DNA of 64,000 bases from the NCBI GenBank assembly GCA_963775955.1, contig CAVZKT010000005.1:7422-71421 (forward strand). The letters run 5' to 3'. The translations under genes were made by a program, and so were the position numbers. Source of the stretch: Candidatus Moraniibacteriota bacterium (GTDB taxonomy: Bacteria > Patescibacteriota > Minisyncoccia > Moranbacterales > UBA2206). Under the pieces are notes generated by a model. It ran no database searches. It was not told where the DNA came from and saw nothing but the letters and a program-made list of their open reading frames with translations. Shown piece by piece: positions 1 through 64,000 of the stretch (its first letter is position 1; each line of letters opens with the position of its first letter).

Positions 1-498
1 TCCGGAGCCGTCGTAGGCATCGGGAACCAGATTGTCCGTTCCGTCAAAGGTGTCCGTGCCGCAAGCCAAATTCAAAGTTCCGGTATCTAAATCCCAGTCG
101 CCTGTCAGATTGGCGGTTTTGCCGCTGAAAAGATCAGCGACCGCGGCCGTTCCGCCGTCCGGCGTCAATGTTCCTGTTACGCCCAGATAGCTTTGATCAA
201 GTTTTATTTCAGCCGGTTCAATTGTCGGGATGGATTCGTAAATTTGTTTCAAGGTGTAAAAACTGGAAGCCGGATCGGCGGACGGGAAAAAATTATGGCC
301 GCCTTCGGTGGCTTCCGTGTTGGCGGTGAGTCGTTCGTAAATGTCAGCCAGCGTGTAGCCGGTCGCCGCCGGAGCCCCCGGAGAATCCAGATTTCCGGCT
401 CTAACCGCGGAAACAACCGCCAAAAAAGATAAAATGATTATGCCGATATCCCGCTTCAAATTCTTCCTGGAGAAAAAAATCTTTTTTATTTTTCGCAT
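1..498 (-). CDS. secreted hypothetical protein, N-terminal part (gene runs off the window start)
   Basis: Minus-strand ATG at 498 gives MRKIKKIFFSRKNLKRDIGIIILSFLAVVSAVRAGNLDSPGAP... with a signal-peptide-like hydrophobic stretch. The frame stays open to position 1. Absent from the ORF track because no stop lies in the window. Confidence 0.5.
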   Translation of the reverse strand, partial: MRKIKKIFFSRKNLKRDIGIIILSFLAVVSAVRAGNLDSPGAPAATGYTLADIYERLTANTEATEGGHNFFPSADPASSFYTLKQIYESIPTIEPAEIKLDQSYLGVTGTLTPDGGTAAVADLFSGKTANLTGDWDLDTGTLNLACGTDTFDGTDNLVPDAYDGSG

Positions 499-556
499 AT
501 ATTTTTACTTTTAAAGTTGAAAAATATAAGGCAAGATGCCTGTCATTATTATACAA

Positions 557-1108
557 TCAGAACTCCACTTTCACCGGCTCTTTTTGTTCTTCGGCAGTTT
601 CAAAAAATTCGCGCTTGGCAAAGTTCAGCATGCCGGCAACCAGATTATTGGGGAAAACTTGAATTTTAATATTGAAGTCGCGCGCGTTGCCGTTGTAAAA
701 TCTTCTGGCCGCCTGGATTTTATCCTCCGTGTCGGTAAGCTCCTTCTGCAATTCCAAAAAGTTTTCATTGGCTCTCAAGTCCGGATAGGCTTCCGCCACC
801 GCAAACAAGCTTTTTAAAGTGTTGGAAAGCATATTCTCGGCTTGCGCCTTATCCTGCGCCGTGCCCGCTCCCATGGCGCGCGCCCGGGCTTCGGTCACTT
901 TTTCAAAAAGTTCCCGCTCGTGCGTGGCGTAACCCTTCACCGTGTTTACGAGGTTCGGTATGAGGTCATACCTTCTTTTCGTCTGCACATCAATATCGCT
1001 CCAGGCTTCATCCACCCTGTTTCTCAATTTGATAAGTCCGTTGTAAACCGCGATCATCCAGACCGCGATAATCGCGATAATGATTAATAAAATTAGTCCG
1101 ATACTCAT
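557..1108 (-). CDS. lemA: LemA family membrane protein
   Basis: 183 aa with an N-terminal TM helix. VYNGLIKLRNRVDEAWSDIDVQTKRRYDLIPNLV and AYPDLRANENFLELQ are typical LemA motifs. Confidence 0.9.
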   Translation of the reverse strand: MSIGLILLIIIAIIAVWMIAVYNGLIKLRNRVDEAWSDIDVQTKRRYDLIPNLVNTVKGYATHERELFEKVTEARARAMGAGTAQDKAQAENMLSNTLKSLFAVAEAYPDLRANENFLELQKELTDTEDKIQAARRFYNGNARDFNIKIQVFPNNLVAGMLNFAKREFFETAEEQKEPVKVEF

Positions 1109-1220
1109 CCCGGTAGTAGTCCGCCCATAATTATGTAATATTTACATAAAAAAAGGGGACAAATTAAAACTTAAAGAATTATTGCCTGATAATATCAGCT
1201 TTTAGCGGATCACTACCGGG
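1109..1220. repeat. long-range inverted repeat element in the divergent lemA / PAP2-like intergenic region
   Basis: CCCGGTAGTAGTCCGC (1109-1124) is complementary to GCGGATCACTACCGGG (1205-1220) with 2 adjacent mismatches. The arms enclose about 80 nt containing the CTGATAATATCAG palindrome. Confidence 0.5.
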
Positions 1221-1276
1221 CATATTTTTTTGTCTGTTAATTATTAGCTGGAGTTATTGTAACATAAAATCTGAAA

Positions 1277-1735
1277 ATGTGCTATAATCAAACCATGGAT
1301 AACTGGACACAATACAACGTTTTCATTATCCCAATAATTGTCGGCGTGATTGCTCAGCTGATAAAGTTTGTGATTTATTCAACAAGGCACGGATGGGATA
1401 TTAAGTATGCAATGACCCATGGGCATATGCCCAGCGCCCATACCGCGTTTATTGTTTCACTGGTGACGGCAGTCGGATATTATGAAGGAGTGGCAACCGG
1501 CGCTTTTGCCGTGTCGGTAGCGCTGGCTATCATCGTGATTGACGATGCGGCCAGGCTGCGGATGTATATGGGCGACCAGGGCAGATATTTGAATATGCTT
1601 ATCCGCCAGCTAAATGTCAGCGAAGAGCAATTTCCGCGCCTGCATGAAAGAATGGGGCACAGGGTGAGCGAAGTTATTATTGGGGGAATCTTGGGATTTG
1701 CCTTTACGATAATTCTTGCAGGAGTTCTTGGGTAA
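1277..1735 (+). CDS. divergent PAP2 / DUF212 family membrane protein
   Basis: HGHMPSAHTAFIVSLVTAVG plus multiple TM segments. An extended -10 (TGCTATAAT, 1280-1288) sits 6 nt before the second ATG at 1295, so a leaderless start at 1295 is possible. Confidence 0.75.
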   Translation: MCYNQTMDNWTQYNVFIIPIIVGVIAQLIKFVIYSTRHGWDIKYAMTHGHMPSAHTAFIVSLVTAVGYYEGVATGAFAVSVALAIIVIDDAARLRMYMGDQGRYLNMLIRQLNVSEEQFPRLHERMGHRVSEVIIGGILGFAFTIILAGVLG

Positions 1736-3020
1736 CTTTTTTATCGCTCCAGGGAATCCGCTTGCTTCCAATCGCCATTGTTTCTTCCGCTCCTTTTCCG
1801 GTAATAATCACAAAATCTCCGGGTCCCGCTAAGATGAGGGCTTTTTTTATGGCTTCGCGGCGGTCTAAAATTTTCCAAAACGTTTCATTTTCTTTTTTAT
1901 TTTTCACGCCGGAAACCACTTCGTTGATTATCCGCCAGGGAGCTTCTCCGTAAGGATCTTCATTGGTGATAATCAGCCGGTCGGCAAAATGAGAAACTAT
2001 TTCTCCCATAATCGGCCGCTTGCCCCGGTCCCGTTCTCCGCAGGCGCCGAACACCGCAATTACTTTGGGCATCGGATGTCCCTTTTGGGCATGCGATGTC
2101 TTTAATTTTGAAATTAGAGAATACAACTTTTTCAAAGAGTCCGGCGTTACTGCATAATCAATGATTATATTTATTCCTGAATTATTGGAAACATATTCCA
2201 GCCGTCCCGGAATGCCTTTGATTTTTTCCAGCGCCCCGGCTATTGCTTGCAAATCAATATTATAAGCCAGACCCGCGCAAATGGCCGCCAGCGCGTTTTC
2301 AATATTAAATTCCCCGGGCATATTTACTTCAAACGGCTGTCCCTTGATTGTAAAGCTGGATTTATTAATTCCTAATTGGATATCTTCCGCGAAAATATTG
2401 GCCTGGTTGTTTTTTAAGCTATAAGTAAGCTTTTTTTTGTTGTTAAATCGCAAAAAATCTTCCGCGTTTTTCATATCCAGATTGACCGCGACAACTCTGG
2501 CTTCTTCAAAAAGCTTTAACTTTGCCGCCCGATATTTGTCCATCGTCTTGTGATAATCCAGATGCTCGCGCGTCACATTCGTGATAATGGCCATATCATA
2601 GTTGATTCCCCAGACGCGATATTGGTCAAGAGAATGTGAAGAGGTTTCTAAAATCAAATATTCACAGCGCGCTTTCACCGCGTCCAGAATGAATTTCTGG
2701 ACGGCAAAACTGGAAAGAGTGGTGAATTTGGTTTTATTCACCCATTCTTTTTTACCCAGCTTGAAATTAATCGTAGATATAACCGCAACTTTTTTTCCGG
2801 CTTCTTCCAAAATTTTCGCGATCATTTGAACGGTTGTCGTTTTGCCGTTAGTTCCCGTAACTCCTATGACTCTTAGGCTTTTAGCTGGAAAGCCAAATAA
2901 AAAATTAGCCAGCACCGCCTGCGCCAGATGATAGACATTTTTAATTTTTTGGGGGACGAATTTCTTTACGCAACGCATAAACTCATTATACTTTAATTTA
3001 TTAAAAACAAAAAATGGCAA
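1704..3020 (-). CDS. murE: Mur ligase, MurE-like (UDP-MurNAc-tripeptide synthetase)
   Basis: 438 aa with P-loop GVTGTNGKTTT, ITNVTREHLDYH and a Mur ligase C-terminal region. The 3' end overlaps the convergent PAP2-like gene. Confidence 0.8.
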   Translation of the reverse strand: MPFFVFNKLKYNEFMRCVKKFVPQKIKNVYHLAQAVLANFLFGFPAKSLRVIGVTGTNGKTTTVQMIAKILEEAGKKVAVISTINFKLGKKEWVNKTKFTTLSSFAVQKFILDAVKARCEYLILETSSHSLDQYRVWGINYDMAIITNVTREHLDYHKTMDKYRAAKLKLFEEARVVAVNLDMKNAEDFLRFNNKKKLTYSLKNNQANIFAEDIQLGINKSSFTIKGQPFEVNMPGEFNIENALAAICAGLAYNIDLQAIAGALEKIKGIPGRLEYVSNNSGINIIIDYAVTPDSLKKLYSLISKLKTSHAQKGHPMPKVIAVFGACGERDRGKRPIMGEIVSHFADRLIITNEDPYGEAPWRIINEVVSGVKNKKENETFWKILDRREAIKKALILAGPGDFVIITGKGAEETMAIGSKRIPWSDKKVTQELLQELS

Positions 3021-3075
3021 GCGATTGGCTTGTTAAACACTGCAATATGCGGCAAAAGTAAATAAATTTCCGGGG

Positions 3076-4547
3076 TCAGCCCATATTTTCCAATTTCTCC
3101 ACATCCAGCACTTCTTTGCCGATATGGCGCTCTATTTTCTCAAGATCTCTAAGCAGATGTTCCTCTTTCAATTTTTCTTCCCCGGAAAGCGCCTTGCTCA
3201 TCCTCACCCTCCTTATCACGGCCAGTTCCGCTTCAATATCGCGGCGCAGCATAGTAAAACCGCGATGAACAGCTTCTTCCACTTCTCCAACTTCCTTTGC
3301 AAATCTGTCATGCCTTTTTTTCAGCCGACGCCACTGGCGAATAATATAAGCAATCAAAACAGCCAGAATTATTAAAAGAAGTATAATGGCCCCGATATAA
3401 ATAGTTGCATAGCTAAGGCGCGAGGAACCGAACTGAATCGCCGTGGGCTGGACCGCCATCCGGACATGGGGGCTCGGCGGACTCATTTGTTCACCAGCTT
3501 TTCCCTGCACCCATAAAAGATAATCCCCGGCCGACAGAAATCCGCCATGGCGGTAAAACCAGTCTCCCTTTTTATCGGAAACAACATTTTGGCTGAATGT
3601 TTCCCCGCTTTTTAGATTCTGGATATAAATAATGACCATGGTTTCCGGAGAATCGGTTTTTCCGCCGATATAGAATATTTCCTCGTTGGAAATATTGCGG
3701 GAGACAGAAGTGACTAGGGGCGGACCCAACTCAACCCCTTGAGCTAAAGTTGATTTTCCGAAAAATAATAAGCTCGCCGCAATCAAAATCATCATGGTCA
3801 GCTTTCCATATTTGGCTTGAATCTCTTTAAGTTCTTCCAGTTTCTTCCTGACTTGAGGAGGTAATTTTTTGCCGGATACCTGGCGTTCCAGCCAGTGATG
3901 CCGTCTTCTGATGCGCCGGGCCGCATAAATGGAAACAGCAATCAGCAGCCCGAGCATAATAAACAGCCAGAACCAGGGTATGGACAATACTCCTTTTACC
4001 ACCACTCCCTTTTCACTGTCAACTTCCAAAAGAGCGTTGGTAATTTTCAGCCTTTCTGTTGCTTCCCGAAAATTACCGGCTTTGTCATACGCTAAAACGA
4101 TCGTGTCGTATGATCCCAATTCCAGCGGAGGAGTAATAAACGGGCTTTGCGCTTCAACGAAGAAAGTCTGGTCTTCCGGTCCGGCCGCCATAGCCTTATT
4201 TGGATCCAGAGGAATAATTTTTGTTTCATAATGATCAATGCCGGAAAGATTGTCGGTAGTCCCGAACTGGATAATGGGATTTCTGGAGGAAGTTACCGAA
4301 TAAGGAAAAATTTCTATGGGAAACTCGGCGGGCGGTGTCGTGTCTATGTTTAACGCAAAATGGGTAACTCCTCCCCACACACCGTCCCCGTTTTTGTGTC
4401 AAAAGTATGCGCTGCCTGGGCTCTGGGAATTTCCGGCGGAATTCTCGGATTTTTCCAAACCTCCGGCCAACCCAAAAAAATCCAGAAAAAAATCAGGATG
4501 AAAATAAATACTTTTGTTGTGATTTTTTTTATTATACGCAAAAACAT
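3076..4547 (-). CDS. membrane-anchored Ig-like/hypothetical protein, interrupted by one frameshift
   Basis: ORF 4350..4547 supplies the N-terminal TM anchor. ORF 3076..4380 has extra TM segments and a C-terminal coiled coil. They join across an A5/G4 run near 4385-4400 (..HTFDTK / NGDGVWGGVTHF..). Confidence 0.55.
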
Positions 4548-4750
4548 GGGGAATAATTTTTTTTATTTTTATTTCTAAAATTTTTATATAAAGCTTTTGA
4601 TTTTCTGGATAATTCTGTACAGAAAATATTTTTTTCTATTTATTATTATATCATAACTTCCAGAGAAGAATATGGGCTCTGTATTTGGCAAAAATCCGGT
4701 TTTGAATTTTGTAATGCCCGCCCATGAATTTTTGTTACATGTTTCATGTT

Positions 4751-5622
4751 TTATGCCGCCTGGGGCATGTTTTTGATTCCCCCGAAATCATAGCTTGTTA
4801 AGTCCCGCCTTTTTCGCGTCCAGAATAGCCTGCCATTGAAGCAAATATGGCGCCATAACATTGCGATATTCATTATCAGAAGCGCCGTGCAAATAAGTCG
4901 CGGTGTTTCCATAATGAATAACAATATTGGCCGCAATTATCTTGTTTTCATATTCCGCCATATATAATTTTAGAATTTCAGCCGGAATTGTTTCAAACAT
5001 TTTCCGGTAATAACTTTCTGGATGCAGATGTGATCCCATCCCGTTCGGCTGTAATTTTCACAAGCCTTAATAAATTCGTCAATATAAAATTTGGGATTTG
5101 TTCATTTGAATTTTCGATTTGTTTGATTGGGATTTGCCATTTGGGATTTGATCGCACAATAACTCTCTGTTTCTGTGCGAGTTTTATATTATATCTCGTC
5201 TTAGATTTCATCCCCGCCAACAATTCCTCTTCTGATCTTGTAATATCCATCATTAAAATTTCCCTCGGCTGCATATCATGTGGCGCCTTAGTAATTTTAT
5301 ACTTAGACCTTGGAGGTCTAAGTAAGTTTAAAACATTCTCACTCGCCGGCTCAATCCTAATCCAGCCGATATTGTTTTCTTTCGCCAAATTAATTAGCTT
5401 AGAAAATGAATTTGGAATTTTATTGGAAATTGGAAATTGGAAATTGGAAATTTGTATTACCGGTCCTCTGGGAACATAGAAATAACTGCCAACTATTGGT
5501 AGGCTGTGTTTAATTACGCTTGCGTAAAAGTTGTCGCCAGTAATGCAGTATGTTTTCCGCCCGACCGCTTCCTGAAACTTCCGCCATTCTTCAGATTGTA
5601 GAAATTCATTGATATTTTCCAT
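4751..5622 (-). CDS. FemAB-family peptidoglycan aminoacyltransferase, at least 2 frameshifts
   Basis: Three consecutive minus-strand ORFs (4993..5622, 4788..5039, 4751..4936) read as one FemAB-like protein (..YFYVPRGPV.., ..NTATYLHGASDNEYRN.., ..YDFGGI). Two heptamer-repeat insertions lie in frame. Confidence 0.7.
5089..5150. repeat. heptamer-type tandem repeat (ATTTGNN units) inside the FemAB-like CDS
   Basis: tttgggatttgttcatttgaattttcgatttgtttgattgggatttgccatttgggatttg, translated in frame as KWQIPIKQIENSNEQIPNF. Confidence 0.7.
5409..5455. repeat. GGAAATT x4 tandem heptamer inside the FemAB-like CDS
   Basis: ggaaattggaaattggaaattggaaattt read directly. It encodes ISNFQFPISNKIP in the minus-strand frame. 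Confidence 0.8.
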
Positions 5623-5714
5623 GTTTTGATTTTATAGGAGTTAAAGCAAAAAGAAAAGCGGAGAAATAAAAAACACAAGTCGAAACTTGTGAATTTTTGT
5701 AATTTTTTATTGCT

Positions 5715-6690
5715 TTAGTTTTCGCCCTGTCTGTATTTTTGCGCGACGGCGTGGACATCATTGGGTGAAACCTGGGGAGCGCCGGTTTTGTAGCCTTCCC
5801 GCGCCTGTTTGTTATACATTATTTTGGCGTTGCTGGCCGCCTCGTCCATAAGATCAATGGCCTTGTCCGGAAAAGACCGGTCGGGAAGAATTTTTTTGCC
5901 TTGAAAAATACAAAGCTGCAGAATTTCATCCGGGATAATAACCCGATGAAATTCTTCATACTTGCTTTTTATGCCCTTGAGAATTTCCAGTGTTTCCCTT
6001 TCATCCGGTTCGTTTATAAAAAGCGGCTGCAGGCGGCGCTCAAAAGCCGGATCGTTTTCAAAATATTTTTTATATTCCATCGGCGTCGTGGCGCCGATAA
6101 TCTGCAAATCGCCCCGGCCATTGCCGGCTTGAGAATGTCCCCGACTGAAATAGTTTCTCCGGTTGATTCCATGACCATCAGATTGTGAATTTCATCAATA
6201 AACAGAATTAATGTTTCTTCCGGAGTTGATTATCTCTCAATCAGCTTTTTCATTCTGGCTTCGAATTCACCCCGGTATTTTGTTCCAGCCAGGACTGCAT
6301 TAAGATCAAGCGCCAATACTCTTTTATTTCGCAGATCAAAAGGAACAGTTTCATTGATAATTTTTTCGGCCAGACCCTCCACGACCGCCGTTTTTCCTAC
6401 CCCCGCCTAAACCGACCAAAATACAGTTATTTTTTGTCCGCCGGCTTAAAATAACGGCCAATTGGTCAATTTCCATTTTTCTGCCGATGACGGGATCCAG
6501 ATTTTACTTTACGCGCCGCCTGGGTCAGATCCAAAGAGAAACTGTCCAGCACTGGCGTAGATGAATAAAAATTATTTTTTCCCTTTTTTCTCCGCCACAT
6601 AAAAAACCCCGCCAGCAAAAGCAGAAAAAAAACGAAAGCCAAGGGTTTAATGATAGAGTTTACCTGAGAAAAGAAGAATTCTTCTGACAT
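5715..6690 (-). pseudogene. TM-anchored single-module Clp/Hsp100-like AAA+ ATPase, disrupted
   Basis: The pieces read [16 protein letters not shown] / [30 protein letters not shown] / [19 protein letters not shown]...KKLIER* / ILFIDEIHNL...LKPAMA / RGDLQIIGATTPMEYKKYFENDPAFERR... I count 3 frameshifts (about 6500, 6410, 6125) and 1 in-frame TAA (about 6230). Confidence 0.7.
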
Positions 6691-6739
6691 AATTTGTGTT
6701 TATTTTTATTATTATAACAGGTTTTATGGTTTTATAAAA

Positions 6740-7312
6740 CTATTTTTTTCCCAAATTTTTAAGCGCGAGACCGACTCTTTGCCCGATATCTTTGATGCCG
6801 GCCGGTACCGATTTGAGCGCGCCGCGCGCTTCGGTTACGGCGTAGCCCATAGAAACCAAAGCTTCAATGGCATCCATATCGCCCACCGCGCCTTCTTTTT
6901 CGCCCGCCGGCATGTCGGCGATTTTATTTTTAAGTTCCAAGATCACCCGCTCCGCGGTTTTTTTGCCCACTCCGGAAACTCTGGTGAGAATGGAGGAGTC
7001 TTCATTGAGAATCGCGGTCTTGATGGTTTTTGGGGTCGCCACCGTGAGAATTCCCAGCCCCGATTTCGGCCCGACGCCGGAGATGGAAATCAGAAGCTCA
7101 AACATTTCCAGTTCTTCCATGGTCAAAAAGCCATAAAGATCCAGAGCGTCTTCCCGCACATGGGTATGGATGAAAAAATCAACATCGGTCTTTCCCGCAA
7201 TTTTCCCGAAAGTATAAGCGGTAAGATATATCTTATAGCCCACGCCTGAAACATCCACCACGGCGTAGTTGTCTTTCAGATATTCAATTTTGCCTTTAAT
7301 TTTAGCTATCAT
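6740..7312 (-). CDS. ruvA: Holliday junction DNA helicase subunit RuvA
   Basis: 190 aa. MIAKIKGKIEYL..VVDVSGVGYKIY..ISISGVGPKSGLGIL are canonical RuvA motifs. Confidence 0.95.
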   Translation of the reverse strand: MIAKIKGKIEYLKDNYAVVDVSGVGYKIYLTAYTFGKIAGKTDVDFFIHTHVREDALDLYGFLTMEELEMFELLISISGVGPKSGLGILTVATPKTIKTAILNEDSSILTRVSGVGKKTAERVILELKNKIADMPAGEKEGAVGDMDAIEALVSMGYAVTEARGALKSVPAGIKDIGQRVGLALKNLGKK

Positions 7313-7447
7313 ACTTATGCCTTATTATACAATTTTCCCCGACTCTTGCCAAAAAGAAATATCCATGCTAAAAATACTAGAGTAAACTAAATAATTTATG
7401 AATTAATCTGGATATAATTCGGATGCAATTCGTATCATAATTGGAAT

Positions 7448-7718
7448 ATGCCAATCAAAAAATCAGCTAAAAAGTATATGCGCGTGACTGCCCGCAAGAC
7501 TCTGAAAAACTCCAAAATCAAGGGAGATTTTCAGAAGCGCCGCCAAAAAAACCGCGGAAGCCATCGCTAAAGGCGACCAGGCTTTAGCCAAAGAATGGTT
7601 TCAAAAAACCGCCAAAGCTCTTGATAAGGCCGTGCAGAAAAAAGTCATCCACAAAAACACCGCCGCCAGAAAAAAATCAAGACTGAACAAAGCAGTGAAA
7701 GCAATGATAAAAAAATAA
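7448..7718 (+). CDS. rpsT: 30S ribosomal protein S20, 1-nt frameshift at a T4 run
   Basis: [28 protein letters not shown] joins [23 protein letters not shown]...[24 protein letters not shown]. The span is 271 nt (not a multiple of 3). The shift maps to gattttc at 7528-7531. Confidence 0.8.
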
Positions 7719-7725
7719 CTCTTGT

Positions 7726-7751
7726 AAAAAGCACCCGAAAGGGTGCTTTTT
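7726..7751. terminator. bidirectional rho-independent terminator between rpsT and holA
   Basis: AAAAA GCACCC GAAA GGGTGC TTTTT: a perfect 6-bp GC-rich stem and GAAA loop, flanked by an A-run and a T-run. Confidence 0.75.
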
Positions 7752-8748
7752 AAAGTTCCACTATAAATTTATCCAACCCCATCTTAATCTCAACTTTTCC
7801 CGTTTTCACCGCCGTGTCAAGTTCGCCCAGTTCTTGATAGATATTTTTTAATTTATCAAAAGAAAAATTGCGGATTTGCGCCAGACTTTTTCTTACCACG
7901 AACGGGTGCATCTTTCCTTCTCTGGAAATAGCGTATTCATCTGCTCCGAACTGATTTTTAAGATCCGCCACTTTCAGAAGATTCCTGAATTGATAAACAA
8001 ACATGGATAGCAGATAGAAGGGATCATCGCCTTTTTCCAGATGGCGGTGCAAGAGTCCCAGCGCTTTCTTTTTGTTGTTTTCCCCAATAGCGTCAATCGT
8101 GTTGAAAATATTGCTTCCCAAATTGGCCCGCACCAGAAGCTCAACGTCGTCCTCCGTAATTATTTTCCCATCGGCGTAAGTAACTAGCTTCTCAATTTCA
8201 TTATTCAAAAAATGCATATCTTCCCCGGCAAAAGCCAGTAATTTTTCCAAAGCCGCGCGGGAAATTGAAGCGCTCTCACTAATTTTTTTGATCCGCCGCA
8301 GAGTCCATTGATTTAATTTAATCCCGGTTAATTTTTCAAATTCCTGCTTTTTTGAGTTTTTGAAAAGATATTTGTAAAGCACGCCGCTTTTTTTTCCGCC
8401 GGCCGGCGGACCCGCTTCCCAAAAAACCGCCACCGTGTCTTTGTCGTCCGCCAGCCATTTTTGATTTTTCAAAAATGCCAGCATATTTTCCCGCGCGCTA
8501 TCCGCTCCTTCCAAAATTATGTTTTTTATAATCACCAGCCTTTTGGGAGCCAATAAATTGTTCGTCGCCAGAGCCCCCCAAACCTTGTCCATTTCCGTTT
8601 TCAAATCGGAAAAATCAAAAAAAGACAAGCCGGAGCCGGCCGGGTCTTTTTCCATAAACTTCTTTTTTATTTCGGCTGCTTTTTCTCCTGACCGGAAAAA
8701 GTCATTGCCGTAGAGAAAAATAATCATGGAACATGGAACATAAAACAT
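7750..8748 (-). CDS. holA: DNA polymerase III delta subunit
   Basis: 332 aa with ..IIFLYGNDFF.., C-terminal helical domain pattern. The first 7 codons lie in a CATGGAA heptamer repeat, so the true start is probably MIIFLYG at 8727. Confidence 0.8.
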   Translation of the reverse strand: MFYVPCSMIIFLYGNDFFRSGEKAAEIKKKFMEKDPAGSGLSFFDFSDLKTEMDKVWGALATNNLLAPKRLVIIKNIILEGADSARENMLAFLKNQKWLADDKDTVAVFWEAGPPAGGKKSGVLYKYLFKNSKKQEFEKLTGIKLNQWTLRRIKKISESASISRAALEKLLAFAGEDMHFLNNEIEKLVTYADGKIITEDDVELLVRANLGSNIFNTIDAIGENNKKKALGLLHRHLEKGDDPFYLLSMFVYQFRNLLKVADLKNQFGADEYAISREGKMHPFVVRKSLAQIRNFSFDKLKNIYQELGELDTAVKTGKVEIKMGLDKFIVEL

Positions 8749-8800
8749 GGAACATTCTAAATAATAATTCCATGCTTATGTTATGTGCTGTGTGTTTTTT
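8731..8800. repeat. CATGGAA-type heptamer array with a partially complementary downstream arm
   Basis: catggaacatggaacataaaacatggaacat ... ttccatgcttatgttatgtg, at the holA 5' border. Confidence 0.65.
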
Positions 8801-8812
8801 ATTTTTTGGCTA

Positions 8813-9971
8813 TTACTCTAGCTCCCATTTCAGTTCTTGCCCCGGTTCCAAAATTTCCACCCAGATTTGTCCCGGCACAAACAACATTTCTCTGCCGGCA
8901 TTGTCGTAAAACATCAGCTTGCTATCCAGTTTTGATTTGTCTTTTTTCCAGGTTCCGGAATATTCCTGCCCGTTCAGATAATAATGCGCTTCTCCGGAAT
9001 CGCTTACGTCATACCACGGATCTCCGATTTCCACATTATTATACCGGCCGCTGATGCTTTCAACCCCGGTCTTTTTTATCTCCTCTACGCCCGCCCAAGG
9101 ATCTTTGAGCCCCTGCCCGACATAATCCTGATCAAGGGTAATCTGTTCTGATTTGGCAAACATTACCACCACATTTTTAGGCGCCAATCGTTGCCCGTTG
9201 TTTCTGTCATTATCTTCTTTGCCGCCCCATTTCCGCAAATAGGTGTTGGTCGCTCTATCATAATCATATTTGGCATCATACGGCCCGACAAAACCCACGG
9301 TCAGCTGGCCGCCATTCGGCCTTTGATCTTCGGAAATTTCCGCTTGATGCTGGTAGCCGGAAAATTTATTTTCTGCTCGATATCCCAAATCTTTCATAGC
9401 CTGAAGAATATTGTCTTTCGTCACATGCCCCGTATCCTCAGTTCTCATTTTGCCAGCTCATTGGCCAGCGAAAGCAATACTGATTTGCCGATCTTCCGCC
9501 GTCATTATTGCAATTCATAGTGTCAATTACATTATTTTTTAAAAGATCTAGTGCAAAATGCGATCCTCCCCAATATACAAAAACCGCGTCCAATCCCGCT
9601 GCTATGGCGATATAGTCATGGCGTGAACTGCGGATGGCGCCGATTTCTTTCGGCAAATTGCAAAGATACACGCCCATCAGCCGAGTGACTGAATTGGTAT
9701 AGCCCGGCATTTCAATTACCATATCGGCTTCGGAAAATCCGGCCGCCGGACGCGCCTGCACATCAGCTGGCTGCATAACCGCTACCGCCCGCTTGTTCCA
9801 ATTTTCGCAGGCCAAGCCCGAGATGGGACTGACATCACCCAAATTAAGAGGAACTATCTGGCTCGTGTCCAGATTGATCTGCTTCCCTGGCGCCTTTTTT
9901 CTGAATAAAAAATATCCCCCGATTATGACGGCGATTATCACCAATGCAATAATTATTTTATTTTTTGCCAT
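8813..9971 (-). CDS. DUF3048-family secreted protein, one frameshift
   Basis: ORFs 9438..10022 and 8813..9448 are the N- and C-terminal halves (..RAVAVMQPADVQARPAAGFSEADMVIEM.. and ..KNVVVMFAKSEQ..). The probable start is MAKNKIII at 9971. The frameshift is near 9440-9450. Confidence 0.7.
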
Positions 9972-10139
9972 TTTTGTCTGCGAGCGGAGCGAGCAGCTAC
10001 AAAAATGAGCACCCCGCACCAATTCGATAATTAATTTTTATATTTTTTAGAAAACTAAGCCGCAGGCGATTCCGTGGATACAAATTCTACATTAAGACAA
10101 ATTTATATTCGGAATTGGTGCTGGGGTTAGTCGATTAGT

Positions 10140-11021
10140 TTATCGCTGACAATCTTCACAAAAGAATACGCTTCTTTGCCCCAACGTTATACGCCTTATT
10201 ATTGTATCACACTTTCCGCATCTTTTTCCAGCCTGCCTATACACGCGCAAAGTTTTTTGGAATTTCCCCGGCGCGCCGGCAGTATCGCGGTAATCGCTGT
10301 CTGACGTCCCGCGTAGTTTTATGGCTTTATTGAGAACTTTTTTAATAGCCTGGTGTATTTTTTTAATTTCTTTATTATGTAAATCTTTTATATGCCGGGT
10401 TGGCAAGATTCCGGCTTCATACAAAATTTCACTGCGATAAATATTTCCAATGCCGGATATCAAATCTTGTTCCATAAGCACCAGCCCGATGGCTTTATTT
10501 TTCCTGCGATTTAATATTTCTTTAAATTTATCCAGAGTAAGTTCTTTACTCATAGTATCCGCTCCTAGCTTTTTAATTTCCGGCAAATTATTTATTTTTT
10601 CCGTGTCATCCAAAACCATCTTGGCAAATTTCCGCACATCGCTAAATTCTAAAGTCTTATTGCATGTTGCATGTTGCATGTTGCATGATTTAAGTTTCCA
10701 GATATGATGTATGTATTGATTGACCCGATCATTAAAATAATTTTTGGATTTTGGTTTTTGGTTTTTAGATTTTACCAAAAGATGGCCGGTCATTTTGAGA
10801 TGAATATAAAGCGTTTTGTTTCCGGACAAATCAATAAAAATATTTTTTCCGGTCCTCCGCGCGCCCAAAATCTTCCGCCCTTTAATTTCTTTCTCGAACT
10901 CTTTAAGCGACTTGCTTTTAATCGCCTTCGGCCAGTCGCTCCAAAAACCAGTGATAATGTCACCTTTAATTTTTTTATTTAAGTCTGTTATGATTGTTTG
11001 AACTTCGGGCAGTTCCGGCAT
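10140..11021 (-). CDS. mutM: formamidopyrimidine-DNA glycosylase (Fpg/MutM)
   Basis: MPELPEVQT N-terminus and a C-terminal zinc finger CGKCDTIIRRITLGQRSVFFCEDCQ. In-frame low-complexity insertions are encoded by heptamer repeats. Confidence 0.9.
   Translation of the reverse strand: MPELPEVQTIITDLNKKIKGDIITGFWSDWPKAIKSKSLKEFEKEIKGRKILGARRTGKNIFIDLSGNKTLYIHLKMTGHLLVKSKNQKPKSKNYFNDRVNQYIHHIWKLKSCNMQHATCNKTLEFSDVRKFAKMVLDDTEKINNLPEIKKLGADTMSKELTLDKFKEILNRRKNKAIGLVLMEQDLISGIGNIYRSEILYEAGILPTRHIKDLHNKEIKKIHQAIKKVLNKAIKLRGTSDSDYRDTAGAPGKFQKTLRVYRQAGKRCGKCDTIIRRITLGQRSVFFCEDCQR
10658..10775. repeat. TGCATGT x3.5 and TTTTGGT x4 heptamer arrays inside mutM
   Basis: tgcatgttgcatgttgcatgttgcatg (10660-10687) and ttttggattttggtttttggtttttag (10741-10768). 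Translated in frame as KSCNMQHATCN and KSKNQKPKSKN. Confidence 0.8.
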
Positions 11022-11038
11022 TTAATTTTTTAAAAATT

Positions 11039-12112
11039 TTACTTTCTAAAAGGCTGGAAGTAATTTTTGACCGCAAATTCAAATTGTTCAATAAATAATT
11101 GCTTGAAATAGCTGATGTTATTTTGCTCATAGAAAAGAATAACCGCTTTTTTGTATTCGGCTTCATCCACGCTGCGATAGGAAAGCGGGCAGATATTATG
11201 CGCCATTAGAATGGCGTTGCTCGCCATCCGGCTGGTTCTTTTGTTCCCGTCTTCAAAAGGCTGAATATAAGCAATCATTACAGATAAAATAATTGCTTTG
11301 GCAAACGGATCTTTTTCGCGGTTCACTAATTTGCATGTTTTTTCCAATGCCTCTTTAATTTGAAAGCTGTTGTCTAACGGCTTATATTTCGTACCGACTA
11401 TTCCCACGACTGATTTTCGCAGCCCTTGGGAAATTTTCAGGTTTTTTATCAGTAAAGAATGAACGTCCTCAATTTTGGCCACAGAAATGGTTTTGAAATT
11501 ATTTTTGTTGCTCCTGATATATTCCAGCGTCTTCTTGTGATTAAGAATCATAATCGCTTCCTCTTTCTTGCGCCCCTTAGCTTCTTTGTTTTCAGTGATT
11601 AATAATTCTGTTTCCAAAAGCGTATAAGTGTTGCCCTCAATTTGCGAGGATTTCCAACTTAGCTCAATCAGCAGCCGCTCAAATTCTTTTTTTTGCGCTG
11701 ACTTAGAAATGTCATCTATATTTTTTTTATAAGACCTGTTTGTTTTTTTAAGATATGCTTTTTCTTCCTGTGTGAAAATATCCCGTAAATATGAAAATAT
11801 ACCGAAATCAAAACGCTCCCTGGCTGTCCTTTTATCCGTGTCAGCTTTAAAATATTGAGAAACATCAACCGGTTTTATGAGATTATAATGTTTTGAAATA
11901 TCATACACAGTTGTGGTGCTTTTGCCCCGCCTAACCGCAAAACCGGCGCGCTTTAATTTATCTAAATCCCTATTTATTGTAATTTTGGAAATATCTCCCA
12001 TTTCTTTTTTAACTGTTTCTATAATTTCGGAAATCAAAAATGACCCGCCCTTTTCCAGTAAAGAGAGTATTATTTCCTGTCTCTTATTTAGCTTATTCAA
12101 TCTTATTTTCAT
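11039..12112 (-). CDS. Fic-family protein with N-terminal winged-HTH; catalytic motif degenerate (Gln in place of His)
   Basis: 357 aa. The motif IQPFEDGNKRTSRMASN matches HxFx(D/E)GNxRxxR except Q replaces the first H. The N-terminus looks like a DeoR-type HTH. Confidence 0.8.
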   Translation of the reverse strand: MKIRLNKLNKRQEIILSLLEKGGSFLISEIIETVKKEMGDISKITINRDLDKLKRAGFAVRRGKSTTTVYDISKHYNLIKPVDVSQYFKADTDKRTARERFDFGIFSYLRDIFTQEEKAYLKKTNRSYKKNIDDISKSAQKKEFERLLIELSWKSSQIEGNTYTLLETELLITENKEAKGRKKEEAIMILNHKKTLEYIRSNKNNFKTISVAKIEDVHSLLIKNLKISQGLRKSVVGIVGTKYKPLDNSFQIKEALEKTCKLVNREKDPFAKAIILSVMIAYIQPFEDGNKRTSRMASNAILMAHNICPLSYRSVDEAEYKKAVILFYEQNNISYFKQLFIEQFEFAVKNYFQPFRK

Positions 12113-12170
12113 ACTAGCGTATCATTTATATATCTAGAGCGTATCATTTTTGATACGCACTGTCAATCTC

Positions 12171-13850
12171 CTAAATCTCTCCCCAATTATCCCCAATTTT
12201 GACATTGGCGACCAGGGGAACTTTGAGTTTATAGACATTTTCCATAATCTCTTTTATTTTTTTTGCCACATCGCCGGCGATTCCTTCTTTCACCTCCAAA
12301 ATAATCTCGTCGTGAATCTGCAACAGTATTTTTACCCCGTTAAATTCCTGCGAAGCAGGACCGCCTCCTGCGGATTTAATGGGGCGAATATTCATGTTGC
12401 TTTTATATTCTTCAGAAACTTTTATCATAGCCAGTTTTACAATGTCGGCCGCCATGCCCTGGATCGGCATATTGATGGCCATGCGCTCCCCCGCGTTTTG
12501 CACCTGGAAATTGGGCGAGTTGATTTCCGGAATATAGCGGCGGCGGCCAAGCTCTGTTTCCACATAGCCGTTCTTTTTGGCAAATTCTTTGGTTTCGCGC
12601 ATATATTTCGCGATACCTTCAAATTTCTGCATATATTCATCAATAAATTTCCTGGCGTCATCCCTTTCGATGCCAGCCGCTTCGGAAAACCCGAAGACGC
12701 TCATGCCGTAAATCACTCCGAAATTCAACGCTTTGGCGCTGGAGCGCATTTTTTCCGTAACTTGGGATAGGGTTACTTTATTTATTTCCGCCGCAGTCGC
12801 CCGGTGCACATCCTCGCTCTTCAAAAATGTTTCAATCATTTTCTTGTCGCCGGAAACATGAGCCACCACGCGCAAATCGATCTGCGAATAATCGGCGCTG
12901 ACCAGTTTATATCCCCTTTCCGCCACAAAAGCCGTTCTTAATAATTGTCCCAAGTCCGTGCGGATGGGAATATTTTGCAAATTTGGGTCAGAAGAAGACA
13001 ATCTCCCTGTCGCGGTTACCGCCTGATTAAAAGTAGTATGAATTCTTTTGTTTTTATCCACTAATTTCGGCAGCGCGTCCAGATATGTTGTTTTTAATTT
13101 GAAAAGCTCGCGATATTCTTCGACTTTCTCGATAATTTTATGTTTTGGGCGAAGCTTGGCCAGTTCCGCCGAGGCCGTGGAAAAACCGGTCTTGATTTTT
13201 TTAATATCGCCGGTCGGAAGTTTTAATTTATCAAACAAAACGTCCGCCAGCTGCGAAGGAGAGTTAATATTGAATTCACATTTGCCCAGCTTGTGAATAT
13301 TCTTTTCCAGCCTGTTTATTGTCTCGGTTATTTTTTGGGAAATCCCTTTAAAAATAAGCGTGTTCAATTTAATGCCGGCAACTTCCATTTCGGCGAGAAT
13401 ATTGACCAGCGGCATTTCAATATTGTCAAGAACATACTTCAATGTTTTTCTCTCCTTAGTTAAGGAGAGATGCCCGGAGGGCAGAGAGGTTGTAGTTTCT
13501 TGTTCTTTAGAAATCTTCTCAATTTTTTCCTCATAAATATTTTTAAGCTTCCAGATATAATCCGCCGCCCGGCAGATTTTTTGCGCGACTGCTTCCGGTG
13601 TTTCAATTTCCAGCCCCAGCTGTCCGGTTTTAGTCTTGCCCTCAATTTCTTCGCCAATTTCTTCCAAGACCAAATTTTTAAATTCAATTTTTCCGCCCGG
13701 ATTCAAAACATAAGCAGCCAGCATTATGTCGTAATTATTGCCTTTTAATTCAATATCATATTTTTTCAGCACCTCATAAACATATTTCAAATCATACCCG
13801 ATTTTAGTAATATTCTCATCCTCTAAAATAATTTTAACTTTTTCCGCCAA
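12171..13850 (-). CDS. polA: DNA polymerase I, C-terminal fragment (rest of the exo-like domain plus polymerase domain)
   Basis: 559 aa, in the same frame as the upstream fragment, TTG start two codons after TGA-TAA. Motifs: DYSQIDLRV, KALNFGVIYG, QIHDEI. Confidence 0.9.
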   Translation of the reverse strand: MAEKVKIILEDENITKIGYDLKYVYEVLKKYDIELKGNNYDIMLAAYVLNPGGKIEFKNLVLEEIGEEIEGKTKTGQLGLEIETPEAVAQKICRAADYIWKLKNIYEEKIEKISKEQETTTSLPSGHLSLTKERKTLKYVLDNIEMPLVNILAEMEVAGIKLNTLIFKGISQKITETINRLEKNIHKLGKCEFNINSPSQLADVLFDKLKLPTGDIKKIKTGFSTASAELAKLRPKHKIIEKVEEYRELFKLKTTYLDALPKLVDKNKRIHTTFNQAVTATGRLSSSDPNLQNIPIRTDLGQLLRTAFVAERGYKLVSADYSQIDLRVVAHVSGDKKMIETFLKSEDVHRATAAEINKVTLSQVTEKMRSSAKALNFGVIYGMSVFGFSEAAGIERDDARKFIDEYMQKFEGIAKYMRETKEFAKKNGYVETELGRRRYIPEINSPNFQVQNAGERMAINMPIQGMAADIVKLAMIKVSEEYKSNMNIRPIKSAGGGPASQEFNGVKILLQIHDEIILEVKEGIAGDVAKKIKEIMENVYKLKVPLVANVKIGDNWGEI

Positions 13851-13856
13851 GGCTTA

Positions 13857-14975
13857 TCACTTCGCTGAAATTTCAATATATCCCGCCCGCCCGGTTTTGT
13901 AACAAAAAGCAATTCCCAATAAATCGCTGTTATAATATTTATCGCCGGTAGTGCGAATATATATCGCGATTTCTTTCTGCTCACTTAATAATTTAATAAA
14001 TTCATCCAGCTTGTCCTTGGTAATCAATTCAAATTTAAAGTCGCTAACTCCAGATTCGTTTTTAAAGCTCGGCTTTAAGTCCGGAAAAGCCGAGCTTTGG
14101 GACGAATCCGGCAATCTTTTTATTAAACTAAAAAAATTAAGTTCCTGAAACAAATTAACGATTTTCTGCCGGTCAAATTCGCGCGTTACTGCTTGCGCGA
14201 GATCCAATTCGACCGGAACATTTGTCTGGATAGTTGCCAATCTTTTGGAAAGCAGCGCTTGAGATTTATCTCTTTCCAATTTGTCGTGAAGGGCGCCTTT
14301 TATTTCGGGAAGATTCTGGTAAACATTTTCAATGGCGCCATATTTCTGTAAAAGCTCAATCGCTGTTTTTTCACCAATGCCTTTCACTCCCGGAATATTG
14401 TCCGACGGGTCGCCGCGCAGTCCCTTGTAGTCAATCATCTGGTCCGGCCTTAAGCCGTAGCGTTCTTGAACAGCAGCGTCGTCATAAATAGTCGTGTCGC
14501 TCATGCCCCGGCGCAGGGCATAGACTTTTGTTTTAGGAGTTATTAATTGCAAAGTATCCAGATCCCCGGTCACTATTATATTTTCCACATTGGCCTCTTT
14601 TTCCGCTTGCCCGGCAATTGTCCCGATGACATCGTCCGCTTCAAAGCCCTGCATTTCAAAAATCGGAATATTGAAAGCGCACACTACTTCCTTCACCCGG
14701 CCAATTTGCGCGTAGAGCTCGTCCGGCGCTTTTACTCTAGTAGCTTTATATTCTTTATATTCCTCGTGCCGGAAAGTCGGCCCGGCCAAATCAAAAGTGG
14801 CCAGAATGTAATCCGGCTTAAGCTCACTGATGACTTTCAAAAGCACGCTCGTAAAGCCATACACCGCATTCACCAGCTCGCCTTTTTTGGTCGTCAGCGG
14901 CGGCAGGGCGTGATAGGCCCGGTGAATAATGGCATTGCCGTCAATAAGGACCAGTTTTTTAGCAGGTTTTTCCAT
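13857..14975 (-). CDS. polA: DNA polymerase I, N-terminal fragment (5'-3' exonuclease plus start of a vestigial 3'-5' exo domain)
   Basis: 372 aa with LIDGNAIIHRAYHA, GDPSDNIPGVKGIGEKTA. It ends at an in-frame TGA immediately followed by TAA. Confidence 0.9.
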   Translation of the reverse strand: MEKPAKKLVLIDGNAIIHRAYHALPPLTTKKGELVNAVYGFTSVLLKVISELKPDYILATFDLAGPTFRHEEYKEYKATRVKAPDELYAQIGRVKEVVCAFNIPIFEMQGFEADDVIGTIAGQAEKEANVENIIVTGDLDTLQLITPKTKVYALRRGMSDTTIYDDAAVQERYGLRPDQMIDYKGLRGDPSDNIPGVKGIGEKTAIELLQKYGAIENVYQNLPEIKGALHDKLERDKSQALLSKRLATIQTNVPVELDLAQAVTREFDRQKIVNLFQELNFFSLIKRLPDSSQSSAFPDLKPSFKNESGVSDFKFELITKDKLDEFIKLLSEQKEIAIYIRTTGDKYYNSDLLGIAFCYKTGRAGYIEISAK

Positions 14976-15050
14976 ATTTTAATTATATCATTCGCCCTGA
15001 TTATTACAAACAAAAAACCGGTTTTTATAATCAGCCGGCAAGTAAATAAA

Positions 15051-15082
15051 ATTAATTACGTAATTAATTACGTAATTAATTT
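15051..15082. repeat. two overlapping copies of the 20-bp palindrome AATTAATTACGTAATTAATT
   Basis: Read directly between the polA start and the tsaE stop. The copies are offset by 12 nt. Confidence 0.8.
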
Positions 15083-15091
15083 TCTGCGCAA

Positions 15092-15565
15092 TTACAGGAA
15101 CTTAATTTCTCTTTTATTTTTATCTACCCACTCAAATTTTATCCAAAGACTATTTTTCGGAATTATTTTTTTAATCCGGTCGGCCCATTCAATGATAACA
15201 ATATTATTCTTGTTAAAAATTATTTCTTCCCAGCCTAAATTTAAAATGTCTTTGCTGCCAACTCTATACGCGTCAAAGTGGTAGACATTACGAAGCATAA
15301 AACATGAAGCATGAAGCAATTTTCGTTTTTTTGTTTTATGTTTTATGTTACATGTTATATGATAATGTTTCATAATGACAAAAGTAGGACTTGTGTGGGG
15401 TCCTTTTATTTTCAGTCCTTTTAGCAATCCCTGGGTGAAAGTAGTTTTCCCGGAACCTAATTCTCCGGAAAGACAAATGATTGCCTCGCCTTTTAATTCT
15501 TGCGCCAAAAGCTCGCCCAGTTTTTGGGTTTGTTTTGCGCTGGTTGTAATAAATTCTTTTTGCAT
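15092..15565 (-). CDS. tsaE: tRNA t6A biosynthesis ATPase TsaE with an in-frame repeat insertion
   Basis: GELGSGKTTFTQGLLKGL P-loop and ..SPTFVIMKHY[~25 aa insert]VYHFDAYRV. The insert is encoded by CATGAAG / TTTTATG heptamers at 15291-15367. Confidence 0.85.
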   Translation of the reverse strand: MQKEFITTSAKQTQKLGELLAQELKGEAIICLSGELGSGKTTFTQGLLKGLKIKGPHTSPTFVIMKHYHITCNIKHKTKKRKLLHASCFMLRNVYHFDAYRVGSKDILNLGWEEIIFNKNNIVIIEWADRIKKIIPKNSLWIKFEWVDKNKREIKFL

Positions 15566-15639
15566 ATTTTAATGTTAACTTTTTTCAGGAAAAAATAAAA
15601 GGGCTAGGTTTGATAAATCAAACTTCGCCCCAAAACATT

Positions 15640-15930
15640 TTACCAATGCCTATGCGATTGGTTATAAAAAGTGGGATATGGCCTTGGCAGAACGCTAATA
15701 TCTCGAAGATATGACGGTGCCACTGGCCCCCCACAGCGCAATGGCAGACCGGAAGTGTTATATCCGCAGATCGGTTCATACACATACCCTGGATAATATA
15801 CAGGGGACTCGGCATATGAGCCGCTGACGCCTATGTTTCTGCCATAATAGGCGCCTCCGCAAGCTGTAAAGCCGGCGGACATAAAAACAACAACCAAAAA
15901 CAGCATTCCGATAATAATTCTTTTTCCCAC
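15640..15930 (-). CDS. small putative lipoprotein
   Basis: 96 aa. A hydrophobic N-terminus is followed by the lipobox-like SAGFTAC. The protein is Pro/Tyr/Gly-rich with no recognisable family. Confidence 0.4.
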   Translation of the reverse strand: MGKRIIIGMLFLVVVFMSAGFTACGGAYYGRNIGVSGSYAESPVYYPGYVYEPICGYNTSGLPLRCGGPVAPSYLRDISVLPRPYPTFYNQSHRHW

Positions 15931-16080
15931 TTTTCACCTTCCTTTTTAAATGGTTTATATATAAAGAACAGCCTATTCTTCTCCGTTGATATTACACCCT
16001 ACACCAAAACCCCAAAAAAGTCAAGGGCTTTATTGACATAAGTTTTTTTACCTGCTACTTTATATTACTAACCTAAATTT

Positions 16081-17211
16081 ATGTCTCTTGAACCCATCCA
16101 ACAATTCAAAAATTTTCTGGAAAAGTCAAAAGAGGTTTTAATTTTAATTCCGGAAAATCCAAGCGGCGACGCCATCAGTTCCGCCTGGGCGCTTTACTAT
16201 TTTTTGGAGCAGAAAAATATCCTCCCGGCCATCGCCATAGCCAATGGTTTTCCGCCAAAGTTTTCCTTCCTGCCCCGGCCGGAAAATATCATCCCGCAAA
16301 TTTCCAGCGCCCGGGATTTTGTTCTATCCTTTGATACGACCAAAAATAAAATTATTGCCGTGCGTTCGGAAGAAAAAGAAAATAATTTTCAAGTTTTCAT
16401 TACTCCGGAAAAAGGCGCTATCAATCCGCGGGACTTTTCTTTTATTCTCGCTAAATTCAAATATGATTTAATTATAGTTTTGGATTGCCCGGATCTGGAG
16501 AAGCTGGGCAGAATTTATACTGAAAATACGGAATTGTTTTTTGAAGTTCCGGTTGTAAATATCGACCACCAGCCGGACAATGAAAATTTCGGCCAGATAA
16601 ATTTGGTAGATGTGGTCGCGTCTTCCGTAAGCGAAATCCTCGCTGGCGTTTTGGAAAATATTGACTATCAGGCCGTCAACGAAAAAATTGCCGGCTGCCT
16701 CCTGGCTGGAATTATCAGCGCCACCGACAGTTTCCAAAAGAAAAATACGACTCCGCGCGCGCTGCTCACCGCCGCCACGCTGATGGATAAGGGCGCTAAC
16801 CAGCAGGAAATTGTGCGCTGGCTCTACAAAACCCAGCCGCTTTCCGTTCTGAAGCTTTGGGGCCGGGCTATGGCTAAAATCAATTCCGACGAAAAAGCCG
16901 GACTTGTCTGGACCGCGCTGACCGTTTCTGACTTTGTGCAAAGCCGGACCACGCCGGAAAATATTCCTGAAATTCTGGAAAAACTGGAAGAAAATTACAT
17001 TGAAGGCAAAATTTTTATACTGCTTCATAACGACACGCCCGCAACAACCGTCGCCGAGATCAAACTGGCCGACCCCGCACTTCTTCCCAAGCTGGCCTCT
17101 TCTCTAAATGGCGAAATTAAAAAAGGAATCTTGGAAATCAAAATCCCCGAAAGCAATCTGGAAATAGTCGGCGAAACTTTGGCCAAAAAGATCAAAGAAA
17201 TGGGAATTTAG
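16081..17211 (+). CDS. DHH-family phosphoesterase (NrnA-like), DHH motif reads DHQ
   Basis: 376 aa with DHH/DHHA1-like architecture; VVNIDHQPDNENFG and a GGH-like region. Confidence 0.65.
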   Translation: MSLEPIQQFKNFLEKSKEVLILIPENPSGDAISSAWALYYFLEQKNILPAIAIANGFPPKFSFLPRPENIIPQISSARDFVLSFDTTKNKIIAVRSEEKENNFQVFITPEKGAINPRDFSFILAKFKYDLIIVLDCPDLEKLGRIYTENTELFFEVPVVNIDHQPDNENFGQINLVDVVASSVSEILAGVLENIDYQAVNEKIAGCLLAGIISATDSFQKKNTTPRALLTAATLMDKGANQQEIVRWLYKTQPLSVLKLWGRAMAKINSDEKAGLVWTALTVSDFVQSRTTPENIPEILEKLEENYIEGKIFILLHNDTPATTVAEIKLADPALLPKLASSLNGEIKKGILEIKIPESNLEIVGETLAKKIKEMGI

Positions 17212-17235
17212 AATTTTTTCCGTAAATATTTTAGA

Positions 17236-17263
17236 AGCCCCGCTAACTTTCGCGGGCTTTTTT
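17236..17263 (+). terminator. rho-independent terminator after the DHH gene
   Basis: AGCCCCGC taactttc GCGGGCT followed by TTTTTT. Confidence 0.6.
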
Positions 17264-17309
17264 AGTTTTTGTGAATGTGTGATAAAATAACTTAAAAGGA
17301 ACCCGTTCT

Positions 17310-17358
17310 TTGGACATCGGATGTCCAAGCAAAACGGCCAAAGGACATCCGATGTCTT
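17310..17358. promoter_or_regulatory. two copies of a GGACATC-N-GATGTCC palindrome directly upstream of the ATPase gene
   Basis: TTGGACATCGGATGTCCAA (17310-17328) and AAGGACATCCGATGTCTT (17341-17358). The start codon is at 17365. Confidence 0.4.
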
Positions 17359-17364
17359 AAAAAT

Positions 17365-19208
17365 ATGCCAAAGGTAATCAAAACAAATCTCCAAACAGAG
17401 GATCAGAAAGAAAAAGAAACACAAAAAGTCCTCACTAAAATGCAGCGCGCTTCCGAAGAAGAGCAGGCGTCTGTTTTTGCGGCGGAAATCGGCTTTCCAT
17501 ATCTGGATACCAATCTGGTTCCTATCAGCAATGACAGTTTGCGGATTATCAAGGAAGAAGACTCGCGCAAATATCAAGTAGCTGTCATCGTAAAAATCGG
17601 CAAGAAAGTCCACATGGTTTCGCCTGACCCGACTGCCCCGGAAACCTCTAAATTTATTCAGAAACTCTCCGACGAAAAAGGCTGGGAGATAAAAGTTTTC
17701 GTGATTTCCCGGCATAATATGGAAAAAATCCGGGAAAGATATAAAACTATTGTTTTTGTCGATATTCTTACGGAATACAGCGTTAATTTGAGCGCCGAAG
17801 AACTGGAAAAATTTGACCAGGAACTTAAAGATTTAATAACCCTCAAACAAAGGATAACTGAGCTTCCTATAACTCAGATCCTTAATGTCATAATGGGCGG
17901 AGCCTATAAGCTCGGAGCCAGCGACGTGCATATCGAACCGCAGGAAAAAGAACTGCGTTTGCGCTACCGCATCGACGGCGTTTTGCATGATGTCGCCGAA
18001 CTGCCTCTCACCACTTTCAAATCCATTGTTTCACGCGTCAAAATGATGTCGGGAATGAAAATTAATCTGCACGATATCGCGCAAGATGGAACTTTTGAGG
18101 TAAATCTCGCTTCCAAAAAAATTGACATTCGCGTTTCCCTCATCCCGGGAAATTTCGGGGAAATTATCGTGATGCGCCTTCTGGATCCCGACTCAATTAA
18201 TGTCAGCTATTGAAGAATTGGGGCTACGCGGACTTGGCTTACGAAGAACTGCAAAAACAAATAGCTTCTCCCAATGGCATGATTCTCAACACCGGACCGA
18301 CCGGCTCGGGAAAAACCACCACGCTTTATGCCATTATTAAAAAACTTAATAGTCCGGAAAATAAAATTATCACTATTGAGGATCCGATTGAATATGAAGT
18401 CAAAGGCATTTCGCAGACACAAGTGGAAAAAGACCGCGGCTATACTTTTGCCCAGGGACTGCGCGCCATCGTGCGTCAGGACCCGGACATCATTCTCGTT
18501 GGTGAAATTCGCGATGAAGAAACCGCCGACATCGCCGTCAATTCCGCGCTCACCGGGCATTTGGTGCTTTCCACGCTCCACACTAACAACGCCGTCGGCT
18601 CTATTCCGCGCCTGATTGAGTTGGGCGTGAAACCTACCCTGCTTCCGCCTTCAGTCAATGCTCTTATCGGCCAAAGATTAGTGCGTAAACTCTGCGACTG
18701 TAAAGAAGAATATGTTCCAGCCAAAGAATCCATCGAATCGCTTAAAAAAATTCTTTCCATAATTTCTCCCAAAGCCAAACTTGATATTCCCACGGAAATC
18801 ACCAGGCTTTACCGGCCCAAGGGCTGTTCCAAGTGCAACCACCTCGGCTACAAAGGGCGGATCGGAATTTTTGAAATTTTGACCATCAACAATGAAATTG
18901 AAAAGCTGATTTTGGAAATGGCCGGGGAAACTGAACTGACCGTCGCCGCGCTGGAATCGGGAATGGTGACTATGCTTCAAGACGGAATTTTGAAAGCCGT
19001 CGAAGGCATAACCTCAATTGAAGAGGTGCGGCGCGTGACCGGCGAAGGCGATTTTCTGGAAGATATTTATGAAAAACTGATGGCGCAGACTTTTTCCAGA
19101 AAGCTGGTGGTCACTAAAAAATCTTTTGAAAAAACCGCACATGTTGTCAAGGATTTCAAAAAATTTGAAAAAGTGCTGCAGAGAATCCAAATTGCCGGAA
19201 CTCAATGA
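17365..19208 (+). CDS. GspE/PilB-type secretion/pilus ATPase (copy 1), one frameshift
   Basis: An MshEN-like N-terminus, then GASDVHIEP, then (after a shift near 18205) Walker [37 protein letters not shown] and a CxxC..CxxC cluster. Confidence 0.85.
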
Positions 19209-20395
19209 AATTATTTTCAGCGCCGCCATGCTCGCGCAGAGCCGGCGACGTGCATATTGAACCGGGCGCAGATAAAATTAAGCATCCGTTTCCGCATTGA
19301 CGGCATTTTGCAAACCGTCGCCACTCTGCCTCTTAATGAATACCCGAATCTTCTGGGAGAAATAAAACTTTTAAGCGGCGTAAAAACCGAGGTGCGCGAA
19401 GGCGTCATCGACAGCCGCTTTACCGTTAAATTTGATGATGATATTACTGAAGTGTCAAGAAAAATCAGTGGACATCCGCGTTTCCATAATTTTAGGCGGT
19501 TACGGCGAAACGGTCGTGATGCGGCTTCTTAAGCAAGGCGGAGGTGGAATTGGATTTGAACTAAATTGGGAATCAGAAAACAAAATCTGGATAAAATTTT
19601 GGCTGAAATAAAAAAGCCCAATGGCGTGATCCTCAACACCGGTCCGACCGGCTCGGGAAAAACCACCACGCTTTATAGCATCTTGAATATTCTCAACAAG
19701 CCGGACGTAAAAATTATCACCGTTGAAGATCCGATTGAATACCAAATTGAAGGCATTCTTGCAAACTCCGGTCAATGACAAAGAGGGTTATACTTTCGCC
19801 ACAGCTCTGCGCTCGCTGCTGCGCCAAAATCCGGACATCCTGATGGTCGGTGAAATCCGCGACAACGAAACGGCGCAGGTGGCTTTCCAGTCGGCGCTGA
19901 CCGGGCACCTGGTGCTTTCCACGCTCCATACCAACAACGCCGCCGGCGCCGTGCAGCGGCTGATTAATATGGGTGTTTCGGAAACCGATATGGCTTCGGC
20001 CGTCAACGCCTTTCATCGCCCAACGCCTCGTGCGCACGCTTTGTGATTGCAAAGAAAAAATAAAACCCACTCCTGAAGAAAAAGCCAAAATGGAAAAAGT
20101 TTTGAAAACTATTTCGTCCAAAGCCGGCGTGGCAGTTCCGAAAATAAATATGATTTACAAAGCCAAGGGCTGCGCCAAATGCAACAATATCGGCTATAAA
20201 GGGCGCACGACCATCAGCGAAGTTTTTGAATTCAACCATGAACTTCAGGATCTGGTCTTGCGCAACGCCGTCACTTCCGAACTCACCGAAAAAGCCGTGG
20301 AGCTCGGCATGCTCACTATGGCCCAAGACGGGGTCTTGAAAGTCCTGGAAGGCGAGACGACTTTGGAGGAAGTGGAACGGGTGACAGACCTTTAA
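19190..20395 (+). pseudogene. second GspE/PilB ATPase module (copy 2), about 7 frameshifts, apparently fused to copy 1
   Basis: The fragments read LPELNEIIFSAAMLAQ / AGDVHIEPGADK / IKLSIRFRIDGILQ.. / VDIRVSIILGGYGETVVMRLL / [43 protein letters not shown] / [25 protein letters not shown] / [24 protein letters not shown]. No separate N-terminal domain or start codon is present. Confidence 0.8.
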
Positions 20396-20396
20396 A

Positions 20397-20868
20397 CCCA
20401 AAATTCAAAATCTCAAATTCCAAATAAATTACAATGACCAAAAACCAAAATACAAAACAATATGATTTAGAAGACAGAACTTTGGAATTTGGTAAAAGAA
20501 TAATACGCTTATCGAAAGCCCTGCCAAAAAACACTGTGAATTTTAAGTTAACCGATCAGATTGTACGTTCCGGAACATCTATGGGTGCAAATTATAGAGA
20601 AGCGAATGAAACAGAAACCAAAAAAGACTTCTTGTTTAGAATGAGAATTTGCAGGAAAGAAGGTAAGGAAACGATTTATTGGTTAAATTTAATAATCGAA
20701 GCAAATCCGGAGTTTGAAAAAAGAATTCAGCCCCTTTTAAAAGAAACCACAGAAATTGTAAAAATATTTGCGGCAATTGTAGAAAAATGCCAATGAGTTA
20801 AAACTTTTGAATTTAAAGTATTGTAATTTTGAATTTATTTGGAATTTGTAATTTTGGATTTGTAATTT
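20397..20868. repeat. about 33-nt imperfect inverted repeats bracketing the four-helix-bundle gene
   Basis: The reverse complement of the left arm (20397-20433) shares ATTTATTTGGAATTTG exactly, plus flanking AATTTTG(A/G)ATTT, with the right arm (20822-20868). Confidence 0.7.
20434..20796 (+). CDS. four-helix-bundle protein (23S rRNA intervening-sequence protein family)
   Basis: 120 aa. RSGTSMGANYREANE and ..KEGKETIYWLNLI.. are hallmark motifs of this family. Confidence 0.85.
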   Translation: MTKNQNTKQYDLEDRTLEFGKRIIRLSKALPKNTVNFKLTDQIVRSGTSMGANYREANETETKKDFLFRMRICRKEGKETIYWLNLIIEANPEFEKRIQPLLKETTEIVKIFAAIVEKCQ

Positions 20869-20933
20869 AGTCTTCTAAACAAAAAAGGCAGTGTATTTCC
20901 CTGCCTAGATTTTTTTCTACGCCTTGTGCAAAA

Positions 20934-21140
20934 TTACTCTACAATAATCTCGCCGATTATGCTTACTTTCAGATGAACTTGCCCACGGTTTGTATCGTCC
21001 ATAAGCACATAATCATTTTTTTCATCTACTTCTTTAACATGACCATACGAATAAATAGAATCCGTCTTGCCAAATACATGAATCTTTAAATTATCTGCCA
21101 TTGCTTTTTTGAGTACTTCCAAAAAACGTTTATTTTTCAT
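20934..21140 (-). CDS. small hypothetical protein (possibly Sm-like fold)
   Basis: The ATG at 21140 follows GGGGGAGGAGAAG (strong SD). The sequence KIHVFGKTDSIYSYGHVKEVDEKNDYVLMDD..VHLKVSIIGEI loosely resembles an Sm/Hfq-like beta pattern. Confidence 0.4.
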   Translation of the reverse strand: MKNKRFLEVLKKAMADNLKIHVFGKTDSIYSYGHVKEVDEKNDYVLMDDTNRGQVHLKVSIIGEIIVE

Positions 21141-21506
21141 CTTCTCCTCCCCCAAAAAATATTTTATTTTTTTGCGTTAACATTTCGCGCTATGCGTTCC
21201 ATGTTAAGCGACTATTTGCACTAATCTGCAGGCAAATCCGGAAAGTAGGACCCTCCGGGAAGGAACAATGTCGAGGCATAGCGCAGCGTGAACCGCACTA
21301 CCCATATCTGGACAAGAAAGTTCCCGAAATTGAGGACAAAAGATAGAAGCCCCCAATTGCCCACAGTTTACTGCTAATCATCGGAAAAGGCCTTTTTAGG
21401 GCACTTTTAGATGACTTGGTAGTGTAGCATTCTTTGATTTTTTGTCAAGAGGCTGTATACTAGGGTTAAAGGCCTTAATTTTAAATTCTAAATTTGAAAT
21501 TATTAA

Positions 21507-22514
21507 ATGCTAACTAACACCGGCGAAAAATCTGAAGATATTCAGCTTGATGTCACGCTAAGACCTCAGAGTTTTTCGGCGAGTATGTCGGCCAGGATAA
21601 AGTCAAAAAAAACCTGGATATCCTGATCCAGGCCGCCAAAAAAAGAAAGGAGCCGATTGAACATATTCTGTTTATATGGTCCGGCGGGACTCGGAAAAAC
21701 CACGCTCGCCAATATCATCGCCAAAGAAATGGGCGTGAATATCAAGACTACTTCCGGCCCGGCCATTGAGCGCGTCGGCGATTTCGGCTCCATCCTCACT
21801 AATCTTTCCGACGGCGATGTGCTTTTTATTGATGAAATTCACCGGCTTAATAAATCCATTGAAGAAGTTCTCTATCCGGCCATGGAAGATTTCAAGCTGG
21901 ATATTATTATCGGCAAGGGTCCGTCAGCCAGAACTATCCAGCTGGATCTGCCTAAATTTACTTTAATCGGCGCGACTACTAAATTGGGCTCGCTTTCCAA
22001 TCCCTTAAGAAACCGCTTCGGCGCCACGCATCGTTTGGAATTTTATGAAAATCCGGAAATAGAACAAATAATCCGCCGTTCCAGCAAGATTTTGAATGTG
22101 GATGTTGCCGATTCCGGACTTTCTAAAATTGCCTCTTGCGCGCGCCAGACTCCCCGCGTCGCCAACCGGCTGCTTAAGCGCGTGCGGGATTTTGCCCAGA
22201 TCAAAAACCACCCGACTGTGGACAGCGCCATCGCTTGCTTCCGCTCTGGAAATGATAGACGTAGACCGATCGGCCTTGAGCCGGCTGACCGGCATATTTT
22301 AAAAACCATCATTGAAAAATTCGGTGGCGGTCCGGTCGGCCTTACGACTATCGCCGCCGCCACTAGCGAAGAAATAAAAACCATTGAGGATGTTTATGAG
22401 CCGTATCTTTTGCAAATCGGCTTTCTGGCCCGCACTCCGCGCGGACGGATCGCCACCGAACACGCTTATAAGCACTTGGGGATTCCTTACGTAAAGCAAG
22501 AAAGTTTGATATAA
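21507..22514 (+). CDS. ruvB: Holliday junction helicase RuvB, frameshifted
   Basis: LRPQSF / [30 protein letters not shown] / [21 protein letters not shown]...DEIHRL... Shifts map to a T5 run (21572-21576) and a T3 run (21671-21673). A probable compensated pair lies at 22221-22285. Confidence 0.85.
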
Positions 22515-22521
22515 TTAATTT

Positions 22522-22746
22522 ATGATTTCAATAATTATTTTAGCTCTCTATGCCATCGTCATTCTGATTTATGTTTTGATTTCTCTTTTTATCGTTTACC
22601 ATCTGGTGCGCTTTTCCGCGGATTCGGAACTTAAATATCTAATGCTGGTTGTTTTTGTCCTGGTCGCCGCCGGACTTCTCTTGGCCAATACTATGCTGTT
22701 TTTTTCCATGGATTGGAATTCGTTAATTTCAAACTTTTTGTTCTAA
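22522..22746 (+). CDS. small two-TM membrane protein
   Basis: 74 aa with two hydrophobic helices, immediately after ruvB. Confidence 0.4.
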   Translation: MISIIILALYAIVILIYVLISLFIVYHLVRFSADSELKYLMLVVFVLVAAGLLLANTMLFFSMDWNSLISNFLF

Positions 22747-22751
22747 CTAAC

Positions 22752-23396
22752 ATGCAACTTGAAACATTCAACCTGGAAAAACACGAGGGCGAACAAATAA
22801 TTATGGTAGTCCGCCGCCACTGGTTTAATATTTTGCAAAATATTTTATCGGTTTTCATCATGGCCGCTTTTCTGGTCGGAAGCTTTCTTTATTTTCCGGC
22901 TATTTTCCCGTCGCTTTCTCAAAATATCTATAACGGACTTTTTCTTTTTGGAGAAACTGTTTTCGCCATGATTATTTGGATTATTTTTTTCCTCATTTGG
23001 ATTGATTATTATTTCGACGTCTGGATCGTCACCACCCGGCGCATCATCAATGTCGAACAAAAAGGCCTTTTTTCGCGCGAAGTCAGCGAACTGAAACTGG
23101 AAAAAATCCAGGATATTTCCACGGAAGTGCTGGGCGTAATTCCGACTTTTTTGAATTATGGCGATGTCTATATCCAAACTGCCGCCGAACAGGAAAGATT
23201 TTTATTTCGCCGCGTCCCGGATCCTTACCGCATCAAGGATATCATTATGGGCTTGCAAAAAAAACACGAGCACGAAGCCACGGAAGAATTCAAGGAAATT
23301 ATCCAGAATAATCCGGCTGAGGCTCCGCCATCCCGGAAGAATAACTTTTTGCCAAACAAAAATTTATGCCGATACAATTTGATTCATACAAATTAA
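22752..23396 (+). CDS. membrane protein with bacterial PH-like (YdbT/DUF304-type) domain
   Basis: Starts MQLETFNLEKHEGEQIIMVVRRHWF, then two TM helices, then a ..VWIVTTRRIINVEQKGLFSREV.. pattern. Confidence 0.55.
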   Translation: MQLETFNLEKHEGEQIIMVVRRHWFNILQNILSVFIMAAFLVGSFLYFPAIFPSLSQNIYNGLFLFGETVFAMIIWIIFFLIWIDYYFDVWIVTTRRIINVEQKGLFSREVSELKLEKIQDISTEVLGVIPTFLNYGDVYIQTAAEQERFLFRRVPDPYRIKDIIMGLQKKHEHEATEEFKEIIQNNPAEAPPSRKNNFLPNKNLCRYNLIHTN

Positions 23397-23529
23397 GGTT
23401 GATAAAAATAGACTTAATTTATGGATTTTATAACACATAAGACTGAGATTATTCAAGTTGCAAGGTAAAGGGTGAGAAAAGTAAAGTCAGTGTTTTTTTA
23501 TTTTGGCTATTAATCCTGTTTCTTACAGG

Positions 23530-24304
23530 ATTTTTTGGTTTTATTATCTTATTCCGCGGCTGAGAAGAAAATCTTATAATTTCAGAAATAATGTATGATC
23601 CCGAAGGAACAGACGGGGCACACTGATTGGATTGAATTATATAATCCTGCCAGATAAAACTATCGCTGTCAAAAAAGAAAACTTCGGCCGATTGATGAAG
23701 AGAATTTGTCACTGGGAAAGACGGGATTCAATAATCTCAATTGACCAATAAGATCAAGGAAGATTTATCCGCCTCGAGCCCGAAAAGAATTTGCGATTTT
23801 GGCTGACGAACGATGCGGAATTTAAAACTGATTATCTCAAGGTTACTGTTGCAATTATTGACTCCAACTATTTCCAATTCGTTCTTCCGGCCAGGAATAG
23901 CATCCAGATTTATCTCTTAATTGCTGATAATTGCGCTACTTCTATTGACGGAAATTAATTTATATAATTCGCTGAGGATGGAAAAGATAATGGTTTATAC
24001 ACTCGAAAAAATAATTTTGATGACAACGATGATGGAACTGATTGGCAGGAAAGTTATGTTCCGGCGGAACTCCGGGAGAAAAAATATTTTGAAAAGCCGA
24101 ACCTAAAGAATTATTCGGAAGAAATTTCTTTCAATGAACTTTTGCCCAAATCCATCCGAAAAGAATAACGAAGAATATCATAGAACTTTATAATTCCAGC
24201 GATGAAACGGTGAACTTAAGGCTGGATATTTGCAACGCTTCCGCGACCGGGAAAATATGTTCTTTCCAGAGAAGATTCCCTAATAGAAGCGGAGGATTTT
24301 TTGG
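23530..24304 (+). pseudogene. decayed N-terminal part of a lamin-tail-domain (LTD) surface protein
   Basis: Fragments lie in all three frames: ISEIMYDPEGTDGAH, DWIELYNPA, DDGTDWQES..GGTPGEKN, EEYIELYNSSDETVNL. There are many frameshifts and stops. Confidence 0.65.
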
Positions 24305-25508
24305 TTGTTCACAAGAAAGAATTATAAATTTTCTCTAAATAATTCCGGCAAGGAAACTGTTTTTCTTTATAATCCCGATAAAGAACTAGCTGATAAAGTT
24401 TCTTCAGCTTCAAGGCAGTCCAAAGAAAATAAATCTTATTCTTTTGACGGGGAAAATTGGCGTTGGAGCCAGTATCTTACTCCTGGCGAGGACAATCTTT
24501 TCAATAACCTGCCTATCGTTTCTTCTAAAAAAGAAAATGAAATTTATGTCGGAGTTTATGCCCAATTCTCGGCTAAAGGCAGCGACAAAGATAGAGAAAA
24601 ACTGAAATTCACCTGGGATTTCGGGGATGGGCATAAAAGTTATCTGCAAAATACCCGGCACAAATATGAAAAAATTGGCAATTATACCGCCACCCTTAAA
24701 GTAACCGACGGCAATGAAGATGTTTTTGAAACTTTTAAGATTAAAGTTAAAAAATTCCCCAAAATCAAAATTGGCGTCAAAGAAATTATGCCCAATCCCA
24801 AAGGATTGGACACAAAAGAAGGCGGTGAATACCTTGTTATTAAAAACAAGTCCGGCAAAAAAATAAATCTTAAAGGCTGGAGCATTGCCACCGGCAGTAA
24901 AAATTTATACAATCATCCGATTACCAGAGATTTCATCCTGAAATCCGGCCAAAGCAAAAAACTCACCCGCAAATATTCCAAGTTCGCGCTGGCTAATCAA
25001 AAATGCAAAATTGAAATCCGTTATCCCAACGGCAAAACGGCTTATAAATTAAAATATGAAAAAGACAAAATAGCCGATGATGAGATTTATAAAAAAGTTG
25101 ACGGGAAATGGGCATGGATCGCGCCGCCGGTTGAAAATAAATTGGCCTTAACGGAAAGTTCGGTTGAAAATACCCCGCTTGCCGCTATTGAATATAAGAA
25201 CACGGAAATACAAAATAATCTGGGAAAATATTCCGCAGAGTCCGGAGTGGCAAAAGAAAAAAGAAAATAAAATAGTTTTGGCTAATTACGCGACTGATTT
25301 GCGCCTGCCGGAAAATTTAGGCAGCCAACCCCGCGTTCTTGGAGCCTCTACTGTGCGAGATGACAGCCAATACTTCACTTTCGGCCGGCCTTATGTGCCC
25401 GACCCACATTGGGCAATCGCCTTTATAAATTACTTGGCCGAAACTTTAAATTCAGCCTTAAATAATGCTCTCAATTTTTTTCTTGAAACCGCCTCTTTAA
25501 AATGGTAA
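24305..25508 (+). CDS. PKD plus LTD domain surface protein (intact distal part; frameshifted C-terminal tail)
   Basis: LKFTWDFGDGHKS..YTATLKVTDGN (PKD) and IKEIMPNPKGLDTKEGGEYLVIKNKSGKKINLKGWSI (LTD). ORF 25164..25508 continues after a shift near 25260. Confidence 0.7.
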
Positions 25509-25539
25509 CATTAGGTCATATAACATTCAACATGAATTT

Positions 25540-26076
25540 ATGTCAGGCCACTCCCACTGGGCGGGAATCAAGCACAGAAAAGGCATTAATGACGCCAAGC
25601 GCGGCCAGGTTTTTACCAAGCATGGAAAATTGATCACTATTGCGGCGCGCAGCGGAGGAGGAAGCCCCGACACCAATTTTCAGTTGCGCCTGGTCATTGA
25701 CCGCGCGCGCTTAGATAATATGCCCAAAGAAAATATTGAGCGCGCCATTAAAAGGGGAACTGGCGAACTCAAAGAGGGAGCGCAAATTGAGGAAATAATC
25801 TATGAAGCTTACTGCCCGGGCGGAATAATGATGGTGATAAAAACCCTTACGGATAACAAAAATCGGACCGTAAGCGAAATCAAAACTATTTTGGGAAAAT
25901 TCGGCGGGAAGCTGGGCGGTCAGGGCAGTGTGATGTGGAATTTTGAGTTTTCTAATTTTGAATATAAACCAAAAAATATCATTGAAGCAGACGTTAAAAC
26001 CAAAGAGCAATACGAGAAGCTTTTGGAAACACTTGATGAAAACGAAGACATTCAAGAAATATATGACAACTTATAA
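25540..26076 (+). CDS. YebC/PmpR-family protein (short form)
   Basis: The MSGHSHWAGIKHRKG..KRG N-terminus is diagnostic. At 178 aa it is shorter than usual, with a repeat-encoded EFSNFEYKPKN segment. Confidence 0.85.
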   Translation: MSGHSHWAGIKHRKGINDAKRGQVFTKHGKLITIAARSGGGSPDTNFQLRLVIDRARLDNMPKENIERAIKRGTGELKEGAQIEEIIYEAYCPGGIMMVIKTLTDNKNRTVSEIKTILGKFGGKLGGQGSVMWNFEFSNFEYKPKNIIEADVKTKEQYEKLLETLDENEDIQEIYDNL

Positions 26077-26568
26077 AAATTTGCGGGTTTTGGGACTAGA
26101 CCCGGGAACGGCGACCACTGGCTGGGCAGTGATAGAAGAAAAAAAGGAGAGCTCTTTCCATTGGCTTTTGGCCACATCAGCACAAAAAAAAATACGCCCG
26201 AATCCAAACGGCTTTTGGAAATCAACCAGGATGTTTTGAAAGTTATAAAAAAATATAAGCCGCAGGAAGCAGCCGTGGAGAAACTTTTCTTTTTTAAAAA
26301 CAAAAAAACGATCATCGCCGTCGGCCAATCAAGGGGTTCCTTGCTCTTGACTTTGGAGAAAAATAGTGTTAAAGTTTTTGGTTACACTCCGCTCCAGGTA
26401 AAGCAGGCGCTGACGGGCTATGGGCGCGCGGAGAAAAAACAAGTGCAGCTGATGGTAAAAAATATTTTGCGCCTGAAATCTATTCCCAAGCCTGACGACA
26501 CAGCCGATGCCATTGCCATCGCTGTCTGCCATATACATAGCAGAAAAATTAACTCACATAACTCATAA
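26063..26568 (+). CDS. ruvC: crossover junction endodeoxyribonuclease RuvC, one frameshift in an A7 run
   Basis: MTTYKNLRVLGLDPGTATTGWAVIEEKK / GELFPLAFGHIST...AVEKLFFFKN..GYGRAEKKQVQLMV..PDDTADAIAIAVCH. The shift is at 26139-26145. The start overlaps the yebC-like stop. Confidence 0.85.
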
Positions 26569-26637
26569 CACACAACTCGACACTCGAATCGTAAAATTTA
26601 TTTTTAGTTTTGCGTTACGAGTTACGAGTTACGAGCT
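26556..26637. repeat. heptamer arrays forming an imperfect hairpin (AACTCAT... / GTTACGA x3)
   Basis: aactcataactcataac...gttacgagttacgagttacgag. The arms are complementary except for one A-C mismatch per unit. Confidence 0.7.
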
Positions 26638-26639
26638 TT

Positions 26640-27287
26640 ATGGAACTAAGCCCTATCATTAACTTTTTTCTCTCAGAAGGAGTGCCCTTTGGGACAGTCA
26701 TCCTGATTTTGATGCTGCCGATTATCGCCACCTTCATCGCTTTTCTGCGCCAAGTAGTGGGTATTAAAGCTTTCGGCATTTATACTCCGTTAATCATCAC
26801 CTTCGCTTTTTTGGCCACCAACGGCCTGAAATACGGCATTGCCATTTTTATCGCCGTCCTTCTTTCCGGCCTTTTAATGCGCTTTGTGCTCAAGCCTTTC
26901 CGCCTGCTTTACCTGCCGCGCGTCGCCATCATGCTTTCCGTTGTTTCCCTTTTGATTCTTCTTCTTTTGGTTTTCGGGGGCGGGCTTAAAAGGACGGGGC
27001 TCGCCGCCGTTTCTATTTTCCCTATTTTGATTATGATCACGCTGGTAGAAAAATTCGTGGCTGTCCAGATTGAGAAAGGCAGCCGCGCGGCCGTAATTCT
27101 GGCTTTCGAAACTTTGGTTATTTCGGTCGCCGGCTTTTATCTCGCCAGCTGGGGGCTGCTTATCCAGCTGCTGGCTTCCCACCCCTGGGTGATTCTTTTC
27201 ACCATTCCGATTAATATTCTGCTTGGAAAATGGACGGGTTTGCGCTTAAGCGAATATATCCGCTTCCAGCAGGTTTTAAAAAAATAA
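26640..27287 (+). CDS. polytopic (about 7 TM) membrane protein of the type usually fused to an inactive transglutaminase
   Basis: The probable start is MELSPIINFF at 26640. LRQVVGIKAFGIYTPLIITFAF and the repeated TM helices match my recollection of the 7TM_transglut-type module. No transglutaminase-like domain is present. Confidence 0.55.
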   Translation: MELSPIINFFLSEGVPFGTVILILMLPIIATFIAFLRQVVGIKAFGIYTPLIITFAFLATNGLKYGIAIFIAVLLSGLLMRFVLKPFRLLYLPRVAIMLSVVSLLILLLLVFGGGLKRTGLAAVSIFPILIMITLVEKFVAVQIEKGSRAAVILAFETLVISVAGFYLASWGLLIQLLASHPWVILFTIPINILLGKWTGLRLSEYIRFQQVLKK

Positions 27288-27296
27288 ATTAGTTCT

Positions 27297-28700
27297 ATGG
27301 CTTTTGATTTTTTCAAAAAGGGACGCCGGATCCTGGGCATGAACTCAAGAAATCTTGAATTCATCCGCCCTTTTAATCTACGGCGGGCCAAAAGAATCGC
27401 GGACGACAAAATTTTAAGCAAAAAAATTCTCAAAAAAGCGGATATTCCGGTTCCAAAATTACTGGCTAAAATTTCTAACCGTGTGGAACTGGATAATTTC
27501 GACTGGTCTTTGCTTCCGGAAAGTTTCGCGCTCAAGCCCAATCGCGGTTTTGGCGGCGAAGGCATAGTCGTGGTTTATGGGAAAAGCAAGAAGAAAAATG
27601 ACGCCTGGATTAAGGCTGATCGGTCGTACATAGCCATTGGTGATTTAAAAACGCATATTCAAAATATTCTTGACGGATCTTTTTCTCTTTCCGGTACGCC
27701 TGACGTGGCTTTTTTTGAGGAGCGACTACAGCTTTTGAAACTTTTTAAGCCATACGCTTTCAGGGGCATTCCCGATATCCGCGTAATTGTTTTTAATAAA
27801 GTCCCGGTTATGGCCATGCTGCGCTTGCCAACCAAAGAATCACACGGCAAAGCCAATCTGCAGCAAGGAGCCATCGGCGTGGGCATTGATATGGCCACTG
27901 GCATCACCACCTCAGCTATTTCCGGAAAAAATAAATTTATTGAAAAATTGCCGGACAGCCGGCTGGTTTTGAGCGGAATTAAAATTCCTTACTGGAAAGA
28001 TATTCTGGCTTTAGCCGTCCGCGCGCAGGAAGTTTCCCACTTGGGATTTTTGGGCGCCGACATCGCCATAGACAAAGAGCATGGGCCGATGATTTTAGAG
28101 CTTAATGCCCGCCCGGGGCTTTCCATCCAGCTCGCCAATTTGAGCGGCCTTAAACGAAGATTGGAGCGTGTGGCGGGGCTTAAAATAAAAACCCTGGAAA
28201 AGGGAGTGCGCGTCGGCATGGATCTTTTCGGCGGGGAAATTGAAGAGGAAGTGGAAGAAATTTCCGGGCGCAAAATCATTGGCACGGTAGAGAAGGTGAA
28301 GCTTATCAGCAAGGACGGAAAAGAAGTAGATGTGGAAGCCAAAATTGATACTGGAGCATATTCAAGCTCTATAGATACCGCATTAGCAAAAGAACTGGGT
28401 TTTGAAAACCTGCTTAATTATTTTAATTCTCTTGATTTGCCAAAAGATTTTGCCCGTGAAAATGCGCAAGGAATAATGAAGGATCTAAAAGAAAAGTACA
28501 AGCATCCAGACCTTATTGATATAGATATAATTTATTCTTCCCATGGAGTATCCGTCCGCCCAAAAATAAAAATGGATTTTATTATGGAGCAGATGATTGT
28601 TCCGGCAAATGTCAATGTGGCTGGCAGGGAAGAATTAAAATATGGAATGATTATCGGAAAACGGAATCTAGGGAAATTTTTAATTGATGTAAATAAATAA
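27297..28700 (+). CDS. alpha-L-glutamate-ligase-like ATP-grasp enzyme fused to a retropepsin-like (DTGA) domain
   Basis: The N-terminal ILGMNSRNLEFIRPFNLRRAKRIADDKILSKKIL is typical of the RimK-related ligase-like class. The C-terminus has AKIDTGAYSSSID and IIGKRNLGKFLIDV, as in RimB/Zn_protease-type aspartic peptidase domains. Confidence 0.8.
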   Translation: MAFDFFKKGRRILGMNSRNLEFIRPFNLRRAKRIADDKILSKKILKKADIPVPKLLAKISNRVELDNFDWSLLPESFALKPNRGFGGEGIVVVYGKSKKKNDAWIKADRSYIAIGDLKTHIQNILDGSFSLSGTPDVAFFEERLQLLKLFKPYAFRGIPDIRVIVFNKVPVMAMLRLPTKESHGKANLQQGAIGVGIDMATGITTSAISGKNKFIEKLPDSRLVLSGIKIPYWKDILALAVRAQEVSHLGFLGADIAIDKEHGPMILELNARPGLSIQLANLSGLKRRLERVAGLKIKTLEKGVRVGMDLFGGEIEEEVEEISGRKIIGTVEKVKLISKDGKEVDVEAKIDTGAYSSSIDTALAKELGFENLLNYFNSLDLPKDFARENAQGIMKDLKEKYKHPDLIDIDIIYSSHGVSVRPKIKMDFIMEQMIVPANVNVAGREELKYGMIIGKRNLGKFLIDVNK

Positions 28701-28709
28701 AATATACTC

Positions 28710-29651
28710 ATGACTAAAAACTTCAAACTTCTCTTGGAAGAAGCTCACAAATTAGGACTGACTACAGATGTCATTTATCCGGAAAAAGAGGTCGTCGAGA
28801 TAGGAAACGATTCTCAAAAAATAATCGTGAAAGAAGTGTTTTCTTTTGCGGATAATTCATCGTCTGCAAGCGCGGTTCTGGCAAAAAACAAGGAAATCAC
28901 TTATCGTCTCTGGGAGCGGGAAAATATTCCGTTTCCACGAAGCCGTTACTTCAGAAACATTGCCTCATTCCCTCAAGATGCCGCAGGTTTGAATTTAAAC
29001 TTTCCCGTCATTTTCAAAAAATCAAATGGGAAGAAAAGCATCGGTATTCATACGAATATTGTCTCTTTTCAAGAACTTGCAAAAATCGTAGGAAATTCCG
29101 ACGGAAGCTTTATCGTCCAGGAAATGGCTTTTGGAAGAGAATACCGCGTACTCATCTATAAAGGTCGTCTTCTCGGGGCACTGGAACTTGTTCCGCCTCA
29201 GATAATCGGGAATGGAGTTGACACTATCGCGACACTCATACACAAAAAAAATAGCGACCTCCAGGAAAAAATCCTCATCAATGAAAAAGTGTTGCAGACA
29301 CTCAACAAAAATAATCTCTCGCTGGATAATGTCCCGAAAAAAGACTTCTGTGTGTCGCTTCAAGAAAATTCATGCCTCGCGGAAGGCGGTTCATCGATAG
29401 ATTGCACGGATGTCGTCCATGAAGACATCCTGCGACTGGTTCAAAAAGCAGCTCAGGCAGTAAATATGAAGCTAGCAGGAGTAGATCTTATCTGCGAAGA
29501 TATTTCGATTGATCCCGCTAAGCAAAGGGTCTCTTTTCTAGAAACAAACAGTTTTCCGAGTCTAAGCATTCATTATAAGCCCACAATCGGGAAACCTCGC
29601 CGGGTGATAAGGAATATCCTCAAGGACATTTTTAATAAACAATCTGCTTAA
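28710..29651 (+). CDS. stand-alone ATP-grasp ligase resembling the ATP-grasp module of cyanophycin synthetase
   Basis: 313 aa. IIGNGVDTIATLIHKKNSD...SLQENSCLAEGGSSIDCTDVVHEDI..AGVDLICEDIS...FLETNSFPSLSIH follows the CphA-type ATP-grasp pattern. No Mur-ligase-like domain is present. Confidence 0.6.
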   Translation: MTKNFKLLLEEAHKLGLTTDVIYPEKEVVEIGNDSQKIIVKEVFSFADNSSSASAVLAKNKEITYRLWERENIPFPRSRYFRNIASFPQDAAGLNLNFPVIFKKSNGKKSIGIHTNIVSFQELAKIVGNSDGSFIVQEMAFGREYRVLIYKGRLLGALELVPPQIIGNGVDTIATLIHKKNSDLQEKILINEKVLQTLNKNNLSLDNVPKKDFCVSLQENSCLAEGGSSIDCTDVVHEDILRLVQKAAQAVNMKLAGVDLICEDISIDPAKQRVSFLETNSFPSLSIHYKPTIGKPRRVIRNILKDIFNKQSA

Positions 29652-29659
29652 TAAGGACT

Positions 29660-31432
29660 ATGAAAATTACAATTATTTGCAAAAACTCCGAGTGGCAGGT
29701 TGAGAGATTAAAAGAGGCCGCTCCAAAATTCGAAGTCAACATTGATGTCCGAGACATCACAAAACCGGGAAGTATTCCGGAAAATCTCGGCGATATCGTC
29801 CTGTGGCGCTCATCCTCTCTTGGCGGCGGGATCAACCGCTTTGATATGATGAACGCAATCCTCAAAAAACGCCCGCTCATTAACCGTTGTCTCGCGCGTC
29901 TTCCGCGAGCGACTGAAAAAGCATTCCAGCAAGAATATGTGCAGAAGAAAACGAAGACGATAAAGTGTATTCCCACTTTCATATTCCGATCTATACAGGA
30001 AATAGAAACCGCGATAAAAAATAAAACGCTCCGCTATCCATTCATTCAAAAACCTAACAAGGGCTCGAAGGGTAAGGGAGTTGAATTTGTTCAAAACGAA
30101 GAAGATCTTCGTCGAGTTGCGAAAGATATCAATCAGCAGGTGTATCAAAACTTCATCAATAACTCGGGTGATTACCGCGCATTCATACTTGGAGGAAGAA
30201 TGCTCGGTGCCATTAAAAGAACAGCTCAAGAGGGCGGTTTTCTAAACAATCTTTCTCGAGGTGGAAGCGCCGAGGCCGTTACCGATCCAAAGATTCTGGC
30301 AAAATTACGCCGGATTAGCACGACTGTCGCCTCGATTTTTGAGCTCACCATTTGCGGAGTCGACATTATTTATAATGAAGAAACCGGTGAATATTTTTTC
30401 CTAGAGGTAAATACTGTTCCGCAGTGGAAAGGCTTCCAAGAGGCAACCGGCATTGATGTCGCAGGAGAAATCGTTCAATACTGCAAACGCATGATCGGAA
30501 GGGAGAAACGACCCCTGTTAGACATTGTTTCCGAAGAATATCAATCGCAGATTCATCTCCTCGGCGATAAGAAATTTCATTTCCTCTCTCGCCGCTATCT
30601 CTGGAGTGGCAATAATTTCTTCAAAAACAAACTTAATGAACTTCGGGCACAATACATCGGAAATTCTGAAGAAGGTTATCGAAAAAGGCTCAAGGAAATT
30701 TTCACGCACATACCGGAACATGGAAATCGAATGGTTGCAAAAGAGGCGCGGCAGGCGTATTTCAAAAAATATCCCCATCTCGAGCCATTTCTTGGGCTCC
30801 TGTTTAAAAATCTTTTCGTAAGAGAAATATATGAAACAGACCTTCATGTATATATCCGCAAGTTAGTTTCAGATGATGATCTGCTCGACTTAAAATATGC
30901 CATCGAGAATGACGAGGAAGCTATGCGGATTCTTTCTACTCATGCCATCAATTATCTGTATATGCTCGATGATTATCTTGGAACAAAAAAATCCAGAACA
31001 GATCCAAAAAAATATCTTCGGATCGGAACATCCTATCCGGATGAATCTTTTGAGTTGCAGATTTATTTTCTCACGCATTGTATTATTGGAGCGTCTGGCT
31101 TTTACAGCATAGCGATAAAAAAGGATGACTTGGACATCTATGTAGGGATGATCAGGCATATTGAAGAAATTATTCGTAATCATTTCAAAACGATTTCGCT
31201 GGATAATAAATTCGAATTCCTTGTATGCGCAAAAATTTGCGGATACAAATCTGATCTTGAAAAAAACATTCTCTCGGAAGCGGATCGCTCGCTGGCGCCC
31301 GATGGAAATTTCCTTATTGACATTCATAATGCAAAGGCTTCGCCAGATGAGAGAAATGATTTCGTCGGATCAGAACATCGCAATGTTCTTTATATTATGT
31401 CGCAAACTCCATTTCATCCGCTTGATAAATAA
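29660..31432 (+). CDS. RimK-like ATP-grasp ligase fused to an unassigned ~300 aa C-terminal domain
   Basis: 590 aa. YPFIQKPNKGSKGKGV, GDYRAFILGGRMLGAIKR, FLEVNTVPQWKGF are RimK-type motifs. Residues from about 290 to 590 have no family I recognise. Confidence 0.7.
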   Translation: MKITIICKNSEWQVERLKEAAPKFEVNIDVRDITKPGSIPENLGDIVLWRSSSLGGGINRFDMMNAILKKRPLINRCLARLPRATEKAFQQEYVQKKTKTIKCIPTFIFRSIQEIETAIKNKTLRYPFIQKPNKGSKGKGVEFVQNEEDLRRVAKDINQQVYQNFINNSGDYRAFILGGRMLGAIKRTAQEGGFLNNLSRGGSAEAVTDPKILAKLRRISTTVASIFELTICGVDIIYNEETGEYFFLEVNTVPQWKGFQEATGIDVAGEIVQYCKRMIGREKRPLLDIVSEEYQSQIHLLGDKKFHFLSRRYLWSGNNFFKNKLNELRAQYIGNSEEGYRKRLKEIFTHIPEHGNRMVAKEARQAYFKKYPHLEPFLGLLFKNLFVREIYETDLHVYIRKLVSDDDLLDLKYAIENDEEAMRILSTHAINYLYMLDDYLGTKKSRTDPKKYLRIGTSYPDESFELQIYFLTHCIIGASGFYSIAIKKDDLDIYVGMIRHIEEIIRNHFKTISLDNKFEFLVCAKICGYKSDLEKNILSEADRSLAPDGNFLIDIHNAKASPDERNDFVGSEHRNVLYIMSQTPFHPLDK

Positions 31433-31486
31433 TCCAAAAAACAGTAAACTACTAACCAACTTTCGTAAAAAGTTAATTTATCAAAT

Positions 31487-34009
31487 ATGCCCCATATTTT
31501 CGTCTCATTTAGAGATTTTAAAAGCGCTTCAGGAAAAGAGCGCTGGAAAATTGCCGGGAAAATCGCACTTTATTTCGGCGTGGCGGTTTTCCTGTTCATC
31601 ACCGGCGTCTTTGTTTATTTCGCCAAGGACCTGCCCAGTCCCGGAAAAGTCAGCAGCCGTTTTGTGGCCGAATCGACAAAAATTTATGACCGGACCGGCG
31701 ACCATATTCTTTATGATATCCACGGCGAGGAAAAAAGAACCCAAATTCCATTCGCGGAGATGCCGGACGCCATCAGATACGCGACCATTGCCCTGGAAGA
31801 CCAGAATTTTTACGGCCACTACGGCATTGAGCTCACCGCAATTTTGCGCGCCGCCGCCAAAGACATCCTGGGGCGCGGAACCACCCAGGGAGGCTCAACC
31901 ATCACCCAGCAGTTTGTCAAGCAATCCATTCTTACCCCGGAAAAAACTTTTTCGCGCAAAATCAAGGAGGCCATTTTATCCTTGGAACTCGAACAAAAGT
32001 TTTCTAAGGATGAAATTTTGGGAATGTATCTCAATGAAATTCCTTACGGCTCAAACGCTTACGGCGTTGAAGCCGCCGCGCAGACCTTTTTTGGCAAGCA
32101 CGCCCGCGAACTGACGCTTGATGAATCAGCCTTATTGGCCTCCCTTCCCCAGGCTCCGACTTATTATTCCCCCAATGGATCCCATACGGAAAATTTAAAA
32201 GCCCGTCAGGAATACGCGCTCACACAGATGGCTAAGCTTGGTTATATCACTTCCGAACAGGCTGATGAAGCTAAAAAAGTGGATGTTCTCGCTAAAGTCA
32301 AACCTTCCACGGAAAATATTTCCGCCCCCCACTTCGTGATGTATGTTAAGGAATATCTGGAAAAAAAATACGGGGAACAGAATGTGGAAAAAAGCGGCCT
32401 CAAAGTCTACACCACCCTGGATTGGGACAAGCAGCAGATTGCTGAACAAGCGGTAAGAGAGGGTGCCGAAGCCAATCTGAAAAAATACAACGCGGAAAAC
32501 GCTTCCCTGGTGGCCATTGACCCCAAAACCGGCCAGATTCTGGCCATGGTCGGATCCAAGAATTATTTTGACAAATCCATTGACGGCCAGGTTAATGTCG
32601 CCATCCGCGACCGGCAGCCGGGATCTTCTTTCAAGCCTTATGTTTATCTCACGGCTTTTAAAAAAGGCTTCACCCCCGAAACCCAGCTCTGGGACACGGA
32701 CACTAATTTTTCGACTGATACCGGACAGGATTATAATCCAAAAAATTACGATGATAAAAACCGGGGGCTCTTGCAAATGAAAGATGCCCTGGGCATGTCC
32801 CTAAACGTCCCGGCTGTAAAAACCCTGTATTTGGCCGGCGTCAAAGATTCCATTGATACTGCCCGCATGCTGGGGATTACCACGCTTAACCAGCCTGACC
32901 GCTATGGCCTTTCCCTGGTATTGGGCGGAGGCGAAGTAAAGCTCTTGGACCATGTAAACGCTTTCGGGTCTCTGGCCACTGGCGGAGTTTATCGCGAAAA
33001 AACAGCTATCTTAAAAATTATGGACGCCACTGGAAAAGTTTTAGAAGAATACCGGGACACTCCCGGCAACCGCGCGGTGGAAGAAAAATATGTGGCTATG
33101 CTGGATTATATTTTATCCACCAATGATTTGCGCGCTCCGATTTTCGGCGAGAATAATCCTTTGAAGTTTACCGATCGCCCGGTCGCCGCCAAAACCGGAA
33201 CCACCAATGAATGGCGCGATGGCTGGACAATCGGTTATACCCCGTCTCTCGTCGCAGGCGTATGGGCCGGCAACAACGACAACGCTCCTATGGCCCAGGG
33301 AGCTGACGGAAGCTATGTGGCTTCTCCCATTTGGAGAGCTTTTATGGACAAAGTTCTGGGCAATTATAATATTGAACAGTTTCCCAAATATGAAAAGGAA
33401 GAAACCGGAAAAGATATTCTTGACGGCAAGCAGGATATGACTTCTGAAATCAAGGTCTGCGAAATCCCGGGGAAAAATAATAAATATTGCCTGGCCAGCG
33501 ACAATTGCCCGTCAAGCAAGCAGAAAAAGAAAACGTTTTTCACCGGCCATGATATTCTCTATTACGTGAACAAGGATGATCCGCGCGGCGACGCGCCGAA
33601 AGATCCGGAAAGCGACCCGCAATACAAAAATTGGGAAAAAGGAGTGCAAAAATGGGTGGATAAAAATGAAAAATATATCACCGATTCGGCTCCGGAAGAC
33701 GAATGCAAGTCCAGCGATTTTGAAAGCTATAAGCCTTCCATTTCTCTTTCTTCACCCGGCAGCGGAGCTACTTTTATTACCGCTTCCATTCCGGTCCGCG
33801 CTAAAATTTCCGCCGGTTATGGCATAAAAAAAGTTACGCTTTTTGTTGACGGCAATGAAGCCGCTTCGCAAAACTCTTCTTCCTTTTCTTATAATTACGC
33901 GGTTCCCGACAGCAAAAAAATCGCTAATTTAGAAATTAAAGTGGCAGTTGAAGATAAAAACGGAAACACGGATTCGGACAGCGTGACAGTGCATACCAAC
34001 ATTCCATAA
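31487..34009 (+). CDS. class A penicillin-binding protein (transglycosylase/transpeptidase, PBP1A type)
   Basis: 840 aa. GT51 motifs EDQNFYGHYG and GGSTITQQ; transpeptidase motifs SSFKP and KTGTT; a C-terminal Ig-like extension. Confidence 0.9.
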   Translation: MPHIFVSFRDFKSASGKERWKIAGKIALYFGVAVFLFITGVFVYFAKDLPSPGKVSSRFVAESTKIYDRTGDHILYDIHGEEKRTQIPFAEMPDAIRYATIALEDQNFYGHYGIELTAILRAAAKDILGRGTTQGGSTITQQFVKQSILTPEKTFSRKIKEAILSLELEQKFSKDEILGMYLNEIPYGSNAYGVEAAAQTFFGKHARELTLDESALLASLPQAPTYYSPNGSHTENLKARQEYALTQMAKLGYITSEQADEAKKVDVLAKVKPSTENISAPHFVMYVKEYLEKKYGEQNVEKSGLKVYTTLDWDKQQIAEQAVREGAEANLKKYNAENASLVAIDPKTGQILAMVGSKNYFDKSIDGQVNVAIRDRQPGSSFKPYVYLTAFKKGFTPETQLWDTDTNFSTDTGQDYNPKNYDDKNRGLLQMKDALGMSLNVPAVKTLYLAGVKDSIDTARMLGITTLNQPDRYGLSLVLGGGEVKLLDHVNAFGSLATGGVYREKTAILKIMDATGKVLEEYRDTPGNRAVEEKYVAMLDYILSTNDLRAPIFGENNPLKFTDRPVAAKTGTTNEWRDGWTIGYTPSLVAGVWAGNNDNAPMAQGADGSYVASPIWRAFMDKVLGNYNIEQFPKYEKEETGKDILDGKQDMTSEIKVCEIPGKNNKYCLASDNCPSSKQKKKTFFTGHDILYYVNKDDPRGDAPKDPESDPQYKNWEKGVQKWVDKNEKYITDSAPEDECKSSDFESYKPSISLSSPGSGATFITASIPVRAKISAGYGIKKVTLFVDGNEAASQNSSSFSYNYAVPDSKKIANLEIKVAVEDKNGNTDSDSVTVHTNIP

Positions 34010-34084
34010 AACATAAGGCCGATAGCCTCAAATAAAAAAAGGCAGAAGGTCTGGATTGCTGTCCATGGCACTTTGCCAAAAGTA

Positions 34085-34219
34085 CTAATTTTTGTTTATA
34101 ATCCCCATGTGTTTTAACATATTTAATGCTTGTTCATGGTAATCGGCCCTCAGGATAGAAAGTTTGCCGCTATCCTGAATATCTTCGTAGTTAAAAAACA
34201 GGCAAACAGGATGTGCCAT
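34085..34219 (-). CDS. 44-aa hypothetical small protein
   Basis: AAAGGAGGATAT precedes the ATG at 34219. It reads MAHPVCLFFNYEDIQDSGKLSILRADYHEQALNMLKHMGIINKN. Too short for the ORF track. Confidence 0.35.
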   Translation of the reverse strand: MAHPVCLFFNYEDIQDSGKLSILRADYHEQALNMLKHMGIINKN

Positions 34220-34333
34220 ATATCCTCCTTTTTTTAAGAACTGCTTTTGTTTTTAGAATATTTTATTCTATATCCAGATTGATTTTATGTTAATCCCGAC
34301 CGCTTTTAGGGATTTTTTAATTTTCCAAAATCG

Positions 34334-35284
34334 TCACCCCAAAATCAGATTGAACAGATAGCCGGTAAGAATTATGCCCGCGCCGACAATGGCGGCAAAA
34401 ATGGCAATCAGCTTCAATTTCATGACTTTTTTGAGAATCAGAAACTCGGGAAAAGAAAGCGCTGTCACCGACATCATGAAAGCCAGACTTGTCCCCAGCG
34501 CCACGCCTTTTTCCGCAAAGACTTTAACGAGCGGAATTACTCCCGCCGCATTGGAATAAAGCGGAATGCCGATCAGCACCGCCAGCGGCACCGCGTACCA
34601 TTTGTCAGATGAAGCATACTGGGCCAAAAAATCAGTCGGCACATAGCCGTGGATCCAGGCGCCAATCCCGATTCCGGCCAGAATATAAATCCAGACTTTT
34701 TTTATTATTTGAAAAACATAACCGCGCGCATAAAGCGCCCTTTCTTTCCATCCCATGCTTTTTCCCGCTTCCTCCGTAAGCCGGCTGTTGAAAACAAAAT
34801 CCTCCACCAATTTTTCCATCTTTAACTTTCCGATTATTATTCCGGACAAAATCGCAATAACCAGGCCGCTCGCGATATAAATAGCCGCGATTTTCCAGCC
34901 GAAAAGTCCGAGTAAAAGCACCAGCGCCACTTCGTTGATCATGGGCGAAGCCACCAGAAAAGAAAACGTCACGCCCAGCGGCACGCCTGCTTCCAAAAAT
35001 CCGATGAAAAGCGTAATGGCCGAGCAGGTGCAAAAAGGCGTAAAAATTCCCAGGAGCGAAGCCAGAACGTTCCCCCAGTATCCCTTTCTGCCGGAAAGCA
35101 TATCTCTTATTTTTTCCTGCGGAAGATATGTGCGGATAATGGAAATGGAAAAGATTATAGCGGACAAAAGGAGGAAAATTTTGAGCGTGTCGTATATGAA
35201 AAAATTAACGGCATCGTAGAGATGCGTTGCGGTCGGGATTGAAAATATGTCCCGGGTGAGCCAGTCGGCAAAAGCTTGTATCAT
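34334..35284 (-). CDS. predicted permease (DUF318/ArsP-like family)
   Basis: 316 aa, polytopic. FTPFCTCSAITLFIGFLEAGVPLGVTFSFLVASPMINE is characteristic. Confidence 0.7.
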   Translation of the reverse strand: MIQAFADWLTRDIFSIPTATHLYDAVNFFIYDTLKIFLLLSAIIFSISIIRTYLPQEKIRDMLSGRKGYWGNVLASLLGIFTPFCTCSAITLFIGFLEAGVPLGVTFSFLVASPMINEVALVLLLGLFGWKIAAIYIASGLVIAILSGIIIGKLKMEKLVEDFVFNSRLTEEAGKSMGWKERALYARGYVFQIIKKVWIYILAGIGIGAWIHGYVPTDFLAQYASSDKWYAVPLAVLIGIPLYSNAAGVIPLVKVFAEKGVALGTSLAFMMSVTALSFPEFLILKKVMKLKLIAIFAAIVGAGIILTGYLFNLILG

Positions 35285-35340
35285 TTATTTTGTTCGAATA
35301 GTTTTATTATCTCCTATTAATTAATACATTTCTGTATTTC

Positions 35341-35462
35341 ACCCGCTTTTGGGGATTTTTCTTGCCCCGCCTGTCCCGTAGCGAGCGAAGCTCTGTTTCT
35401 GGGATTAAATGCGGTTTTATTTAATAGGGTGGAATTTCATCCCCCGGTGATGAAGGTGTAGG
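35341..35462. repeat. copy A of a ~125-nt hairpin-rich repeat
   Basis: Aligns over about 115 nt with 36574-36686. Four stems: GGGA/TCCC, GAGC/GCTC, ATTAAAT/ATTTAAT, TTCATC/GATGAA. Confidence 0.75.
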
Positions 35463-35482
35463 ATTTAATTACGTAATTAAAT
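35463..35482. repeat. 20-bp perfect palindrome ATTTAATTACGTAATTAAAT
   Basis: Read directly. Same TACGTA-centred family as 15051-15082 and 40044-40067. Confidence 0.8.
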
Positions 35483-35517
35483 TATAACACCAAAACAATA
35501 TAAAAAAAGCCGCTACC

Positions 35518-36450
35518 TCAATGGGTAGCGGTAGGACAACTTAAAAATTTGCCCTGAAAATTACATGGAAGCTGGCAATATCGACTTTCTTTAAAATACG
35601 GCCAACTGTCAATTATTTTTTGACGCTCTATGTCAGTTTGAATTAAATCACGCATTTGTACAGCCTTTTGCAAAACCTTTCGAAATTTATCCATACATGG
35701 TGCGCCTGGCAACGGTCTTACACCCAGTTCTCCTCCCAGAAAATATTTTTCCAGTTTTGGATCGAGCGGTTTCACACTGCACTGATTGACTCTCAACATG
35801 CCAAATCCCTGTTTGAGAGTTAAACGCGGCCAATTGCGACCTATCACCCTAATGGCGCTTTGGGGCCATAATGTTATTGCCATTCTATAATCCAATAAAT
35901 AATCCCCTCTTCCTCCCCGATAGAATTTGCGCCAGTCTGTGTAGTCTTGGAAAATAACTTCGCCATAGAAATGGTAGGAATTGCCTGAGTCGATTATGAG
36001 GCCTGGCCCTGTTTTTAAGAGTTTCAAGGCCAGCTCGACCCTCTTCAAATTCCTTGGAGAGATAGAGCGGTTGAAGTCTATAAGCTTGAGCCAAAGCATC
36101 TTGCCATTCTTCAGCTTAACCTTGGAAACGAACCCGAATGACTCCTCATCAATGTAGCCGACATAGGCACACATTCCACCTTTCTTCTTCCTGATTTTTT
36201 CCTTGTAATCATGGAATTTTTCTTCCAGATAACTGCAAAGGTTCACTTCTGACAGCAGTTTTGGAACTCTGACTTCAAACACGGGATGAGAGGGAAAATG
36301 TTCAATGGGTTCGTATTCTCTTTGATCATCCCCCGCTCTCATAAAGGGCTTGAACATAGCAAAATAAAAAGACTTTATGTCTGGAAACCAAGTCAGGTAA
36401 TGCTCGATAATCAATCCTGCGATCATATTTTCCTCCTTTTTAAGGTTCAA
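35518..36450 (-). CDS. hypothetical protein with an AEP/primase-polymerase-like motif order (tentative)
   Basis: 310 aa. WLKLIDFN, then about 22 aa, then LIIDSGNSYHFYG, then ..LLDYR..IRVIGRN. This resembles the DxD / sGxGxH / hD..R.pG order of archaeo-eukaryotic primase-like enzymes. The gene is flanked by repeat copies A and B. Confidence 0.5.
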   Translation of the reverse strand: MNLKKEENMIAGLIIEHYLTWFPDIKSFYFAMFKPFMRAGDDQREYEPIEHFPSHPVFEVRVPKLLSEVNLCSYLEEKFHDYKEKIRKKKGGMCAYVGYIDEESFGFVSKVKLKNGKMLWLKLIDFNRSISPRNLKRVELALKLLKTGPGLIIDSGNSYHFYGEVIFQDYTDWRKFYRGGRGDYLLDYRMAITLWPQSAIRVIGRNWPRLTLKQGFGMLRVNQCSVKPLDPKLEKYFLGGELGVRPLPGAPCMDKFRKVLQKAVQMRDLIQTDIERQKIIDSWPYFKESRYCQLPCNFQGKFLSCPTATH

Positions 36451-36573
36451 CTTTTTGATTAATTCTTACACCGATTTTCCCGGTTGTCAAGACAAAAAAA
36501 ACAGCCTTCCCGGGATTTTTTTGGATTTCATTTTTAACATAATAAAACGGTCGTTGGGAAATGATAAATTTGT

Positions 36574-36686
36574 TTTGCAGGATTTTTCTTGCCCCGCCTG
36601 TCCTGTAGCAAGCCATGCTTTACTTCTGGGATTAAATAGGAATTTATTTAACTCGGGGTGGAAGTACCTACTGAGGTACCTACGTA
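36574..36686. repeat. copy B of the hairpin-rich repeat
   Basis: Same order of stems as copy A, with compensatory differences: CAGGA/TCCTG, AAGC/GCTT, TTAAATA/TATTTAA, GTACCT/AGGTAC. Confidence 0.75.
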
Positions 36687-36782
36687 GATAAAATTTTTGA
36701 GGTAAATAATTAATTATATAACTTTATTATAGCATTATAAAAAGGGCGGTGAAGTTCATCGCCCTTTTTCAAGAAAGAAGTG

Positions 36783-36995
36783 CTATTCAACATGCTCAAG
36801 GTTTGCCACGTTCCAGATCGCATATGAATATTTGCCTTTGTTCTTGCCTGTTTTAGTCCTGAAGCGAACCTGAACGCACCGTCTCGCACATCGTAGTAGT
36901 TTTCCCTTTTCCCCTCTGACTTCGCCAACGATGCCGGAAATGTTGTTGCACATTTTCATTCCCGGCTTAAGATTTGATTTTCTCGCCATTGTCAT
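36783..36995 (-). CDS. 70-aa basic hypothetical protein
   Basis: AAAAGGAGGC SD directly before the ATG at 36995. The overlapping ORF 36710..36928 in another frame is less likely. Confidence 0.45.
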   Translation of the reverse strand: MTMARKSNLKPGMKMCNNISGIVGEVRGEKGKLLRCARRCVQVRFRTKTGKNKGKYSYAIWNVANLEHVE

Positions 36996-37023
36996 GCCTC
37001 CTTTTATAAAGAACTGCTGTTTC

Positions 37024-37380
37024 TCACGGCAGATAGTACATCAAACCGCATCCGGAGCAAACATGAAAAGCGTAATAAACGTCCAGTATGCCGGAAACGC
37101 GCCGGATTTTCATCATCCTTTTCAGTTTAGCTCCGCAGCAGGAAGACCTCTGTTCCGTTTCTTCAAGCATTTTGCTGGGGCGTACGCTCGGGACTGAAAA
37201 GCCGGCTGCGAGATGATCTGCCAGTGCCTTTTTGGCTTTCCGGCGATTATCGATTTCGCAATCAGGACCGCAGTCCCAGCATCCATAGTCATGAGATTTT
37301 TCACATCTGCACAGATCCACGCGAGCATCGCAGACTTTGCAGAAAAAACGCTCTACATCATTTCTTGCCAGCACTTCCAT
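37024..37380 (-). CDS. Cys-rich (double zinc-ribbon-like) hypothetical protein
   Basis: 118 aa. AAAGGAGG SD. Cys clusters CKVC..CRC..CWDC..C and CC..CSGC. Confidence 0.5.
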   Translation of the reverse strand: MEVLARNDVERFFCKVCDARVDLCRCEKSHDYGCWDCGPDCEIDNRRKAKKALADHLAAGFSVPSVRPSKMLEETEQRSSCCGAKLKRMMKIRRVSGILDVYYAFHVCSGCGLMYYLP

Positions 37381-37405
37381 AAAAAACCTCCTTTAATTAT
37401 TTTAT

Positions 37406-37825
37406 TTATTTCAGAAGTTTGCATGGCTGATCTAACATAAAAAGAGATGCGAGCCATTCCTCCGGGGTGTTTAGGCCCGTTCTTTCTTTAAAACTCCCGA
37501 CGATAGACAAAATTTCTGCCGCCGAATACATCTCTCCGACGATAAGGCCGTATTTTGTTTGACATAGGCCATCCCTGACTGAAATTGCGTTACTGCACGC
37601 TTCTTCTCTTTTCGGGCATATTACGTAAGGATTATCGCAAATATCATCCAGCCCGCCAACAATAAGAATCCTTTCTGATTGATTGAATATGACAGAGGCG
37701 TGAATCATGGCAGTGTAATTTTGAAATTGTTCGCCGTATTCCCTGAACAGATCCTCAAAATCTGAGAATCCCATAAGAAAAGACTGAGCAATATTGGATA
37801 TATGATGCGGCCTTAATTTAATCAT
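37406..37825 (-). CDS. DUF1284-like protein
   Basis: The MIKLRPHH N-terminus and overall size fit DUF1284. AAAGGAGATAG SD. Confidence 0.55.
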   Translation of the reverse strand: MIKLRPHHISNIAQSFLMGFSDFEDLFREYGEQFQNYTAMIHASVIFNQSERILIVGGLDDICDNPYVICPKREEACSNAISVRDGLCQTKYGLIVGEMYSAAEILSIVGSFKERTGLNTPEEWLASLFMLDQPCKLLK

Positions 37826-37869
37826 CTTCTATCTCCTTTATCTATAATTTTGTAAAGATCTGATAATAA

Positions 37870-37898
37870 AATATAGCAGGACAAATGCTTCCTGTCAA
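37870..37898 (-). promoter_or_regulatory. sigma-70-type promoter for the DUF1284 gene cluster
   Basis: On the minus strand: TTGACA (37898-37893), a 17 nt spacer, then TATATT (37875-37870). Confidence 0.5.
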
Positions 37899-38019
37899 GT
37901 TAATTTAAAGTCACTTTATGGAAATTGGTATAATTTATCCCAAAATTCTATATATTCCCGCTTGCCTTTTTTGCCCGTCTATGGAGGGTCAGGATTTTTT
38001 AGTAAGTAATTAATTGTGA

Positions 38020-38418
38020 TTATTTCCAATTCAGATAAGCAATAGTGAGCTGTAAGACGGTTGCGAAGGCAACCCAGACAAGATACGGGACTTGGACGCA
38101 GGCGATCCATTTGGCATGCGGATAAATGGCAATCATCGCCCAAATGAGTGTCGCGAGTACGAGCAGGATATCAATCGCCGCCAAAAAATTATTTTGCAAG
38201 CCGAATTGCAAGGGCGTAAAAGCAAAGTTAAAAATCAGATTAAGAATAAATGGCAGAGCCACAATAAACGCCAGCTGTCCCTTGGCGGTTTTATAAAATA
38301 CTGTGCCGAAAGAGATGGCGATTAGAATGTAAAGAAAGGTCCATACAGGCCCAAATAGCCAACTAGGCGGCGCCCAATCAGGTTTTATGAGTTGTTGGTA
38401 CCAGGAATATGTGTCCAT
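38020..38418 (-). CDS. tspO: TspO/MBR tryptophan-rich sensory protein
   Basis: 132 aa. WYQQLIKPDWAPPSWLFGPVWTFLY and five TM helices. Confidence 0.85.
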   Translation of the reverse strand: MDTYSWYQQLIKPDWAPPSWLFGPVWTFLYILIAISFGTVFYKTAKGQLAFIVALPFILNLIFNFAFTPLQFGLQNNFLAAIDILLVLATLIWAMIAIYPHAKWIACVQVPYLVWVAFATVLQLTIAYLNWK

Positions 38419-38507
38419 ATTTTTATTTAAGAATTTTATAACTTTTCAAACCGCCTTTTCAGGATTTTTTTGAATTTTATGCTCCTGAATCCGTAAATCT
38501 TTTCAGC

Positions 38508-38936
38508 CTATTTTCTGTAACTCCGTATTATTTCCAAACAATCTTCAAATGCCTCTGCTTTGCCACCAATAAATTCGTTTAACCCGAATTCTTCAATATT
38601 CTCACTCTCCCGTGGTTCTTCCTTCCATTCTTTGCGATAATTTTTCACTAATTTTGCAATATGCTTCTCTAAAGATTCGCCGGTAATTTTTTCCAGAAAT
38701 CCTTTTGCCATCAACTGAATAGTGTTTTCATATAAATTCTGTAAATTTTCCCACAATTCAAACGTCTGGTATCTATTGTCGGATTTTATCATTTTCCATT
38801 CTTCCGGTTCAATTTCCACAAAATCATCGTCTTCTTCGGTATATTCCTTACACATCACTAGAAACGGAAAGTAAAAGTTTTTGTGCCGATCTAAATATTT
38901 CAAAATTTTAATCGCCAGTTCTCTTGAAATTTTCAT
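38508..38936 (-). CDS. hypothetical acidic protein
   Basis: 142 aa, no recognisable motif. Lies directly downstream of the DpnI-like gene. Confidence 0.45.
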   Translation of the reverse strand: MKISRELAIKILKYLDRHKNFYFPFLVMCKEYTEEDDDFVEIEPEEWKMIKSDNRYQTFELWENLQNLYENTIQLMAKGFLEKITGESLEKHIAKLVKNYRKEWKEEPRESENIEEFGLNEFIGGKAEAFEDCLEIIRSYRK

Positions 38937-38994
38937 AAAATTGACCAGATTAATGTTTATTTCTGATCAATTGTTGATCGTTTCCAAGCTTGTG

Positions 38995-39806
38995 TCAAAT
39001 AGATAATTTATATTTGCCCGGGCTAACAAATGCAAGATAGCCTTTGTCGCGTAAAACTTGCAATTGCTGCCGCAATTTGTCTTTAATAAAATTATTGCCC
39101 GGATGTTTGATTTTCAATTCTCTTTCAAAAACATAAACTTCATCCAGAGAAAATTCTTTTTTGCCAATTTTGTCGATACAATTCATAGTGTCCAGAAGCC
39201 AACCCTTAATTCTGGTTTTTTTACTTTTTTCAAAAATGCGGTTTTTTGCCATTTCCGCAACACTTCTTTTTTAGAAGTCTCCTTACCATTTTCGACATAA
39301 AAAATTTTGCCCGAAGCTGGAATCTTAGAAAATAAAATATTAGAACCAATCCAACCAGCCCTTCGAGCATTTTCTGCCAGCATCTTTCTTTTCTCAATAA
39401 TTTCCGGAATAAAAAAATATTTAGGAACTACAAAAAAATCATTTACAAGTAACGCTGCCAAATAACCCATAAAAAAGAAATGTGGTTTTTGCCTAGAATT
39501 TAATCTTTCTATCATTTTTGAATAAGCGCCAGCTGGAATCTTCTTTCCTAGTTTTCCTTTTTTGGATTTTAACTCAAAATCTTCGGAACATTTCTTGCAA
39601 TAAAAATCTGCGACGGGCTTGTTATTTGCATAACTTTTAATTCTGTCTCCACAATTTGGACAGAAAATTTCTTGTTCAACCCAACTCTCAGTCAAAACTC
39701 TTGCAATCTGAGATTGACTTGTATATTTTATAGCTAAATTTTTATCTAAAGTTAATTCCATACAAAATATTAGACTTCCCCGCCTTGTGGATAACTCCAG
39801 TACCAA
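38995..39806 (-). CDS. DpnI-family methyl-directed (G-m6A-TC type) restriction endonuclease, one frameshift in an A-run
   Basis: MELTLDKNLAIKYTSQSQIARVLTESWVEQEIFCPNCG..PVADFYCKKCSEDFELKSKKG..ARRAGWIGSNI matches the DpnI catalytic domain almost motif for motif. ORF 38995..39252 (..IKGWLLDTMNCIDKIGKKEFSLDEVY..LRQQLQVLRDKGYL) is the DpnI winged-helix domain. The shift is near 39215-39235. The likely ATG is at 39761. Confidence 0.85.
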
Positions 39807-39836
39807 AGCGAGGCGCTTGACACGGGGCAGGCTTTA

Positions 39837-40016
39837 TTATTTACTCCAATAATCTCTGATTAAAATTCCCTTACTGACCCTGGTGACTTTCACCCTCTGG
39901 CGTTCGCGCCAGCCTAAGTCTTTAGCCATTTCAGCCGGCAGAGTTACCGCCAGACTCGTCTTCCCCACCCGGGTTATTTTCCTAACATTTTTTTCTTCAA
40001 TTTTTCTCCTGGTCAT
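39837..40016 (-). CDS. AbrB/MazE/SpoVT-type small DNA-binding protein, paralog 1
   Basis: 59 aa: MTRRKIEEKNVRKITRVGKTSLAVTLPAEMAKDLGWRERQRVKVTRVSKGILIRDYWSK. It has the looped-hinge-helix pattern (G..S..VTLP......LG). Below the ORF-track size cutoff. Confidence 0.7.
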   Translation of the reverse strand: MTRRKIEEKNVRKITRVGKTSLAVTLPAEMAKDLGWRERQRVKVTRVSKGILIRDYWSK

Positions 40017-40043
40017 AAATATATAATTAGTATTTATTAGTAA

Positions 40044-40067
40044 GTATTATAATACGTATTATAATAC
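40044..40067. promoter_or_regulatory. 24-bp perfect palindrome with embedded TATAAT boxes upstream of AbrB-like paralog 1
   Basis: GTATTATAATACGTATTATAATAC, 28 nt upstream of the ATG at 40016. Candidate promoter and operator. Confidence 0.55.
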
Positions 40068-40144
40068 CCCAGAAGTAAAGCATCTCAGTAGTACAACAGG
40101 GTTGACTACGGGACAAGTAGCTTACTACGGGGCAGGCGGGGTAA
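40067..40144. repeat. copy C (inverted, rearranged) of the hairpin-rich repeat
   Basis: CCCAGAAGTAAAGCAT...CTACGGGGCAGGCGGGG equals the reverse complement of the copy B core, with an expanded AAGC...GCTT stem. It is followed at 40137-40162 by a fragment matching the 3' end of AbrB-like paralog 2. Confidence 0.65.
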
Positions 40145-40165
40145 ACTTTGACGCGCGTGGCTTGA

Positions 40166-40456
40166 TTAAACAACGTTAAACTTTTTATTAAGCGATTCTT
40201 GCAGCATTTCCAGAGTAACTTTTACAGAAGGATTGCTGGTGTTTTTTAGCAGCAGCTTTTCTCCGTATTTTTCCAATAAAGGCGTCAAAAACTCATCTCC
40301 CCATGAAGGAGAAAAGGTTAATACTCCCGCAAAATCAATCTCAACGGCTTCGTCATTTTTCACATTTTTCAGCGCCGGCTGGAACGCCAAAAACGCCTCC
40401 TTCCCGGTCTGGCGGGAGATAAGCGTTGTGCCGAATTTTTTTAGCTCGATAATCAT
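40166..40456 (-). CDS. STAS-like protein (DUF4325 type)
   Basis: 96 aa. VEIDFAGVLTFSPSWGDEFLTPLLEKYG matches the DUF4325/anti-sigma-antagonist-like pattern. It starts 10 nt after the upstream ATPase gene. Confidence 0.7.
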   Translation of the reverse strand: MIIELKKFGTTLISRQTGKEAFLAFQPALKNVKNDEAVEIDFAGVLTFSPSWGDEFLTPLLEKYGEKLLLKNTSNPSVKVTLEMLQESLNKKFNVV

Positions 40457-40466
40457 AGTTAAATAG

Positions 40467-41189
40467 TTAATAAGAGATTAGGGCTAAACAGCCGCGAAAG
40501 CTGTCTTTTGAATCCGTTATTTTTAAATCAGGGCTCCCTCCGTTCAATTGCAGTTGGGCGTTGCCAGTCTGAAAAAATAAATTGATCGGATTTTGGGAAA
40601 TAATCTTTCTGACAAATTTCAATCCGTTCCCCCTGTTTTCCGGAGAGCGCCCGGAAATTATTTCAGTGAATGCCACTTTTAATGCTTGCACGTGGTTTTT
40701 CAAGTCGGGCTTGGCTCTTTTTAAGGTTTCTAAAATGCCCAGCCCCCGGTCCGCCAAAACTATCTGCTTTTTATTCAGGTCATAGCCAAAAAATACTCCG
40801 GGTGTATCCGGCCATTGCCCCAGATTGTGATCAAAGGAATTATTGCCGATTTCCCCGGCCATGGACACAATCAAGGAAAATATTTCCTTGGTCTTTTGAT
40901 TTTGCATCAGCAGGTTTTCCATTCTCACCAAGCGCGACTGAAAAACCGCGCTATTTTGGCAATACAGTTCTTCTGAAAAATTTTTTCCGGCAATGACCCA
41001 GGCACGGGCCATTTGCAACAGATCGCTTAAAAAAAATTCTATGTCCTCTTTTCTGTAATAGCGATGGCTTTTAGGTTGTTTTCTGATCGATAAAAGGCGT
41101 CCGGCTTCGTCCCACCGCCTAAGCGTCATAATGGAAACGCCCAATATTCTGGCTGCCTCACTGATAGGTATTAAATCATTTTTTTCCAT
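40467..41189 (-). CDS. MerR-type HTH fused to a GHKL (histidine-kinase-like) ATPase domain
   Basis: 240 aa. The N-terminus IPISEAARILGVSIMTLRRWDEAGRL is a MerR HTH. GHKL boxes follow: EIGNNSFDHN (N box), ADRGLGI (G1), NRGNGLKFV (G2). Confidence 0.75.
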   Translation of the reverse strand: MEKNDLIPISEAARILGVSIMTLRRWDEAGRLLSIRKQPKSHRYYRKEDIEFFLSDLLQMARAWVIAGKNFSEELYCQNSAVFQSRLVRMENLLMQNQKTKEIFSLIVSMAGEIGNNSFDHNLGQWPDTPGVFFGYDLNKKQIVLADRGLGILETLKRAKPDLKNHVQALKVAFTEIISGRSPENRGNGLKFVRKIISQNPINLFFQTGNAQLQLNGGSPDLKITDSKDSFRGCLALISY

Positions 41190-41209
41190 AAAATTTTCCC
41201 CCTACAGTC

Positions 41210-41237
41210 ATAATAGCAAATCTATACATTTTGTCAA
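41210..41237 (-). promoter_or_regulatory. candidate promoter flanked by ATGTATAG direct repeats
   Basis: On the minus strand: TTGACA (41237-41232), a 16 nt spacer, then TATTAT (41215-41210). ATGTATAG occurs on both sides of the -35 element. Confidence 0.35.
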
Positions 41238-41337
41238 TAAAGCTATACATTCTATTTTTAAATGCCTATTTTAAGCCATTTTTTACTCCTATAATCCCTG
41301 ATTTGTAACCCGCCCTGATTAAATAAAACATCTCTAT

Positions 41338-41496
41338 TTAACGGGGTAAACCTTTGATGCGCGTGACTTTCACTCTCTGTTTTTCGCGCCAGCCTAAATC
41401 CTTAGCCATTTCAGCCGGCAGAGTTACCGCCAAACTCGTCTTCCCCACCCGTGTTATTTTCCTTATATTTTTTTCCTCAATTTTTCTCCTGGTCAT
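41338..41496 (-). CDS. AbrB/MazE/SpoVT-type small DNA-binding protein, paralog 2
   Basis: 52 aa: MTRRKIEEKNIRKITRVGKTSLAVTLPAEMAKDLGWREKQRVKVTRIKGLPR. Nearly identical to paralog 1 for about 46 codons. The palindrome TAATACGTATTA lies at 41508-41519 upstream. Confidence 0.65.
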   Translation of the reverse strand: MTRRKIEEKNIRKITRVGKTSLAVTLPAEMAKDLGWREKQRVKVTRIKGLPR

Positions 41497-41651
41497 ACTC
41501 CTTATTTTAATACGTATTATAATACTTACCCTACCCCCATCCTACCCCATTAAAATCTTACAGTAAAGATCTAACGGGGCAAGCGCCAAAAAGACCCGGA
41601 AGTCAAATGAAAAAGGGAGCGTATTAAGATTGCTCCCTTCTTAAATATTAA

Positions 41652-42605
41652 TCAATTTTTTAAACTCTCTATTGACCTCCTGGCAATCGGAACCATTTCC
41701 TTAAAGTTTTTGCTCATATACCAGCCGATGGGTTTATGCGACAGATCATAGTAAGCAAAATACAAACTTGCTCCCAGCTTTTCATAATCTTTCGGCTTCA
41801 TGGCCCTCCATCCTCTTCTGCCCTCAAAAAAAATGCAAAGCATGGCGCAATAATCAGCTCCCTCTTTTATGATCAGCGGATTTTCATCTTCAAAACCTTT
41901 AATGAAATAATCAACGGCATAATAAGACTGCGGTATTTTGGCCATCATGCCCGACATCATCTGCGCCAGATAAAGACCGCACTGGAACAAATCTGTGCGG
42001 ATCATTTTTTTCTTAAGAAGCACGGAACAAATCTTGGCCGCCATAAGTTCTTTAAAATTCCCGCGCATGCAAAAAATTCCGTTTCGCTCCTCTCCGAAAA
42101 TCCTTTCTTGAAGCCCGACAGCCTGCTTAAGAAGATTATTAATATCATTTCCGCTAAAATCTTCTGCTTTTTCTCCCGCTTTTTATTGAAAAAGGCAATT
42201 TGCCAATGTTTCGGGGGGAGAACCTTATCCCGCCCTGTGTATAGCCCCGTCGGAGCCTCGTGCTCGTATAAATGCCCGGCGATCGCTATCGCTGAGAGGA
42301 GTTCGGAATTCGCGCACCATTCTTTTTTTTCCCGAACGGCTTATGCCGTGCACGATCTGCCAGAAGCGCCGTTCCTTTTTCTGCTCACGATGCCTTTTCG
42401 CCCGAGCTTCTTCAAAAAGAACAAGCTGAACATCCGGAAAATATTCCGGAGCAGCCGGAATGTTTTCCACATTAATAAACTTGCCATGATTAACATAATA
42501 ACCGCCCCCGGCAATGATACCCTCATGGATCCTGTCTCCCAATTCTTTCGAGATCTCAAAATCTTTAACAAACGACCTTCCATCCGGATAACCATCATTA
42601 CTCAT
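41652..42605 (-). CDS. hypothetical protein, either two genes or one gene broken by a frameshift (A8 run) and an in-frame TAA
   Basis: ORF 42225..42605 has a strong SD (AAAGGAGGTTATTGC-ATG). After ggaaaaaaaag (about 42325) the reading continues in another frame to a TAA at about 42195. The same frame then stays open into ORF 41652..42068. Confidence 0.4.
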
Positions 42606-42664
42606 GCAATAACCTCCTTTTTTTAAAAAAATTGGTTTTTATAGAACAAAAATTTTAACTTTTG

Positions 42665-42693
42665 ATTATATCAAACATAAGTTGTCTTGTCAA
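42665..42693 (-). promoter_or_regulatory. consensus sigma-70 promoter (TTGACA-17-TATAAT)
   Basis: On the minus strand: TTGACA 42693-42688, spacer 42687-42671, TATAAT 42670-42665. GGCGGGT x2 lies immediately upstream. The start codon is at 42605. Confidence 0.6.
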
Positions 42694-42700
42694 TACCCGC

Positions 42701-42799
42701 CTAAACCCGCCTATGTTCTTCTAAAAAATCCTTAATCCTTTGGAATATTTTTTCATGTCCTTTTGAATTTGGATGCAGCCCGTCTGTTAAATCATTAAT
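42701..42799 (-). pseudogene. C-terminal remnant of an SGNH/GDSL hydrolase gene
   Basis: INDLTDGLHPNSKGHEKIFQRIKDFLEEHRRV* contains the block V DxxH motif (DGLHPN). It is preceded by an in-frame stop and no upstream part is present. Confidence 0.6.
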
Positions 42800-42812
42800 T
42801 TACTTTTTCCAA

Positions 42813-43283
42813 TTAGTCCAAATCGCCTGTCGGCAGGCCTTTGTACGGACCGGGCAGTTTATCGCGTATCTTCCTTATCTCTTCCTTGGTTGGTTTCTCA
42901 TCGGCAGGACTTTTTTCAATATCCCTGTTTTCCTCTTTTCCGAACAAATGCAAATTTTTTTCTTTAATTTCGACGTCCATGACTAATGAGCTTAAACTAT
43001 ATCCTTTCTGCAAAAGTTTCTTCACCAGTATTTTTTTAACTGAATAAAAATCTTCCTCCTCGGAATCCCCAATAAACTTTTTGGTCAGCTCAATTATCTG
43101 ATTGCTATTTAATTCATCTTCTCTTTTTATTTTTTTCTTTTTTTCTTCTTCGTCAATAAATTTAATAATCCTATTTTCCAGGGTATTCTCCCTGGTTTCC
43201 TTTTCCAGCTCTTCCGGCGTTTTTCCCCGAGCCTTGAAGCGCTCTTTATCATCGCCATATAAATTCAGTTGCTCATATTTCAT
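42813..43283 (-). CDS. Lys/Glu-rich hypothetical protein
   Basis: 156 aa, charged and probably helical. It begins 17 nt after the stop of the 591-aa protein gene. Confidence 0.45.
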   Translation of the reverse strand: MKYEQLNLYGDDKERFKARGKTPEELEKETRENTLENRIIKFIDEEEKKKKIKREDELNSNQIIELTKKFIGDSEEEDFYSVKKILVKKLLQKGYSLSSLVMDVEIKEKNLHLFGKEENRDIEKSPADEKPTKEEIRKIRDKLPGPYKGLPTGDLD

Positions 43284-43299
43284 GTCTTTGCCTATTGTT

Positions 43300-45075
43300 C
43301 TAATTTGTTAGCTTAAGCTGGCCTTCCGGGTCCAACTCCGGCAGACCGCTGGCGTTTTCTCCGTTGTTTGCGTTTTCATCTTTATTTTTCTTAGCCTCCT
43401 CCTCCTGTTTCTGTTTTGCATCTTTTTCTCTTTGGCTCTTGAGTTTGGCGTCGTCACCCTTGTAATCATCTTCATCGTTATATTCTTTGTCCTGCACAGC
43501 ATTGGCTTTGATCGCGAGAGGCTTGGGGAGAAGATCTCCGCTCATAAAATTGGGTTTTCCGTTTTCTCCCCAGAGATTTTTGAGTTCCGCCGGGCCGGTC
43601 TGGGCGATAGCCTGGACTTGTTTCATTTGTTCCATCTGTTCCGGCGTGAAATATTGTTCCTGAAATCCGATGATTGCTCCGGCATCCCCGCTGTCTTTAA
43701 GCAGTATTCCGGTCATCGTCGTCGCGGCAGGAGTGCCAAAATCCTCAGTAAAATCTTTGTTGTCACTTTTCTGCCAGCGATATGTCCCGTCCTGGTCCTT
43801 GATAATCACCATCCCGCTTAATTTGTTTCCGTTGGTCCGGAACATCAGTCCGCTGTTGAAAGTTACCGCGATTGGAAAAGTCCCGCCCTCTTTCACATTC
43901 GTCAGGTCAAAATGAAGAATTTGCAGAGCCGTGCCCTCGCCGCCGGTTTTAGCTTTGAAGTCAATGAGCCCGTAAAGATCCGCCGATTTTTCTTCCTTAT
44001 ACAATTTCTGGTCTATGTCAGAAGCTAAGATCGAACCCTGGTAGACTTCCCACAGCGCCCTCCAGGCAGGCGGAGCGTCTTTATCCACATAGGCCTCCTC
44101 GCTTGTCTTATTTTCCGGCCATCCGGTGGAAATAACCTGCGTTTTATTTTTTGAATTGAGCTTATATGCCCCCTGCATAAAATTTAGGTTTACGGCTGTG
44201 TTATAAGTATCAAGCTGCATAATTGTATAACCCGCATTTTCTTTTTTCTTGCCGCAGTCCGTATAAAAGGCTTTAGCGAACTTGGCGTCCAAAGAATTAA
44301 ATCCCAGCTGCTGAACCGCTGCCCAGGCGGCAAGAAAATCATGGATTGATGCAGGGCTTTTATTGGCGCAAAAATCGCCAATTACCTTATCAGCCAGCTC
44401 TTTCATTTTGTTCCAAACCTTTTCCCAGCTGCCTCCTTGGTCTTCTCCACTCATATTTTCTCCCTGGATTTTTTTCAGCTCTTCTCCGACAGCGTTGCCC
44501 ATATCCTGATTTTCTCCATCCATGAAAGTCGGATGATAACTGTCAGATTCCGCTCCGCCGACTAAACTTGCGTGCAACAGAACTGTCTGGTAAGTATTTT
44601 CTGCCACTTTGACAGTCGGCAGTTGTTCCCATTGGCCGGTTTCCGGATGCCAATAGCCCAAGGAAAACCAAGGACTCGGATCTTTTTTGAGTTTTATTCT
44701 AAAACTTAAGGGCTGGTCAAAACTGTCCTGGCTTGGATCCAGCTGATACAGCCCGCCGACAACGCTTTCCGGCCACAAAGATTTGTCCGCCGCCGCTAGT
44801 TTCATTTTGAGTTTTTGGTTGGGATTGAAAATTTCCGCGCTACTGTCTTCCGTGGACGCGGCCAGCACATTCCCCGCCTGATTGCCGCTTTTCTGGATAA
44901 TGTTTTCTCCGCCGATTATTCTTTTAACCATTGATATCAGCGTCAGCGTTTTATCGCCGGAAATACCGCGCACAACACCGCCGACAATCGCCAGCACAAT
45001 AAATACCGAAAATAAAATCAGAAATATTTTAAGCAAAACCTTGCCCGCTCCCTTTTTTTCATTTTTTGTTTCCAT
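43300..45075 (-). CDS. large membrane-anchored extracytoplasmic hypothetical protein
   Basis: 591 aa. An N-terminal TM anchor (LLKIFLILFSVFIVLAIVGGVV) and a charged C-terminal tail. No family recognised. Confidence 0.55.
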   Translation of the reverse strand: METKNEKKGAGKVLLKIFLILFSVFIVLAIVGGVVRGISGDKTLTLISMVKRIIGGENIIQKSGNQAGNVLAASTEDSSAEIFNPNQKLKMKLAAADKSLWPESVVGGLYQLDPSQDSFDQPLSFRIKLKKDPSPWFSLGYWHPETGQWEQLPTVKVAENTYQTVLLHASLVGGAESDSYHPTFMDGENQDMGNAVGEELKKIQGENMSGEDQGGSWEKVWNKMKELADKVIGDFCANKSPASIHDFLAAWAAVQQLGFNSLDAKFAKAFYTDCGKKKENAGYTIMQLDTYNTAVNLNFMQGAYKLNSKNKTQVISTGWPENKTSEEAYVDKDAPPAWRALWEVYQGSILASDIDQKLYKEEKSADLYGLIDFKAKTGGEGTALQILHFDLTNVKEGGTFPIAVTFNSGLMFRTNGNKLSGMVIIKDQDGTYRWQKSDNKDFTEDFGTPAATTMTGILLKDSGDAGAIIGFQEQYFTPEQMEQMKQVQAIAQTGPAELKNLWGENGKPNFMSGDLLPKPLAIKANAVQDKEYNDEDDYKGDDAKLKSQREKDAKQKQEEEAKKNKDENANNGENASGLPELDPEGQLKLTN

Positions 45076-45184
45076 TTTATTTTTTAATATTTATTAAAAT
45101 ATTTTATTTACATTATTCGCCAGCGAACATCTGCCTATATCCTAATTTTACGCTAAGACGCCCCCGGGATCAAATAAATGCGGG

Positions 45185-45477
45185 TTATTTGAGTTTTATT
45201 TCCTTTACCGCGCCTTCGCCCAGTTTTTTCTTCAGTTTTCGCAAAATTAAATTCTTATTAAGCCACAGTTCCGAGGCCCAGGCGGAACTTTCGGATTTGA
45301 TATGCAGAATATTTTTGCCGAAATAGTCCGGCTTCAGATTGGCGGCGCCGACATTGCCGAATTCTTCCTGGATGACTTTTTTAAAAACGTAAAAAATATC
45401 CTTGTCGTTCAAGGCTGTTTGGCGCGGAACTTCGCCTCGCTCATTTTTTTGCTTAAAAGGCTTTTAATTGATTTCAT
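45185..45477 (-). CDS. DUF721 (DciA-like) protein, one frameshift
   Basis: MKSIKSLLSKKMSEAKFRAKQ / LNDKDIFYVFKKVIQEEFGNVGAANLKPDYFGKNILHIKSESSAWASELWLNKNLILRKL fits the DUF721 pattern (..L.v.v.ss.wa.eL......i...l). The ATG overlaps the stop of AbrB-like paralog 3 (ATGA). Confidence 0.6.
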
Positions 45478-45653
45478 GTTTTTTGCCAGTCGGCAATTAC
45501 AATTTTCTTCCCCTGTTTTTTGACGACCACTTTCTGCCGCTCTCTCCATCCGAATTCGCGGATGATTTCAATCGGGATGGTAACGCAAATACTTTTCCTG
45601 CCAAGCCTAGTCAGCTTGCGGATACTGCTTTCGTTTTGGGGTCTTTTAGCCAT
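45474..45653 (-). CDS. AbrB/MazE/SpoVT-type small DNA-binding protein, paralog 3
   Basis: 59 aa: MAKRPQNESSIRKLTRLGRKSICVTIPIEIIREFGWRERQKVVVKKQGKKIVIADWQKT. Confidence 0.65.
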   Translation of the reverse strand: MAKRPQNESSIRKLTRLGRKSICVTIPIEIIREFGWRERQKVVVKKQGKKIVIADWQKT

Positions 45654-45741
45654 AGATTTTTGTATTATTTTTATTATATTTTATTACATACTGAATTATG
45701 TAATTTTTACCCGCCTTTGGAGGGAGGTATGTAATTTACCG

Positions 45742-45880
45742 GCAAAAGCTTGATGCAGGATTGATTGTTCCAGGCGTTCAAGATCTGACTGCGTGGATTT
45801 TTGGTATTCCTGTAATTTTATTATTTTTTCCGACAGCGCATCCGGTCGCGCCACGATCTTTTTTTACTCGGGAACAGGAG
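45742..45880 (-). pseudogene. orphan hsdS 3'-terminal fragment (coordinates approximate)
   Basis: About 135 nt are roughly 85-90 percent identical by eye to 46700-46835, the hsdS C-terminal conserved region. It translates as ..PE*KKIVARPDALSEKIIKLQEYQKSTQSDLERLEQSILHQAF.. with an in-frame TAA. Confidence 0.65.
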
Positions 45881-46028
45881 GTATATATTTATTGTAGCTT
45901 ATATTTTTCCAATTTATCTCTTTCTTCTTTATAAAAAGAGATAAACATTAGCACAACTTCTGCAAGAGATTTATGATTATATTTTTGTTCTTTTAAAACA
46001 TTATTATTAATCATTCCGAGGGTAATAA

Positions 46029-46664
46029 CTAGTGGTTCTTCTTTTCCAACTCTTGAGGATGGAATTTTCCATGTACAAAAGAATGTTTGTAGGCATTCGA
46101 CGCTTCATTTAAGAATTTCAAAAAATCCAAGTCTCTCTCGGTATATTCCTTTTTAAAGTCATCGCCATTTGTTAAATTTAAAAGCTTTCCAATGGAATCA
46201 ATTTTTATAACCTTTGGATAAGTCTTGTTTTTTCTAGACTCAAATAAAAACCAATGCAGAGATATTAACCGATCGATAATCCGCCTCATCCAATAAATTA
46301 TTTCTTCAACTATTCTTTGATGATCAGTAATTTTTGCGCTGAAATCATAGTACATTCCAAGCGCATATAATTTAAAACACTCTGTAATTCGTACGTTCAA
46401 TTGCTCAATGTCCATCGAAATATTAAAAAATATTAGATTTAAATTTCCAAAAGAAGTATCTGCATCCAGTTTTATAGTATGCATTGCATGATTGGACTTA
46501 AAAATAAAACCACTATACATAGGATTTTCTGAATTAAAACTCATAGGAACTTGCGGAATGTCAAAACCACGCTCAAAGTTTGAATTTGTAATTAGCGTCT
46601 TTCTCTTGCAATTTTTGCAATAGCCTCCTTGTATTTGTTTTCCACATTTACCACAAATATCCAT
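46029..46664 (-). CDS. hypothetical protein with N-terminal zinc ribbon
   Basis: 211 aa. MDICGKCGKQIQGGYCKNCKRK, then an unassigned helical domain. It starts 20 nt downstream of hsdS. Confidence 0.5.
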   Translation of the reverse strand: MDICGKCGKQIQGGYCKNCKRKTLITNSNFERGFDIPQVPMSFNSENPMYSGFIFKSNHAMHTIKLDADTSFGNLNLIFFNISMDIEQLNVRITECFKLYALGMYYDFSAKITDHQRIVEEIIYWMRRIIDRLISLHWFLFESRKNKTYPKVIKIDSIGKLLNLTNGDDFKKEYTERDLDFLKFLNEASNAYKHSFVHGKFHPQELEKKNH

Positions 46665-46684
46665 ATAAATAAAATTTATTTAAC

Positions 46685-47815
46685 TTATTCCATAAAAGAT
46701 TTATGCAAAATAGATTGCTCGAGAGCGACAAGATCGGATTGAGTGGATTTTTGGTATTCCTGTAATTTTTTTATTTTTTCCGACAGCGAATCTAACCGCG
46801 CCACGATCTTTTTTTGTTCGGAACGAGATGGTAGCGGAATTTTAAATTTTTTTATTATAGTTTGACTTAAATTTGGCTGGGCTCCGCCCCAAGCTTTGGC
46901 AATAATTTTATTTCGGATATTATTAAGTACATAAAATAAATACTTAAAATCTAGCTCTTGCTCATTGCATATCATTCCAGTAATAGCCTGATTCGTTGCT
47001 GCAGATTTTCCTAGAATTCCTAATTTCCCTGCTGTGGCTCCATACATAGCTAGAAGCACTGTATTTTTCGGAAAAACTTTTGTGCTGGAATTCTTTATTG
47101 CCGCTTCATTTATATGCTCTTCTGAATCCAAAATACTAACATTGTCATTTAGTTCTCCGGATTTTAGCCATGCGATATTGCCTTTATAGTACGCACTATT
47201 TCCCCGAGAAGGTGTCCCGCCACTAGTCATTTTCATAATTTTCTTATCTCCAATATTGCAGAAATCCCATCCTTTCTTTTTTCCTTCTTCAAAAATTTTA
47301 TGCAGTTCGGCGGAGAGGAGGTTTTGTGTGGCTTCTTGCGCTTCAGCGCGCAAGCGCTTCGCCTCTTTCACTTTTGCCAGCAATTTTTCCAACCTCGCCA
47401 CAATTTTCCTTTGTTCGAGAAGAGGAGGAAGAAAAATTTTTATTTTTGAATATTCCGATATCCAGTATCGTTTGTGTGTTACATGATTTACTTTGATAGT
47501 CTGCAATAAAGAAAATAGATAATTTGCGTCCGCTTCATCTTTTTTTATATGCAAAATCTTCATTGCTGAAGATTTGACTTTAAATGGAAAATCAACAAAC
47601 TGTATTGCAGTAGTAAAATCATCAAAAATTATTACCGGTAATTTATCAGCAGGAAAGATATTTTCTTTTTCATTCGTATTACCCAAAATAAAAGTTTTAC
47701 CCGCAGTTAAAACCGGCGTTTTGTATTCGCTACTGTAATTCTTGGAATTTACAATATATTTTCCGGGTTGTTCGTAATCTAAAACTTCTCCTAATTTTTT
47801 TGTTGGCCAAGTCAT
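46685..47815 (-). CDS. hsdS: type I restriction-modification specificity subunit
   Basis: 376 aa with two target-recognition regions separated by the conserved LPPLLEQRKIVARLEKLLAKVKEAKRL and ending PLPSRSEQKKIVARLDSLSEKIKKLQ. Confidence 0.9.
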   Translation of the reverse strand: MTWPTKKLGEVLDYEQPGKYIVNSKNYSSEYKTPVLTAGKTFILGNTNEKENIFPADKLPVIIFDDFTTAIQFVDFPFKVKSSAMKILHIKKDEADANYLFSLLQTIKVNHVTHKRYWISEYSKIKIFLPPLLEQRKIVARLEKLLAKVKEAKRLRAEAQEATQNLLSAELHKIFEEGKKKGWDFCNIGDKKIMKMTSGGTPSRGNSAYYKGNIAWLKSGELNDNVSILDSEEHINEAAIKNSSTKVFPKNTVLLAMYGATAGKLGILGKSAATNQAITGMICNEQELDFKYLFYVLNNIRNKIIAKAWGGAQPNLSQTIIKKFKIPLPSRSEQKKIVARLDSLSEKIKKLQEYQKSTQSDLVALEQSILHKSFME

Positions 47816-48639
47816 ATTTTTAATTGAGACAAAAAATCAGGGTTTTTTCGCAAAATATCTTCCCAGAGGCCCATTTCTGAATACCACCTTGCTAAAAATC
47901 TAGATTGTGGATATTTCTTGTAGATCTCAATCGCCCAAGCAATATCAAGCTTTTCGCCTCGTTCTTTCTTAATAAATATAAAAGATATGGGGTCATTATT
48001 CTTTATTTTCTGAATTTCCAATGGTATATCATCGTATAATCGAGCGAGGAATTTGTTCCTCAAAATTTTTAGGAAAAAATCGTAAGTCAATTCATCCTCA
48101 TCAAAATAATTTGAAATTTCATCAAAATTTTGTAATAGAAATTCTTTAGGCATTTTTGAAACTACCAAGCCAATTGCTTCTTCGTCTTTAAAATCATACC
48201 AAGCTTTTTCTATAATTCTCTTGCAGTTTGGGGACCAGTTTTTATAGAAATATTTATAGATCCTTTTACGGTTATTTTTGTATTTGGATTGAAGAAAATG
48301 ATCTGCTAGTTTATTTTGGTTATTTTTTGAAATATATGGGAAAAGAGCCATTAAAATCATTGAAGCACTTTCTTTTTTGAAATACGAGGAGAGGGAATTT
48401 TTTGAACTATAAACTTCATCAAACAAAAAGTTATTTTCATCTCTTGGCCATTTAGCGGCCGAAGTCATTATTTTATTTAAGAAAATCTTTCTTTTTAGAA
48501 TATCCTGTTCTAAGCAATCATTTATGACATCAGAAATTTCCTTGGAGCTTAAACCAGCTACGATTCCAAGATAGAAGTAATATCTACCATTTTTTTCTTT
48601 AATTTCTGGGAATTTACGAATAAAATCTACTGTTGTCAT
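47812..48639 (-). CDS. hypothetical helical-repeat protein embedded in the type I R-M operon
   Basis: 275 aa, no recognisable motif. Its stop overlaps the hsdS start (ATGA at 47812-47815). Confidence 0.5.
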   Translation of the reverse strand: MTTVDFIRKFPEIKEKNGRYYFYLGIVAGLSSKEISDVINDCLEQDILKRKIFLNKIMTSAAKWPRDENNFLFDEVYSSKNSLSSYFKKESASMILMALFPYISKNNQNKLADHFLQSKYKNNRKRIYKYFYKNWSPNCKRIIEKAWYDFKDEEAIGLVVSKMPKEFLLQNFDEISNYFDEDELTYDFFLKILRNKFLARLYDDIPLEIQKIKNNDPISFIFIKKERGEKLDIAWAIEIYKKYPQSRFLARWYSEMGLWEDILRKNPDFLSQLKI

Positions 48640-48656
48640 AATCTTTCTAAAGATAT

Positions 48657-49799
48657 TTAATCTTTTTCGACAATAAATTTTGCCCTTTCAAAAAGTTCAT
48701 CAAACGTAATAATATCTATTCCGTGAATAGATTTTCTGAATCTCTGAAAAGTTTCGCGCTTACTCCTTGTATCAAGTTGCGAAAGGCTTCCGATTACAAT
48801 AATTCCCTTAGGTTTAACTGTAAAAATATTTTCAGTTTCGAGTCTATCCTTATTATCATCCTGTCGTGAGCCGTCTTTTTCCCACATCGCAATATTTGCT
48901 TCAATTTGGGAAATGGCATCTGTGAGGTCTTTTGATAAACTCCATGCGCCATTTCGTATTTCTTTTGTACCCTGCAACAATAGTGCAACGGGAGTCTTTA
49001 TTTCTACTAGAACGGTAAAGCTAAAATCGCCCATTGTTGAAGTTAAATAATCTCCGCGTTGTCCTCCTCGTCCATTAACTCGAGTACCTCCATAATTGGG
49101 CTGTGTTTGTTCCTGTCTCAAAATATGATAGTCAAGACCATAACCAAAAATCCACTTATTCTGTTCAAAGAAATTTTGCCACTTCCTTTCATCAGAAACT
49201 TTGGTGTCGAGCGCTGTTTTAAACTTCTCTAACTTTTCCCGCCACCTCAAAAGTTGGTTTATGTCCTCTTGCGAGAGCTTGATGCCCTCTGTATTTGAGA
49301 GTTGTTTAATAATATTCACAATACTTGAGGCATCACGACCGCGAAGAGCTGTCACGATTTCGGCTTCACCTTGAGAAATAAGCGAGAAGCTATCTTGTGG
49401 TATTTTGACTTCTCTTATTGATTGCAAAAAGGAAATTAGCTTCCAAAAATGATCGTAGCATTGATCTAGGCTTACGTTCGCTTTTATGTTTGTCTGTTTT
49501 GCTTCTGGTTCCTCAACTATCTTTTTTGTTTTATCTCTCACAGAAAAAGACAAACGAGGGGTAAATTTATCATCCTTTTTTATTAAAGTTACTCTGCATA
49601 TATAGTCAACTTGTTTTCCTTCATTGAGAACAAACTGTTTAATTAATTTTCTCTCCTTCTGATTAAAAAAATAATAAAATTGCTCAATCGCTGGGGTTGA
49701 ATTTATTTGAAGATCGGAAAAATTATCTTTTCCTATAACAAAGTCGTCGTTTTTTCCCGACCAACCTAATATATTTAACATCTCTCTTGAAAATTTCAT
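48657..49799 (-). CDS. Shedu-like (DUF4263) PD-(D/E)xK nuclease-domain protein
   Basis: 380 aa. KWQNFFEQNKWIFGYGLDY.., GDYLTS...FTVLVEIKTP (D...ExK), ..IIVIGSLSQL...IDIITFDELFERA match the DUF4263 layout. The start overlaps the hsdM stop. Confidence 0.75.
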   Translation of the reverse strand: MKFSREMLNILGWSGKNDDFVIGKDNFSDLQINSTPAIEQFYYFFNQKERKLIKQFVLNEGKQVDYICRVTLIKKDDKFTPRLSFSVRDKTKKIVEEPEAKQTNIKANVSLDQCYDHFWKLISFLQSIREVKIPQDSFSLISQGEAEIVTALRGRDASSIVNIIKQLSNTEGIKLSQEDINQLLRWREKLEKFKTALDTKVSDERKWQNFFEQNKWIFGYGLDYHILRQEQTQPNYGGTRVNGRGGQRGDYLTSTMGDFSFTVLVEIKTPVALLLQGTKEIRNGAWSLSKDLTDAISQIEANIAMWEKDGSRQDDNKDRLETENIFTVKPKGIIVIGSLSQLDTRSKRETFQRFRKSIHGIDIITFDELFERAKFIVEKD

Positions 49800-51220
49800 A
49801 TTTCTTTACTTATCTCCCCTAAAATCTCCACGATTTGTTTTTCCGCGGCGGCAATATTTTCTAAAATTTCTTTCGGGTCTTTATGGGCAGTTTTTGAATT
49901 GCCATTCGGGTTTTTGAAATCCAGATTATAATTTCGCGCTTCAATTTCTTTGATGGACACTTTCCAGGCGTTGCCATTTGATTTTCTATTTCCCCACCAC
50001 TTCTTCACCGGTTCAAATTCCTCAAACATGATCGGCCGGCCTTTGGTATATTGCTTCAACCCTTCCGGCAGCGGAAGTTGATAATACCAAACTTCTTTGG
50101 TCGGGCTGCCTTTTTCAAAAAATAACAAATTCGTATTCACCCCGGCATACGGGCTGAAAACTCCTTGCGGCAGCCGTACAATCGTATGTAAATTGCATTC
50201 GCTCAAAAGTTTTTGCTTGATTTTGGTTTTTACTCCCTCTCCAAACAGCGTCCCATCCGGCAGAACAATTCCTGCCCGTCCCCCATTTTTGAGAAGATGG
50301 ATAAATAATACCAGAAATAAATCCGCTGTTTCTTTTGTCCGAAATTCGCTAGGAAAATTTCTTTCTGCTCCTTCTTTAACAACACCACCAAAAGGAGGAT
50401 TAGCCATGATAATATCAACCCGATCTTTTGGACCATATTCAGTAAGCGGCCGCGAGAGCATATCATCATGGCGGATATTATCCGGCACTTCCACGCCATG
50501 AATAATCATATTCGTGGAAGCCAAGAGATGCGGCAGCTGCTTGAGTTCCACTCCGCGGATACAACTGTGTAATTTTTTTTCATCGCTTTGATTTTTGACA
50601 TAGTGGCTTCGCACATGCTCCAGAGCGTTAATCAAAAAACCGCCGGTTCCGCAGGCCGGATCAAACACGACTTCTCCCAACTTTGGATCAATCATTTCTA
50701 CAATAAATTGGGTAATTGGCCTTGGAGTGTAAAATTCTCCATAAGCACCGGCTGTTTGCAATTCTTTGAGAAGTTTTTCATAAAAATCATTGATAGTATG
50801 CCGGTCTGATTTTTTATTAAAATCATATTGGTTTATTTCATTAAGTACGCGCCTCATTGTCACGCCGGATTTCATATAATTAAAAGCGTCTTCCAACGCA
50901 TCCTTGATGACCATTCCTCTTTTATTGTCGGAACTTACTTTTAGATTTTTGAGACCAGGAAAAAGTTTGTTCGTTACAAAATTAATAAGTTCGTCACCAG
51001 TGATACCTTCCGGATTCGCCGCCCAGTTGCGCCAGCGCAAATTTTCCGGAATCGGCGATTTATATTTTGCATCCCGCAGCTCATAAAATCTTTCCTGATC
51101 GTCATAGAGTTTCAAAAACAGCATCCAGCCGAGCTGTTCAATGCGCTGGCCATCGCCGGCCACGCCTTGATCCTGGCGCATAATATTTCTTAAGTTTTTA
51201 ATAAGTGAATCTACTGACAT
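49796..51220 (-). CDS. hsdM: type I restriction-modification DNA methyltransferase subunit
   Basis: 474 aa. DPACGTGGFL (SAM binding), IIMANPPFGG (catalytic NPPF) and the HsdM N-terminal domain. Confidence 0.95.
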   Translation of the reverse strand: MSVDSLIKNLRNIMRQDQGVAGDGQRIEQLGWMLFLKLYDDQERFYELRDAKYKSPIPENLRWRNWAANPEGITGDELINFVTNKLFPGLKNLKVSSDNKRGMVIKDALEDAFNYMKSGVTMRRVLNEINQYDFNKKSDRHTINDFYEKLLKELQTAGAYGEFYTPRPITQFIVEMIDPKLGEVVFDPACGTGGFLINALEHVRSHYVKNQSDEKKLHSCIRGVELKQLPHLLASTNMIIHGVEVPDNIRHDDMLSRPLTEYGPKDRVDIIMANPPFGGVVKEGAERNFPSEFRTKETADLFLVLFIHLLKNGGRAGIVLPDGTLFGEGVKTKIKQKLLSECNLHTIVRLPQGVFSPYAGVNTNLLFFEKGSPTKEVWYYQLPLPEGLKQYTKGRPIMFEEFEPVKKWWGNRKSNGNAWKVSIKEIEARNYNLDFKNPNGNSKTAHKDPKEILENIAAAEKQIVEILGEISKEI

Positions 51221-51225
51221 ATTTT

Positions 51226-53606
51226 TTAGTTAGCTACGTATAAAAGCTGCTGCAATCCTTTGAGAGCTGACAAATATTTATCTTTCCCTCCAAAAATATC
51301 TTGGACTATTTCAACCGGCGTGCCAAATTCCGTAAAGGGAGATACATTCAAATCTCCAATATCATCGATGGCAGCGCTCCCCTGATCTGCATATTTTTCC
51401 AGTAACGCTTCGAGTAACTGCTCTGGCTTGACCTTCATATTTGGCAAAATAATTTTGTTTTAACACATTTTCTGCCCGTTCTTTCCGGGTTAATGGTTTT
51501 TTCCCATAGGCGACATGGAGAATTAGATCAAAATCATCAATATTCAGTCCGACATCTTTGCGTAATTCTTCCAGAATTACTCCGTTTTCTAAAAGCTCAT
51601 TGACGATGGCATCCTTTTTTCTCCGCTTCGCTCCAAGCTGTAATAAATTCATCCAGCGACCGGTGTTTTGTTAATAATTTTTTCGAATAATCTTGCAGAG
51701 ATTCCGCGACTAGCTTTCCCGTCTTGGGATCGATATAATGAATCGTTCTGGACGCAACATTAAACTCAACCCCGGCTTCGATAACAATTTTCTCTTTTTT
51801 AGCTGTTTCCTCTGGATTAATAACTATTTCTTCTTGCGGATTTTCCGCCAAAACTTCTTGCTCTGTTTTCGTTTCTTCCCTGATTTTGTTCCTTTTATGC
51901 TTTCGATTCTTCCTTTGGTTCATAAATTTTCACTGGCTCGCCATCAAAATCCGGATCAGCAAACAAGTCGCGTAACACCCCGAAAATCAATGATCGTAAA
52001 ATATAATTTCCCAAAATCTTCCCTCACTCTGAGTCCCACGGCCGATTATTTGCTTGAATTCCGAAATCGAATTAATATCGGCGCATCGAGTACGATCAAT
52101 TTGCAGGTTTGCACATCAACTCCAGTGGTAAGTAATTTGGAAGTTGTGACGAGTACTGGATAAGGAGATTCAGGATCAATGAAATTATCAAGTTCCTTTT
52201 TCCCTTCCTCATTGTCTCCAGTCATCCTCATAATGTAGCGATAATTTTGCGAAACATATTCGGTATTAAGATTTACCAATTCTTCGCGCATGCGTTCGGC
52301 ATGGTCAATGTCAACACAAAAAATAATTGCTTTCTGCATCGGATCAGTATCGCGCATAAATTCGGTTATTTTCTGGGTAACTAATTTTGTCCGGTTTTTA
52401 ATAACAATGTTTTTATCGTAATCAGAAACATTATAAATTCGGTCTTCAATAGGATTGCCATGCTGATCATGGATTAATTCATTAGGTCGCCATTCAATGT
52501 CTTTGTCCAAAATATAACGGACTACTTTATAGGGCGCTAAAAAGCCATCCTCAATTCCCTGCTTTAGAGAATAAGTATAAATGGCTTTGCCAAAATATTC
52601 TTCTGTGCTGATATCTTTTGTTTCTTTGGGTGTCGCTGTCATCCCGATCTGCGTGGCTGATTTATAATATTCCAAAATTTCACGCCAAACACCATTTTCT
52701 TTTATGCCTCCACGATGACATTCATCAACTATTATTAAGTCGAAAAAATCTGGTGAAAATTGTTTGAAAATTTTACTCTGCTTCTTCGGAACTGGTCATC
52801 CCCTGGTAAAGCGCAATGTAGATTTCATAGGCCGGGTCGGCGATTCTTTTTTCAACGCGTGTCATTTTGTCCCCAAAGTGGCGAAAATCTCCTTGCAGAG
52901 TTTGCGAAGCTAGGGCTGTCCGATCAACAAGAAAAAGTATTCTTTTCTTTTTTCGCGCTTTCCACAAACGCCAAATTATCTGGAAAGCAGTATATGTTTT
53001 TCCTGTTCCAGTTGCCATTACCAAAAAAATTCTTTTTTGGCCGCGGGCAACCGCTTCAACGGCGCGATTCACCGCGACCTGCTGGAAATATCTGGGTGCA
53101 TGCGCAGATAGACTTTCGTAATAATCCTGTAAAACAGCTTCTTCCACTTCGGGAGTTAATTTTTTATGTGCTTTGTATTGTTTATATAATTCTTCCGGGC
53201 TGGGAAAAGATTTTAGATCAATTTCTTTTTCAATTTTTCCCTGTGATACTAACCTATTGTGTTCTAAAAATCCGCTGCCATTGGAGCTATAGACAAAAGG
53301 AATGTCCAGAGATTCTGCATAATCAAGCGCCTGTTGCATACCATCACCCACAGAATGGGAAGCGTCTTTGGCTTCAATCAAGGCGATAGGTAAACTATTT
53401 TTATAATACAAAATATAATCTGCGCGTTTTTTAGCTCCGCGAGTTATTAATTTGCCATAAACATTAATTCTACCCGCTGTGAATGTAACCTCCTCCCTGA
53501 TCTGATTTTGCAAATCCCAACCAGCACCTGTCAGCGCAGGAGTTATGAATTTTGTGCAAATATCCCGTTCAGATAGGTTTTTGTTAGACATATTATTTTT
53601 TTCCAA
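51226..53606 (-). pseudogene. hsdR: type I restriction enzyme R subunit, about 6 frameshifts
   Basis: Fragments in order: N-terminal nuclease (..ADYILYY..IALIEAKD), helicase motif I MATGTGKT, DEAH-type [13 protein letters not shown], helicase C, and an EcoEI-R-type C-terminal tail. They are spread over ORFs 52773..53606, 52046..52675, 51597..51923, 51362..51652, 51226..51447 plus unlisted pieces. Confidence 0.85.
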
Positions 53607-53859
53607 TCGCTTAATTACATACTAAATTACATACTTCGGTAATTTCCAGCCTTTAAATGATTTTATTTTATCGCCAACAGCATTAAAAGTAAAAGCCGGT
53701 TTAATTAATTTTGTATGCCTCTCTTTTTATAAACATTTTACTTTTATCCGCGGTATGCCAATTTTACGCATATGCGAGGATTTGACATACTTTTCAAATT
53801 TTACATTTGTCAGGCGATAGCATAACAAATGCGAATAATATTTAAAAACTTTCTGTAGA

Positions 53860-54606
53860 TTATTTTTTTGCATCCAGTCTTGCAATTTCATCCCGCAAAA
53901 ACATCAGAGTTTCGCGTTTTAATATTTTTCTGATGCTTTGGAATTTTTCGGGAGTTAGCAAAATATTCAAATCTTGATTAATGGTTGTTTCCGTGATTTT
54001 TTTCTCCACAAATTCTACAAGTTCCTGAAAAAAATCCGGCGCTGGTTTTTTTCTGCGCTCCTTAATTACTTCGCTGTCATAGCGAAATCCCTGCCAGAAA
54101 AAATGGTGGATATCATACAGATCCCTCCCGGCGATGGATTCGTTTTTTTCATGGCGGTCAATCAGCGCCACTAATTTATTAGCGAACATCGTTTCAATTG
54201 TCTGGCAATTGATAATCCGATCGATGTCCGTAAATTCTTTGGGCTCGTATTTATTGGTTTTTGGAGGCGGAAAAGTTACGTCCAGCTTTATGGTATTTCT
54301 TTCGTTTTCCCTGGCTGGATATTTTAAAAAATATTGCGGGACATTCTTGCTCTGGTCTTTTATTTCCAGTTTAAGTTTTTTAAAAATTTTTTCCAGTTGT
54401 TTTTTTATTTTTTTAATCTCGAGAATTTCACCGACAAAATCAAAATCCAGATCCGCCGAAAATCTGTCTAAATACCCAAGCATGGCGGCGCAGGTTCCGC
54501 CCTTAAAATACAGGCTGCCGGCTAAAAGCGGGTTGTCATAAATTTCCGCCAGCAGCCGGTAAAGCCAGGCCTTATGGATGGCGTCTTTCGCATTTGGCAA
54601 AATCAT
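53860..54606 (-). CDS. AbiEii/AbiGii-family nucleotidyltransferase toxin
   Basis: 248 aa with the FKGGTCAAMLGYLDRFSADLDFDF motif. Confidence 0.85.
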   Translation of the reverse strand: MILPNAKDAIHKAWLYRLLAEIYDNPLLAGSLYFKGGTCAAMLGYLDRFSADLDFDFVGEILEIKKIKKQLEKIFKKLKLEIKDQSKNVPQYFLKYPARENERNTIKLDVTFPPPKTNKYEPKEFTDIDRIINCQTIETMFANKLVALIDRHEKNESIAGRDLYDIHHFFWQGFRYDSEVIKERRKKPAPDFFQELVEFVEKKITETTINQDLNILLTPEKFQSIRKILKRETLMFLRDEIARLDAKK

Positions 54607-55207
54607 ATTTTTTGTATCGATTAAATGTCAGCGGATAACCTACGGCCTTTTGAACTGCTTTTACTTTTTCCCAGTCTACCAGATTTTCTGCGTCAAAATA
54701 AGCGCCGGGATTGAAATATAAAAGATCCGCCACCGCCCTTTCGGCTGTAGCTTTTTTAATCCCGTTTTTTTCAACCATCCCAATTTCATTATATAAAAAT
54801 TTGTCAGCCAGTTTTCGTGAATAAAAATTATTTTGCCCCACGGAAAATTTTCTGGAAACCGGGCTCGCCAAAGTAATCTGATTTATTTTTTGCTGAATTA
54901 TTCCCGCCTCGGCCAAAATTGTTTCCGTGCTGACATAGGCCATGCGATGCAAAGCTTTCAAGCCAACCAGAAGCGGATGCAGCTGCTCAACGGGCTTCAG
55001 GGAATACAGTCCGCGATAAATTCTAACCAAGAGCCCCTTGTCCGCGTATCTTTTCAAGGTCATATGCAAATTGCGAGGATTGTTTATTTGCCACAAATTA
55101 GCCAGGTCGCTGGCATGAAACACCAAGAACCCTAATTTGGCCAGCTGGGAAAACCTGCTTAAATATAAGCCTTTTCTTGATTTATTGCTCTCTTTTACTA
55201 TACTCAT
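54572..55207 (-). CDS. AbiEi-family antitoxin/transcriptional regulator
   Basis: 211 aa. It sits upstream of and overlaps the AbiEii gene. N-terminal wHTH-like region (..VFHASDLANLW..LKRYADKGLLVRIYRGLY). Confidence 0.75.
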   Translation of the reverse strand: MSIVKESNKSRKGLYLSRFSQLAKLGFLVFHASDLANLWQINNPRNLHMTLKRYADKGLLVRIYRGLYSLKPVEQLHPLLVGLKALHRMAYVSTETILAEAGIIQQKINQITLASPVSRKFSVGQNNFYSRKLADKFLYNEIGMVEKNGIKKATAERAVADLLYFNPGAYFDAENLVDWEKVKAVQKAVGYPLTFNRYKKYDFAKCERRHP

Positions 55208-55269
55208 ATGTATAGTATAGCATAACTAAAAATTAAGTCAACCATTTTTTCTTTATTGTAACTGCGATC

Positions 55270-56196
55270 CTACCCCTTCAAATAATTGTAAATGCTCCTG
55301 GCGGCGATGGCGCCTTCGGCGCAGGCAGTGATCACCTGGCGGAATTTATCGGAACCAGTGGTGATGTCGCCGGCCGCCCAGACGCCGTCTATATTCGTAG
55401 CAGAATCCGGCTTTATTTTTATACAGCCTTCTTCGTCAGTTTCCAGCCCCAGACTTCCGGCAAAATCAAGATTCGGCGCTGATCCGGCTTCAATAAAAAG
55501 CCCGTTAATATCAAGTGTTTCTGTGTTTTTATATTTTTTATCCAGCCTTATTTTTTGCAATTTTCCCGCGCCAGAAATTTCTGAAATATTTGTGTTATAA
55601 ATGACTTCTATTTTCGGATTTTTTTCAATTAGCTTTATCCAGAACGGTTCCGCGCGCAATTTATCTTTGCGATAGATTAAATAGACTTTTTCCGCCATGC
55701 CGGCCAGATACACCGCCGCGCCCGCCGCGCTGTCTGATCCGCCGATAACCGCCACGATTTTATTTTTATGAAAAAATCCGTCGCAGGTGGCGCAATATGA
55801 AACGCCCTTGCCCAAAAATTCTTCTTCGCCTTTTGCGCCTAATTTTCTGTGCTTTGTCCCCGCGGCCAGCAAGATCGCCTGGCTTTGCATGTTTTCTTTG
55901 CCGCCAATTTCCACTTCAAAACCGCGCTCTGTTTTTTTAATATTTTCAACTCTCGCCGGCACAATTTCCACCCCGTATTTTTGCGCGTGATGCGCCAGTT
56001 TTTGAGAAAATTCAAAGCCGGTTGCATCTTCAATGCCCGGATAATTGTCAATCAGATGCGTCTCGGATATCAGCCCGCCCAAAAGTTCGCCAATAATTAT
56101 ATGCCGGACGCCAGAGCGCGAAGCATAAATAGACGCCGAGAGCCCGGCCGGCCCGGCGCCAATAATAATTAGTTCATACGGCTTGTTTTTCCCCAT
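55270..56196 (-). CDS. trxB: thioredoxin-disulfide reductase
   Basis: IIIGAGPAGLSASIYASR, redox CATCDG, GGSDSAAGAA. Confidence 0.9.
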   Translation of the reverse strand: MGKNKPYELIIIGAGPAGLSASIYASRSGVRHIIIGELLGGLISETHLIDNYPGIEDATGFEFSQKLAHHAQKYGVEIVPARVENIKKTERGFEVEIGGKENMQSQAILLAAGTKHRKLGAKGEEEFLGKGVSYCATCDGFFHKNKIVAVIGGSDSAAGAAVYLAGMAEKVYLIYRKDKLRAEPFWIKLIEKNPKIEVIYNTNISEISGAGKLQKIRLDKKYKNTETLDINGLFIEAGSAPNLDFAGSLGLETDEEGCIKIKPDSATNIDGVWAAGDITTGSDKFRQVITACAEGAIAARSIYNYLKG

Positions 56197-56207
56197 GCTT
56201 GTTTTTC

Positions 56208-56657
56208 TTATATTGGAAACTGCCGTTCATAAAATCCTTTCAGCACCGCTTTATCCAAAACATGCCCGTCTATCCTTTTTTTAATATCCTTCTTCTCCAG
56301 CTCCGGATCCGCCGGAAGCATAGTGTCAATAGCATACAGCTTGAAAATATAAACGTGCGTCCCGCTGGACGGGCAGGGTCCTCCGTAACCGGTCTTCCCA
56401 AAACTGTTTCGCCCCTCCGTGGCGCCTTCCGGGACACTGTTCTTTTTCATTTCCCCGGTTTCCGGCCTAATGTTCCAGACCACCCAATGGACCCAGTCGC
56501 CGCCGGGAGCATCCGGATCGTTCACAAATAAAACCAAACTGGCCGTTTCCTCCGGAATATTGTAAATCTCCAGCGGAGGATTAATATTGTCCCCGTCGCA
56601 AGTATATTTTGCGGGGATATATTGGCTCTCCCTGAAAGCCGGGCTTTTTAATTCCAT
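56208..56657 (-). CDS. YbhB/YbcL (PEBP/Raf-kinase-inhibitor-like) family protein
   Basis: VNDPDAPGGDWVHWVVWNI and GYGGPCPSSGTHVYIFKLYA. Confidence 0.85.
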   Translation of the reverse strand: MELKSPAFRESQYIPAKYTCDGDNINPPLEIYNIPEETASLVLFVNDPDAPGGDWVHWVVWNIRPETGEMKKNSVPEGATEGRNSFGKTGYGGPCPSSGTHVYIFKLYAIDTMLPADPELEKKDIKKRIDGHVLDKAVLKGFYERQFPI

Positions 56658-56690
56658 ATTGTTGCCGCGCCGCGTTTTTCCGCGGGCTTA

Positions 56691-57845
56691 TTAATTTTTT
56701 ATCGGCATTACGATATAAATATAGTCTTCTAAAACTTCGCCGGTTTTTTCGCTTATCTCTTTAATCGCCACCGGGGCTGTTCCGCTATTAATAAGAATGG
56801 CTACCCGGGAAGCTTCAATGGTGTTTATTCCGTCTAAGAGATAGCGTGAGTTAAACACAACATCCTGGTTTTCCCCCGTTATGTCCAGTTTGAGTTCTGA
56901 GATGTTTTCCCCGACCTCAACACTCCTGGCCTCGATTGAAACGATTTTCTTCCCCTGGTCGGTTTTTAGCCTGATTTCGCTGGTTTTCCCGACGGTGAAT
57001 ATGCTCGCCATTTTTATCGCGCTTTGCAGTATCCCTTTTTCTCCCACAATGCGCGTTTTATAATCCTTGGGCATTATATGCTTGTAATCCGGATATTTTC
57101 CGTTAATCAGCCTGGAAACCAGCGTTGCCCCGTTAATTTCAAAAAATATCTGCCCCTCCTCAATGGTTATTTTCACCATAGTGTCTTCCTCCGCGATGAT
57201 GCGTCCCACTTCCAGCAAGGTAACCGCCGGGATTATAATGCTTTCTTTTTTTGAAAGCAGGGCATGATAAAGCTCTTTGTTTATGTCTTTTTCAGAAAGC
57301 GCCACACGGTGTTCAGCTAACCGGAAACTGTCAGTAGCCGCGAAAAACAGCTCTTTTTCGCCAAAAACCACATTCACCCCCGTCAATTCCTGCCGGGTTT
57401 CATTAAACGCCACCGCTATTATTACTTTTTTTATTATATTTATCAGTTTTCCTCCCTCTATTTGCAAGTGAAAAGCGCTCTTTTTTTGCGGAATCAAGGG
57501 AAAATCGGCGGCCGACAAGCCTTTCAAGGAGCCCCGGCTGGATCCGCTTTTTATTTTAAACACCTGCCCCTCGCCTTCAATTTGAATGTTTTCTCCGGCT
57601 GGCAAGTTATTCACAAAATTGCTTAATAGTTTCGCGGGCAAGGTGATCTTTCCCTCTGTTTCTACTTTTGCTCCGATTTTTACCACCACTCCCATTTCCA
57701 AATTGGTAGCGGATAATTGCAGCCCCTTTTTACTGACTTCCACTAAAATATTATTTAAAATTGGCAAGGTTGTTTGTTTTGAAACAACTCTTTCAGAATT
57801 AAAAATAGCCCTTTTAAGATTTTCTTGCGTGCATTCTAGTTTCAT
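56691..57845 (-). CDS. dnaN: DNA polymerase III beta sliding clamp
   Basis: 384 aa, three-domain clamp pattern. Position directly downstream of dnaA. Confidence 0.95.
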   Translation of the reverse strand: MKLECTQENLKRAIFNSERVVSKQTTLPILNNILVEVSKKGLQLSATNLEMGVVVKIGAKVETEGKITLPAKLLSNFVNNLPAGENIQIEGEGQVFKIKSGSSRGSLKGLSAADFPLIPQKKSAFHLQIEGGKLINIIKKVIIAVAFNETRQELTGVNVVFGEKELFFAATDSFRLAEHRVALSEKDINKELYHALLSKKESIIIPAVTLLEVGRIIAEEDTMVKITIEEGQIFFEINGATLVSRLINGKYPDYKHIMPKDYKTRIVGEKGILQSAIKMASIFTVGKTSEIRLKTDQGKKIVSIEARSVEVGENISELKLDITGENQDVVFNSRYLLDGINTIEASRVAILINSGTAPVAIKEISEKTGEVLEDYIYIVMPIKN

Positions 57846-58099
57846 ATAATTATATTGTATAAATATTTAAAATTTATTATTACTATATTAAAAAAAAGCA
57901 ATTTAAAGGGAAGTTAGAAAAAGGCTTAAATAAGGGCAAATATGAGCAAAAACAGGAGGTATAATTTATGGACAAGCTATGCGTAAAGAGGTTTTTTGTG
58001 AACCAGCCGGGGGAAAAAAGAGCGAAGCAAAAAAAAGGAAGAAAGAAGTAACAGGAAAACCGGGTAAAACAGGCGGCTTGTAAACAATGAAAAAAGAGC

Positions 58100-58108
58100 T
58101 TATCCACA
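58100..58108. promoter_or_regulatory. perfect DnaA box TTATCCACA
   Basis: Read directly, 6 nt downstream of the dnaA stop, in the dnaA-dnaN spacer. That spacer also holds a very AT-rich tract at 57846-57900. Confidence 0.55.
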
Positions 58109-58113
58109 AGATA

Positions 58114-59502
58114 TCAACTGAGAGAATAAAGTTTTTCCCGCAAAAAAGCAACATCCTCAATTAATTTCTCGTCAGCTTCCAATTCTTTGGTTATTTTGTC
58201 GTAGGCGTGAATAGCCGTGGTGTGGTCTCTCCCGCCCAGCTTTTCTCCTATGCCCGGGAAGGAATATTGCAGTTCCATGCGCATTAAATACATAGCAATC
58301 TGGCGCGGCCGGACCACTTCTCTTTTCCGGCCCTTTATTAAAAGATCTTCCGGGCGGATATCGTAGAAATCGGAAACTATCTGCAGAATGTGTTTATGCG
58401 TTACTCCTCTTTTCCTGCCGCTGGAAATAAGCTCGGAAAGCACTGAAGAAGCAAACTTGGCGTCAACCGGAGCGTGCTTGGCAAGTTGGGCGGAAACAGC
58501 CACTCGCGTAAGGGCGCCCTCCAGCTCGCGAATGTTGTGGGTTATGTTAGAGGCAATAAAGCCCAGTGCCTCATCGCTAATGTCCATGTCTTCAGTGGAA
58601 GCCTTTTTACGCAGAATGGCCATTCTGGTTTCAAGATCGGGGCGGGAAACATCAGCGATCATTCCGCCCTCGAAGCGCGAGCGAAGCCTTTCTTCCAGGG
58701 TCGGTATCGCCTTGGGAGCCCGGTCGCTGCTTAAAACAATTTGCTTGTTAAGCTGGTAAAGAAAATTAAAAATATGGAAAAATTCTTCCTGCGTTTTTTC
58801 TTTCCCGGATAAAAACTGGACATCATCAATGATTAAGAGGTCAATTTTTTGGTAATGATTTTTAAAAAGCGCGACTTTCTGGTTTTTTATGGAATCAATA
58901 AGTTCTGTGGTGAATCTTTCAGAGGTTATATACTTTACTTTTTGAGAGGGGTCTCTTCTGAGAGCCTCGTTGCCTATGGACTGCAGCAAATGGGTTTTAC
59001 CCAGGCCCACCCCGCCGTAAATAAAGAGCGGATTGTATACTTTTCCGAGGCTTTGGGAAACAGCGTAGCAGGCGGCGCGAGCCAGTTCATTGCTGCCGCC
59101 AACCACAAAGTTGTTGAAAGTGTACTTCGGGTTCAAATTGCTTTCCTGGCTTATTTTAGCCGCTTTTTGGATAGGGATGGCAGCGCCTGGCAGAAAAGGG
59201 CGGGAAGGCGCGGGAATAACCGCGTCAACCGAATTGGTTTTTTGGCTGAAATTTTCCGGGGTGGCGATAACACAGGAAACTTCCCTGATTTCCGGTTTTG
59301 CATTGCGCAGGGATCGCAAAATATACAAATTATATTTATTTTCCAGCCATTCTTTAGCAAATCCATTGGGGACGCCAATAACAACCTTGTCATTTTCCGC
59401 GGATAAAATGCAAGTATTTTTAAACCAAGTAATAAAGTTGGCCTTAGAAATAGAAAGCTCTATTTCCCCCAAAGCCGCTTGCCAAAGATCTTCGTTTGTC
59501 AT
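58114..59502 (-). CDS. dnaA: chromosomal replication initiator DnaA
   Basis: 462 aa. GGVGLGKTHLLQ, IDDVQFL, and a C-terminal DNA-binding domain (..RQIAMYL..GGRDHTTAIHA). Confidence 0.97.
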   Translation of the reverse strand: MTNEDLWQAALGEIELSISKANFITWFKNTCILSAENDKVVIGVPNGFAKEWLENKYNLYILRSLRNAKPEIREVSCVIATPENFSQKTNSVDAVIPAPSRPFLPGAAIPIQKAAKISQESNLNPKYTFNNFVVGGSNELARAACYAVSQSLGKVYNPLFIYGGVGLGKTHLLQSIGNEALRRDPSQKVKYITSERFTTELIDSIKNQKVALFKNHYQKIDLLIIDDVQFLSGKEKTQEEFFHIFNFLYQLNKQIVLSSDRAPKAIPTLEERLRSRFEGGMIADVSRPDLETRMAILRKKASTEDMDISDEALGFIASNITHNIRELEGALTRVAVSAQLAKHAPVDAKFASSVLSELISSGRKRGVTHKHILQIVSDFYDIRPEDLLIKGRKREVVRPRQIAMYLMRMELQYSFPGIGEKLGGRDHTTAIHAYDKITKELEADEKLIEDVAFLREKLYSLS

Positions 59503-59708
59503 ATTTGTGGCGGCGCAAGCTATAAATTAGACTGTTAAAAAAGTATATCATACGCGCGCGGATACGTCTAAGGCGAAAGACTGATCAACTTGTTGATAAA
59601 CTGTGCGTTGCTTAAATGTTTTATAGCAAGAGAAAAAAATAATGTAAACCCCTACGCCAAAATGTCATTGGTGTAGGAGTAGAGAAGCAGGCAATTGGCC
59701 GGCAAAAA

Positions 59709-59737
59709 TTGACTTTTGGCTTCCGAATTGGTACACT
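59709..59737 (+). promoter_or_regulatory. candidate rpmH promoter
   Basis: TTGACT (59709-59714), a 17 nt spacer, then TACACT (59732-59737). The hairpin TTCCGC-gaa-GCGGAA at 59770-59784 lies in the leader. Confidence 0.4.
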
Positions 59738-59807
59738 TTGAGGTAGTAAAAATTTCCCCCAGTTAAATATTCCGCGAAGCGGAAGTTAACGGGGTAAATA
59801 AAAAAAT

Positions 59808-59945
59808 ATGAGCCAGACATACAAACCAAAAAAGACCAGACGCAGGAAAAGGCACGGATTTTTAAAGCGGAACCGGACAAAAGGAGGAAGAAAAGTGCTA
59901 AAAGCCAGGCGTCAAAAAGGCCGAAAAAAATTAACCAGGGCGTAA
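59808..59945 (+). CDS. rpmH: 50S ribosomal protein L34
   Basis: 45 aa: [45 protein letters not shown]. Below the ORF-track size cutoff. Confidence 0.9.
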
Positions 59946-59951
59946 GCGAAT

Positions 59952-60302
59952 ATGTTACCGGCGGAAAAACGGCTGAAACAAAAAAAAGATTTTTCAAAAA
60001 TTCAACGCTATGGGCGGCGCTTTGCGGCGGACGGTTTGCAATTGCAATGCCTGGAAAACAGGCAGGGTCCGGCTAGGATCGGATTCATAGTCGGGGCAAA
60101 GTTTTCAAAAAAAGCTGTTGAACGGAATGCGCTAAAAAGAAGATTGCGGGAAATATTCAGGCAGGAAACAAAGAACATGAAAGCCGGCGCAGATATCGTT
60201 GTGTCGGCAAAGGGCAGCGCCAGCGGAAAGGAAACATATAAAGCATTGCAAAAAACAGTTGGCGAGTTGCTGCAAAAAAGCAATTTATTAAAAAAAGGTT
60301 AA
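59952..60302 (+). CDS. rnpA: RNase P protein component
   Basis: 116 aa. ..RIGFIVGAKFSKKAVERNALKRRLREIFR.. and the conserved rpmH-rnpA order. Confidence 0.9.
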   Translation: MLPAEKRLKQKKDFSKIQRYGRRFAADGLQLQCLENRQGPARIGFIVGAKFSKKAVERNALKRRLREIFRQETKNMKAGADIVVSAKGSASGKETYKALQKTVGELLQKSNLLKKG

Positions 60303-60407
60303 TACCGTTACAACTTAAACAATTATAACTATATTGCCTGGAAAATCTATCAGGCAAGATCACCTTATAAAGCTAAAACTAGCATGAATTTAAGTTGTAA
60401 CGGTATT
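60301..60407. repeat. perfect 19-bp inverted repeat enclosing a 69-nt segment with an inner 7-bp hairpin
   Basis: AATACCGTTACAACTTAAA (60301-60319) pairs with TTTAAGTTGTAACGGTATT (60389-60407). The inner hairpin is TTGCCTG-n10-CAGGCAA (60335-60358). Confidence 0.75.
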
Positions 60408-60418
60408 AAGAAAAAACA

Positions 60419-61189
60419 ATGGCATTTTTATTCAACGAAATCATATATAAGCCGATTTATAACCTGCTGATTTTTGCGTATTCGGTTATCCCCCTTCATG
60501 ATTTTGGCGTGGCCATAATTTTAGTAACGATTGTTATTAAATTTCTGCTCATTCCCTTAAGCAAGAAGCAGATTGAGTCACAAAAGAAAATGCAGGAGTT
60601 GCAGCCCAAAATAAAGGAGCTGCAAGCCAAATATAAAAACGACAAAGAAAAGCAAAGCCGGGCGCTGATGGAGCTGTATAAAGAAAAGAAAACCAATCCT
60701 TTTTCGGGGTGTCTGCCCATGATTGTTCAGCTGGTGTTTTTGATAGCCATTTATCGGGTTTTATTCAATATTTCCAACGCCGGTCTTACGGTGAATACCG
60801 CCGATCTTTATTCTTTTGTGCCCAATCCGGGGCAAATCCACCATATGTTTCTAGGCATTATTGACTTGGCTTCCGTGCTCAATCTGGGGAAACTGACGCT
60901 TGGCAGTCTCCCGCAAATTATCCTAATAATCCTGGCAGCCGGATCGCAATATATTCAAACAAAAATGCTGATGGGGAAACAAGCGCCCGCGCCGAGCGGC
61001 GGGAAAGCGGATTTTTCACAAATGATGTCCAAACAAATGTTGTATCTCGGCCCCCTCCTTACTTTGTTTATCGGAATAAAATTTCCAGCCGGTCTTGCTC
61101 TTTACTGGCTTGTGTCAACCGTGTTTATGATTGTCCAACAGTCTTATCTTCAGAAAAACGAACTGCCGGAAGCCAAAAAAGTTAATTAA
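60419..61189 (+). CDS. yidC: membrane protein insertase YidC (short form)
   Basis: 256 aa. ..PFSGCLPMIVQ.. and ..FPAGLALYWLVS... Confidence 0.9.
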   Translation: MAFLFNEIIYKPIYNLLIFAYSVIPLHDFGVAIILVTIVIKFLLIPLSKKQIESQKKMQELQPKIKELQAKYKNDKEKQSRALMELYKEKKTNPFSGCLPMIVQLVFLIAIYRVLFNISNAGLTVNTADLYSFVPNPGQIHHMFLGIIDLASVLNLGKLTLGSLPQIILIILAAGSQYIQTKMLMGKQAPAPSGGKADFSQMMSKQMLYLGPLLTLFIGIKFPAGLALYWLVSTVFMIVQQSYLQKNELPEAKKVN

Positions 61190-61208
61190 TATTATCGTCT
61201 TCATCTGT

Positions 61209-61688
61209 ATGGAAAAAACATTTGATATAAAAAAGATTATCGGGGAAACAGTGAAAGAGCTTGTTAAAAAGATGGGTTTTGGTTGCGATGTGGAAATAAA
61301 AGAACAGGGCAGCGAATCCGGGGAGATTATTATTTGTAACGTCAAAACCGCCGACTCTAATTTTTTAATCGGGCAATATGGCGTGAACCTGCAAGCTCTC
61401 CAGCACATCGCCCGGCTCTTAGTGCGCAAAAAAACAGAAGAAAAAACAAACTTTACGGTAGACGTTAATTCATATCGGGAGGAAAAAAATGCTTCCATTG
61501 AAAAAATGGCGGAAGATTTGGCCGGGCAGGTTATTCGCGAAAAGAGAGCCATAGTAATGCGTCCAATGTCTCCTTACGAAAGAAGGCTGGTGCATCTGGT
61601 TCTGTCGAAAAATAGCCAGATTAAAACAGAAAGCATCGGAGAGGGCGAAGAGCGCAAAGTTGTCATCAAGCCGGCCGGCGCTATTTAG
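61209..61688 (+). CDS. jag: Jag/KhpB-like KH plus R3H RNA-binding protein
   Basis: Starts MEKTFDIKKIIG. GQYGVNLQALQHI (KH) and MSPYERRLVHLVL (R3H). Conserved position after yidC. Confidence 0.8.
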   Translation: MEKTFDIKKIIGETVKELVKKMGFGCDVEIKEQGSESGEIIICNVKTADSNFLIGQYGVNLQALQHIARLLVRKKTEEKTNFTVDVNSYREEKNASIEKMAEDLAGQVIREKRAIVMRPMSPYERRLVHLVLSKNSQIKTESIGEGEERKVVIKPAGAI

Positions 61689-61725
61689 TTTGAAATTTAA
61701 AATTTTAAATTTAAAATTACCGCAG

Positions 61726-63157
61726 ATGGTTATTGCCAGAAAAATAGCCTATAACGTTTTAGCGAGCAGCGTTTCTAAATTTTTTTCAACAGCGCTGGCG
61801 TTAGTTTCTATCGGTTTTATTACCCGCTATTTAGGCAGAGAAGGCTTCGGGAATTACGCGACAGTGCTCGCGTTTTTATCTTTTTTCGCGTCTCTCGCCG
61901 ATTTGGGCCTATATCATATTTCCACGCGGGAAATTTCCCGTCCGGGAGCCGATGAAAAAATGATCATGGGGAATATTTTTACCCTGCGGGTTATTTCGGC
62001 GCTGGGCATCTTGATTGTAGCCCCGATCGTCGTTCTTTTTTTTGATTATCCCCATGAGGTAAAGGAAGGCATCATAATTGCGGCAGCCTCATTTTTATTT
62101 TCTTCCGGCTACCAGGTTTTGAATGGCGTCTTCCAAAAAAATCTGGCTATGGACAGGGTGGCTATTGGAGAATTGGCCGGGAAAATTATCCAGGTGGCCA
62201 CCGTCATTTTGGCGGTTAAATTTCAGCTCAGTTTCGATTGGATTATCGCGTCGCTACTTTTCAATATGATGGCCAGTTTCGGGATTGTGTTTTTATGGTC
62301 AAAAAAATACTTACGTTTCAGCTGGCGTTTTGATTTCGGGTATTGGAAGAAATTTCTCAAAGAATCCCTGCCGATAGGCGTCGGCTCAATTATTATTTTT
62401 GCCTATTTTAAGATGGACACAATTCTGCTTTCGATCCTTAAGACAAGCGAAGACGTGGGCATTTATAACGCGGCTTATAAAGTATTGGAAAACATTTCAT
62501 TTTTTCCGGCTATGATTGTGGGGCTGGTTCTGCCGATCTTATCCAACACTATTTTTACGGATAAAAAAAGATTTGCTGACGTTTCCAATAAGACCTTCAA
62601 AGTTTTTGTTATTTTAGTGGTTCCGCTCATCGTGGGAACACTTTTTCTTTCCAAAGGGATAATTCAGCTTATCGGCGGCGGGCAATTCGCGCAATCCGCG
62701 GCCGTGCTTCAGGTTTTAGTTTTTGCCCTGGCCGCGATTTTTTTCGGAAATTTTTTCAACAACATTTTAATCGCCGGGAACTTGCAAAGGAAGCTGATGG
62801 GTATCTGGCTCTGCGCCGCCATCGGCAATGTCGGGCTTAACCTCGCGCTTATTCCGAAATTTTCTTACGCGGGCGCCGCCTATGTTTCAACCGGTACGGA
62901 AATTTTCGTGGCCCTCTTCGCCTGGTATTATGCCTGGAAAAAACTGGGCTATTTTCCCCGTCCCGGAGAAAACAGCGGGCATTTTCCTGGCGGGCGCGCT
63001 GATGGCAGTGTTTCTTTTTTTCGCGCAGGACCTGAATTTTTTCCTGGCCGCTTTTGTAAGTTCGGCTGTTTATTTTACGGCCCTTTGGATTTTTAAAGCT
63101 GTGAAAACTTCGGAAATAACCAGCCTGGTTAGTAAAAAAGGAGTGGAGAGAATATGA
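61726..63157 (+). CDS. MOP-superfamily polysaccharide/lipid-linked oligosaccharide flippase, C-terminal frameshift
   Basis: The probable start is MVIARKIAYN at 61726. There are 12 or more TM segments. The last two helices continue in ORF 62828..63157 after a shift at a C-run near 62950. Confidence 0.7.
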
Positions 63158-64000
63158 ATATGAACAGTTTCCCTAAAATTTTTATTATCATTCTTAACTA
63201 CAACGGAAAAGACGTCATTAAAAACTGCTTGGCGAGTGTTTTTAAGATTGACTATCCTGATTTTGAAGTTGTGCTGGTTGATAATAATTCCGCCGATGGC
63301 TCTTTTGAATTTGCAAAAGCCAATTTTTCCAAGGCGCACTTTATAAAAAATGAAGAAAATCTGGGGTATGCCGCCGGCAACAACGCCGGTATCCGTTTTG
63401 CTTTGGAGCGCATGGCCGATTATATTTTGCTTCTCAATAACGACACGGAAGTGGAAAAAGATTTTTTGACCAGGCTCGTTGAAAAAGCGGAAAAAGATGA
63501 AAAAATAGGGATAGCCAGCCCGGTAATATTCAACGGACACACGCGCCAGGTCTGGTTTTGCGGGGGAAAAATAAATTGGCGCGCGATGAGGACGGAACAC
63601 AGCCAAAAAATTTTAGTTGAGGATTTTTATGAAACAGGTTTTGCGACCGGTTGCGCTATGCTGGTGCGGGCCGCTGTTTTTAAAGAAATCGGGCTTCTGG
63701 ACGAAGACTTTTTTCTTTACTGGGAGGACGCTGATTTTAGCGCGCGCTCGCGCCGGGCCGGTTTTAAAAATATTGTAGTTGTTGGAAGCTGGGTTTATCA
63801 CTTTGAAAAAAGCGAGGTCAATCTAAAACAAAAAACATACTGGCTGGTCATTTCCGGGCTGATTTTTTTCCAGAAAAACACGCCCCTGCTTCTTAAGCCT
63901 TGGATAAAGTTTTATGTAATACTCCGAAAACTAAAAAATAAAATAGACTTGAAATTCAAAAGAAACGAGCTGGCGGAAATTGTGCGCAAAGCTTATAAAG
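63154..64000 (+). CDS. family 2 glycosyltransferase (3' end outside the window)
   Basis: The ATG overlaps the flippase stop (ATGA). IIILNYNGKDV..VLVDNNSADGS..NLGYAAGNN..DEDFFLYWEDADF. The frame is open to 64000. Not in the ORF track. Confidence 0.85.
   Translation, partial: MNMNSFPKIFIIILNYNGKDVIKNCLASVFKIDYPDFEVVLVDNNSADGSFEFAKANFSKAHFIKNEENLGYAAGNNAGIRFALERMADYILLLNNDTEVEKDFLTRLVEKAEKDEKIGIASPVIFNGHTRQVWFCGGKINWRAMRTEHSQKILVEDFYETGFATGCAMLVRAAVFKEIGLLDEDFFLYWEDADFSARSRRAGFKNIVVVGSWVYHFEKSEVNLKQKTYWLVISGLIFFQKNTPLLLKPWIKFYVILRKLKNKIDLKFKRNELAEIVRKAYK

Follow-up and report, generated by a model that had tools for sequence, protein, structure and literature searches.

Copies A and B of the hairpin-rich repeat found in the window, by which we mean the whole 64,000-nucleotide (64-kb) stretch of the Candidatus Moraniibacteriota genome analysed here, are probably copies of a REP/BIME- or MITE-like palindromic element, that is, mobile DNA and not a dedicated RNA gene. 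We favour a DNA element over an RNA gene because copies are interspersed, their neighbours are unrelated, empty sites occur, copies lie within genes and are nested in one another, flanking sequence is duplicated and there is no strand bias. The sequence-only reading of this DNA had proposed a functional RNA or a single-stranded DNA or recombination fold; the conserved structure, evident from covariation, and the mobile or recombination half of that proposal stand, whereas a dedicated, gene-specific RNA does not.

Copies of the repeat lie within a variable island

Repeat analysis of the window joins A (35353-35424) to B (36580-36651) in an ungapped match of 72 nt at 85% identity, and these direct repeats, already recognised as such from the letters, are spaced 1227 bp apart. 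Read on the minus strand, their similarity extends from TTCCACCC as far as CAAGAAAAATCC. Copy C, which had been described as inverted, is indeed an inverted relative, with 25-nt arms that are 84% complementary to either A or B and one 16-nt arm that is 100% complementary to B. The features of this region are as follows.

34010-43120, no strand: strain-specific variable island of roughly 9 kb, defined by synteny with a genome of the same genus (G001)
34334-35284, minus strand: ArsP_1 permease gene, downstream of A (Pfam, E 3.3e-75)
35349-35432, minus strand: copy A, composite element (sequence and repeat comparison)
35367-35407, minus strand: core hairpin of copy A, CCCAGAAACAGAGC-ttc-GCTCGCTACGGGACAGGC (hairpin model R1, 51.1 bits, E 1.5e-11)
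35521-36426, minus strand: AEP-like (primase-like) gene of 302 aa, between B and A (Pfam PF24387, E 3.2e-8)
36575-36662, minus strand: copy B, composite element with the architecture of A (sequence and repeat comparison)
36594-36634, minus strand: core hairpin of copy B, distal stem AAGC/GCTT (R1, 48.4 bits, E 8.2e-11)
39792-39834, plus strand: degenerate member of the hairpin family, 3′ end ACGGGGCAGGC (R1, E 0.016)
40064-40146, plus strand: copy C (R1, 46.7 bits, E 2.3e-10, 76-nt span at 40064-40139; inverted matches)
41313-41351, plus strand: AT-type palindrome CCCTGATTAAATA..TATTTAACGGGGTAAAC (sequence)
41542-41586, plus strand: weak member of the hairpin family, short palindrome CCCCATTAAAATCTT..AAGATCTAACGGGGCAAGC (R1, E 0.078)

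Synteny with G001 breaks after a PBP gene at 34009 and returns near 43123, and the counterpart interval in that genome is just 1.27 kb long. Since the island lacks a counterpart in G001, there is no empty site for A or B. The ArsP_1 permease gene of G001 is found at a different locus. All five hairpin copies detected in the window by model R1 fall inside the island and occupy mixed strands, A and B on the minus strand, C and the others on the plus strand. Copy C consists of a B-like core hairpin (AAGC..GCTT) whose loop holds a second hairpin of the same family, followed by GGGGTAAAC; what had been taken for an expansion of stem 2 by 38 nt is instead this nested hairpin. An AbrB-like 3′ end fragment adjoins C, the degenerate member at 39792-39834 abuts the stop codon of an AbrB/MazE-like gene, and the AT-type palindrome overlaps the stop of a second copy of such a gene. 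The GC-rich fragments noted earlier at 39822-39835 and 41574-41587 are present as the 3′ ends of the two weaker family members, the second of which is followed by a terminator-like hairpin (41542-41640 region).

A covarying GC-rich hairpin at the end of an AT-rich palindrome

A and B have as their core a single 41-nt hairpin, CCCAG(T/A)AG..variable stem..CTACGGGGCA(A/G)GC, situated at the 3′ terminus of an AT-rich palindrome. On the minus strand, copy A reads TTCCACCC, an AT hairpin (ATTAAAT..ATTTAAT), the GC hairpin, GGGGCAAG and a AAAAATCCCC tail. Alignment of the copies reveals a bulged base and a conserved mismatch in the core hairpin. None of the 30 aligned copies departs from CTAC (GTAG when read on the complementary strand), a tetranucleotide that is base-paired within the stem, leaving no unpaired terminal tag. 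In these 30 homologues the stem is paired in 93.0% of cells, compared with 78.0% in shuffles, and double changes occupy 56 cells against 14.7 in the shuffles, a number reached by 0 of 500 of them. The covariation score is 0.403, versus 0.006-0.103 with slid partners, and the double changes fall at six stem pairs; covariation of the central hairpin is statistically strong. The earlier suggestion that stem 2 keeps its pairing (GAGC/GCTC in A, AAGC/GCTT in B) is borne out by a distal stem that is hypervariable yet always complementary in the 30 homologues. The compensatory change proposed for stem 4 is not upheld; this stem is non-homologous between A and B and so provides no evidence of covariation. 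Stem 3 is the AT-rich hairpin belonging to the outer palindrome, and its loop holds extra hairpins in two homologues, one in G001 (L062) and the other at locus L054. Stem 1 is possibly an alternative pairing, observed in A and B only. For the wider A/B composite, the comparison drew on four homologues. When A, B and C were folded as individual sequences on either strand, the z-scores were unremarkable (-0.37 to -2.36); support for the predicted structure comes from comparison between copies and not from folding energy.

Distribution across genomes and phyla

A search with model R1 retrieved further, interspersed copies in the organism's own genome (G000), with 11 matches at E<0.01 on four contigs. 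In our survey samples, which comprised 301 genomes of the order and 151 of the phylum, the hairpin was present in 40 of the former (63 matches, as against three for the reversed control) and in 21 of the latter. It also occurs in MAGs of Desulfobacteria, Bacteroidales, Calditrichota and Cloacimonadota; five genomes of other phyla contained 41, 10, 6, 1 and 0 copies, and the full hairpin was found at 15 of 34 pattern loci drawn from all bacteria. A BLAST-type search of 41 genomes with copy B returned mostly noise and one true homologue (G026, locus L005, the same place as L054). About 20 nt of the hairpin sequence are near-identical across phyla. Such exact conservation is unusual for REPs and counts against the mobile-DNA reading. 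So does the copy number, since 11 in G000 at E<0.01 is few for a REP family. A hairpin common to Desulfobacteria, Bacteroidales and other phyla points to a widely shared recognising enzyme or to inter-phylum transfer.

No association with particular downstream genes emerged, since the genes beside the hairpin copies are unrelated, among them the ArsP permease gene and the AEP-like gene; in relatives, hairpins adjoin uvrA, uvrB and tRNA gene-end fragments. A literature search on repeats in Patescibacteria or the Candidate Phyla Radiation brought up no account of repeats like these from such bacteria among the 20 of 522 matches listed, and searches by sequence string, and on tRNA introns plus repeats in these bacteria, gave nothing relevant.

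Evidence for mobility

Family members show presence/absence polymorphism at orthologous sites, including those in lepA and on contig C2 of G000. The same-genus genome G001 lacks both hairpins of C2:47592-47684 and also the 77-nt palindrome of C2:47835-47911. In G000 and G001 a 603-aa gene has its start codon divided by a 119-nt palindrome that is absent in two other genomes (G002 and G033). In lepA, a 32-aa in-frame insertion corresponds on the coding strand to the hairpin plus a duplicated linker of approximately 30 nt; the DNA of this site is uninterrupted in G001, G004 and G028, and the protein match skips the inserted residues in 11 of 14 relatives. Another copy lies antisense inside a 209-aa ORF with a thymidylate-kinase match. 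Palindromes of this kind are found within coding sequence, at the ends of tRNA genes and in genes for DNA repair, and because related palindromes sit exactly on start codons in the same genome, gene starts are easily mis-called. Ultra-small bacteria, even those with 0.8-Mb genomes, evidently carry active-looking selfish palindromes.

Nesting is seen in C, at L054 and in A and B themselves. The elements measure 41-140 nt, their arms pair and the reading frames through the copies are not conserved. Sequence 5′ of the hairpin is repeated downstream at 9 of 31 loci (score at least 12.5), compared with 1 of 30 displaced controls; these flank duplications of the GC hairpin are variable in length (10-55 nt), with none clear at A and a weak one at B. 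Contigs from four DNA runs, in which cover was patchy and no contig spanned the stretch, contained no structural variants at A or B.

Comparison with known palindromic repeats

According to part of the account by Di Nocera et al. (2013, PMC3733652), GTAG-tagged REP units are palindromes of 20-40 bp that bear a GTAG-type tetranucleotide at one of their ends, undergo complementary stem changes, insert inside palindromes and have intragenic copies in uvrA and uvrB. Judged against that partial description of the 24 GTAG families, and not by consensus letters, the element studied here is similar in having a short GC-rich hairpin with invariant GTAG/CTAC, sub-families distinguished by complementary stem changes, variable self-complementary loops, units within other palindromes, clusters that carry pieces of flanking DNA, and intragenic copies, particularly in uvrA, uvrB and ORF N-termini. 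It is also repeated and interspersed, as REPs are, with its 11 matches spread over four contigs of G000. It differs in that GTAG/CTAC is paired inside the stem and is not an unpaired terminal tag, in that CCCC/GGGG closes the stem and a conserved CARGC tail comes next, in its low copy number (about 1-10 per small genome) and in the approximately 20 nt of sequence kept across phyla. The Rickettsia palindromic elements (RPE), which according to the same paper are tolerated as in-frame insertions into protein genes and gene starts, are likewise palindromic repeats of small genomes found in frame in genes and at gene starts; they have no sequence relationship with the present element and are unlike it in host lineage, in hairpin tag and in tail.

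The resemblance to MITEs rests on related CCCCGTTAGA..TCTAACGGGG palindromes of 50-140 nt, small and non-coding, which have terminal inverted repeats and empty sites in relatives and, in G000, identical 4-nt flanks at 29 of 55 loci; family members vary in presence between genomes, and no parent insertion sequence was identified. Unlike MITEs, the GC hairpin of A and B has no fixed-length target duplication, its duplications varying from 10 to 55 nt and occurring in about a third of loci.

REPINs (Bertels and Rainey 2011, PMC3116915) are hairpin-forming non-autonomous repeats thought to be moved in trans by the Y1 HUH transposase RAYT. Our repeats also form hairpins, and G000 encodes two RayT-like proteins, but the genes for these are flanked by palindromes of their own, ACTTAGACC..GGTCTAAGT and TTCCTAGAAC..GTTCTAGGAA, with 11 and 7 genome copies, respectively, and no cognate transposase was found for the hairpin. 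Within about 1.5 kb of ten Y1-transposase loci in five non-CPR genomes there was no hairpin unit, just isolated single-motif matches. Y1 genes occur in 29 of 40 hairpin-containing genomes and in 121 of 261 others, a modest co-occurrence among genomes that are related to one another. The data do not support a linkage to RAYT. These findings on transposases weigh against the mobile-DNA reading, as does the lack of an empty site for A or B.

On the mobile-DNA reading, A and B are composite palindromic repeats, BIME-like or nested-MITE-like. The outer, AT-rich palindrome of each belongs to the CCCC..GGGG family found genome-wide and carries the 41-nt GC hairpin just before its terminal GGGG. The GC hairpin, tagged GTAG/CTAC, may be represented as CCCAG(T/A)AG-stem-loop-stem-CTACGGGGCARGC, and both it and the AT palindrome are probably members of families of short mobile elements that have no coding capacity. 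Their insertions, here and in related genomes, have probably entered spacers between genes, the starts of genes, the ends of tRNA genes and even coding sequence. For recognition and copying by an enzyme supplied in trans, the hairpin would have to fold, with single-stranded DNA or a cruciform as the most likely form, and this requirement would explain why the stems remain paired. The copies in the window lie at junctions between horizontally acquired genes of the variable island, and A and B, as 85%-identical direct repeats around an orphan gene, could mediate its loss or duplication by recombination.

Alternative interpretations

We consider it unlikely that the CCCAG..CTACGGGGCARGC hairpin represents an undescribed, cross-phylum class of element that recombines as folded single-stranded DNA by attC-like logic, with neither an integron integrase nor RAYT. 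Such a class would combine three properties, and it is their conjunction that we hold to be unlikely: long target duplications of variable length (10-55 nt), with a preference for gene ends such as start codons, the opening 13-14 codons of both uvrA and uvrB, and tRNA 3′ ends; insertion into itself; and the marking of cassette junctions in hypervariable islands of ultra-small bacteria.

A dedicated structured RNA, either a cis-regulatory leader or a small RNA, read on the minus strand from the TATAAT-like boxes that precede A and B, is in our judgement improbable. The central stem covaries, and A, B and the composite homologue of G001 are co-oriented with the neighbouring genes, lying between a terminator and the next gene and preceded by terminator-like hairpins and TATAAT-like sequences; this co-orientation would suit an RNA role too and counts against the mobile-DNA reading. 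A terminator-like hairpin is also found 3′ of the element at L054, as it is at 41542-41640. However, C and the two weaker copies are oriented opposite to the neighbouring genes, the downstream genes are unrelated, copies lie within lepA and antisense in the thymidylate-kinase-matching ORF, and sites are empty in the same-genus genome. Furthermore, G-U pairs (6) are no commoner than A-C pairs (8) in the hairpin stems, indicating that neither strand is favoured, and folding energies are ordinary. Rfam gave no match at the gathering threshold in the 64-kb window, and a permissive scan of 34500-42500 yielded nothing credible (best sub-threshold E 1.1). Covarying hairpins are likely to be mistaken for riboswitch or sRNA candidates, and the present case shows how the two can be distinguished.

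Integron attC sites have an R″/L″..L′/R′ architecture with RYYYAAC and GTTRRRY ends. Hairpins that preserve structure beyond sequence, have extrahelical bases (here a bulged base and the conserved mismatch) and lie at accessory-gene junctions recall such sites; the concentration of copies in a hypervariable island whose genes are small and accessory, and the gene-end fragments beside them (AbrB-like at C; uvrA, uvrB and tRNA ends in relatives), would fit cassette boundaries of an integron-like array at which a site-specific recombinase acts on the folded single-stranded DNA. We regard this as very improbable. No integrase is encoded nearby or on this contig, PF00589 matches being confined to contig C2; the hairpins are in mixed orientation inside the island; and many copies, such as the one in lepA and those next to tRNA genes, occur outside arrays. 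The sequences around the copies in the window showed no RYYYAAC/GTTRRRY pair placed as at attC boundaries, the AAC/GTT-like motifs being ordered GTTAAAT..ATTTAAC, the reverse of attC, and forming part of the AT palindrome.

Finally, it is highly improbable that A and B are attL and attR of an integrated 1.2-kb mini-replicon encoding the AEP-like protein, with the hairpin composite as origin or attachment site. Direct repeats do surround this single orphan gene, which among the 301 same-order genomes was found only in G000 and which has six relatives in a large protein database, on contigs of 1.2-4.5 kb. Contigs of this size are, however, normal in the collection holding those relatives, the distribution of the hairpin family greatly exceeds that of the gene, and a profile scan found the hairpin at 0 of 28 distant AEP-like loci from metagenomes. 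A mini-replicon search, with protein scans of metagenome and viral contigs for the AEP-like gene, returned nothing.

A diversity-generating retroelement was rejected, as differences between A and B are not adenine-specific and the adjacent ORFs scanned include no reverse transcriptase gene. Split or nested tRNA introns were likewise rejected for the hairpins at the tRNA fragments of C2:41850-46300, where the acceptor halves mismatch each other. That interval is instead a patchwork of tRNA fragments and palindromes.

Repeat copies and a covarying hairpin

Copies A, B and C of the hairpin repeat lie in the window at the following positions:

35349-35432, - strand: copy A
36575-36662, - strand: copy B
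40064-40146, + strand: copy C

The sequence-only reading had described A and B as direct repeats, which is borne out by a 72-nt ungapped core of 85% identity, and C as their inverted relative, which repeat comparison likewise confirmed. Rfam returned no match for the repeat and its folding energies are ordinary.

To characterise the GC hairpin within the repeat, 30 distinct copies were aligned with MAFFT, which is blind to structure. The columns CCC..G.A..A and CTAC..G..A..C are invariant; the middle of the hairpin differs in almost every copy, yet is self-complementary. On a 13-pair structure, picked after viewing the sequences, 93.0% of cells are paired compared with 78.0% in shuffles, 56 cells are changed on both sides compared with 14.7 (0 of 500 shuffles as high), and the covariation score is 0.403, whereas shuffles give 0.113 and slid partners 0.006-0.103. 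Pair 5-44 also changes, with C-G replaced by U-A in five copies, A and B among them. One of the stems proposed earlier to keep pairing under sequence change (stem 2) proved to be the distal stem of this hairpin, and across the alignment it does stay paired while its sequence varies. The GC hairpin is thus a family with a covarying stem, and strand bias is absent (6 G-U pairs versus 8 A-C pairs).

Distribution of the hairpin

A search of the order with the hairpin pattern gave 63 matches in 40 of 301 genomes, whereas the reversed control gave 3 matches. The covariance model R1, built from the 30-copy alignment, detects 11 copies at E<0.01 in the window's own genome (G000), 1-5 copies each in 20 of 150 other genomes of a phylum sample, and 41, 10, 6, 1 and 0 copies in five genomes from other phyla. 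Outside the own genome, the nested junction CTAC / CCCAG..CTACRGGGCAGGC / GGGGCAAGC was found by a 17-base pattern, with matches in metagenome-assembled genomes of Desulfobacterales, Bacteroidales, Calditrichota, Cloacimonadota and Doudnabacteria; the covariance model recovers the full hairpin at 15 of the 34 loci of this pattern. Pattern matches in Pseudomonas, Streptomyces and Paenibacillus are without the full hairpin by the same model and look like chance.

Composite architecture of A and B

Homologues of the composite element are present in a genome of the same order (L054, examined also as L005) and in the same-genus genome G001 (L062), with the parts in the same order: ACCCC, an AT-rich hairpin GTTAAAT..ATTTAA(T/C), CCCAGAAG, the GC hairpin, CTACGGGACAGGC and GGGGCAAG. 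The AT loop carries a further hairpin in L054 (CCCGCACAC..GTGTGCGGGCAAAG) and TCTGCC..GGCAGA in G001. A scan of G000 reveals that these parts are modules of genome-wide palindrome families, all of which have CCCC at the start and GGGG at the end, followed by CAAG, CAGG, TAAA or TGAA. A and B are best understood as AT-type palindromes that have each taken up a GC hairpin directly before the closing GGGG.

Evidence for mobility

Empty sites were observed for family members other than A and B. Two hairpins lie in tandem at C2:47592-47684 of G000; in G001 the flanks are the same and both hairpins are missing. A 77-nt palindrome at C2:47835-47911, placed in G000 at the TTGA of a promoter-like pair (TTGACA..TATACT), is also absent from G001. 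In both G000 and G001, the start of a 603-aa gene is split by a 119-nt palindrome, with ATGAA on one side and TGAATTC on the other; the orthologues in G002 and G033 read ATGAATTC at this position. Matches to the orthologues in G003, G011 and G013 are split, and open frames there reach 1026 aa, which suggests large, possibly intein-like, insertions.

Copies are also found within genes. In lepA of G000, the hairpin and a duplicated local linker of ~30 nt encode 32 extra residues, which are passed over when the protein is matched to 11 of 14 relatives; the DNA of this site in G001, G004 and G028 contains a 10-12-codon linker without the hairpin. A further copy lies antisense in an ORF of 209 aa that matches thymidylate kinase. 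Altogether, lepA of G000 contains two palindromic elements that are both translated in frame (C3:31948-31989 and about C3:32340-32395; L100, L143), the second of which (~24 aa) is missing from 4 of 14 relatives (G006, G007, G008, G026) and apparently present in G001.

Copies are nested in C, in L054 and in A and B themselves. The sequence immediately 5' of the hairpin is repeated 1-94 nt further downstream at 9 of 31 loci compared with 1 of 30 displaced controls (local score of 12.5 or more). The duplicated flanks include the opening 13-14 codons of uvrB together with preceding bases (three genomes, two families), those of uvrA likewise (one genome) and the 3' ends of tRNA genes; a duplicated DnaA-box region at L094, seen by eye, falls below the cut-off. 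At uvrB (L078, L079, L082) and uvrA (L087), all in other genomes of the order, the duplicate start copies flank the hairpin; the duplicated segment comprises the 13-14 codons plus 10-17 nt upstream, and differences between genomes in the upstream copies are mostly synonymous.

The empty sites, split start codon, intragenic copies, nesting, duplicated flanks and lack of strand bias are evidence that the hairpin family is mobile DNA. A leader RNA was plausible at first, since A and B on the - strand are preceded by a terminator-like hairpin and a TATAAT-like box, with the next gene 57-150 nt downstream. A dedicated RNA may be a secondary role, but it leaves the empty sites, nesting, intragenic and antisense copies and unrelated neighbouring genes unexplained.

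Related palindromes on gene starts, promoter-like boxes and tRNA genes

G000 contains ~55 palindromes of 50-140 nt with the form CCCCGTTAGA..TCTAACGGGG or CCCCGCAC..GTGCGGGG, including:

C1:43588-43690, C1:5335-5453 and C3:44902-45001: examples outside the window
12335-12384 and 59758-59798: short members inside the window

In 29 of the 55 the 4-nt flanks on the two sides are identical, in most cases TGAA or TTGA. Precisely at a gene start lie 21 of the 55, the arrangement ATGAA + element + TGAA converting the start codon to GTG; this GTG begins an ORF of 100 codons or more, and in 14 of these 21 an ATG directly precedes the element. Others coincide with the TTGA of TTGACA boxes that resemble -35 elements. 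In the tRNA gene cluster at C2:41850-46300 (L101), numerous fragments of tRNA 5' and 3' ends alternate with CCCCGCAC..GTGCGGGG palindromes, and a small ORF, GIY-YIG nuclease-like by eye, lies there between truncated and intact tRNA-Val(tac).

Comparison with GTAG REPs and RAYT systems

The closest description is that of the GTAG-tagged REP super-family, which features a terminal GTAG, complementary stem variants, self-complementary loops, insertion into other palindromes, clusters that take along flanking DNA, and copies within genes, above all uvrA, uvrB and further repair genes, and at N-termini; tyrosine-transposase genes are flanked there by long inverted repeats sharing a GGGGWSAS motif (PMC3733652). 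Our hairpin differs in having GTAG/CTAC paired inside the stem, a CCCC/GGGG clamp with a CARGC tail, a low copy number and conservation across phyla.

Two RayT-like Y1 transposase genes are encoded in G000, at C1:261919-262581 (L058) and C2:378-1025 (L057), each flanked and interrupted by its own 23-nt palindrome (11 and 7 genome copies, respectively). They form small REPtron-like units separate from the hairpin described here, for which the defining REPtron link fails. A copy of the L058 palindrome occurs in the window near 5303-5330. In five other genomes that carry the hairpin, no unit of it was found near the Y1 genes. Y1 genes are present in 29 of 40 hairpin genomes versus 121 of 261 others, a weak signal among genomes related to one another. 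The element, which works like a REP or MITE, is therefore likened to these and not assigned to a RAYT system.

Genomic setting of the island

G000 (818 kb, 5 contigs, 88.6% complete; relatives 0.6-1.4 Mb) encodes tmRNA, 47 tRNA genes and a class A penicillin-binding protein, and probably belongs to an ultra-small bacterium of the Patescibacteria/CPR kind. All five R1 matches in the 64 kb fall inside 35367-41586. Nearly all genes around A, B and C are on the - strand:

34334-35284, - strand: ArsP_1 permease
35521-36426, - strand: AEP-like (primase-like) protein, between B and A
40467-41189: 240-aa ORF, adjoined by a DUF4325 gene
Also near A, B and C: DUF1284 protein, TspO, DpnI-like nuclease and two AbrB/MazE-like genes

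Synteny with G001 stops at the stop codon of the penicillin-binding protein gene (34009) and restarts near 43123; the interval corresponds to 1.27 kb in G001, whose ArsP gene is at another place. A search of 301 genomes in the order found the AEP-like gene in one, and six relatives of its product are present among 5.8 billion proteins. Given this rarity and the lack of a G001 counterpart, the hairpins mark junctions in a strain-specific island; they may drive its shuffling, or may collect where insertions are tolerated. For an integrated AEP-like mini-replicon the support from the gene's distribution is circumstantial, and the distant AEP-like relatives give none. An attC-like site is rejected on three counts: integrase, orientation and boundary motifs.

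The AbrB/MazE-like genes (39883-40017 and 41363-41497) are 92% identical over 135 nt, each with a TATTATAATACGTATTATAATA palindrome upstream (40040-40066 and 41503-41529), and a 3'-end fragment of a third (40137-40170) adjoins copy C. A palindrome, AATTACGTAATTAA, adjoins hairpin copies in three genomes (window 35466-35482; L062:1121-1137; L080 5' flank). A promoter-like block, AAAAAAATCC(C/T)G..AAGGC.., is repeated upstream of island genes (36499-36531 and 38448-38480) and at four further places in G001, and is thus common to both species despite their differing genes.
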